Shown here one piece after another: positions 1 to 64,000 of a stretch of 64,000 nucleotides of DNA (position 1 is its first letter; every line of letters starts with the position of its first letter). A program made the position numbers and the translations under genes. The notes beneath the pieces were generated by a model. The model did no database searches, was not told the origin of the DNA, and saw only the letters and a program-made list of their open reading frames with translations. The stretch covers positions 1,302,001-1,366,000 of the forward strand of contig CDLV01000012.1 of assembly GCA_001244265.2 (NCBI GenBank). Direction: 5' to 3'. This DNA is from Microbotryum violaceum. Its lineage: Eukaryota.

Positions 1-2681
1 GACATCGGAACGTCAGGACTCAAAAAATTGGCGTTTCCTGAAAAGATCGAGGTTCTTACCTGAATTGATTGATCGGCGTACGACGCCGGGGACACCGTCT
101 CGTGTTTCAACCCGGCCCAAGCAGGATGGGACAACTTGACGATCTCTTCCGTCTCGACGTCCCAAGCATGCTGCATCGACTTGAGCACGGCCTTGGACTG
201 CTTCGGCGTCCGCGGATGGATCGGCAACGCGAGCAACTGTCGAGCGACTGCAGGTTTGAGTAATTCCGTCGATACGAGGCGTTGGATCGCCAGGCTGAGG
301 ACGCTGGTGAACACCTCCCAAATGTCCTTCCGCAGGGTGGGGACCACAGGCGTGGTTGCTGATCGATGGCGCAGCGAAGGACGAGACGACTCGAGCGAGG
401 AAGACACGGAAGCCGGGTTGAACCCCTCGGGATCCGAGCTGGCCGACACAATTGTCGGTCGCGAAAGCCCTTCACCGCCTCCTCCGATTCGAGCCGCAGC
501 CGAAGGGCCTCGATTGAGCCCGCTCGCTGCCTTGTCCTCCGATCGAGCGATGTACGCAAGGGCAAGCAGACCACCGGTCTTGAACTCGGTCGCTCGCGCC
601 GACAAAAAAGCCATCAACTCGCCATGGGCGATACTCGCCGGGGCCATACGATACTTGCGATCGGTGCTGAGCCAATGCAAGGCCATCGCCGAGAATCCAA
701 AGGTGACGGACTTGCGCGGCATCACTTTGGACCCGAACGGCCGCGTAACGAACGACAAAAATACCTGGTTCTCCAACGACGGTCGATGCTCGCTCAACCA
801 GTGCGCGTTGAGGTACGAGTCCGACGACGTCTCGAGCAATTTGGCGAGCGGTCGAAAATCAGCTTCTAGTCGGTCGGCGTGCGTGATCTGGAACGAAAGC
901 GCGTCATCATCTCCACCGACGTTGGGTCCCTTCTCCTTGCGCAGCAACTCGTGTCGAATGGCCAAATTCGAGATGACGGCGGGGAACAATGAAGCTGAGC
1001 GCGAGTTCATCGCCCCGTACTCGACCATGTGAATGACCTCGTCCTCTGCCGAGAGTGGCACTCGGTCAATAGCCTGACTTATCGCCGCAGCGAGTAGTTC
1101 CCTCGTCGCCGGACCAAAGTGCCCTCCTCCCGACCCAGCCATCAAATCGTGATTGTTGACACGTTTGCCTCCATCGACCGGGGATCCAGCGCTCCTCGAC
1201 TGGGTGTGATGCCCTAGTGGCATGCGCTGTCGTTGAGGAGCGGCGGTCATGTCCTGCAGCGACATGAGATCGTCGGCCATGCCTTGCTTCGAACTGGTCG
1301 CGGCCCTCGTGGCCGCAGCGGCGGACTCGCCTTGCGGGAGGCGGTAGTCCATGCTGGCGTAGCTCATGCTCGAAGCCGCGACCCCGAGCACGTCGTGCCA
1401 AGCACCGGTCGAACTGAAGATGGAGTGTCGACCGCTCTCCGAAACCGACTCGGGCGGAGTCAGGGGCATCTCGTTGGCTCGCGACAATGATGTGCTGCGC
1501 GACGACGACGAAGTCGAGGTTTGATACGGTGGAATCGATGCCGAAGGCGATGATCGATCATAGATGGAGACAGCGTGACCGCGGCCCCTCGCGCGAGGTC
1601 CGCCACTGTCGGGCTGGATGGGTGGGGAAGGCAGAGCCTGCAAGCGTCGAGGCAGCGACGTTGGCGGCGACTGCGACATGGACAACCCACCATCGTGGAA
1701 CGACGACGTCGTCGAAAAGGGTGAAGCGGGAGCCGAGACGGCGTTCGTCGACGAAGCCGAGCTCATGCTGATTGGAGAGGGGCCAGCCCCAGGGCTCGAA
1801 GACGGAAATGGGAAATCGCCTTGCAATCGAGGCGAAATCAAGTCAAAGCCAAAACCAGCTCCAGAGCTCCAGTAGTCGTCCGAGGTGATGTACGAGTTGC
1901 TCAGCGGTGACGGGAGCGTCGGCACGTAGTCTTTGCGGTTCGCCGAGCCGCCGGACGAGACTGCACCGGGCATGTCGACCTGCCGCCTGCTCGACTCGAC
2001 AACCGGGATGGGACTGAATTTACGCTCTACGTTCTGCCGCGTATGGCCGTCGTCAAGTTTGGGTGTCCGACTAGAGTCGGTACCGGATCTTGCGGACGAT
2101 GCATGCGGTGTATCGGCGTCCAGGCGAGAAAATGTCGCCGTCGTCGGCGTGACCGAAGACCCATGACGGTTCCCGACGAGTCCGAAGTTGTTGATCGTCG
2201 CCGTCATGGCCGAGAGACAAGCCTCCGAGTCGGTAAACGATGTCGCAGAGGATTGTGGCATGGGGATCTTGAGAGCCTGGATCGTTGCCGAGGCCTTGCG
2301 ATACCTGGTCGGACTCGACCCCGGCGTCACGGACGGCGACGACTTCATCGAAGACGGGCTCATGGCCCCATCCCCGACGACCGTTTCGGAACTCGTCCCT
2401 CGGCTAGGTCTCCGTCTCGAGATTGCCGACCGCCGACCCGCCTTCGCTGACGAAACTTGTGATCTTCGCGCTGCGATCGTGTCCTGGTTCGAATCAAAAG
2501 AGAGCGGCACATCTTGGTCGTACTCTTCCTCGTCCTCCCCATCGCTTCCGTTCGCGTCGCAGATGCCGAGATGGGAGATAGGAGCTGTGATCGATTCCGA
2601 GTAAGGTACAGCCGAAGTCGACGGAACGGGGCTCGGCATGTCGATCGCTCGCGATCTCGTCGGGCTGGATGAAGACGGCAT
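1..2681 (-). CDS. Large protein with a Ser/Pro-rich N-terminus and a C-terminal SAM-dependent methyltransferase-like (SABATH/Methyltransf_7-like) domain; 3' end is outside the window
   Basis: Minus frame translated by hand at its start, middle and end. It is absent from the ORF track, consistent with no stop in the window. It reads ...VIHMVEYGAMNSRS...FGFSAMALHWLSTDR...FLSARATEFKTGGLL...LSHPAW. Intron donor GTAAGA near 59. Upstream intron-like segments (~2717-2778 and ~3187) make the start uncertain. Confidence 0.65.
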   Translation of the reverse strand, partial: MPSSSSPTRSRAIDMPSPVPSTSAVPYSESITAPISHLGICDANGSDGEDEEEYDQDVPLSFDSNQDTIAARRSQVSSAKAGRRSAISRRRPSRGTSSETVVGDGAMSPSSMKSSPSVTPGSSPTRYRKASATIQALKIPMPQSSATSFTDSEACLSAMTATINNFGLVGNRHGSSVTPTTATFSRLDADTPHASSARSGTDSSRTPKLDDGHTRQNVERKFSPIPVVESSRRQVDMPGAVSSGGSANRKDYVPTLPSPLSNSYITSDDYWSSGAGFGFDLISPRLQGDFPFPSSSPGAGPSPISMSSASSTNAVSAPASPFSTTSSFHDGGLSMSQSPPTSLPRRLQALPSPPIQPDSGGPRARGRGHAVSIYDRSSPSASIPPYQTSTSSSSRSTSLSRANEMPLTPPESVSESGRHSIFSSTGAWHDVLGVAASSMSYASMDYRLPQGESAAAATRAATSSKQGMADDLMSLQDMTAAPQRQRMPLGHHTQSRSAGSPVDGGKRVNNHDLMAGSGGGHFGPATRELLAAAISQAIDRVPLSAEDEVIHMVEYGAMNSRSASLFPAVISNLAIRHELLRKEKGPNVGGDDDALSFQITHADRLEADFRPLAKLLETSSDSYLNAHWLSEHRPSLENQVFLSFVTRPFGSKVMPRKSVTFGFSAMALHWLSTDRKYRMAPASIAHGELMAFLSARATEFKTGGLLALAYIARSEDKAASGLNRGPSAAARIGGGGEGLSRPTIVSASSDPEGFNPASVSSSLESSRPSLRHRSATTPVVPTLRKDIWEVFTSVLSLAIQRLVSTELLKPAVARQLLALPIHPRTPKQSKAVLKSMQHAWDVETEEIVKLSHPAWAGLKHETVSPASYADQSIQVRTSIFSGNANFLSPDVPM

Positions 2682-4311
2682 CACCCGGTCCAACACGTGT
2701 TGCAACGATTCGATTCTGTAGCAACAGGAGAAGAACGAGACCAGAAACAGTTCAGTGTCTCGAGTTCCGAGATCTTACCCCACACCCGAAGCGAGGCGTT
2801 CGGAGGTCGCGTGGTGGTGGTGGGTGTTCGGTCTCGCTACGAGTGCTCAGGAGAGCCTCCCTCCTCCCTCCCTGCCGCTCGATGGATGGAGCCTTGCGGC
2901 CGGTCCGAGTCCCGGTGAACTCACATCCGAGTGATCGCACTGCGTTGCCGTCCCCGGTCTCTAAGTGACGATGGATCTTGGATCCGTCAATCTGGTCCGA
3001 TGTGTCCTTCTTGATGGATCGATGGTCGATGCAATGCCAGTCACCCTCGGCCTTTGTAAGTCAACGCTCTTGGCGCAACGAACCTCCGATCGAATAGGCC
3101 TCAAGTTCCTTGAGCCTTGGGAGCCGAGCAACCGGTCAACAGCAGCACACCAGAGACTAGCAGACCCCAAGCTGTTGTCTACTCACCTTTCCTTTACGAC
3201 GGTGTCACACCGTGGTGACCGTGGATGACTTGGGGGAGTCGTCGCACCGGACGTTCGTCTGAGCGCCAGCGAGCCGACACCGGCGAAGCAAGAGGCAACG
3301 AGCTTGATCACACGCAGTCTGGCGAACGGCGCCCGAGGCGGCAGGCCCGGGCTGAGATCTCGTCGAGTCTCTGCGCTCTGATCGATCTAAAACTGACACA
3401 GGGGTGTCGTCGTTTTTCTGTCGATACGGTTGCGTTCGACGGGTGGGGAGGGGCATGCGAGCCACGATGAGTTGTTGATCAGTTTGTGGGTCTCGTGAAG
3501 GAGACCCGAACTCAAAGACTAGTGTGTTGATGCTGCGACTCGAGGCCCGCAGCGGGGAACTGAAAAACGACTCCGAAGTCGAGCTTGTTTGATCGGCATT
3601 TGTTTCTTCAATTTCTTCAACTCGCTTCGCTCGGCAAAGCAGGTTCCAAATGAAGCGGACCCAATTCGTGGCTGACAGGGTCGCAGCGCGCCGGCCTGCC
3701 AACCGCCGCGCGTCGTTTTTGGCCCGGCGATAAGATGGAGAATGGAAGACCGATTCAGAAAGAAGCTTTATTCTTTCATAGTAGTCAATCGAGCGCCCGA
3801 AGTTCTGCATACGGGATAGCGAAAGTTGAAACGTAAGAAAATGAGGCTGACTTCCGACCTGTGTCTCCGAGAGGGACGGAGCTTCGGAAGACCGCGCCTC
3901 GCCGATCGACGATCGTTGCGCAGGCGGGACACCGCCACCGGCTTCGAAGGAGTCAAGTTCCTTCGAGACACAGCCGGAGACCTAACATGTCGACGAAACC
4001 ATGTTCAGGACTGGCTTCAGCACGACTCCGCAGCACAAGCGACATGCCCAATTACCGTCGCTCGATGGCTTGCTGGCCCGACCGAGCGATTGAAACAACT
4101 CCGAAATTAGGAGAATTTGGGGGTCGTACTCTCTGCTATGGCTCCTTTTTGGCAGAAAGCCAAGTATTCCTCCCTCCTCCCAGATGCAGCATCGACGTCG
4201 TTACAACCAAGACTGAGGAGTGAGAGATGAAAGCCCCTGCTGGAACACCTGTTAAAGAATCTAGGGGGCCCCATTGCTCGGACCAACCACCGCTCCCACT
4301 TATTTTCGAAC

Positions 4312-4402
4312 TATTTTGGTGGTTTTGTGAATGTGAGGGCTGCAGTGGCTTTGACTTTACATAAGTCTAACTCTCCTTTTTAAGAAAGATTGATTCTGCG
4401 TA
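4312..4402. repeat. Dispersed degenerate repeat fragment related to 36442-36540
   Basis: tattttggtggttttgtgaatgtgagggctgca...gactttacataagtctaac aligns by eye with tatcttggtggtcctgtgaatgtaagggctgca...gactttgcacaagtctaac. Confidence 0.65.
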
Positions 4403-5395
4403 AATAATCGAATATGTGAAATCTAATCAGGCTTGATACAACAAAAAAAAAGTCCGAACGCGCGCCCGTTGTTCCAAAATAGGCACACCTAATCGCGCGC
4501 TAGTGCGAAGCTAATGCAACGACTTTCCTTCTTGACACGCTAAGAATGATACACCTCGACGAACCCTGCACAGCCGAGCCGATACCGTTTTTTTCTGAAC
4601 TGCTTCTTTCTTTATCGCCGCGCGACTACTACTCTTCGTTAGAAGTAGTGGTAACTTAATTACAGGGTGCTCGGAGTTGCCCGTCGCTTGAAGTTTTTGG
4701 TTGCCGATCAGGCACTAGCGTAGTTGCCGCTGTAGACGTGTGATTTGTTGCAATTGTGGATACCTCTTTCTTTCTGGCTTCGAACCCGTTATCGGCTCCA
4801 AACACCCGTAAAACACGCCTGCATCTACCGTAGCAAGTCTCGGCATAAAACCATTCGTCGGCGAACTCATCCCACCGGCGACCGGTCTATAGTAGTCTCC
4901 CCCTCCCCCGATACCACCCTCAAAAGCGTCCCCTTCGAATACACCAGGTCCTATTGGTTCAACGGTACTACCACACCGCCATGAACATGAACTCGACTTT
5001 CCCTCTAGATTATTGTTATCTGATCGGCCCTAACCCCTGAACAACGAACGCTTCTCTCCTGATTGCCACCTCCTCTCTCGTCTTTCAATCTCTTGCTTCG
5101 CTCATTCTCAGCTCTCAGTAGTAGTGAACGGTCCCCAAGTCTCCAAGCGAGATCGACGTACAGCGCTCGCTGGTGAAAGGTATTGTTCGCCCGTGTTCGA
5201 TTATGTTTTGCAGAGACGAGGACAAGAAGGAAAAAGGGAAAGAATACATCCAGAAAAGAATGGAGAAGGGAAGCTCCTGAGTGGTGGTAGGTGGGTGATG
5301 GTGTCGACATCAAAAAAACGTCGGTGGTTTGTATCTGCTGCAAGAATGGCATGGCCTGTAATACGTGATTCGTGATTTTTTCGACTCCCGGTGTT

Positions 5396-6472
5396 TTAAG
5401 CGGGTACGAGTGCCGGTGGCGGTGGTGGCGGCGAGTTGTTCTCCGGCAGAAGCGGCGAGATGGGTTTGTTGTTTTCTGCGAATAACCTGCAGAGATGAAT
5501 TTAAAGCGAAGGTGTTAGCTCCTGGAGTGGATCAAAGCACCGGAGACCGAATCCCGGGTCTGAGGCACGGTGAAAAGCTGACCTTCCGACCAAGACGCCG
5601 ACGCCTTCAAAGACACCCAAAAGGATCGCACAACCGATCGCACCACCCAACATTCCCTTGGGACCACCTGCAAAGACATTCAAAAGCATGACATCGATGA
5701 GTCCACACCCTCCACGCACCGCGGTCGGGCCAAAGCTCGAGGATCGACTCACTTCGAACGGCCAACGTTCCACCGGTCAAGAAGCCCGAAATGATGGCGT
5801 TATACGGATCCTCCTTCTGTCGATAGCCTTTGACCGCGCAATCGAACGTCGAGAACAAGCCGCCCCAAACGCCAAAGTTGCCGCCGACGACGGGTGCACG
5901 GGCTTTGATGGCGCTGAGCGAACCGATCAGACGATCGCCTCGGGGCGAGTTGCGAGCACCTTTTATCCCGTGCCAGACTGTACCACCGACGGCTCCCATT
6001 GCGAAAGCACCTGGTAGTTGGAATGGAGTAAGAGAGTGAGTATGACGTCGAGTTTGGTGTGTGGTGGTATGGACCATCGTTCAAGACGAGGCTCTGAGCA
6101 ATGAGCAAGCCGCGACTGACCACCAAAGTCATTGAGGATGACCCAAGGACTACGAGAAGCACCATGAAACGAAACACACGCATAACATCAGTTCTAAGAT
6201 CAAATTCATCGAAATCTGTCTTCTTCCCGGTTCATGACCTCCACTGCTCTCCAGTGCCTTGCTCAGCACGACGACGGAGGACGCTTGCGAAATGATCCGG
6301 CATCGCATACACACGCTCCTTATACATCTCCTTGAACGCTTACCAAGGGTCACGCGTGTGATCGCTGTCAGTTCAAAGGTAGGATTCGACGTGATCAGCC
6401 AACAGCTCCGCGAGCACCGATGCAAGAGCACCCAGTCGAGTGCGCAAAGGGAAGAACTGACTGTCGAGACAT
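5396..6472 (-). CDS. TIM17: Mitochondrial inner membrane translocase subunit Tim17 (multi-exon)
   Basis: Spliced product [45 protein letters not shown]...[39 protein letters not shown]...LVPA*, with GT-AG introns. Confidence 0.95.
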
Positions 6473-7116
6473 GGTTCAAAAGCCGATGAGTTCCAAAGTA
6501 AGACGGGGCGCTGCCGTGGCGAGGAGGTCGTGGATATAAGGGCTAGAGCTTGGTCCAACGGGTCGAGAGGGTGTGATTCTGGCTTGAGCTGATGACTTGG
6601 AGCGGACGGGCCACGGCTGATGAGTTTGGGATCGAGCAGTCTACTGAGCAGTGCGAACGTCACCACAGCCGGGCGCGAAAGCGGACAGCGCACGACCACA
6701 ATTGATATTAGTCCGGTCTGGATCGCTTCAAATGACCTCTGCTACCGAGCTCGCATCGGTCCTTTCAGTCACGCACTTCTCCGAGCTTCACGCCACCCAG
6801 CACCATCTACAAAGTCTTTTGTCTCGAACGATCTCTCCGTCAACACCAACACAGAAGCGCAAAGCATGTTCAATTCAAAAGAGGACTAAAGAAAATGTGG
6901 AACGATCCAAAAAAAAAGTATGGATGGGATCAAAAAGTTTCTACAATGTGTTGATTTGGTGAGAGATGAGTGAAAGAAAAAAGGATGATAGGAACACAAT
7001 GACAAAAGTAATCATGACCGGCTTTGAAAGTTTGGGAGGAGCCACTCGAAAAGTCCCGAAGGAATCGAAGAGGGAGGAGGGAGGGGAGGAACTCGAATCT
7101 TAGGTAGGAAGAAAGT

Positions 7117-8569
7117 TTAAACGTCCAATCCGACGAGAATGTAGGCAGGGTTGGCGGTGAACGGGCCCGAGGTGATCGTGCCACCAACGTACAAAAGCTG
7201 GTGGATCAGCTCGCCGAGATCGGGCGAGTTCTTCTCCAGGCACATGACAACGCCGGTGCACGCCAACTCGTCCTCAGCCTTCTCCAAGACACCGCACACG
7301 CTCTCGCGCATGTTGACGTCCTGGTACGAGCCACCGACGACGTACAAGGTCCTCGTGCCGGCGTCGGGGTTCTCCAACACGGCACCTTTCCACGCCGAAG
7401 AGAACTCGCTAAGATCGACCGACGAGTGCGGCAACGTTTGGGCCGGCGACGAGGTCGGGAACACGAGCGACAGAACGTCGACCACGCGAGCGGCGGGGCA
7501 GGTGGCGGTGTTGACCGAGAGGGAGTGAGACTCGGTGGAATCATGCGACGAACGCGGGCTCAACAAGGGCTTGATGGGCTTGCTGGGCGAGTTGAGCGCG
7601 GCCTGGAGGGGGTTCAGGAACGTCGACGTCGACTTGGTGCTCAGGATCGAAGGCGCACGAGCGGATTCGGGCGAGGACGAAGTGGGGTAGATCGAGTTGT
7701 AGGCGGGGGGAGGGGACGAGTTGGCCGACGAGCAGGGCGTGCCGAGCGACGACGACGAATCGTTACGGGGGCGGGACGAAGTAGGCTGGTGGGATCCAAG
7801 GGAGAGGAGGGCGGTCGAAAGCTTCAAAGCGGTAATGGGGACTGATGGCGAAATAGAAGATGCGGAAGAAATGGATGCAGAAGAAGTAGAGCGTAGGGTA
7901 CCTGGCCAAGGTCGCGATCGAAAGAGGAGCGTGTCAGCGGACGGTACCTACTCAAAGCGCAGTTGTAGATGGATGTCTTGACTCACCTGTCACGTACGCC
8001 TGCGCACCTCCGGACGAGCCGGTAGGCATTTCATCATATAGGACGTCAGGGCCACTGTGGGGGCGGGTCACACAGGGTAGCGTAGAAGGGGGCCTTGGCT
8101 GCCAGTCCGAAAGCGGCTTCGGTCGTGGCGTGGGCGGCGTGGAGCTTGTCGTGCGACTTCATGCTCGTAGCGAGGTGAGTGTTGGTGATCGCCCCATCCT
8201 GGTGGCCGCTGACCTTGGGGCGTATACTGTAAAAAGAAATGAGCGAGGTAGGTTGAGTAAGTCAGCAACCACTTGACTAGATGTGACGCGAGTTTCGGCC
8301 TCGGTCTAGGGGGAGTCAAGCTGCCGGCGGGGGCCGAGTCACGCGCCTCGGACCGGCAGCCAGGCCCAGCAGCGCGGGAGGGTCGGCGTTGTGGAACGTG
8401 GGCGAATTCGGGTGCGCGCGCCGCCCGCCAGCGTAGGCAGCGAAGACGCATCGGCCGTGGCGGTGGGTGGCGAACACCGTCCGTCGCGTGACAGTACAAA
8501 CACCCCTCCATCGGTCTCGAATGCAGTCACTCACTTCGATTGTTGATTTGAATTACTTGAATTCGCCAT
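7117..8569 (-). CDS. OAZ1: Ornithine decarboxylase antizyme, two ORFs joined by a +1 programmed frameshift
   Basis: C-terminal antizyme domain MRESVCGVLEKAEDELACTGVVMCLEKNSPDLGELIHQLLYVGG. ORF1 starts at ATG 8569, has intron 8534-8227 and ends TGG-CCC-TGA at 8046. The +1 frame splices across intron 7986-7902 in phase into the 7117-7827 ORF. Confidence 0.92.
8045..8054 (-). promoter_or_regulatory. +1 ribosomal frameshift site UGG-CCC-UGA-C
   Basis: ORF1 stop followed by a +1 frame (GAC GTC CTA...) continuous with the antizyme domain, as is typical of antizyme genes. Confidence 0.88.
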
Positions 8570-9041
8570 TTGCTAGGACGCAATGGGGGGCTGCGAGTGG
8601 CTGTACGACGAGGAAGACGAGGCAACCACGGACGTCAGCTTGGCCGTCCAGGCCTTAGCAAGCGGCCGGGCGGGGGGGCGCGCGGGCCCTTTCCGACTGA
8701 CCAGATGAGGGTAGCAACGTAGGTAGCTTGCGAGGGTGGTTGCTGAGCAACGATGGCGAGCTTCCGTTGGAAAGCTGGGGGAGTTGGGTTTGATGCGAGT
8801 TGAAGGAGAGGAAGCAGCTGGCCTGGTAGTGGCGCGTTGCGTGAGCCTTCGCTCGCTCAATGGCGCTAGATGGCGCTGTCGCGAATCGTAGCTCTTCGCG
8901 GGCGTAATGCGCTTTTCCAAGACTAATCGCGCAATTGCGCAACCGATGAGCTCGGACCTCTTGTCCTTTTGAGCTTGCGGAGGCCACTCTGGACCTCCGG
9001 TCCCTATACACTCCCCCTCTCCTCCGCCTAATTCGGCCCCC

Positions 9042-10782
9042 ATGACGCTCGTGGTCAGGATACGATCTGGAACTTGCTCTCCACTGGTTCGGACGCTGTC
9101 GTGGACATGTCGTCACCCCATCCAAGGCAGATCCTACGCGACGGACAAGGTGAGCGAGCAACCATCATTCATTCCCCCCACCTCCACATCCCCGCTGACC
9201 TGCAGTCACTCCATCCCCAGCCAACCCATCTCCACGTCTCAGGAAAAGATCACCCTACGGACAACTGGACGAACGTCACACCCACGATTCTGTCCAAAGT
9301 GGACCGCAACCTGCACCTCGTGCCCAACCATCCCCTCTCAATCTTACGCCAAAAGATCGAAGCTCACTTTAGCTCTCTCAAACCCGTCAACACCTTGTCC
9401 CCGATCGTCTCGGTCCAACAAAACTTTGACGACCTCGGTTTCCCCCTCGATCATCCCGGTCGGTCGCTGACGGACTCGTACTACCTCAACAAGGAAACCA
9501 TGTTGCGGACCCATACCTCGGCACACGAGGTCGAACTTTTTCGAAAAGGGTTGCAGAGGTTCCTGCTCACCGCGGACGTGTACAGGAGGGACGAAATTGA
9601 TCGATCGCATTACCCCGTCTTTCATCAAGTTGAAGGGTGCAACATCCTAACGTCCAGGGACGAGTTGCCCCGCTTGGAGAAGGAGAATGAAGCGATGCGA
9701 CAACACCTCGCTTCCTCTAATATCGTCATCGTTGATCCCACCAAAGAGGATACACCCTCGAACCCGAAACAGGCCGAGCACACGCTCGACGAAGCACGCA
9801 TCATGTCCGAGCACTTGAAGAACTCGCTCAACTCGTTGGTTCTGTCCTTGTTTGGCGGGCTGAGAAAGGGTGGGGAGGAGGAACCGTTGCAAGTGAGGTG
9901 GATCGAGGCGACGTTCCCTTGGACCGCACCGAGTTATGAGGTCGAGGTTCTGTACGATGGCAAATGGTTGGAGATTCTCGGGTGTGGTGTCGTCCGACAG
10001 CAGGCTTTGGATCGATCGGGTCAGTTGCAGGATCGGAACTGGCATTCAGGGGCTTCGCTGTCCTCATTCGCTCATCCACTATGGCTTTGCTCGCTCTTCT
10101 TCCCCGGTCAGGCGTGCTCGAGAAGCTCGGTTGGGCGTTTGGCCTCGGTCTCGAACGTATCGCCATGGTGCTTTTCTCTATTCCAGACATCCGTCTGTTT
10201 TGGACGCAAGACGAGCGCTTCCTCTCCCAATTCGTAAACGGCCGCATCACGACCTTCAAACCCTACTCCAAGTATCCGGAATGTTACAAGGATTTCTCCT
10301 TTTGGATCCCTAAGCAGACCGAGGGGAAGAGTGAAGAAGGGATCAAGGCCTGGCATGAGAATGATTTTTGTGAGATTGTTAGGGAAGTTGCGGGAGATTG
10401 GGTCGAAGGGGTACAATCGGTGAGTTTTTTTCTAGCTTCTCGAGGGGATGACTCTGGTACAGCTCCTGTAAGGGCTGTCATTTTGTTGATGACTGCTTTT
10501 TTCGCACTTTCTCTTATTAGATCGACGAGTTCGTGCATCCCAAGACGGGGAGAAGGAGCGTGTGCTATCGGTTGAACTACCGCTCGATGGATAGGTGAGT
10601 CGCGTGAGAGAAAGGAGTTCAACTTGATTTGCTATAGACGAAAGCCCAGAAAGTGATGAGTCACCCTGACCCCAAATTCACTGTCTTCAAAACAAAGGTC
10701 CCTCTCGAACGAGGAGGTGAACGAGCTTCAAAGCAAGGTCGTGGAAAAGGTCGTGAGGGAGATGGGCATCGAGGTGCGGTAG
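9042..10782 (+). CDS. MSF1: Mitochondrial phenylalanyl-tRNA synthetase (multi-exon)
   Basis: Arg/Ser-rich presequence, then HPGRSLTDSYY, LRTHTSAHE, DVYRRDEIDRSHYPVFHQVEG, WLEILGCG, GWAFGLGLERIAM and an FDX-ACB tail ending MGIEVR*. Confidence 0.95.
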
Positions 10783-11673
10783 CGGCAGCGGTGGGGCCGG
10801 ACCAAGTTTGGTACCGACGAGAATGCAGTGGACCATCACCTCTCTATTTGTTCGAGTGCAAAGGGGATAATGCAGAGCTGAAGAAGCCGATGAGACCGAT
10901 CCTGCGGAAATGGAGCAATCTGGGCGCGGGGTACGATCCCCGTTACGAGCAGTGATTAGCCCCTTTTCGACGAGGCCTCACCTTGCCCGATCAATACGTA
11001 TCCCCATGAGCCGGGCTTGCCGTTGTGTGCTAAATAGGCCCTCTGGATTGATTATCCTGAAGCTTCATTGTAGAAGTGGAACCGAGTTTGTAGTATAACT
11101 GTCCTCGTATTGGAACTCTAGCGCCGACTCCGAGTCGCTCAGGGCAATTCGAGAAGAGCTACAAAATGAGATTAGCGGGTTTTCCACCTCTCTACTTTTC
11201 TTGTACTTGCACTGGCAACATCCTTTCTCTCAAGCCATGCATGTTGTAAAGCTTGCCCCGATCTAGATCAAGTCGGCCCCCAAGCCCCACACTACAGGCA
11301 CTTGTTCGGCCACAAACGTCGATCGGGCGCACTGGACGCGCGAGAGTCGCGGGGGGGCGCTTTCTGGCGCCGACGCCTGCATCGACTCTTGTCTCACACC
11401 ACACCACACCCTGCGCGAGAGGGAGGAGACGGGGGAAAGAGGAGTCTCCTTGATCCGGTACACACTCAGTCAAGAGTCCCTGGGTCGCCCTGCCCCGCCT
11501 CGACCGCTATCAGCTGCCGGCTGGGGGCTCTCGCTGTACGACCGCCTCGTCGTCCAGTCGCGTGGGCTCGGATTGCCTTTACGGATATCGTCTTGCCCGA
11601 ATCGGACGAGCAAACCGACTCGGCAAAATTCGAGGCACACCACTAACCCACCTCCAAAAAAACACTCGGAACG

Positions 11674-14335
11674 ATGCAAGACCCGTCCGGTTTCACTGCC
11701 CCACCACTTCCTTCCGCCTTCCCCACCCTCACTGCTTCCTCCTCCCCCTCTCGAGGCTCGACCACGGTCGGTGGTGCTCGCAGCGAGCTCTCTTTGGGCA
11801 CCTTCTTCAACCCTTCCCATTCTCTCCCTCGTCAATCGCCGAGGTCGTCTTCTTCGAGAGGTACGACGCCTTCGTTGATGATGATCGGTCAGAAACGACC
11901 CGGTCCGACCGTATCGGTTGCGGAGGACGTCGGCTCCGTCATGGACTTGTCGAGCAATGAGGATGAGGAAGGAGAGGTGGAGGAGGAGGAAGAGGAGGAC
12001 GGGGAAGGGGAAGGGGAAGGGGAGGAGGAGGAGTTTCAGATGGAGGACGACGACGTCGATTCTCCTCTTTCCGTAGCGACGACTTCCACAACGCGCATTC
12101 ATGGTCAAGCCTATCATCGTCATCAAGGCATTTCACCCTCAGCTACGGCAACCTCAGATCACAAGACCCGGTCCAAGCTTACAGCCAAAGCTGGGAGATT
12201 GTTGAGCAGCAAGGCCAAAGGCAAAGGCAAGGCCTCGTCCCAAAATAACGACGAGACGAACCGAGCCGCCGCGTCTTGCCTTTTGGCTGCCGAAGGCGTG
12301 ACGACGACGAATGCGATCAGAAAGAAAAAGATGGGCATGCCGAGGAAGAATGGGAATGATAAGAAGAAGAAGGCGGGAAGGGCTTGCGCGCCGTGTCAGA
12401 AGGCCCATTTGACGTGCGATGATGGTCAGTCCCAGCTTTGGTCAGGAGGGTTCTCACAGTGATGCATCCATATTGATCTGGACGGTGGTTTTTTTTGTTC
12501 AGCTCGACCCTGCGCTCGATGTGTCAAGAAAAATCGAGCGAGCGAATGCCACGACGGCACGAGGAAAAAGGCAAAATACCTCCAGGAGGTGCCCGATGAG
12601 CGTGAGTGATACCTGTACAGTCGGGCAATTACTTGGGTGGGCAATCGGCTTATATCTGCTTCAACCCCTTTCCAGTCCTCGAACGAAAACAATCGAATCC
12701 GTTTCTCCAGGCTTCGGGGTCGCATTCGGGGCATGAACCCATGCTCTCGGGCGGAGAAGACGGCACGCCATTGTCCGGAATTGCAGGCGGTGGGTTACTC
12801 CATCCATAGGTCTACTCATCGCAGAGGGTTGATATCACTCCACCCGTTCATCCCATTCAGACTCGCCCGAAATGCTGATGCGAGGAACTTCTCAAGCGCA
12901 ACCCGACCCACCCCAGCCGACTTTAAGCTTCGACCCTCTCCCCTTCTACGACGCCTCGGCGTTTGCGAACGAGTTCGGTTCCGAAGCCGCGAACCTCGAA
13001 TACGCTATCTTGAGCACTATGTTGAACGGCAACGGCTTCTCGATCGATGGAAGCAACTTCAACCCCGGGGCTGCGGACGCTGGTGGGAGTGGGGGTGGGG
13101 GTGAGGTTCAAGGCATGAGAGGACAGGATGGAAGTGTGTCAGGTGCTCAGTCCATCTTGTTGCAGTCGCCTTTGGATCAGAGTGTGCATGGTGCCCCACC
13201 TGGGACGAATGGACAAGCGTCGACGTCGATGAATATAGGGGAAGAGACGCCGGTTACGTCCTTCTTTGGTGGTTATCGGACCGATACGACGGGCGGACCA
13301 CAACATTTGGCTTCACCGACGATGAACCCTAACGTCATGTCGCCGCCAAGGCTACAAGATACGGCGAGGGATCTATTCCCCAGTGTTGGGGTTGAAGTCG
13401 AAAGGAGGACGTCGAGCTCGAATGATGTCAATACGAGTGGGTTTGGGGGTGGGAATCTACTTTTCGCCAGTCAAGGGGTCGTCAGTGAACCGAATACGAC
13501 GGCGGCGGCGAGTACGACGACAAGTGGAGGTCCCACGGCCTCAACCTCGGCTGCACCTGTGGATGCTGGTGGCCCCTCCGCTCGACCCAGCGTGATGACG
13601 ATGACCGGTGAACAGGCCTATCGAGCCGTGACCAAACCGTACCCGTACGCTCAATCGTACCACTACCTCGTCAAGCACCTCAAACATCGTTTTGAGAAGA
13701 ACGACATCCTACGCATCGTCCGCGCCTTGGCTACCTTCCGACCGAGCTTGATCGCCTTACAAATGCCTCTGACGGAAGAGGACGAAACGTTCGTCGAGAG
13801 AACGTTCCAACGGACTTTGGTTGAATTGAACAAATTGATCAGTTTCAGTGGAACGCCGACGGTCGTTTGGAGGAGGACGGGGGAGATCTGCTTGGTCGGG
13901 ACCGAGTTTGGACTGTTGACGGGGTGGCAGAGGAACGAGTTGGTTGGAAACAAGTTCATTTTCGAGGTGGGTGAGACAGGGCGTGGATGCGTAAACTGGG
14001 GGCTCGGCAAGTTCGCTGATCCTCCCCTTCTTCCTGGTCTGCTCTCCTTTCCACAGTTGATGGACCCGTCCTCGGTTGTTGAATACTATGAATCATTCGC
14101 CAAGCACGCGTTTGAGTCGACCAGTTTGTCGGTCGAGATGCAGTGCGTTGTTCTAGGGCCCAAAGGTCGCCCCGTGCCTTGTGCAATGTGTTTTACTATT
14201 CGAAGGTCAGCCAAGGAGTATTTAATCTGTCGCGGGCAAATGACTTATTCGAAGTGATTCTACTTCGTGTCGAGCAGGGATCTCTTTTCGTGCCCTTTTC
14301 TGATCGTCGGGTCATTCTTGCCAATTCTGGTTTGA
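11674..14335 (+). CDS. ERT1: Zn(II)2Cys6 transcription factor with C-terminal PAS-like domain (ERT1/AcuK family, gluconeogenesis regulator)
   Basis: [25 protein letters not shown]...[12 protein letters not shown] and [28 protein letters not shown]. Last exon [18 protein letters not shown]. Confidence 0.85.
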
Positions 14336-14699
14336 GACCGGATTTGGTTTGTCTATATGGTTTTCGCTGAAGAAGGGTGAAGGGTACAAAAGCTGAGAGC
14401 TCATCTGTTGTAATGCATATTGTTCCTGTTTGAGCAACTCTTTCGGCCGAGTGGTTCCCTCGGTGGTGGTCAGCCAGTCGAGTCATTTCGCATTAGGACT
14501 GGTCATTACCCCATCTGAACTTGCACCGCCACGCCTTCTTTCAGCGCTCGCCTCGTCTGGTCTGGTCTCCTTCCCGCACGCGTGTCGCGTTCCCGTTCCT
14601 GCAGCTGCTCAGCCTCAACTCGACAACATTCAAATCCACACCACACAGCCTCACACCAAGCCCTCAAACGAACGAACGGACCCGCAAAAATTGGCGTCG

Positions 14700-15972
14700 A
14701 TGGAACCCCAAGCGCTTATAAACCGATTACCGGATGCGATCCAACAATTCAGAGTGAATCCAGAGTCAAACACCGGGGGGTTTCGTCGCTTCTTATTCGC
14801 GATGGCGGCGTGGCGGCGGTTGGCGCCGTGTGGACGTGACGTGGTCGTGGCTGGACGGGACGTGCCGCAGTCGCGCGCAAAGTGGCTTGGCGGGCAGAAA
14901 GCAGAGAGGACGACGCGCATTGGCGCTGGGTCAACACACAGGAGTCGCGCTGGATGATGAGGAGCAATGTTGACTGATCCATCGGACCTCTGCTTCTCGT
15001 GTAGCAGGAGCGACTCTCGATGCTGCGCCCGCCGCAAGAGGTGAGCCCGATCGACGCGCCTCGTCGAGTGATCGACTCATTCTACGTTGCCCCGTAAAAC
15101 TGATCGGCCGTCATGTGATTTCTACCCTGCACAGTTCTTTGACATCTCGCGCGTGAACCGACCAGCGGATATGGGTGTCGCGTCGCAGAGGATTTCGTAC
15201 AACACCAAACACTTTTCGTACGTTGTGCGAGTCGGGGGACAGCGTCGTTTGGAGAAGCTCCACTTTGGGTGGCTGAATTGCGTTTGGGACTCTTTCACTA
15301 CTAGGGGCAACTACATCGTCCTGATCCTCTTGTTGGCCATCTACTCGCTCTTGACCAACCCGTTGCTCTTGATCGCCATCGGGTTCCTCGCCGGAGTAAG
15401 GTTCTCTTCCCCCCAGTATGACTTCGGGGGCAAGGATCCAGAACTGATCAATCGTTTTTCTGCTGTCCAGGGCTTCATTGGCATCACACGATTCATTACC
15501 GAACCTGTCGAGATCGCAGGCACGGTCATCACCCCGAAAACGTGCTACAGTCAGTCTTCCCCTCCGGCAGGCCCAGTTTCATAGCTATGCACTCGATATG
15601 CTGCGCTGGGGTATTGACTTTCTCGTTTCTTTGTTCCGCATCACCAATAGCTGCTCTTTTGATCATTGGCATCCCTATCGTACGCCCATCAGGAGCCAAC
15701 CCGTACCTGTCCAGTTCCCAGATCAGAAACTGATCCCTTTTCTCTACCTTTTTCTCAAAACAGCTCTGGATCGCCGCCCCGATCGCTACAGCAAGTCCAT
15801 TCACATGTCACCCCCCAATCATCAAGAGATGGATGAATTCTAGTCTAACTTCGTATTCACGTCCCTACAGTTCTTCTGGCTCGTCGGTTCGAGTTCGGTT
15901 TTGATCCTCGCCCACGCCGCGATCATGGAACCGGGCGTCGAGAGTGAGTATGGGTCGGTGCAGACCGTGTAA
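14700..15972 (+). CDS. YIP3: Prenylated Rab acceptor PRA1-family protein (many short exons)
   Basis: LRPPQE|FFDISRVNRP...RISYNTKHFS|GNYIVLILLLAIYSLLTNPLLL...FFWLVGSSSVLILAHAAIMEPGVESEYGSVQTV*. Confidence 0.9.
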
Positions 15973-16222
15973 GAGGTGAAACATATCGTGGATTGGAGCG
16001 GAGGGGGTTTGGATTGGGGGAGGGGGTCAAGAGCCTAGGAGGAAGTGATTTGGTTTTGCAGATGGGCGCGGGGAATGTGTCGTGGTAGTGAGGGAGGCTG
16101 TTTTGAGGTTTCCAGTGTCTCTCGACTATTGTAATCGTTCTTAGTCATTTTCTCGATGTTACCACATCTCTCCTTTGGCCCGAACCGTTTCCGAGCAAGG
16201 CACCGCTCGAACTTCCAACACC

Positions 16223-18114
16223 CTAAAAACTACTAGCGAACCTAAGCCTCACTTCCTTATCCTCCTTCACCTCCTCGACCAGCCTTTCCCACCCGTCCAA
16301 AGCCTCCTTCGCGCCATTCCTAATAAAGTGCCCCTGCACAGCCGCCATCGAAACCCTTGTACCGTTCTCCACATCCCTTTCGACCTTTTTCATCAATACC
16401 TCTTTCCATTCGCTCAAGGTCCCCTCCTCAACGCCTTCCGAGTCTTCAGAAGATTTCGAATAGAACCTTTGATACAATTCACCGACTTGCCAACTCGTCG
16501 CGTCCGAAACGTAAATCTTTAAATCGACTCGACCAGGTCTAATCAAAGCCGGATCGAGGCGATCGATATGATTGGTGGTGAGGAAGAGGATCCTTTGACT
16601 TGTTGAACTGGCTACGCCGTCCAAGGCGTTCAAGAGGCCTGAAAAAGTAACGTTCGCGTTGAAACCTTGTTCTGTAGAACGCGTACGAGCGTTCGCTTCC
16701 CCCGTCATCGAAGTCGCGGTCGGAAAGGAGAAAGCGGCGTCGATATCCTCCAAGAGGACCAGACTTCGTTCGGGAGCGTTGGCGAGGAGGTGGTTCAACT
16801 TGTCGTCTGTTAGACCGCGCTCGGAGAGGTTGAGGACGCAGATGTTGTATTCGAGGGATCCGGCGAGGGCTTGGATGAAGGAAGATTTGCCGGAGCCTGG
16901 AGGGCCGTGGAGGAGGTAGCCTCGACGATAGGGGATGCCTTTACTTCGATCAGGGGTGAGAGTCAGTGTCGTGAGATCAGAATCGATCCGCGCCCTTTGT
17001 GTAGACTTACCTCGTTGGAAATACCAACTTCCTCTCTTCATGAACGCCTCCACATCCCCAACGATCCCCTCCTTCACCCCCTTATCCAACACCACGCTCT
17101 CCAACGCCCTTCTCATCCTCGGCCTTCCAAAAGGTCTCCATTCCGTACCCCAAGCCGTGTAAATCACCGTTCTCCCCAATTGGGCCGATTGGGCCAATGA
17201 TCGCGCTTCAGTGAGGAGGGAGGAGAATAGTTGGCGGTCTCGGGAGAGGGTCGTGAGGGTGACGGTTTCCCATGGGGCGCCAGAGTTCAGGTCGAGCATG
17301 TTGGTCGCTCGTTCGCGTTTGACCTGAGAGGAATGCATCAGTATCAGTTCTGGACATGACCCCACATATCTGAGTTTTATACTCTCGCTCACCTGGAACC
17401 ACGCCTTGTGATACCTAAAATAATGTGTACCCGGACCTGGGACCAACGAAAATTCCGCTGAGGAACTCCCATCTCCCCTCTGTTCATACTTGGTCTCGAC
17501 CGCCAATTCATGGCTCTTCAACCGCGATGCTAAACCATCCAAATCCCACCCTATACGACGGAGGGGTTTTTGGGATAAGGAGGCTTGTTTGGCCGCTTGT
17601 TGGGACATCCATTGAAGGAACCAGAGGTAGGAGGCGTCTTTGGAGGAAATTTCGAGCGAGACAAGTAGACGACGTTGGGCGAGGGTCCCGATTTGCACGG
17701 CCGAACGTCGGAGGAATGTCAGACCTACACCGACGGCCTGAGGGTGGAGGAAAAGGTAGGGATAAGCTTTCTTGAGCTCGAGGCATCGTTTGAGGACTGA
17801 CCATCAATCCGAAACCGGCGCTAAAGATGGGACTGTAGGCGGAACGAGGATGAGCTAATCAGCCCAAAAAAAACCGCCATATCGTGATCACACTAGGATT
17901 GATTCACCTACTTTGAATCCAACCTGCTCGCGATCCAACCCTTGTTTGCCGAGCTTGCAGCGATCGAGTCCATTCCTCCCGATGCCGTCGAGACGGTCCC
18001 ATTGCTCGATGACGGTGTAGATGGTACTGCGTGGGATGGATTTGTCGCAGACGAGGTCAAGATGGATTCGAGCTCAAAGGGGAGCTTCCCACTTGAGGTT
18101 GGAGAGGAGCTCAT
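16223..18114 (-). CDS. BCS1: Mitochondrial AAA chaperone BCS1 (multi-exon)
   Basis: PIFSAGFGL exon, LVPGPGTHYFRY, AWGTEWRPFG, GIPYRRGYLLHGPPGSGKSS, LLEDID, LDPALIRPGRVD. Confidence 0.95.
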
Positions 18115-18299
18115 TTCGAGTTTGTCCAAGTCGAAGGAGAGAAGCGGAGGTCGACGAGCGGCGCACCACTGCGAAGCCGATCGGCGTATCGGCGATCGCT
18201 AGCAAGAGGTCCGAGCTCAACTATGACACACCAGATCGGAAGAACCTAATACTTGCGGGATTACACGGGATAATACACTAGCCTACATATACGCCATGT

Positions 18300-19260
18300 C
18301 TACTGCATCCCGTGCTGTATCCTCGCCAGCAACTGCTCCACCCTGCCGCCCAACTTGGGTTGCCCATTCCTCCCCCGCTGATTCCACTTCTTCTTCTCTT
18401 CCTCTTTCTTCTTTCTGATCGCCTGGATCTCATCTTCGTTCAATCGCGGGCGCTTCTTCTTTTCCTCTTCCTTTGGCGGCAACGCAAAGAACGGGAGTGG
18501 TCGTGCAGGTTTCGTCGGTGTGGGTGCGGTAGGAGGAGCGGACGTCGACGCCGAAGATTCTGCTCCTCTGCCTCTTCCCTTCGCTTGAGCTTCCCTCCCC
18601 CTCTGAAACCGCTTTCCTTGCCCAATCTCAACAACCGGTGCGTTCAACCTATCCTCTTCCTCCTTTCTCAACTCTTCCTTTCTCAACTCACTCATCGGTG
18701 CACCCCAAACCCTAGCCTGAGGAACCCCCATGCCACTCCCTCTGCCTCTCCCCTCCTCTGCCTCGTCCGAATTCACTCCCTCGTCCTCCCCTTCCTCGTC
18801 CGCATCAATTCCCAGATCATCCTTCAATCTCTTCCTCATTTCGTTCCTCTTCCTCTCCTTCTCGGCCAAACTTTCGATGCCTTCCTGATCGTCGGGAGTG
18901 GCTTGTTGGGGTGGGGGAGGTAAGCTCGCCGAGTTGCTCCCCGATGCATAGCCTGCTTGAGCGAGATCCTTGGCGTAGGATTTCTTTACTTTGGCTTTAT
19001 GGATCAAAGTTTGTTTGATCTTTTGTGCTATAAAACCCACAACCCGAGAAGAAGAACTCGTCGATCAGCTTCTCTCATTCACCCTCCAGTTTGCCCGTTC
19101 TGTGAATTGTGTTCGACTGACCATGTCCTTGATAAACCCCTTTACCCAACTTGGGACCAATCTTGAACCCTCCTTTTTTGTTTCGACCGCCTTGTCCATT
19201 TCCACCTCGATGGGGTTTCTTGTCGTCGGTCGGTTTGGAGCGAGGTTTGTGGCCTGCCAT
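18300..19260 (-). CDS. rRNA-processing protein, FYV7-like (two exons)
   Basis: GGFKIGPKLGKGVYQGH|AQKIKQTLIHKAKVKKSYAK and C-terminal GQPKLGGRVEQLLARIQ, typical of the Fyv7 family. Confidence 0.75.
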
Positions 19261-19485
19261 GATGGGGGGGAGGGGAAAGAGGTGCCGATTGGGTGGCCGG
19301 CAATAGAATAGCTTGTACGAGATAGTTCCTGGAACAAGCACAATTTGAGCTCTGCCTCGACTTGTGTGGGTGTTTCTGGTCGGTCAACGCTGGCGGGGCC
19401 GGGAAGGAAGAGGGAAGGGCAAGAGCCAACACTGCGTAATTAGCCGCGACCAAGTCAGTCCGAGCTGCGAAGTGCGGAGGACGGG

Positions 19486-21555
19486 AGGACCCCCGAAAGC
19501 CCAGCCGGAGGCGCTTTTTTTTTTTTTTTTGACATTTTGAGGACCCAAAATCCTGAAAACCGTCGAGGCGCATTGCAAAAAATTGACATTTTGGGACGAA
19601 ACACGCGTTTCGCCCCCGAGGCGCATGTCCAGATTTTGACATTTTCCCGTGAGTCGGCCCAATTTTGGCCTACCCTGAGCAACCTTCGGCATGAGTTTGG
19701 GCCCGTTCGCCTTCGCTTCGAGACGCGTTTCGCGATGCTCGCGCTTGAACAAGTCACTTAGTACTAGCTATCTTCGGTAATCACTTGAGTTAAGTGGCTG
19801 TGAGGGATTAGGCCGATTCGATATTGAAGGGGCGCAGGTTCTGTTCCGCTTCACTTCGGTCCGAGATTGGAGCATAGCACGACAACATCATCCCATGCAG
19901 GCCTTGAACGATGCCTTCGATTGATCATTGCCACTCACCAACATGAACATGACGATCGCCGAGCTCCTCGCCTTCGATGTCGCTCCCGCCGACGCGTCTC
20001 TTCACATCGAGTTGTCCAAAGACGAGCACACCCAGTACTCGACCTTATCATCTACTCGATGCCGTTGAGAAGGCAAACAGCTTCTCACGACCAATCGTGC
20101 GTCTACCAAGCTCAACTATCGAAATTTTGGTCTAAGCTCACGCGTGTTCGGTTCTACACAGCCCACACACTTGAAAGTTCCGCCTCAAGTTGTCGATGCT
20201 CGCGATACCAATTTCTCGCTGAACTGGCCAACCTGAATGCCCATCAAGCTGCTCATAAGCGTAGCCACCTGAAGCTGTTCTACTCAAGGGAGGCCGATGA
20301 AATCGAGCGACCCAACTCGCGGAGAGGCAGGCGTAGGGGTTAGCAATACAGAGGAAGGACGCAGTGCAGCACATTCATGCGTTACAAAAGGGTTGGTACA
20401 GTCCATGGGACCATCTCGCTGCGAAGACATGGCGGGCACGACAAGGAGCTTTCGCTGGACTAAAGGTGACCAGATGGACCGAGCGCTCACAACACACGAG
20501 GATCCAGAAGAATGTCTATACTGAGGATGGCCGCATTCAAGTGAGTTGTCGCTGAATTTAGGAGCGAAGGCAACTGGATCTAATGTTTGGAGAAACAAGC
20601 AGACGGAGCACTAGCACAACGCTATCCTCATTTTGGATCGCTTGACGGCGGAGCTGTAACCACTACCACAACATCGGAGATTGGATCTCTGGTCTGCTTT
20701 GGCCTCAAGCGTGGCATGCATTCAATCAGCTGCGATCAAACTGCCTATGGAGAAGAAGTGCTGTTCATTGGAATTGGTACGATGCCTTGAATGGCAGTTG
20801 AGCTGTGAAGTTCTCGTTTGACACAAGTCTTGTGTCCTACAGTGCGATACATCTACAGCAAAGTGACAACAAACCACTGCAACCAAGACACGCTCGCCTC
20901 GTTGGTTTTACTCTCAAATGTCGTCGTACAGGAGCTTCGCCTCCTCAAGAAAACATGCTATTCCACACACCTCATTGATGGCACTATGCCGTTCCGCATG
21001 ATTGATGGTCGACAGGTCATCGAGTCATTAGGCCCGTCAACGACTACATATCGTTCAACCACAGACCTTACCTCATGTTACCCGGACGAGCGCCTAATCA
21101 GCACGAGCGCACATGCCGAGCAAAGGTTTGCCGCCCTTCGGAGCGTGCCCGGCCTGCGAGATGCCGCCGGCAGAACCTCTACAAGTTGCACAAATGCCAC
21201 CGCGGAAACAAGGAGCTCAACTTCAGCAAAAAGGAAGTCTGACAACGAAGCAGCGAGCCAGCCAGCAAAGCAAGGAAGGCTTGTTTGAAGCGTGGAGCCA
21301 CGCGCAACACCAGCCGAAGCGACGCGCGCCGCAAGCCACTTTCGATAGGCCGCCGCTCGCCCGCAAACGCTCGGAACACGTTTTCGAGGACGTTTGAGCG
21401 ATTTTTGGAGCATGTAGAACACATTTTGATAATATTTCCGAGGCGCATGCGAAATTTTGACATTTTGGGGCCAAAATAGGGTAAAAAACTTTGACAAAAA
21501 GGCCAAAAAAGGGCGTTTTTCCGCATGCGCCTGTGGCTGGGCTTTCGGGGGTCCT
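19486..21555. mobile_element. Non-autonomous or decayed TIR DNA transposon with 8-bp TSD (hAT-like by TSD length only)
   Basis: Perfect 21-bp TIR AGGACCCCCGAAAGCCCAGCC (27 of 29 when extended). TSD AGGACGGG at 19478-19485 and 21556-21563. Repeated subterminal motifs and no intact transposase. Confidence 0.9.
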
Positions 21556-21754
21556 AGGACGGGCCGCGAGCTCGGCCAGCGTGATCGAGAGACGGCAAGT
21601 TCGTGATCGAGTTATCGAACCCAGCTCCGCGCTCGAGCTCAGCCTCCGTCCGATAACTGTCTCTCTCCATCATCTGCAACCAGAATCAGAAAGGTCCGAC
21701 TCGTCCAAACATCCTCACACCCTTCTCCGTCCCCAACTCCTTTCTCGCCCTGCT

Positions 21755-22737
21755 ATGCCCACCCCTTCTACTTCAACCGCACCCCCACTTCCACCTTCAC
21801 CTCCGAATCCACGTACCCTCCTTCTAACAGTCGGTTCCACCTCCTTCACGCCCCTCGTCACCTCCCTCCTATCCACCTCAGTACTCACTACCCTCTCGTC
21901 CCTCGGGATCGAATTCGTAGTAGCTCAAATAGGCAACTCGGACCTACCTACTTGTTCCAAACCGGGCTCCACGTCAACCGATGACGAAACTTGGGTCGTA
22001 GGTTCTAATCGATTGGTTGTGCAAGGTAGGGAACTGAAAGTGGAGGTGTTGAGGTTTTCGAATGATTTGGAGAGCAAGGTAGCGGGAAGTGATTGGGTGA
22101 TCGCTCATGCTGGTGAGTTTGTTGGGGAGGGCTTGGTGGGGGTGGGGGGAGGGCGGGGCGGGAGAAGACTGACATTGTTCATCTTTGTCGCTACTCGGTA
22201 AATCTCAGGCGCAGGTTCAATCCTCTCCTTCATTCGACCCGTGCCGACGATAAACACCAAAACGACAACAACGTGCCGCACAGAGACTGTTCATCGCAAA
22301 CTTTTCTTGATCCCCAATTCGACCCTCATGGATTCGCATCAGTCCGACTTGGCCGACGAGTTTGAGCGGTACGATTGGGTTGAGGTGATTAGAGAACCTG
22401 TGTGAGTTTGAATGGGTGTTGTGTGGAATTGGGGGGGAGGGGGGGGGGATTGCTTTGGAAGATTGTCCGCGGCGGCATCGAGGGGGAATCTAGGAAGCGC
22501 AAATTCTGGCAAAAGTTCTTTTGCGATCCCTTCATATTGATCATCAATTTGCTTCTTCATTCACAAAGGAAACTCAATACCGTCTTCAAGGAATACCTCA
22601 ACGCATCCTCCCAAACCAGCAAAAACGCCTCAACAACAACAACTACCACAAAATCGATATCAACATCAACCTCGATCCCACCTTTCGACCCCTTCAAGAT
22701 CCGCACAATCTTGGACCAAGTCGCTGGCTACGTCTAA
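21755..22737 (+). CDS. ALG13: UDP-GlcNAc transferase subunit ALG13 (three exons)
   Basis: LLLTVGSTSF, VIAHA|GAGSIL, LIPNSTLMDSHQSDLA. Confidence 0.88.
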
Positions 22738-23030
22738 CCACTTTTTGGCGATCCAGGGTCCTTCCCCCCATCATTTCAGTAATGTAGTGCAATCGTTCTC
22801 AACTGGAAGGTTCTACCCAAAGATAAGATTTCACGAAGGACAGATTCGGGAAAGTTGAGGTTGAGCGAAGCAGTTGGGAAAACGAAAGATTTGTATCGTG
22901 TATGTACGGTATTTCTACAGAAAGGACTGCTTACTAAAACTAATCAAAGAAAAGGAGGAAACAAAGGACTGAAAAAGAAGGAAACTAAGGACTGGGGATG
23001 CAAGCGAAGGAAAATTTAGACACTAAACAA

Positions 23031-23054
23031 GAGAGAGAGAGAGAGAGAGAGAGA
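23031..23054. repeat. (GA)12 microsatellite
   Basis: Read directly from the sequence. Confidence 0.95.
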
Positions 23055-23086
23055 TGAAACGAAGGTAGCTGCCAGAGTTCGCTTGA

Positions 23087-25342
23087 TCAAACACTCGTTG
23101 TCGGTTCAGAAGGTAAGAGCACCGCCGTACCACCTGGAGTGGTAGGGAACATTGGACTGGTTGGCGTGGTGGCACTCAACAAGACGAGAGGTTCTAGACC
23201 GTGCGCTGGGGAGGGTTTCGGCATGGTGGGAGCGCATTCGATGCGGAGGGATAAACCGTTGGGTGGGGACGTCGACGATGCGGCTGGTCGTGTCTCGATG
23301 GTTTCATCGCTGGCAAATTCGAATTCGGGTTCGAGTTGAGCGATCCTTGGACTCGTCATGGGCGTGTTTTCAGATACGGTTCGATCCCCTGGCGCGGTAG
23401 AAGCCTCACCCCGGTGCAGTATCGTCTCGTCCTCTTCCTCTTCTAAATCGTTGTACGGCACGACCGCACCTGTGCCTCGGACCACGACGGTCGGATCATC
23501 GCTCATCCTCGCTGCCGCTGCAAGACCGACTCCAGGTCCAGGTCGAACCGTCATTGTCGAAGCGCCCGTTCCAGATCTCGAAATTTCAGCTCCTTCATCT
23601 CGGTCGTCCCCGTCCCCGACCTCGTCATGAACTTCTTCATCCTCCTCGTCCTCGTCCCCACTTTGCGTATGCACCATCGATAAAGGACTGGACGAGATGT
23701 GACTCGAAACGGAAGCGCTTCTTGACCTCCTCGTCATCCCCGCCAGCGGGTAAGTCGGAGCACTCAGCGACCCATTGTTCATCGTCGTCGTCATCGTCAT
23801 CGCGTTGGGGGAAGGTGTCCGACTCCACGACGACGACACCGAGAGCGGAGGTGAATCTTCGAATGGTGGGGGTGGGGACAACGCCCCTCCGATGTTTTCT
23901 GGATCATCATCAATTGAAGGAGCGGATTCAGCGCCTCTTCCGTAGCCGTAGGCGCCGAGAGCTTCACGACTTGAGATGAAGGCGATTTGGGAAGCCGTTG
24001 GGCCCGATTTGGGAAAGACGAAGGACGAGGAAACCAAGGTGTGTTGTAGAGGAGCCGAGATGGAGAGGGTTGAGCGGATAGAGGTCGTTGAGCCAGAGGC
24101 GGCACGCGTAGATGGGGGAGAAGAGGAGAATCCGGGTCCCTGGCCGTATGGGGATCGACCGACGGAAATGGAGCTGTTGCCCCGAGGGGTGCCGGAAAGG
24201 TTCGACGAGCTAGCGTTACGACCCCGGAACAAGGATCGTAGCGTCGAGGATCGTGCCCGTGTCGAGACGGGGGAGGTCGAGAAGGGGGAGTGCGGCGAGT
24301 TGAGCAGGGGTGTGGCGCTGGGAGACGATTGGGTCGAACGGTGCACGATCGGTCGAGCCGAGGTCGAGGCGACAGCGCCGGGCAGAGGAGGCGGTGCTGG
24401 CCCCCTCATCAGATCGCTCGTCGAGACCGAGGCCGAGCCCCATGTAGAAACATACTCGAGCGGCGACCCGAACCCCGGCTCGAATAAGGACAAGGTGATG
24501 GAAGGTGCATCACTACCTGATCGAGTACGTCCGCCGACCAAAGGAACGGTGAAGACGCTCGAGGCCATCGACCTCGATCCGGCGGTGAGCGGTGCCCCAC
24601 CCGCGTCCAAGTCGCCGACTCGCTCGGAATCGTCGTCGGTGTCGAGACCCCTCTGATCGTTGTCCGAGGCGCCGTCGTCGTTGAGGTCGACGCGCGATAC
24701 ATCCGCTCCTTTGAACAGGGACATCTCATCGTCGCCTGGTGAGGCCGAGTAGAGTGGCAGTCCGACAGGACTGGACGCCCGTCTTCTTCTTCGTCGTCTC
24801 CTCCTCGGCGCCGGCTGGACAGCAGCAGCAATGACCCCATTCGCGGAGGTCGTGGCGGAGGAGGTAGCGTGATCTCCAGTTCGCGTAGATCTATTCCCTG
24901 CTCGATGTGGTGTAGACGACACGACAGTCCTCGGCGTGTCCTGCGGGAACCCTTGGTTGTGGCTGCTGTTGTGCGCTCGTCGACGATGACCCGACGACGG
25001 CGCCGGTGTAGCGGCTCCCGCGGCTGTTGCTGCTGCTGATGTGGATGCTGAGGCCGGCCCTGACGCCAGCTGCGAATTCCCATCCCTTGTGGTGGACCCA
25101 GTACCGAAAGAAGAGGACTGCAGCATACATGAAACGTCCAATAATTCAGTCACGAGTCCCCGCGTACACACGCTGTTGTACCCTCCTAGCCCCGGTTGAT
25201 CGCAGGCTCGCCTCGGCCTTTACCCTCCCACCTCCCCCCCCCTCCGACAAATGGCCACGACACCCGGAGAGAGCGTAATCGAACGCCTGCCACTTGAACT
25301 GACCTTGGTGAACCAAGTCTTCAACCTCGTACTGAATGACAT
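23087..25342 (-). CDS. Hypothetical Ser/Pro-rich low-complexity protein
   Basis: 694-codon ORF. First exon MSFSTRLKTWFTK joins in phase via a GTCAGT...CTGCAG intron. No recognisable domain. Confidence 0.75.
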
Positions 25343-26710
25343 GGTCGCGAGCACTCTGAGCAAGTGTCGCGAAGTGGTAATGTGCCTTGTGTGTTGTAGT
25401 CGGGCATCAAGCCGGTCGGTCGGGTTGATTTGCCTCGCCTCACCTCTCGCTCGGGCTCAACTGCCGCTGTTCAACTTGCCTTTCTTTCGGTAAGCTCGGC
25501 CAATAACGACTAGGACGATCAGTGGCAGCCACAAAAGCCGAGTCCGAGTCGAGAAGTCGAGAAGTCGAGAAGCTCTGGTCGGTGGTGAGACTGAACCCCG
25601 ATGTACCAGCTCACACTACGAAGATCAAACTAGTCAGAAATTTTCAACGGCTTCGCTCGTGTTCCTTCGCGCAACAGAAGAGTCCGAGGAATACCAATCA
25701 CTGCACTGAGCTGTGCGGCAAAGTGGGGCGGCGCGCGTCGAAGCGATCAAAGGGAGGTGCCCCGCGCGAACGGCAGTGTGGGGAGGACGTGAACAATCTA
25801 CGTATATAGTATTCACACGTTTGATATGGCTCCGAACGAGACGGAATGGAAGCACCACTTATTTGCAGAAAATCCAGGAGCGACCAGATTCATCGACCGG
25901 CTGATTGCCAGCGCGTTGCCAGGCGATCCCGGCCAGCGCCAACTCGAAGCTTTTCGCGGGGTCGAATCGGCCCAGGCTTCTGACAGTACGATTCCATCTC
26001 TCACCTGTATGACGAATGACAAATGGGATAAGTTGAGTTTTAGATACCTTGCGTTACTGTATGGACAGCATGCTGCTTCTGTTTAGCAGCATCACTTGGT
26101 CGAAAACTTCTCGCTTTTCCGCTTCGCCAACTTCAAGGTCGTTATGTGCATGATGGGGCTCATGTTCGAAGCACAAAATTTGTTTTCTCGGCTGTCCACC
26201 CCCGAGGTCGGTTTTATCTCACTTGTGGGCAGTGGTTTTCCGGACTGAGTTGCCGCGTCGGAGGCCGAGCTGGAGAAACCTTTCAAAACGGGGCCGTGAT
26301 GGCCGTGGGTAGTTTTTGTTGAGACCAGTCGGGGATTATCTGATCTTATTCTATAGGCTTTGTTTGGCTTGCCTCTTTTGTACTACCACGATGCTCGCAA
26401 CGAGCTAGGAAAAGCTTTCGCTGTTTCCGCGACGAGGGCCAGCCTTGCCTGAGAGCTAAAGCGGTCCCAGCTCAAATTCTGATTTCGCGCGAGAGATCTC
26501 AAGTCCCCGTTGACTTGGGGCTTTGACTCTTTGCACTTGTCTTTCTCTTCCACACTTGGCGCCTCCGTCCACCCCCAGCGGCGTTTGACACTACAGAACC
26601 TACCTCGTCAAAGAGAACGAGATACACACATCCCCGTGAACTCGCCTTATTCCGCTTCGGCTCCCTTCGGCTGAGTCAAAAAGCGGGAGCACTCGCCTCA
26701 CTCCGACAGG

Positions 26711-29700
26711 ATGGTCGCCACCAACCCGGACGCCGCCTTCCCTTCCCACAACCTCACCTCCAACTTTAGCTTTCCTCAAGAGGAAGAGAAGGTGCGCGTT
26801 ACACCCCAGGTTGAGCATCGAGTTGAGGGAAAGGGCAGGACAACGCGGTCGCCTTCCGGTCCTTTTCCCACCCAACTCGTTCCCTCACCGTCCCCCAATT
26901 GCTCGATGACTCATCCGGTTATTTCTCTGCCCAAACCCCGCAGGTCCTGAGCTTCTGGAAGGAGATTGATGCGTTCCAAGAATCAGTCAAGCAGTCGATC
27001 GGCAAGCCGCAGTACTCGTTCTACGATGGTCCGCCTTTTGCGACTGGATTGCCTCATCATGGCCACATCCTCATGGGCACAGTCAAGGTGAGCAGATGGG
27101 TGTAGTCACCACGCAAACGATGAAGCATACCCGAACACTGATTTTCGGGGTACCGCGTGTCGATCCCAGGACATTGTGACGCGTTACGCCCACTCGAACG
27201 GGTTCTACGTCGAAAGGAGGTTCGGCTGGGACACGCACGGCCTGCCCGTCGAACACGAGATTGACAAAAAGCTCGGCATCACCTCCAAAGCCGACGTGAT
27301 GAAGATGGGCATCGACAAGTACAACGCCGAATGCCGCTCGATCGTGATGCGGTATTCGTCCGAATGGCGCCGCACCGTCGAGCGGTTGGGCCGGTGGATC
27401 GACTTTGACAACGATTACAAGACGCTCAACACGAGCTTCATGGAGAGCGTGTGGTGGGTCTTTGGCCAGTTGTGGAACAAGGATCTCGTCTATCGCGGGC
27501 TGAAGGTCATGCCCTACACGACCGGGTGCACGACCCCCATGTCCAATTTTGAGGCCGGTCTGGCTTACAAGGACGTGCAGGATCCGGCGGGTGAGTGCAC
27601 GAAGCGAAGATCCTCTTTCAACGAACGTTCAAATGGCCTGACTCGAGTCCCTTGGCAACAGTCACCGTTTCGTTCCCTTTGCTCTCGGACCCTTCCGTCT
27701 CGTTGCTCGCGTGGACGACGACTCCGTGGACGCTGCCGACCAACTTGGCGCTGTGCGTTCACCCCGACTTGACGTACATCAAGATCCACGACGTCGAACG
27801 CGAGGCCAAGTTCATTCTCTGCGACGAGCTGCTCTCGACCTTGTACAAGGACCCCGCCAAGGCCAAGAAGGAGAAGAAGTACACCCTTCTGGAAAGCTAC
27901 AAGGGGCGCGACCTCGTCGGGCTCAAGTACGAGCCCTTGTTCTCATATTTTTACGACAAGTACAAGGATCAAGCGTTCAAGGTCATTGCCGACACGTACG
28001 TCACCTCGACCTCGGGTACGGGTATTGTCCACCAGGCGCCCGCGTTCGGTGAGGACGATCACCGCATCGCCATCCGCGACGGCATCGTGCGCAAGGAGGA
28101 GATGCCCCCCTGCCCCATCGACGAAGCCGGCATCTACACCGACGAGGTCCCCGACTTTCAGGGTCAGTACGTCAAGGACGCCGACAAAAACATCATCAAG
28201 TACCTGAAAGGGACGGGCCGGTTGATTCTTTCAGCGACGCTGCAGCACTCGTATCCATTCTGCTGGCGCTCGGGCACCCCGTTAATCTACCGCGCGATTC
28301 CCGTGTGGTTCGTGCGCGTGCAGGACTCGACGGACAAGCTCGTCGCCAACAACAAGGAGACGCGCTGGGTCCCCGCCTCGGTCGGCGAGAACCGCTTCCA
28401 AAGCTGGCTCGAAAACGCGCGCGATTGGAACATCTCGCGCAACCGGTACTGGGGGACTCCGCTGCCGCTCTGGGCCAGTGAAGACTACGAGGAGATCGTG
28501 TGCGTCAGTTCGATCGAGGAGTTGAATGAGCTGTCCGGCTGCGGCATCCTCGCCGACCTGCACCGCGACAAGATTGACGACATCCAGATTCCTTCCAAAA
28601 AGGGCAAGGGGATGTTGAAACGCGTCGAAGAGGTCTTTGACTGTTGGTTCGAGTCCGGTTCGATGCCGTACGCGCAGGTCCACTACCCGTTCGAGAACAA
28701 GGAAAAGTTTGAGGCCTCGTTCCCCGCCGATTTCATCTCCGAGGCCATGGATCAGACCCGCGGTTGGTTCTACACCTTGCTCGTGCTCTCGACGCACCTC
28801 TTTGGCACGGCCCCGTGGAAAAACCTGATCGTGTGCGGCCACGTCCTCGCCGCCGATGGTAAAAAGATGTCCAAGTCGTTGAAGAACTACCCCGACCCCA
28901 ACCTCATCGTCGACACATACGGCGCCGACGCCCTGCGCCTCTTTTTGATCAACTCGCCCGTCGTTCGAGGGGACTCGTTGCGGTTCAAGGAGGAGGGCGT
29001 CAAGGACGTCGTCTCGCACGTCCTGCTGCCTTTGCTCAATTCGTACCGCTTCTTCCTTGGCCAGGCCGCGTTGCTCAAGAAAGAGCAGAACGTCGATTTT
29101 GAGTACGACCCCCACGCAAAGCAGTCGAGCAACGTCATGGACCGGTGGATCCTCGCGCGATGCCAGTCGTTGATTCAGCTTGTCAAGACCGAGATGGAGG
29201 CGTACCGGTTGTACACCGTCGTCGCGCAGATGCTGAGCTTGATTGACGACCTCACCAACTGGTACATCCGCTTCAACCGACGTCGCCTCAAGGGTGAGAA
29301 CGGTCTCGAGGACACGCAGAGCGCGCTGCAAACCCTGTTCGAGACCCTGTTTACGCTCGTGCGCACCCTGTCCGCTTTCACGCCCTTTTTGACCGAGAAC
29401 ATCTACCAGGGTCTCAAGGGATTCTTCCCCCAGGACCAGGCCAAACTTGGCTTGGGCGCCGACATTCGTTCGCTGCACTTCCTGCCCTTTCCCGAGGTCA
29501 AGCAAGAGTACTTTGACCCGACGATTGAGCGGCAGGTCTCGCGCCTGCAGGCCGTCATCGATCTCGGTCGCACGGTGCGCGAACGCGGTCGTTCGCTCCC
29601 CGGCCAGTTCACGACCATCAAGGAAGGCAAGGACAAGGGCAAGCAGATCCCCGCGCGCGAATCGGTGCCCATCAAGTTCCCCTTGAACGAGCTCGTCATC

Positions 29701-30381
29701 TTCCACCCCGACGCCGAGTACCTCGCTGACGTCAAGTCGCTATTGCCGTACGTCGAACAAGAGTTGAACGTGCGCAACGTCGTATTTTCGAGTTCCGAAC
29801 AGGACTGCGGCATCAAGTACGCCGCGACGGCCGAATGGGCGACGCTCGGCAAAAAGCTGCGGAAGGACATGGCCAAGGTCAAGAACGGTTTGCCCAAGGT
29901 TTCGTCCGAGGCGGTCAAAAAGTACCTCGAGACGGGCAAGCTCGATGTGGAAGGCATCGAGCTCGTTGAAGGCGACCTCGTCGCGCAACGCTTCGTCGAC
30001 GTCGAAGCGCTCCCCAAGGACAACGACAAGGAGTACGGCCACGACAGCAACAGCGACGTCGTCGTCCTGCTCGACGTCACGCGTCGCCCCGAGTTGGAAC
30101 AAGAGGGCTTGGCCAGGGAGGTCGTCAATCGCGTGCAGAGGTTGAGGAAAAAGGCCGGACTCGTCGCGACGGACGACATTGACGTGTTTTATTCGTTCGC
30201 CCAGGGCGTCGGCGACGAGCTTAAGGCCATCATTCACGGCAGCGAGGATCTGATGAAGCGGGTGTTGAAGTGTTGCCCGCGGCCTTGGGATACGCAGCAT
30301 GGCCAAGGGCGGGAAGTCGTCATTGAGGAGGAACAGGAGGTCGGTGATGAGAAGGTTACGCTCACGTTGGTTAGGGCATAG
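26711..30381 (+). CDS. ILS1: Cytosolic isoleucyl-tRNA synthetase (three 5' introns)
   Basis: [66 protein letters not shown]. Confidence 0.97.
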
Positions 30382-30601
30382 GATATATAGTCCCGTTTCT
30401 TTGTTTGTTTATGCCAATTAGGAAATTTAGGTTCCTTCATCTTTGCCTTGTGCCAAGTTGAAATGTTGCTTTCTCGCGGGACGAGGTCGGAGCGACACAC
30501 GTTCGACACCTCGACAGTCGCTCGACACGCGTCGTCGATTTCTGGGCGCCGAGTCTCGTGTCGGTCCGACTTTCGCACCCCATCCCTACCGACTGACGAC
30601 C

Positions 30602-31707
30602 ATGACTCCCCACACTGAGACTTCGTTGAAGGCATTGACTGTGCCCAAGCTCAAGGTATGTTTACAGTATGTCCCCTTACACGTGGCCTGACCCCACACC
30701 AGCCCCACCGCCGGTCCTGCTCGACGCGGTCGCCTGCTCCCTACGACACAAGGCTGACTTGCATTTTGTTTGCATTCAGGACCTCTTGACGGCTGCATCG
30801 TTATCGACGGTCGGCAAGAAGGACGAGTTGATCGCGAGATTGTTGGAAGCCAAAGTCGAGAACGGATCGTCTGCCTCCGCTGAGCCAGAAGCCGCTGCGA
30901 CTTCAACTACGACGACGAAGGTTGAACCTACCGCTTTGACTGAGGATGCCGTAGCAAGCTCGACTGAAGCACCTTCAACCGATGCCGCATCCGTCACCCC
31001 CGCCGCTCCTGCCCCGGCTGCGACCCCGGCGGTCCCTGAACCGACAGCAGAAGAGAAAGCCGAACGTCTCCGTCTCGAACAAGAGAAACGGGCCGCTCGA
31101 GCAGCTCGATTCGGTGTCGTAGGTAACGGTGCGACGGCAGCTGCCGCGGTCGACGAAATGGCCAAGGCCAAGGAGGAGAGGGCAAAGAGGTTTGGGCTGC
31201 CGCAGGAGGGGGAAAAGGAGAAGCAGGACCAGTTGGACAAGGTCAGTGGTAGGATATAACTTGTTTCGTGTTCCTTTGACATGCTGACTTGAGGTTGGTT
31301 CATCACGTCAGTCCCTGTCTGCGCTGGATCGACCCCTCGGCGAGAAGAGGGCACGTGAACCGAAAGCGCCGAAACCCGCTACTGGTGCACCCAACTCGGC
31401 CGCAGCTGCACCCGCAAAAGCCGCAGCCCCTGCGGAGAAGGAGAAGGAGATTGATCCCGAGCTGGCGGCCAAGTGAGTTTGAATTTATTCAATAGAATCG
31501 GAGCCCGTGCTGATCGAGTGTGGCCGTGGTCCGTTCCTCGACCTCAGGATTGCCCAAGAAGAGGAGCGAAAGAGAAAGCGTGCCGAACGATTCGGAGCAC
31601 CTGCACCGGTGCGTTACCTATTGCAGCTGGTGCTAGCTTCCTGAACTGACTCAAGATGGAGAATGACCCCGGCACAGGTCGAGAAGAAGGCCAAGACAGC
31701 CGCTTGA
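30602..31707 (+). CDS. THO1: SAP-domain ribonucleoprotein (THO1/SARNP-like), multi-exon
   Basis: SAP domain LKALTVPKLK|DLL...GKKDELIARLLE and repeated RAARFG / RAKRFG / RAERFG motifs. Confidence 0.85.
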
Positions 31708-34250
31708 GCGGCAGCAAAACCGTCCTCTTGGGACCGGCCGGAAACAACCTCTCCCCCCACAAATCATTGTAGCTGCGGGAATGTGACAGTCGGTTCGATG
31801 TAAAAAGAAGAACTTTCCGTTGAATACGACGACGGGTCAGGATACATACCGTTTTCTCAGAAAAGAGAGCGAGAGGCGAGCAACGCGCAAAATGGAGCGC
31901 CGACGACTGATATGCTGTAACCCTCTCAGCTGTCGGAGTTCAATTATATGCACGTGTTGTTGGCTTTGCCAAGTATCTGTCTCTCGTCTTGCTGGTCATC
32001 CCACGAACCGGGAGCCCGGCGCTGACACGTCGGCGTTTTCGATCGACCAGGGAGAACGAGCCTATACAGCATCGCTATCCCTACTAATTCGCATATGTGG
32101 TGGCGATTTTACGTGCATTTCTTCATTTTGAGTACGAGTGAGGTCTACTAACATCTCTGAGTGATCACCACTTCCAGAGAAGACAAAATCCAGCGGCAAG
32201 TCCGGCTCGGTGCGGTCGTTGCAGTGATTTCGCTTCGCTTCGCTGTGCGGTTTTCCGCAGCTGGGTGTCATATTCGCACCAAGTTTTGTATGGGAGGGCA
32301 GTTCACCGTGATGACGTTAAGGGAGGAAAAATCGCGCTTATCGGCGAGGAGAAGCATGACTGCGCCCTATAAGCGCCTAGCTTCGAGTTGTTAGGAGCGA
32401 CCGATGAACGGCGGCCCCGGGGGCTGCCAAGGCTCCGAGGGAGAGGGAGGAGTGGGTTGTGTCGGCCTCACAGGGAGAGATGGTTGTACATACAATTGCC
32501 CTCGATAATCTTCAAAGTTCAAAGCTTCCCTCGACGAAGCACCGGGGCGAGCCAAACTACCAACGCACACACTGACCCGCGAACGATCAGGCTAGAACTC
32601 GCGACACAGAACTTCGTGACTGTTCTGCGCTCATTCGGGGTGCAGCCGTGGGAAACCGCCGTTTGGACCGCCTGGGAAGCAATGAAACTACCGACCCACC
32701 CGCAACTATTCTTAGAGGTTCTTGCACGTGCACGTTGGTGATGTTGCCGGGCAATGCCGGCGAGGATCTGTGCATCTGTGTCTGCACCATGCCTCCTCGA
32801 GTCAAAGCTGTGCGAGATTTCTAGGCGGGTGGTTAGCATGGGCCTAAGATATAAATACCGCGTTTCCTACCGACATGCTTGCCTCATCTGGTGTTGTAGC
32901 CAAGGCAGAACGGGGTTAAATTAAGTTGGCCCGGCGGCCGGGATCGAAAACGGCTGCACGTCACTGGTCATTCTTAGCTTTGCGTCCCCCTTCTTCCTTA
33001 TGATATTGCAACATATTCGCTTACGGTAACGGTAATACAGTGTCAACGGTGAGTTCAAGATGAGTCTGTAGTGGCGCCTCCTGGTGTCGACAGCCTCGGT
33101 TCTGTTTCATCATCTCGGACCCCACGCTTAGGGAGAAAGGGCCCGTGCGCGCGCGAACCTAAAAATCGGCACAGGCCGACGGGAACATCTCCGTGACGTC
33201 CGTGACGTCGCCGCAACCCTTGAGCGTCCACCCACTGCACCTCGTCTCGCTAGACAACCCTACGAGCACGGCACTACTTCTACCTCCTTCTCGTCGGTGT
33301 GACTCAGAACTCACGTTCTGAATGAAGACACTCCGGATTAGTCCGATCCTAAGTTGCCGATAGCCCCGACTGGCGCACCCCCGCACCAAGTTAAAGCTAA
33401 CGAACGCACTGCAACGGGGGCCAGCCTCGACGCTGAACTTTACATCGACATCAACCCTTCTCCTCGTCGTCGACTTCAACTTCGAATCCATCCTCCAGCG
33501 TGTTGTTCTCTACTATGCCCTCGACCTTTACTCCGAGCTCCACTACTGCAGTGCCTCAGCGAGTCGTGTCGACTCGGGGGAAATGTGATGTCCCAAGTTG
33601 CCTCTGGCTCCTCATGGGCCTCGTCGACCATGACTTCCCCCAAGGCAAGCAGAATCGCTCAGCGACGTCGATTTCAATCGAGACGGTGTAGACGCGCTGA
33701 CATACGCTACTTAGATGGATCTTATGTTCACCCTTTTCGCAGGCAAAATGAGTCCAGTTGCGATGTTAAGCACGTCGAGCCACCTCACGTTCGAGTGCGC
33801 AGCTCCACCGCAGCAAGGCTCCTCGGCACGAAGGTGAGAAGCGCGCTTGATCTACTTCGCTTGGATTCAGTCAGCGCTCGCATCAACTAGAACATCTTTA
33901 GCTTTAGAAATCTATCATGAATTGTAGCCAAAAGACGTTTCATCCGCTTCATCGATCCGAGCTATCACTCCGATTCCGTCCCTCGCTCCCGCGCCTCCTG
34001 TCACCCCGCTGTCCGACCCTGAACCCAAGCTCTCACACACGACCCCGCTGAATACGGCGACCTTCTTGAGCGGAGGCCAACACCGCACACGCCCAATCGA
34101 ACACGCCTCGACGCAAACAGACCGGCCGCCGGAAAAGGAAAGAATATCACCCACCCAAGGTCACAGGTGCGTTCTCGAACGGACGATGAGCGTCGAAATT
34201 AAAAGGTAGCCCAAGAAGAAAAACACGACTCAAGCCGCTTGTTTAGGTGC

Positions 34251-34476
34251 CACGAGTATCAGGTATGCCGTCGTGTTCATGACTCCGAAGCCAAGCCGGT
34301 AGTCCGCGGTTGGGGTTTTTCCGTAAACCGACTTGATATTGTACAGGAGCTGAAGGATTTTGTCATGAAAAAGCGGCGAGCGTGACGATATCAAGTCGAT
34401 TTACGGAGAAACACCAACCGCGGACTATCGGCTTGGCTTCGGAGTCATGAACACGACGGCATACCTGATACTCGTG
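34251..34476. repeat. Long foldback (92-bp arms, 42-bp loop), MITE-like
   Basis: 34251-34342 is the reverse complement of 34385-34476 with 5 mismatches by eye. No TSD found. Confidence 0.9.
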
Positions 34477-34529
34477 AACCCACGAAGGTGTTCACGTGGT
34501 TCAGTTGACTGACTGCTGGGGCAGCAATT

Positions 34530-35948
34530 CGCATCTCTGGCCAACATCACCCTCGGCCTTCACCTTCCCTCCGTTGGGTTTTCAAGGGTCTTTTCTCACG
34601 AGTACACCCCTAATCGTGGCCTAGCCGAGCAGGCCGTGAGGATCTTCGTCTTCGGCCAGGATAGTCAAGATGGTTTCAAGCTCCAAATTTCCGAAGACGT
34701 TACCGAGCCTGGTCGGTCCGCACGCGAGCCGCGACTGTGTTCTCGGCCGGACGCATCAACGTTGTTGAGCGCTTGTATCCTCAACTCTCCCTTACCGACG
34801 CGTCGCCACTTTGTCCAATGTGGATCCTTTGAAAGTTGCTCCCACCCGAGTAATCAGGAAACGACATTGCTCTGTACGTTGCAAGCCGACAATTTGATGC
34901 AACTGGTGTCTGCCCACGAACATTCCACGCAAGGTCAGACGTTGCTTCCGTGACCGCTCTGGTTCTGTGCCACAAAGACCGTCGGTACCGCAGTTTGATC
35001 GACAAAGATCACGCGCCGACGATACAACACCTCGTTCACGCAATCGGAGAAAGCGAACACAGTTTGCGTCAGGCGACTAAAAGCGGTAACGAGGTGTCGA
35101 CGCAAGTTGTATTTGCCTTCTCCGATGGCGGTAACGAGGTGTCCTATCGTCAGCGGGTGCTCTTTTTCGATCAGACTGCGGCACCCACGGCCATCGTGTA
35201 CGGAACCAGAACGGTCACAAAAGCGAGGTCCGTGCGTGGAATGTTCGTGGGTAGAGAGGCGCTGCGATCATTTGCATCTAGTTGATGATCTTCAACGTGA
35301 AGAGCATACGCGATCCAGAATGTGTGAAGGGAGGGTCGCAGCTTTCTGAGATAGTCCGATACTGGTCACGGTGACGGCAGCCTCTCGGACGAAGTTCCCA
35401 GTCATTCGGGTGCGAGCGACTTCCAAAGGATTCACATGTGAGGAAGAGGCGACATGTCGGTGAGGGAGAGTCGAGGACACAAGCTCTCAACAACGTTGCT
35501 ACCTCCGGCCGAGAACACACCTGTCGCAAATACTGCGCGGAAGTTGCGGCTCGCGTGCAGACCGACCTTGGTAACGTACTTTTAGCACATCTGAGGCCCG
35601 AGGCACGAGGTACGTAAGTACGAGAGCCGAAGATGGTAGTAAAGATAGTTGGAGAAGAGAGAGAAGAGCCAAGTGCGCGCGCACTAGGGAGGCTAGAGGC
35701 GCGCGGCTAATATCAACAACTAGATACTAATCTATTCTAAGTGGGAGGAAACAGTAATACCCTTTTGACACGTACAACGTCTTTGGAGAGTTGGAGTTTG
35801 AAAACAGCTTGAGTATCTGGACCGAGTGCGGAGACCCTCCGGGTCTGCTCGACTAGGCCACGGTTGGGGATGTTGTTCGTGAGAAAAGAACCGTGAAAAC
35901 CCAACGGAGGGAAGGTGAAGGCCGAGGATGATGTTGGCCAGAGATGCG
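34530..35948. repeat. Two diverged copies of one repeat in inverted orientation (34530-~34860 and ~35390-35948)
   Basis: cgcatctctggccaacatca-cctcggccttcaccttccctccgttgggttttca occurs at 34530 and reverse-complemented ending at 35948. Similarity continues for ~330 bp, and the second copy is interrupted by a solo LTR. Confidence 0.85.
35580..35770. mobile_element. Solo LTR (191 bp) with 5-bp TSD CGTAC
   Basis: TSD at 35575-35579 and 35771-35775. Ends TTTTAG...TTGACA (one TG..CA end mutated). Absent from the paralogous repeat copy near 34700. Confidence 0.75.
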
Positions 35949-36541
35949 GATTAGTCGGACAACCCACCGTTACCCCAACAGTCTGTCAACTGGACAACTT
36001 GAACAAAAGGCGAGAAAGTTGAAGGAAGGAAATGGAAGAGAAAGCGCACGAGCAAGAGAATGGGCAGGAGAAGCAACGCGCGAAGTCAGGGAGGACCCGG
36101 GAAAGCTCAGCCCAACATGCGTCTCGAAAAATAGCGCTTTTAGGCGGATTAGTACATGGGATAAGGTGTCTGAGGGGTCGATTTGTACCTATTTTGAGTC
36201 TTAAATTGGAAGAATTCCGAGAATATGAGAAATTGGATGTTATGAAATTGCCCACGAATCGTTCTCCAACAGCCAGAAATATGTAAAATCGTTTCGACGA
36301 CCCCGTACTATCGTCGCGTCGACTCTGATGGCCGGCCGCTCGTCGGCTTCGGCTCTCTCGCAGTCTTCTCCTCTCTCTTCTCTTGTGCCTACTCTTCATA
36401 ACTATGGAATAGGAAGGGTGGTTGGGGCTCATGTGTGGTCATATCTTGGTGGTCCTGTGAATGTAAGGGCTGCATAAATCCAGTGGCTCTGACTTTGCAC
36501 AAGTCTAACCCCCTGTTCAAGAAACGTTGGTTTTGCGTAGG

Positions 36542-38554
36542 TATTGTAAAAATGTTCTCATGTGGTAACTGATGAAGACCACGACTCAGTCCAATGGAAC
36601 GGGACGAGAACAGAGTGAGTAGGATTCCAGAGAATGCATACCTGATGAAGACCACGACTCAGTCCAATGGAACGGGACGAGAACAGAGTGGCCAAAGGCT
36701 AAGGGACAAACTCCAGAAGGACTAGGAAGGGATGATAAGCGGAGATAATAAAGAGCTAATAGTGACTAAAAAAGGGTAAGACAAATGAGGTGCTGAAGGG
36801 ATTCATGAAGTCGCTAGAGGCTCAAGATGAAGTACCATAACAGGTACTATACGTAGACTGAAGGACGATGCAACCATATAATGACACTCCCCCGGTTGGA
36901 AGGTCCGAAGATGGAGTAAACGGTACATGGTCGAAGACTTTTGACGAGATCGGGTAAAGCCGAAAGCGACGGGACTTGTTCGGGTAAAAAGGGCCGAAGA
37001 CGGGTGGCGGTATGACGGACAATGACGCCATAAAACGGGATGGAGAACTGATCTGAAAGGGACCAGTATAACCAAATGCGGGGACGGAAGCCAACAAACC
37101 AGAGTACGCTGGTGGACTAGTTGGCACTACTTGGACTTGGAGCGAAGGGCTGGTGTACGAAGCCATCATGTTCGCAGACGGGGACGGTGATTGGCAAGAA
37201 TACCAATACGACTTGACGGTTGATCGGGCTGATGAAGAGACACCGATACGAAACTTGGACGGGTGATCGGCTTGAAGAAGACCGATACGACGAGGACTTG
37301 TGAGGATGAGGACTTGTGACGATTAAAGCGAGTGACAGAAAGCGCTGTTAACAAACATAGCTTTGGCTGCTTCCTCCTTGACTGCTTGCGCTTTCTTAAG
37401 GGAAGGGCAACCAGCCCACTTGGAACTATGCCCCATAACGTTGCAACTCTTGCAGTGAACCTTGGAGTGATCGTGACTTTGCGCGGACATAGCCAGCGCG
37501 GATTCAATCCCCCGTAAGCGTGGCGCTCGGCTCCATGAGTAGTAGAAGACGAGGCCATTTTGCGATCAACTTGAGCGTAGAGGACAGCAATGAACGAATC
37601 AATGTCTGTAGCGAGGGTGAGGTCGGTAGTAAGGCTACTTGCAATACTTTCCCATTCGGGCGGAAGCGAATGGACGAGTAGAGCGGCTTGCGCAAAACCA
37701 GGCAGTGGAACACCCATAGTGGAGATTTCCTCAACGGCGTTTAGGAAGTTGGAAACAAACGACTTGAAATTGGACGTGTTGGAACGCGTGAACGTGCTCC
37801 GGAAGATGACGGGGACGAGCTGGATGAAGCGAGCTTCAGCGCCTTTGGTGTGGTGAATCCGTAGGGCGGTCCACATCTCATGGGCTGAAACACAATTCTT
37901 GATAATCTTCATTTGAGAACCGGTAATTGTGTTGTTGATCAACTCAGCAGCTTTGTCATCCTTGGCTTCAAGATCAAGGGTGTAGATGTCGACGAGTCCT
38001 TGCTGAGCAGAGGTGAGCGCGCGAGGCGCGGCGGGTGAAATCTTTGCGCCTGCGGAGGTTGCTTGCGAAGTGGACGGGGTGACAAGGGCGGCCTCATAGA
38101 TCGCTAGCAGGGCAGGAATGCCCACAGTTGTGACATCCAAACATTTCTTGCGACGAAGATGGTTGCTGATCCAGACGGACCATTCTTCGTACGAGTTCGG
38201 ACTGTCGCTAAGGTGGATCCTAGAGATGAGGGCGGAAGACGAAGGCTCGAGAGCAGCTTGGTAGCTCGTTGGGCTCATAACCTATTGTAAAAATGTTCTC
38301 ATGTGGTAACTGATGAAGACCACGACTCAGTCCAATGGAACGGGACGAGAACAGAGTGGCCAAAGGCTAAGGGACAAACTCCAGAAGGACTAGGAAGGGA
38401 TGATAAGCGGAGATAATAAAGAGCTAATAGTGACTAAAAAAGGGTAAGACAAATGAGGTGCTGAAGGGATTCATGAAGTCGCTAGAGGCTCAAGATGAAG
38501 TACCATAACAGGTACTATACGTAGACTGAAGGACGATGCAACCATATAATGACA
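36542..38554 (-). mobile_element. Short non-autonomous Ty1/Copia LTR element encoding only gag
   Basis: LTRs 38283-38554 and 36542-36886 are near-identical apart from a 73-bp indel. PBS GGTTATGAGCCC overlaps the gag ATG. Purine tract GGGGGAG precedes the 3' LTR. No pol. Confidence 0.92.
37166..38278 (-). pseudogene. gag: Copia gag (UBN2-like), frameshifted before the zinc knuckle
   Basis: NSYEEWS...DDKAAELINNTI...AHEMWTALRIHH...LLVHSLPPEWESIASSL. The motif CKSCNVMGHSSKWAGC lies in a shifted frame. Confidence 0.85.
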
Positions 38555-38978
38555 GTTTTGCGTAGGTAGAAAAAAAGAAACTCCCTCCGTCAGCGTTTCC
38601 CCCCTCCTCGCCAACATGCGCATTTCCCTTCCGAATCGGGGCCAAGGACACTCCAATTTCAAATTGAATTTGGCGGATGTTGCGATTGGTGAAGACTCCG
38701 AAACTGGCTTGCATAAGAAAGCGCTCCTGAATCATAATGTTCGAGACGAGTCCGACCGAGGGATTTGGTGCTTTCAACACTGCAGTGAGGCATTTTTGGT
38801 AACGGCTTGGTGTGAATATGGCGCACTGTGGTCCACACACACGCCGGTGTGGTGATTAGTGTTTCTCGAGTGCAGTGATGGGGTCCGGCAAAAAACAAGC
38901 CAGGCGCTTTTAAGATTTCTCTTTCGCGGGTCGACTGAACCTGAACAGAGAAAGCACCAGGATCGACAAGAGTAAAAA

Positions 38979-39050
38979 AGACTTCTGCGGGGGTCGAACC
39001 CGCGATCTTTGGATTCGAAGTCCAACGCCGTGCCGCTTGGCCAAGAAGTC
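38979..39050 (-). tRNA. tRNA-Arg(UCG), intronless
   Basis: GACTTCT/AGAAGTC acceptor stem, TGGCCAAGCGG A box, TTGGA-CTTCGAA-TCCAA anticodon arm, GCGGG-TTCGACC-CCCGC T arm and a T-run terminator. Confidence 0.95.
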
Positions 39051-39145
39051 TGAACGTCATAACCACTTTTCTATGAGATCGGCGCCGTTCCATGGAAAGA
39101 ACGCACAGCATGCGCAATAGACTTTAATGCAAAGATTTAAACACT

Positions 39146-41769
39146 TTTGCCGATGACGTTGTCGTCGCCGTCGCGGGCTTGGGGTCACTCAACTTGCTCG
39201 ATGACCTGGCGCTCGACTGGAGGCATGCAACGAATGGCCGGCTCAACACGGACAAGACGGTCGTCCTACCGATCGGACGCCGCTGGGACCCGGGCAACGC
39301 CCGCTCGTCGTCAAGGCCGCAGGCGAGTCGCTCGAGTGGATCGGCCTCCCCTTCGACCCGAGCGGCGACACCGAACTCGCCTACGCGAATCTCATCGAAC
39401 GCCTCGAGGCGACGCTGGAAGGGGTTCAGCATCGCTGGCTCACACACCACACCCGTGCCTTTTACGTCAATCGGTACGCCATCCCCAAGATCCTGCACTT
39501 CCTTGCAGCCGACATCCCGCCGCCCGAAGTCGTCAAGAAGCTCGATGACATGCTCGTCGATTTCGTCCGTGGGGGCAAGGGCAGGACCAGCTACGGCAGA
39601 GATATCGTGTTCACAGCCAAGCTCAAGGGGGACTCGGGGTGATCAGGATGCAGGACGTCGTGGACGCGGTTGCGGCACGGATCTGGGACGTTCTTCTCGG
39701 CGGTTCGGGCGCGATCTGGCAAGGACTTGCGCGCGTGGCACTCCAGCGAGCTCAGTCCGACCTCGACCTGGCCACCGATCTCTGGCCACATCCATCCACT
39801 CCCATCCCCAGCGACCTCCATCCCCGATGGCGAGCAGCATTGGGGTTCCGAAACAGCAAGACGCGCAGGTCAACCCGAGGACCTTGACCACCGCGAACCT
39901 GCTCGCGCTTCCCACCTTGCTCGGCAGCCTCCACACCCCCATCAGAGGGAGACAGACCATCGACGCGGTTCATATACCTGACTACCTTCGTCTCCAGGGC
40001 TACCCGAAGGTGGCGGATCTCTACCGGCGCGAGTTGTATGCGGGTGGGGGTTTCACCTTTGGACGCCGCCGGCGGATGTGCTCGGCGACAACAGCGAGTA
40101 CGATCGACGCGGGCTCCCGCAGCGACTGGCAATCGCGGCCTGGTACCGGTTTACTGTCGATCGACACAAGAACACGCCCTTGGCGGTGGCGGTGGCGGCA
40201 GGACGGCTCAACGTGCCTCCCGGATCGGCACCAGCGCACCGCTCGAGGCGATTCTCCCCAAGCCCGTGGCCCGCTTCGCAATGGAGTAGCACCTTCCGGA
40301 CCCGGTGCTTCCACAGCAGGCGAGCCAGTACAAGCTGCTGAACATGGCTCGACCGTACACCATCCGTCGCATCCGCCGGGTCCTGAACGCGAAGGCCTTT
40401 ACCAACACGCTCGGGCTTAAGGGACCACCGCAGCCGGACGACCTCAGGAGCTTTTGGAAGGCGGCCAACTCGAAGGCACTGACGGCGAGGGAGAGGGAAG
40501 TTTGGTTCAAGCTGATTCTCCGCTTCACCCCGACGCGTAAGCTGCAACACCAACAGAATCACGACACTTCTCCGCGTGCCTCGTCTGCGAAGCGCCGGTG
40601 GACGACACCGACCACTACTTTTTCGACTGCGTTGACTCTGGGAACGTTTGGATAGCGGCAAGGAGCGTGCTCTGCGACGCACTGGGGCTCGACACGATCG
40701 ACAACACGCATTACACGGCTGTTCAACGCATGTTCGGACTTCCGAAGCTCAAGGCCAGTCTACGCGATCAAGAAGGAGCGGGGAGGACGATCGAAATATT
40801 CACCGGGCTGGTCTTGGAGATGATCAGCAGCGGGAGGTGGGGGATGCAGAAGTGGGGGACGAAGATGGAGGGTGTTGTGAGGAGGAGGATCATCTTGGAG
40901 GAGAGGTTGAAGCTGAGGGCGGGAGGAGCTTGGGGAGGAGAGGGCAGTAGAGGCTGGGTTCGACTTTCCCCCACCACCACCACACACACACACCAAATTC
41001 TCGTGACATCATTTTCTCCTACTGTACACTAAATAGATCGCTTTCATCTTTCATTTGTTACAGGTTCACCGTTGCGGATCATGGACCATCTCGCGATTTG
41101 GCGTCGACTCGGTGTGGCTCGCGCTCTTCGGCTTCGGGGTTCTGAGTCAAGGGAGGGATCAGCGGACACAGGCAGAAAGTCGGCTTTGAGGGGCCAGGGA
41201 CTGCCGATGGGGGAGGTTTTGAGGGACCTTCACCGCGTCTTGTTGTGACTGAGCAGAGACTTGGAGCGTCGAGGGTCGTGGTGGTTGCGCATCGGCTTCG
41301 GGGTTCTGAGTCAAGGGAGGGATCAGCGGACACAGGCAGAAAGTCGGCTTTGAGGGGCCAGGGACTGCCGATGGGGGAGGTTTTGAGGGACCTTCACCGC
41401 GTCTTGTTGTGACTGAGCAGAGACTTGGAGCGTCGAGGGTCGTGGTGGTTGCGCAGTCGTGCTCTTGTCTTCGTCTCGACCGAGTGGGAAGTGGCTGTGG
41501 GGTGGGCCTTCTGTCGTTAGTACATTTCTTTTCTTTCTTTTTTCTCTTCATCTCTCTTTCTCTCTCTCATTAGTCTCCTGGGGGGAGCAACCGCTTGGCT
41601 AGGGCATTTGAATCCGAATCTCGGATTGGTGGACTTGGCTCGTTTCTCGCACTTTTGCGGGCGGTTTGTGTTATCATCGTAGTCTTCCATCTAGTTTTTC
41701 CGTAGGCCAAAACAGGGGGAACAGGAACTGGGGGCAATATGATGAACGTTTTCTACAAAAAAAAAAAAA
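39146..41769 (+). mobile_element. LINE unit 1 (family A), 5'-truncated at the RT FADD motif, frameshifted, poly(A)-tailed
   Basis: FADD...[17 protein letters not shown] and C-terminal HYFFDC zinc motif. Homologous to 59215-61687. A 164-bp tandem duplication lies in the 3' UTR. Confidence 0.92.
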
Positions 41770-41965
41770 TGGGGGGGAGCAACCGCTTGGCTAGGGCATT
41801 TGAATCCGAATCTCGGATTGGTGGACTTGGCTCGTTTCTCGCACTTTTGCGGGCGGTTTGTGTTATCATCGTAGTCTTCCATCTAGTTTTTTCCGTAGGC
41901 CAAATAGGGGGAACATGAATTGGGGGCAATATGATGAACAGTTTCTACAAAAAAAAAAAAAAAAA
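41770..41965 (+). mobile_element. LINE unit 2: family A 3'-UTR fragment plus poly(A)
   Basis: Near copy of 41580-41769. Confidence 0.9.
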
Positions 41966-42058
41966 CCCTCGTGCATACTGGGTAGCATCTCCTTTAGTTC
42001 CGTAGGGGGTTTTCTCGTCTTGCAAATTAGCGATGAGTTTCATACAAAAAAAAAAAAA
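41966..42058 (+). mobile_element. LINE unit 3: family B 3'-terminal fragment plus poly(A)
   Basis: Matches 45097-45182. Confidence 0.9.
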
Positions 42059-45000
42059 CCCCTCGGGATTGGCGACTCGCGACGAACGGACGTCTAAACA
42101 CCGACAAAACTGTGGTGATGCCATTGGGCGCGACGTTGTGGGATCGCGCGGACTTGTCCAAACTGTCGTTCGTGGCACCGGACGAGTCTCTTCCCTGGAT
42201 CGGTCTCCAGTTTGCGCCTGACGGCAACAACAGGCTGGGATTCCATGATCTTGAGCGAAGGGTTGATCGAGTGATTCTATCGGTGCGCGACCGATGGATG
42301 ACGCACCATACCCGGGCTTTCTATCTTAACCGCTACGGCATCTCCAAGGTGCTGCACTCTCTCTCCGCCGACATCCCGCCATCCGACGTGATCAAGTCGA
42401 TCGAGCGCAAGCTTGCTGACTTTGTGAAGGGAGGCCCGCGGCGCAGCGACTACAAGCAATCGGTCGTCTTCACGGCACGGGCGCGAGGCGGTCTCAGCGT
42501 CGTGAGCATCCAGGATGTGGTGGATTCAGTCTCGGTACGGATCTGGGATGTGCTGGCCGGCGGGTCAACTGCGATTTGGGGCGATCTGGCTCGGAGTTCC
42601 ATCCGGCGAGCGCTTCCGACCTTTGACTTTGCTGCGGATCTGTGGACGTGGAGGAACGCCGACGCACCCCGGGAGCTACATCCCCGCTGGCGAGCGGTGC
42701 TCTCGGTCGCTGAACGCTACCCTGCCGTCGTCGATCCTGCCAAACTTTCGGTCTCCAATCTTCTTTCTCTTTCCCCCTCCAACCGGGTCTGCATGACTCG
42801 CGGGCGTTCTCGGAGCAGGATAAGCGTTTGGCGAAGCATTTCAGTTTCGAACGCACCATCGCTGACATCTATGCTCGAGCTCAATACCCCGCAGCTCCAA
42901 CGGTGCCCTGGACCCCTGAGAAGCATCCCCAAGGCGACGGCTCGGAGCTGTCCAACCTTTGGCAATGGAAGCGCGATCAAGTCCAGGCGTGGATCCAGGT
43001 CGCAGGCGATCGCTTCATCCCGCCGCTTCCGCCTCCTGTTCCCGTCCTCGCACGTCGACCACCCGTCATTCGTGTCGTTGGAGCACCTGGAGCCCGGCCC
43101 GGCGGTCCCCTCGAGCACATCTTGCCCAGAGCGACTCCGGTCGGCATGCCTGATCAAAGACTTCCCCTCCCCTCCGCCCCCTTGCTTGCTAATCAGTGGA
43201 GAATGTTGAGCTTGGACAGACCCTACACCATTGCGCGACTTCGACGCGTCATCAACCATCGACGTTTCGACGACACACAACGCCCTGGATCACTCGCCAC
43301 ACCCAAAGAAAGGCGACTCTTCTGGGGTGGTTCCACACCGGGCCCGCCACGGCCCGCGAGCGCGAGGTGCACTTCAAGCTGGCGTACCACTTCACGCCAA
43401 CGCGGAAGCGCCAGTTTGTGCAGCGGCATGGCGACTCGGCCTGCTGCCTTGTGCAGGCATGCAGCCTGGCAGGGGTGGAGGATGACTTTACTCACTTTTG
43501 GCATGATTGCCCTGACTCTTCTCAATTTTGGCAAGCAGCTAGGTCCATTATCTGCGACGCGCTGGGGTCGTGTCGATCCTCGACCTCGACTACACGGCAC
43601 TTCAGATCGAGCACGGCCTCCCTCGACTGCGCGCTCGCCTTCCGACGTCGAAAAAGCGTCCAATCCGCGCCTTCATTGCGCTGGCGCTCGACACTCTCAG
43701 CAACCGACGCTGGGATCTCCATCGCCACGCCAGAGCGATGTCGAGCATGGACAAGGAGATGGCGGGACTGAAGGAGAGGTTGGAGCTCAGATTGGCGCGA
43801 TGAAGTAGATGTCCCTCCCTCCCTATCCAAGCAAAAACCAAACCCCAAAAAATCACAAGTCCCTTTTCCCTCCTTCTCAATCTCCAAAATGTCTCCCAAA
43901 CACGCCAGAATACTGAACCTGTTTTTTCTCGCTCTTTTTGCCATTCCTCCTCATAGGCTTCCGTACTCCCAGGAGCCTCGGGTTCTTTGCGCCGGCGGGC
44001 ATTGTCGCCCTTGGTTCGAGCTTCTGCCACATCACGATGACACACAGCGAAAACGGATCCCCTTGGCCCTCTCCTGGACTATACCGTGAGTTTTCCACTC
44101 CTCTCAAGGGCCGGGTCTGTCTTCTCTTTCGGTCGAGCGACCCGTGATCTCCTGTTCAAGGCCGGCACAAACTGCCTGCGTGGCTCGCCTCTCCTTGCTT
44201 TGCTGCTCGCTCGGAGTCGCGGCCCCGCGGCGGGTGACTCGGGTACCGAACCGCCATACACATCCACACTCGAGCGAGGTCCCACCCAATGACATCACCG
44301 TCGTGGGCCTCATGCTCCTTCTTTCCCCAGTATCTGCGGTGATTGGGAACCACCTGCACGTACAACGGGACTCGAGTGTGCGTTCCGAGATTGGGAGTAC
44401 GCCGCAGGGAAGCGAGGCCCCTGCGGAAGGTATACCCCGCCCTTGTCTCCAGCCGCGCGCCGGTGTTGACGGCCACCCGCCCGCGCTGCACCCGACCGAG
44501 GCGTGTCCAATGGACTGTCACATGCTCCGTGACTTTCCCGGAAATCTCTGGATTGTGTGTTTTTGTGCGAAGTAGGCCTGTTTCGCAGTTGCAGTCATTG
44601 GAATGGGGGTGATCTGGGGTCGTGCGGTCGCGAGGGGGGCCGACTTTGGTAACCGAAAAGGGGTTTGGAATCCGCGGTGGAGATCCAGCGCAGACGGGTA
44701 CAAGGGGTATGTGATTGCTGCGGTCGCAGGGGTTACATTCCCCTTTGGACCACGTGAATCATTTGGATTGAGCGGGATGTTTGTGCCATCGGAGGCCTTG
44801 TTCGACGCGTCTCAAAGAATTAAGGGGCTTCAAGGAGTATGGCGGTCTCAGGGGGGGCTGAAGTCAAAAGATCGAAGAAGGTTCAACTGTACGACTATAA
44901 TCGGATTCGCCTGTACAACACAGTACCATCACCAACGACTCATCCATCTTTTCCCGATTCCTTGTGTATAATCTTCAACCTTCCTTTCATTCGTCTCTGG

Positions 45001-45182
45001 GAGGGAGCAACCGTGGGTGGGGGGACTTGAACTCGGATGTATCGGGTTGGTCTGTTCTGCTAGTTACAACGCATCAAGCGGCGGTTGTGGTCATCATCGT
45101 GCATGCTGGGTAGCATCTCCTTTAGTTCCGTAGGGGGTTTTCTCGTCTTGCAAATTAGCGATGAGTTTCATACAAAAAAAAA
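42059..45182 (+). mobile_element. LINE unit 4 (family B), 5'-truncated, ORF2 C-terminal half, ~1.4-kb 3' UTR, poly(A)
   Basis: NTDKTVVMPLG, HHTRAFYLNRYGISK, ARGGLSV, THFWHDC. Coding ends at ~43803. Confidence 0.9.
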
Positions 45183-45240
45183 CCCCCGAACCGCCATACA
45201 CATCCACACTCGAGCGAGGTCCCACCCAATGACATCACCG

Positions 45241-50105
<4,865 letters not shown>

Positions 50106-51003
50106 CACCGTCGTGGGCCTCATGCTCCTTCTTTCCCCAGTATCTGCGGTGATTGGGAACCACCTGCACGTACAACGGGACTCGAGTGTGCGTTCCGAGA
50201 TTGGGAGTACGCCGCAGGGAAGCGAGGCCCCTGCGGAAGGTATACCCCGCCCTTGTCTCCAGCCGCGCGCCGGTGTTGACGGCCACCCGCCCGCGCTGCA
50301 CCCGACCGAGGCGTGTCCAATGGACTGTCACATGCTCCGTGACTTTCCCCGGAAATCTCTGGATTGTGTGTTTTTGTGCGAAGTAGGCCTGTTTCGCAGT
50401 TGCAGTCATTGGAATGGGGGTGATCTGGGGTCGTGCGGTCGCGAGGGGGGGCCGACTTTGGTAACCGAAAAGGGGTTTGGAATCCGCGGTGGAGATCCAG
50501 CGCAGACGGGTACAAGGGGTATGTGATTGCTGCGGTCGCAGGGGGTTACATTCCCCCTTTGGACCACGTGAATCATTTGGATTGAGCGGGATGTTTGTGC
50601 CATCGGAGGCCTTGTTCGACGCGTCTCAAAGAATTAAGGGCCTCAAGGAGTATGGCAGTCTCAGGGGGGTCTGAAGTCAAAAGATCGAAGAAGGTTCAAC
50701 TGTACAACTATGATCGGATTCACCTGTACAACACATGTACCACCACCAACATTTCTTCCATCGTTTCCAGATTCCCCGTGTATTATCTTCAATCTTCCTT
50801 TCATTCGTCTCTGGGAGGGAGCAACCGTGGGTGGGGGGACTTGAACTCGGATGTATCGGGTTGGTCTGTTCTGCTAGTTACAACGCATCGAGCGGCGGTT
50901 GTGGTCATCAACGTGCATACTGGGCAACATCACCTTTAGTTCCGTAGGGGGGTTTCTCGTCTTGCAAATTAGCGATGAGTTTCATACAAAAAAAAAAAAA
51001 AAA

Positions 51004-54000
51004 GTGCAGGGCATTGCTTCACGGCACGCACAGTCGCTCTTCACGCCGGACCCAGCTCGTGGCGACCCGACGAACCCACGTCGGTCCCTGCTCGACCCTA
51101 TTCGCGCGGCGAAATGCTACGATGACGACCGCTCGGACCCTACGTTCGGTCGTCGGCTGCCTCGTCAAGCGAGAGTGGCGCTTGACGAGCCCTTCACCCT
51201 CCTCGAGGTTGAAGCGGCGTTGAAGAAGACGGATTCGGGGCGATCACCGGGGCCCTCGGGCATTCCGTACGAGCTCTTCAAGGCGCTGCCAACCTACTTT
51301 GCTCCCAAGCTGTTGGATTTGTTCAACTCGATTTGGGAGGGGGGTAAAATGACGGCGTCCTTGGCAGAGGGGCTGGTGCGGCTTTTGCCCAAGAACAAAC
51401 CGGGGGCCAATCTGAAATCACTGGGGCATATCGACCGATCACACTGCGCGAGACGACCTACAAGGTCCTCAGCAAGGTCTTGGTGGCGCGACTCAATGGG
51501 GTGCTCGGCGAGCTTTTGCCGCCGGCGCAACACGGGTTCATGCCATCAAGACGTTCAGCAGACGCGGGAAGTCATCTCACTCTCCTTCTCGAATAACTCA
51601 AGTCGCTAGGCACTGAAGTTTTCCCCGAGGGCGCCCTCTTGTCCTTGGATCAGCAGAGCGCGTACGATCGGGTCGATCACGCATGGATCTTCGACGTCTT
51701 CGAGGCCTTTGGCTTTGGTGAGCGTTTCATTTCCCTGCTGCGCGCTCTGTACGATCCCGAGACTCTTGGGGTGCGCTACCTCATCAATGGGTTCCCCACG
51801 GAGTTGGTGCGGTTGCTGTGTGGTCTCGGTCAGGGTGATCCCCTCTCGTGCCCGGTTTGGAACATCACGTTCCAGCCCTTCCTCGACGCCCTCGTTCGGC
51901 GCGGGATCGCGCTCGACCTGCAGAAGGTGTGGCCAGGGGGGCCGCGTGCGCAGCTTACGCATCTGGCGTTTGCCGACGATGCTGTGGCGGTGGTGGAGTC
52001 ACCGGCGGCATTGTCGAAGCTGGAAACGCTGTCGCAGACGTGGTACAAGGCAACCAACGGGAAGACCAACACGGACAAGACGCTGGTGCTACCACTCGGA
52101 CCGAACTGGCTTCGGGACGAGACTGCGCAGGCGCTGCCATCGGTGCAGGAGGGGGAGAGCTTCAAGTGGTGCGGCTATGCCTTCTTTCGCCATGGTGACT
52201 CGAAGCTGTTTTGGACCCATGTTCTTGACAGGATCAAGGCCAAGACCCGCGCCGCTCGAGACCGGACACTTTCGCCGAGTGGGAAGGTCTTCTATGCCAA
52301 CGCTCACATCATCTCGACGGTCCTCCACGTGCTGTCCTTCGACATACCGCCTCATGGTTCATTAAGGCGGCGGAGACAGCACTTACGGATTTTGTCTGGG
52401 GAGGAGCAGGGCGAAATACCGTCGCTCGCGATTTCGTGTTCCAGGCTCGGGAGGACGGTGGCTTGGGCTTGATTTCGATCGGCGACATCGTTCATTCGGT
52501 GGCGCTTCGATTTTGGGATGCTGTGGCGGGCTCGAACGAGGCGATCTGGGCGCCTCTAGCTCGCGAGAGCTGGAGGTCCCTCGTCGCTGCGACCCGCGAT
52601 TTCAGTCCGTGGGGGTTCTTCAGCAGCAGGGCTCGGGTCGAGAAGCTGTATCGCGACTCGACGCGCTGGGGGTCAGTCGTTGCAGCGGCCAGGGTCACAG
52701 TTCCAACCATCAAGTCCGAACTCCTTACGCTCCCCGAATTGCTCTCGCTTCCGCCTCGCCTCCCTTCACTCTATGCTGAAGGTGCCAAGCACGCATATGA
52801 CGATGCGGACGCAGTGGCGAAGTTTGCGCAGATCGCGGACCTGTACTGGAGGGACGAAGGAAAGGGCTGGGCTCTGGTTGGTCATCGACGCGGGTTCTGG
52901 CAGCACTCTAAGGAACCCGCCCTACAGCACGAGCACGTGTGGTCGCGCGTGGGTCAGTTGCTCAAGGCGAAAGCCTTGCTGCCCAAGACCGCGTTGCGAC
53001 CTGCTCGGATACCTCTCAAGGAGGCTCCCCGTCCTCGGTGCTTCAACTTCTTTGGGCTCATTCGACCTTTTACGATTCGCAAGCTTCGTCGGCTTGTGAA
53101 CGTGGTTCGGTTCCCAGGGAGGGAGGATCGTGTCAAGCGTTTCCGTGATGGGTCTTCTCAGAGCGATAGGAAGCGCTTCTGGAGATGGCTTTATGACCGG
53201 TTCGCGTCTGCTGTGGAGCAGGACACCCACTGGCGGCTCATGTACGACGTGACGCCGACGCGCAAGAGGCAGCATACTCAGGGTCATGCCTCTTCGCCGA
53301 CGTGTCTGTTCTGCGGCAAAGATGCAGCGGTCATCGAGACGGTGTCGCACTACTTCTTCGAGTGCGCGTACTCGACCAGCTTCTGGGGTGGGGTGCTTCG
53401 TATTCTGTTCGACAAGCTGGGCATCGAGGATACCGACGTCGATCCGTCGACGTTCACTCCGGAGCAGCTGACTATGGGGCTCCCCTTTTGCGGGGTCGTG
53501 GGAGAACGACCTCGAGATGGATGTGGGTTCGGCTGGCCTGCGCGATCGGCTTCCAGCGGCTGCACCTGCTCCCCTGGCGCGTTCATCAGCGGTTCGAGCT
53601 GGACAACGTCGTGGCCCCTCCCTCGCTCCCCAGTGCACTCAGAGCGTTCGAGCGAGATTTTCTCTCTCGAGCGGGTTTTGTGCCTGGGGCTCGAGATTGG
53701 GAGGTGTGATGACCGAGTTAAGTCCTTCCTTCCCATTTTCCTCCCCTCCTTTCCTCCCTTCTTTTTCGGAGGTCGACTCCTCTTTTAGAAGCTGACTGTC
53801 TTGAAACTTGTTGCGCAGTGGAAGGCTGCGCACCTCTCCCTCTCTCTCTCTACTTTGCGCAGTAGCGGTTTTTTTGTTCTTGGATGAGTCGGCAAGCCAG
53901 GTCGATTGTCTTTGCGTTGGAGGCTTTGTGAAGTTTTTCCCTCTCCTTTCCCCCCTTTTTCCCTTCCCTTCCTCTTCTCGTTCCTGTTGCTCGGTTGTTG

Positions 54001-54676
54001 ACTACGCTTCAGCCACTTCTCCTTTTACTCCTAAGCCGTGTGTTGGGTTCCGTTGAATGGTTCGTTCGTTCGCGTTGGTCAAGATCTACGGCATGGCTCG
54101 GGAAGGAAGGTCGCTCGTTTCTGGTCAATATCCTCGCGTCAAGGCGAGGCTCGTTTCGTTGTACTGGATCGCTTTTATCTCGGCCCCGACGGCTCAACAG
54201 CCAGCACTCGAGATTTAGCCAAGGGAGGACATCAGGCGCTGTCGGGGTGACGAGTAGCTGGGGCTTGGCTGCGGCCTGTTAGTCCCTGGGGACCTCTACC
54301 TCCGGCTTCGACCCCCTCCCTTGGCCCCTCGGGTGTGTTCCCCTCCTCTCTGTCTTAGTATTCCTGGTTCTCCGTATCCCCAGTTGTGACTTTCTGTATA
54401 CTCTCCCCCTTCTTTCTCTAGGCGCTCTTGCCTGGTTTTCGAGTATCTTTGCTCCCGCTCTTGGGACGTGAAGCGGCAGCAGTACTCACCGCCCGTTGGA
54501 GTCCGCGTTAGGTGCTCGGCGGGTTTTGATCTGCGCAGCGCTCTTTGCGCGCAGGGGTTTGACTTTCACCCAACTGCTTGCCGTCGTTGCTTTATAACCT
54601 CCTTTAGCTCTTTTTGTAGCGGTCCCAGCCAACCCGAAGGATTGCAATTTATGAGCCCCAGTAAAAAAAATAAAAA

Positions 54677-54677
<1 letters not shown>
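51004..54677 (+). mobile_element. LINE unit 6 (family C), 5'-truncated, full RT domain, frameshifted, A-rich tail
   Basis: RSPGPSG, LDQQSAYDRVDH, GLGQGDPLS, LAFADD, EDGGLGL, CLFC...HYFFEC. About 1 kb of 3' UTR. Confidence 0.92.
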
Positions 54678-61038
<6,361 letters not shown>

Positions 61039-61695
61039 AGGCTGGGTTCGACTTTCCCCCACCACCACCACACACACACACCAAATTCCCGTGACATTAT
61101 TTTCTCCTACTGTACACTAAATAGATCGCTTTCATCTTTCATTTGTTACAGGTTCACCGTTGCGGATCATGGACCATCTCGCGATTTGGCGTCGACTCGG
61201 TGTGGCTGGCGCTCTTCGGCTTCGGGGTTCTGAGTCAAGGGAGGGATCAGCGGACACAGGCAGAAAGTCGGCTTTGAGGGGCCAGGGACTGCCGATGGGG
61301 GAGGTTTTGAGGGACCTTCACCGCGTCTTGTTGTGACTGAGCAGAGACTTGGAGCGTCGAGGGTCGTGGTGGTTGCGCAGTCGTGCTCTTGTCTTCGTCT
61401 CGACCGAGTGGGAAGTGGCTGTGGGGTGGGCCTTCTGTCGTTAGTACATTTTTTTTTTCTTTTTCTCTTCGTCTCTCTTTCTCTCTCTCATTAGTCTCCT
61501 GGGGGGAGCAACCGCTTGGCTAGGGCATTTGAATCCGAATCTCGGATTGGTGGACTTGGCTCGTTTCTCGCACTTTTGCGGGCGGTTTGTGTTATCATCG
61601 TAGTCTTCCATCTAGTTTTTCCGTAGGCCAAAACAGGGGGAACAGGAACTGGGGGCAATATGATGAACGTTTTCTACAAAAAAAAAAGGGCGGCT

Positions 61696-61998
61696 AGCCG
61701 CGCGGTCGCCTCTCCTGTCTTTGTCTCGACCGAGTTGGGAAGTGGCGGCGGGGTGGGCCTCTTGTCGTTAGTTAGGTTTTCCTTTCTCTCTCTCATTCGT
61801 CTCCTGGGGGGGGGGGGGGGGGAGGAACCGCTTGGCTGGGGCACTTGAATTCGAAGTGTCGGATTGGTGGACTTGGCCCGTTTCTCGCATCTTGCGGGCG
61901 GTTGTGTTATCATCGTCGATTTCCATCTAGTTTTTCCGTAGGTTAATCAGGGGGAACAGGGATTGGGGCAATATTATGAACAGTTTCTACAAAAAAAA
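61696..61998 (+). mobile_element. LINE unit 8: diverged family-A-related 3'-UTR fragment plus poly(A)
   Basis: Similar to 61385-61687 and flanked by GGCGGCT at 61689-61695 and 61999-62005. Confidence 0.88.
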
Positions 61999-62829
61999 GG
62001 CGGCTTCCCTAACCCTCAAGCTGCACGCCCTCGGCTCGAGCCGCTGCGGTGCTATGATACCCGGCGCTCACAAATACGAACGGTAATATTTTTGTCCGGG
62101 CTCCAGTCTTGATGCTGTCTATCTCGAGAATCCGAGCTTATTTGGGGGCTGCTAGGAGAACCGGGTGCAGCCGTCCTCCACAGACGCTGGGCAGCATCAA
62201 GTTTGGTAATGCACGTAAAATCTCGGTCAGTGAACTCGCAATACTCAGCATGAGAGACAAGAGGCACGCACCGAGAACCTCCGGTCAGTGACCTGGCGGA
62301 AGCCTAGAGAGGTTTTAGGCGCGCTTCAACGTGATGGTTGAAAAGTCTTGCTCACGAGTCATTGATTCTGTACACTTGCAATACAAATAAGCCTTACACC
62401 GTGAGTTACATGTCTCTCTTGTTAGAGTCATTTTGAGTCTTTCTCAGATGCAATAACTTCTACAACAGCTTGTCGAGCTGATTAGAGTCGACCTCTCGGC
62501 TACAGCACGGATCCCTTTACGAGTGATTGCGTGGTCAGTTTTATGTCTGGTAAAGGAGAAAGTAGTGGCTACCTCCTTTAGTGTCGACGGCCAGAGGCGC
62601 GTGACGCTGTGGTCAAATACCAAGTATTCCACTTGAGGGAGCGCTTGCGCAGCTAGAAGTCCGCTTGCAGCAGGACTAGTCCGAAAACCCTAACCGTCCG
62701 CATAGCCCTGTAGCTCAAAAAGGTGACAACCGGTCGATCAACGATGAAGACTACCATTTTTGGCAGCGAGGAATGGACAAAATGCATACTGAATTGCAGC
62801 GAGGAAAGAGAGACCCAGAAAAGGAGGAC

Positions 62830-64000
62830 CTATCGCCTCCCTCCTCGGCCACCACCGCCACCACCACCTCGGCCACCTCGCCCGCCACTGAACCCACCGC
62901 TGCGGCTTCCTCCTCCTCCCCCACTCGAAGCTCCACCCCGTCCCTTCTTGCCAGGCTGCGTCGACCGACGGACCCGCTTCTCCTTCTCAACGCGTTCCTT
63001 ACGAATCTCGTCCGCGGTCTTCAGCCCTCCAGGCGCTCCACCCAGGCGACCGGGTTTGCCGACCGTCCGGCCCTTGCGTTTGTCGGTCGCGCGGTCGGTC
63101 TTCGGTACCCCAGCCTTGTGGCGATACTTCTTCTCGCCACCGGGGGCAATCGTCGTCTTGCCCTGTAGCTCCGCCTCCCCGACCTTGGGGACCGAAATCC
63201 GCTGCTTGCGCTTCCATTCGTCAAAGACGCCGGACTTGAAGGACGCCGGCAACTTTTGGCCCGATTCGGAGCGCACGAGCTTCTTGTTGTCCGCACCGAC
63301 GCCGTCGCCGCGAACAAATTTCTTGGTTCGTCGATCCCAGCGGAGTGCCGAGGCGCGTTGTAACGTCGCGTCGGCGGGGGTCCCTTCGGTATCGCCGCGT
63401 CCCGACACATCGTACTGCGACTGCGCGGCCTGGGCAACGAACGACTCGCCGTTCGTCAATGAGTAGCCCCGCTCGGTGTCGGCCCCTTCTTGCTCGTACC
63501 CGAGGTAGAAATTGGGGTCACGGTAGGTCGCACCCGCCCCTCTCTGAGGCTTGCGTTTCCGCGGTGCACCAAAGACTTGCGCCAACTCTTCTTCGTCGGC
63601 ATCATCCATCTCGACCGCGACCCGTTTCGCAGGGTGTGCTCCACCCTCCTCCTCCTCCTCCTCCGCGGGCATCTCGACTCGATCCTCTTCATCCCGCTCT
63701 TCCCCATCTTCCTCGGGCAAGGCCCGCGCTCGCTCAGATTTGAGCATCGCCTTCCGACGATCTTTCATCAGTTGCGAAGCGACCGTCTTGCCTCTCGTGC
63801 CGACCTCAAAGACCGTCTCATTTGGTCGGAACAGGTTGACTTTGGCCAAGAGTTCGGCGCGACTCTGCTCGTCCTTGACGTTCGTCCCGGAGATGGTGAG
63901 GTAGTCTCCAAAGATGGGGTGCACCGAGGCATGTTCACCCGAGGTTGTCGCCAGACCGTAGCCTTTGCGTTCCAGGTCCTTGGCGCGGCGGTACGACTCG
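62830..64000 (-). CDS. DBP10: DEAD-box RNA helicase DBP10, C-terminal part (5' end outside the window)
   Basis: FRPNETVFEVG, YRDPNFYL, LRWDRRTKKFV...KKLVRSESGQKLPASFKSGVFDEWK (DBP10CT), LKTADEIRKER and an RGG tail. Confidence 0.93.
   Translation of the reverse strand, partial: ESYRRAKDLERKGYGLATTSGEHASVHPIFGDYLTISGTNVKDEQSRAELLAKVNLFRPNETVFEVGTRGKTVASQLMKDRRKAMLKSERARALPEEDGEERDEEDRVEMPAEEEEEEGGAHPAKRVAVEMDDADEEELAQVFGAPRKRKPQRGAGATYRDPNFYLGYEQEGADTERGYSLTNGESFVAQAAQSQYDVSGRGDTEGTPADATLQRASALRWDRRTKKFVRGDGVGADNKKLVRSESGQKLPASFKSGVFDEWKRKQRISVPKVGEAELQGKTTIAPGGEKKYRHKAGVPKTDRATDKRKGRTVGKPGRLGGAPGGLKTADEIRKERVEKEKRVRRSTQPGKKGRGGASSGGGGGSRSGGFSGGRGGRGGGGGGGRGGRR

Follow-up and report, generated by a model that had tools for sequence, protein, structure and literature searches.

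The train of LINE units in the Microbotryum violaceum window (the whole stretch of DNA analysed, 64 kb long) is anchored by a tRNA gene and not by poly(A) tails. The array very probably consists of stacked, independent, target-primed LINE insertions that home upstream of Pol III type-2 promoters. The position and orientation of the units, their genome-wide enrichment, the age gradient and the remnants of target DNA are direct observations. In the mechanism that we propose, L1-like LINEs would home to an interval that precedes tRNA genes and tRNA-like A/B-box units by about 50-95 bp, the inserted element having its 5' end toward the Pol III gene. Promoter and spacer would survive each insertion, so that the target would be regenerated and the next element would land no more than a few bases from its predecessor, displacing older units outward.

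A LINE train beside a tRNA-Arg gene

The train is genuine, with eight L1-like units that run from 39146 to 61998, all on the + strand (Table 1). At its head lies a tRNA-Arg(TCG) gene, missed by the preliminary description, whose 5' end faces the first unit at a distance of 93-95 bp; at the other side, a DBP10-like gene terminates about 830 bp past the array. A telomere-like CCCTAACCCT immediately past the array end was unsupported as a target.

Table 1. Features of the tRNA gene, the LINE train and the downstream flank, in window coordinates
Feature	Position	Strand	Description
tRNA-Arg(TCG) gene	38979-39050	-	ARAGORN 38978-39051; Rfam RF00005, 64 bits
Spacer, tRNA +1 to first LINE base	39051-39145	.	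93-95 bp; 2-nt microhomology at 39144-39145
Unit 1	39146-41769	+	5'-truncated LINE, young subfamily A2; zf-RVT match
Unit 2	41770-41965	+	196-bp A2 3' stub; 96% to full-length A2 copy
Unit 3	41966-42058	+	Family B 3' stub
Unit 4	42059-45182	+	5'-truncated family B LINE; 98.5% to B copy L088
Unit 5	45183-51003	+	~0.95-kb family B fragment, interrupted by Copia; B matches at 45186-45241 and 50098-50996
Ty1/Copia LTR retrotransposon	45241-50105	+	Nested inside unit 5
Unit 6	51004-54677	+	5'-truncated family C LINE; 98.0% to full-length C copy L070; RVT_1 and zf-RVT
Unit 7	54678-61687	+	Full-length (7.0 kb) subfamily A LINE
Unit 8	61688-61998	+	Diverged A-group stub, starting at 61697
DBP10-like host gene, 3' part	62830-63999	-	PF08147 DBP10CT

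The units fall into three main groups, A, B and C, with RT and zf-RVT matches. Within group A, units 1 and 2 belong to A2 and unit 7 to subfamily A, at 81% to A2 across ORF2, while unit 8 is an old stub at 78%. Unit 1 is 98.8% identical to the full-length A2 copy L062 and has a 164-bp tandem duplication in its 3' UTR. Unit 7 encodes an ORF1 with a CCHC knuckle and an acidic tract, and an ORF2 with the order EN-RT-zinc finger, the frames being interrupted in this assembly. The Copia element, with 376-bp LTRs that differ at 1 site, a 5-bp target duplication and a gag-pol frame of 1376 codons (45615-49745), is a later nested passenger.

Much of the preliminary description agrees with this layout: the eight A-tail ends it listed are the unit ends of Table 1 (the tail at 54677 reads A8-T-A6), and the single orientation and the three families were found again. 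Its 23-kb LINE train does hold eight LINE units, but 4865 of the 22853 bp belong to the Copia element, which had been missed. Each next unit was also said to be 5'-truncated, which does not apply to unit 7, essentially full length.

Could the train be a collapse or mis-join of repeats in the assembly? Against contigs of four runs, unit 1 shows single-base gaps in its G/C stretches, which suggest local sequence errors, and no array-spanning long read was found. However, the units vary in family, length and truncation point and have target duplications at junctions, and dozens of other arrays show the same geometry with different compositions. Moreover, a mis-join would give neither a fixed tRNA-to-head distance nor age-ordered units, and we consider the probability of such an artefact to be close to nil.

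Position of LINEs relative to Pol III promoters across the genome

About 0.96 Mb of the 33.2-Mb genome was read. Among the 49 Rfam tRNA matches used (a lower bound, 63 of 950 candidates having been scored), 36 were preceded, at 49-93 bp (median 67), by a LINE head or tail stub that always pointed away from the gene, and none of the 49 had a LINE match within 110 bp downstream. Two of the 36 occupied matches are inverted duplicates of another locus. After removal of seven tRNA-like repeat copies and one AT-rich match, 34 of 41 were occupied; five ordinary tRNA matches among the 49 had no LINE.

The same association appears from the side of the elements, for which the tail lists comprise the best 100 of 124 and the best 100 of 118 matches. 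Most listed copies belong to arrays: multi-unit clusters account for 182 of the 267 listed tails. By coordinates alone, an opposite-strand anchor was present head-ward within 8 kb in 45 of 137 listed tail clusters, against 3-4 clusters for each of the other three geometries and 1.8 under random placement (maximum 8 in 2000). When 30 multi-unit clusters were fetched without a known tRNA, 21 had one 50-95 bp from the head. Altogether, a tRNA or tRNA-like promoter heads 48 of the 52 listed multi-unit clusters (46 directly, 2 by contiguity), three have no anchor and one further is unclear.

Targeting to Pol III promoters is nevertheless not absolute. Heads could be read for 15 of the 25 leftover single copies taken from C3-C17, nine of them without an anchor by eye. 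Of the 85 single copies in all, 63 lack an anchor or lie outside the set examined, and 41 of the 85 are on C1/C2. A weak A-box match was seen in one of the nine unanchored copies.

The occurrence of unanchored single copies would fit a scenario with no specific tether, in which accessibility plus selection would produce the trains: open, nucleosome-poor DNA ahead of Pol III genes would admit LINEs, or LINEs inserted at many places would persist at these ones. The spread of distances (49-95 bp), together with the motifs CACGTG (9 of 56 spacers) and GGGGCGG (7 of 56), would also suit a footprint boundary. However, neither selection nor accessibility readily gives a single orientation (45 clusters versus 3-4), an unused downstream side, or the re-use of a site to within a few bases, as at two loci, L037 and L080. 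We therefore hold this scenario to be unlikely.

Not all anchors are tRNA genes. At 10 of 12 tRNA-like repeat sites near tails, a LINE head lies 55-72 bp upstream, and an A-box lies at 58-87 bp in 11 of the 27 heads lacking a called tRNA, over a background of 1.9%. One of these 11, L151, is on a metagenome contig of a related organism; it was the only informative locus of a metagenome scan in which the other 79 of 80 loci were only 22-38% identical and mostly short, and ARAGORN found no tRNA in any of the 80, a result uninformative on targeting in distant relatives. Rfam gave no match at 14 loci with tRNA-less heads, so that no 5S, U6 or SRP anchor is shown there. A second A/B-box pattern gave chance-level counts (10 versus 12 in the control) and was discarded.

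One of the tRNA-like repeats, rep1, acts as a decoy target for the LINEs. Its two terminal repeats, of 207 bp each and with a tRNA-like unit, enclose a short inner part, and the insertion shows a 5-bp duplication. Its full copy (L148, n=1) measures about 510 bp, with terminal repeats at 99%, a 5-bp duplication, PBS-like and purine tracts recognised by eye, and ends that differ from the usual TG...CA. Compared by structure alone, rep1 may resemble in layout the Helenus TRIMs, which are 311-1263 bp long and have two LTRs with tRNA-like A/B boxes, a PBS and a PPT, and a 5-bp TSD; no Helenus was found in Microbotryum (Kojima 2024; PMC10886601, section 3.2). Some anchors today retain just the A-box part of an LTR. 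If mobile LTR repeats with tRNA-like promoters carry the landing pad around the genome, one class of element would seed safe havens for another.

Insertion order and junctions

In 27 of 34 arrays, the first, tRNA-proximal unit is less diverged than the last one in view (more diverged in three, tied in four; Wilcoxon p=1.3e-4). The window train follows this gradient, unit 1 being 0.0% and unit 8 7.3% from their nearest copies. Unit 8 is flanked by a target duplication of its own, 7 bp long (GGCGGCT, 61689-61695 and 61999-62005). Contigs of three other samples match the spacer only as far as 39141, and the unit-1 junction is absent there (the divergence was read as a match end, letters past 39141 not being displayed); run X19 gave no coverage of the tRNA gene and spacer and bears on the junction neither way. 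From these three observations we infer that trains extend at the tRNA end, unit 8 being the oldest and unit 1 the newest.

The preliminary description had proposed a shared, self-renewing safe haven, internal to the chromosome, as the target of several divergent L1-like families, and this is supported. It had further identified this target with the poly(A) tails of the elements themselves. In a model of that kind, a founder would insert anywhere, and later LINEs would nick and prime in existing A-tails, generating self-propagating trains. Several features point that way. Units adjoin tails with 0-9 letters between them, series of tiny tail stubs stand at the heads of three arrays (L047, L066 and L106), and three of the four tails with a known empty flank resume directly after a single target A. 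Strings shared after successive tails had an offset of 0 in 6 of 19 cases, which suits tail insertion too; the other 13 were offset, in favour of the promoter-anchored reading, although several offsets fall in homopolymers and some pairs are stub versus stub.

Extension of a tail chain, however, predicts that each array begins with its oldest unit, placed after an A-run, and does not account for a tRNA gene there. It thus leaves the promoters at 48 of 52 listed cluster heads unexplained, the age gradient is opposite to expectation, and an A-run precedes the first piece in just 3 of 55 anchored arrays (16 of the 55 begin with an A-stub and are ambiguous). The duplication of unit 8 is non-A, and at L080 nine letters of known target flank stand between two units. 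Nor was the stated lack of host DNA between units confirmed: at six of the seven internal junctions of the window train, 2-9 letters are foreign to the next unit's reference copy. Unit 3 has a 6-bp duplication (CCCTCG) at both flanks, one copy of which takes in the first letters of unit 4, and short C-runs flank unit 4. Poly(A) targeting as the primary rule is largely refuted, and we regard it as very unlikely; short A-stubs may be re-used within the target interval.

The model for such targeting is Zorro3 of Candida albicans, a fungal L1-clade LINE with a zinc-knuckle ORF1 that integrates at poly(A) (PMC3956500). The Microbotryum LINEs share with it the fungal host, the L1 type and the zinc-knuckle ORF1. 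Zorro3 has poly(A) at both ends and no TSD, whereas first units in Microbotryum mostly follow non-A host DNA, with the few preceding A-runs counted above, and some units have non-A duplications of 6-8 bp. Non-A duplications of at least 6 nt were found at 15 of 99 units (null 4.5, maximum 11); duplications of at least 3 nt (44 of 99; null 30.5, maximum 45) were not above chance.

Affinities of the elements and convergence on Pol III genes

Judged by features of their ORF1 and ORF2, the elements would be L1-group (APE-type) non-LTR retrotransposons, and they display 3' poly(A), common 5' truncation, short TSDs of variable size and no LTR. An A2 copy (L072) matches the APE endonuclease (PF03372, E 1.4e-9) as well as RVT_1; the scanned frames of A, B and C yielded no PF03372 score, though their N-termini align with each other. 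A CCHC motif is present in the ORF1 of A2 and B and was not found in the family C frame scanned. The best solved relative of ORF2 is human L1 ORF2p (E 5e-21), R2 scoring E 2e-13. The LINE lineages are 34-61% identical across aligned ORF2 stretches, and the nearest named non-fungal protein matches, one labelled TX1, are 24-27% identical. An ORF1 atlas search gave leads only: an unnamed cluster scored best, at 0.90, and CCHC/RRM clusters stayed below 0.9.

Among the closest known systems are the TRE5-A/B/C elements of Dictyostelium discoideum, along with NLTR-B of Polysphondylium pallidum. Tandems of TRE5-A occur upstream of tRNA genes, and bare A/B-box loci are targeted as well (PMC5391098). 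The Microbotryum LINEs share with TRE5 the narrow upstream interval with the 5' end facing the gene, the use of A/B-box loci without tRNA function, and the placing of a new copy between the gene and an older copy (age gradient, three samples, L080). Their interval is farther out (49-95 bp, median 62-67) than that of TRE5 (typically 44-54 bp, range 31-98), and they differ also by the fungal host, four divergent lineages per site, trains of up to 20-50 kb, occupation of most listed tRNA matches and an ORF1 with a CCHC knuckle. No dictyostelid protein was among the 82 matches listed in a weak search (long proteins only, 8000 candidates scored), so that these LINEs can be said to work like TRE5, not to be a TRE5. 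TRE5 itself requires an intact B box, and its ORF1p binds TBP, Brf1 and Bdp1. By analogy, and granted the targeting, an element protein probably touches promoter-bound TFIIIB/TFIIIC, the nick falling just outside the footprint.

Head-to-tail non-LTR arrays are also formed by Cnl1 in Cryptococcus and Zepp in Chlorella, which are telomere-associated, self-inserting single families, whereas the Microbotryum arrays are internal, multi-family and promoter-anchored. Among fungal LTR elements, Table 1 of a 2018 review (PMC5911963) gives Ty1/Ty3, Tj1, Tca8 and Tyl3/Tyl6 as targeting Pol III genes. As far as that table goes, they too have their safe haven upstream of Pol III genes, within compact fungal genomes; unlike the Microbotryum LINEs, they have LTRs and use an integrase, and their windows span 1-30 bp for the Ty3 type and about 1 kb for Ty1.

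In the same table, tRNA-gene-targeted non-LTR elements are all dictyostelid and fungal cases all LTR; in the literature searched, we found no fungal LINE homing to tRNA genes. On balance we lean toward the view that homing guided by Pol III factors evolved in the Microbotryum L1-like LINEs independently of dictyostelid TRE5, is ancestral to their divergent lineages and now reaches most tRNA genes, that mobile tRNA-like LTR repeats spread the landing pad, and that unannotated Pol III promoters can be recognised by their LINE heads. With this habit, a fungal L1-like group would add another case of convergence on Pol III genes as safe havens. The trains preserve insertion order, and the decoy repeats offer a natural test of what a LINE reads. 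As the genus is cultivable and has many genomes, position specificity without sequence specificity in APE-type LINEs becomes testable over three divergent families, and a LINE protein homing upstream of tRNA genes would be of interest for safe-harbour gene insertion.

The array in the window

We find that the feature in the window is a real train of LINEs from several families, anchored at a tRNA gene. All eight A-tails lie where the preliminary description placed them, and the units share one orientation, as it had said; this is the + strand. Comparison with real full-length copies elsewhere in the genome assigns units 1 and 2 (counted from the tRNA end outward) to family A2, units 3, 4 and 5 to B, unit 6 to C and unit 7 to A; unit 8 is an old A-group stub. 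The claim that each unit is 5'-truncated fails for unit 7, which is full length, and the train is not made of LINEs only, as unit 5 is interrupted by a 4865-bp Copia element that has a 5-bp duplication and whose LTRs differ at 1 of 376 sites. Absent from that description is a tRNA-Arg gene, on the - strand, whose first base lies 93-95 bp away from the head of the array.

The window units match reverse transcriptase and zinc-finger domains, one A2 copy matches an APE endonuclease domain, and human L1 ORF2p is the best solved relative; the elements are therefore L1-like. Among named proteins, the closest come from Microbotryum species (up to 98-99%), with Rhodotorula paludigena next (39%). Full-length copies start with family-specific microsatellites of variable length (loci L042, L072, L086, L089 and L093): (CACTT)n in A2, (TCATCTT)n in B and (CA)n in C.

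Further features of the window and of other loci are given in the table. Nested Copia elements also occur in the trains at L046, L047, L050, L066 and L105, for which a Ty1-like preference and mere tolerance are candidate readings. The G/C runs of unit 1 show six single-base gaps relative to contigs of other sequencing runs, and assembly errors may account for many of the frame breaks in these LINE copies.

Coordinates of features in the window and at loci elsewhere in the assembly
Feature	Location	Strand	Remark
2.1-kb element, probably a non-autonomous DNA transposon	window 19487-21554		20-bp terminal inverted repeats; related copies beside other arrays
Copia gag remnant (PF14223)	window 37166-38290	-	0.7 kb downstream of tRNA gene; ends at fragment resembling tRNA-like repeat rep3
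Unit 1, G/C runs	window 39291-40571	+	
Copia element in unit 5	window 45241-50105		55-58 bp from head of unit 5
rep1 example, L148	G000:C1:1002950-1003949		rep1: 31 pattern matches
rep1 example, L149			
rep1 tRNA-like unit, L041	G000:C11:736000-745999, 645-720	LINE orientation	65 bp upstream of tRNA-Phe
Three-unit array, L103	G000:C14:721400-731399, about 9060-9457		TATA-like stretch beside head

Docking upstream of tRNA genes and tRNA-like promoters

In the 33.2-Mb assembly (20 contigs), where the window occupies G000:C10:1302001-1366000, tail patterns identified 124 A/A2, 62 B and 118 C 3' ends, with 0 in reversed controls. The 267 ends listed form 137 clusters, 52 of them with at least two ends. 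An Rfam search gave at least 49 tRNA matches, and upstream DNA was read for all 49: in 36 (two being inverted duplicates), the first LINE-derived base, whether body, microsatellite head or A-stub, lies 49-93 bp upstream (median 67), every element being directed away. Within 110 bp downstream, a LINE match was found in 0 of 49. The other 13 comprise five copies of a tRNA-like repeat, one AT-rich site, two loci where the LINE lies 116 and 145 bp away with a stub or tRNA-like piece in front of it, and five plain misses.

By coordinates alone, an opposite-strand anchor lies head-ward and no more than 8 kb away in 45 of the 137 clusters; the other geometries give 3-4 and random places 1.8. When the analysis started from the elements, 21 of 30 multi-unit clusters with no listed tRNA proved to have one 50-95 bp from the head. 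Direct anchoring concerns 46 of the 52 multi-unit clusters, 39 at tRNAs and 7 at tRNA-like units (two judged by eye and A-box scan); two more are contiguous with anchored arrays, one is ambiguous and three have no anchor. Counting 22 anchored singles, at least 194 of the 267 listed tails are anchored. Among 25 leftover singles that were read, 9 of the 15 whose heads were reached lack an anchor by eye; some unanchored singles are secondary duplicates, L123 repeating the junction of L050.

Two large inverted duplications (L031; L061 with L062) carry a tRNA gene and a LINE train in each arm. At the head of the L103 array no tRNA or Rfam match was found, and this head is a candidate unannotated Pol III unit or rearranged site. 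In raw counts over 56 tRNA-locus spacers, CACGTG occurs in 9, usually between 48 and 69 bp upstream, and GGGGCGG in 7, usually between 60 and 80 bp, with LINE heads often lying just past them; these motifs are perhaps host factor sites.

An A/B-box pattern occurs at 77 places in the genome (control, 2), 66 of them within three multicopy tRNA-like repeats. At 10 of 12 such repeat sites, chosen by a tail within 8 kb and not by head distance, a LINE head lies 55-72 bp upstream. Of 27 heads without a called tRNA, 11 face an opposite-strand A-box at 58-87 bp (background 1.9%), one being a full-length relative, 77-85% identical, on metagenome contig L151. This indicates that the elements read promoter position, rather than target sequence or a functional tRNA.

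The repeat rep1 spans about 510 bp and shows a 5-bp duplication; both of its terminal repeats, 207 bp in length, contain a tRNA-like unit. The two further tRNA-like repeats account for 20 and 15 pattern matches. In build, rep1 resembles a Helenus-type TRIM, although PMC10886601 reports none from Microbotryum. At L041, a rep1 tRNA-like unit lacking its upstream flank stands directly before an A2 fragment, and may be a Pol III transcript moved by the LINE machinery.

Order of insertion

Two sites of growth were considered: the poly(A) tails of other units, as first proposed, and the tRNA end. The comparison covers 34 arrays with at least two 3' ends in view, after two duplicate loci and one non-anchor had been set aside; they were read in 10-kb stretches, which do not always extend to the true array end. 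In 27 of them the tRNA-proximal unit diverges less from its nearest copies than does the last visible unit, in 3 it diverges more, and 4 are ties (medians 0.2% and 1.7%; Wilcoxon, p=1.3e-4). In the window, divergence is 0.0% for unit 1 and 7.3% for unit 8.

Flanking duplications of at least 6 nt accompany 15 of 99 units (null 4.5, maximum 11 in 300); at a threshold of 3 nt, there is no excess over chance. Unit 8 is flanked by a 7-bp duplication of its own, made up of non-LINE DNA, and hence was not inserted into a tail. The duplication of unit 3 copies the opening letters of its distal neighbor, unit 4. For L080, other repeat copies supply the empty flank: the tails there resume at positions 55 and 63 of that flank, and target letters separate the units. 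Successive tails share at least 5 letters in 19 of 70 pairs (null 2.7), 13 with an offset and 6 without, several offsets being weak as they fall in homopolymers or stub pairs. An A-run precedes the first piece in only 3 of 55 anchored arrays, and 16 of the 55 start with a piece that is an A-stub. Finally, in tRNA-bearing contigs of three other samples (two species labels), the match to the window ends at 39141, followed, judging from record lengths, by 32-96 letters not fitting unit 1. Together, the age gradient, duplications, offsets, scarcity of A-runs and other-sample contigs favor growth at the tRNA end over insertion into tails.

Mechanism and relation to known systems

Target-primed reverse transcription accounts for the truncations, for the tails and for duplications of short length. 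In 3 of the 4 cases with a known target, one A ahead of the nick was enough. The geometry, enrichment and insertion order of docking are shown by the data; as in TRE5-A, the elements would be tethered to promoter-bound TFIIIB/TFIIIC. PMC5911963 and PMC5006619 describe TRE5-A ORF1p as binding TBP, Brf1 and Bdp1, and the B box as required for targeting. Since ORF1 of A, A2 and B (35-64% identical to one another over aligned stretches) gave no match to C, and stretches of ORF2 share 34-61% identity from family to family (29% in one case), either ORF2 or a diverged ORF1 may hold the targeting determinant.

One Microbotryum genome was reported to hold 134 tRNAs and 392 LINE copies (PMC4469406); the text covered contains no link between them, and the whole word 'tRNA' is absent from the main text of PMC10502011 as far as covered. 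Supplementary data to the Microbotryum papers may be relevant here. Outside most subscription papers and Repbase, we found no report of a fungal LINE targeted to tRNA genes. The Microbotryum trains work like TRE5, a likeness in targeting behavior.
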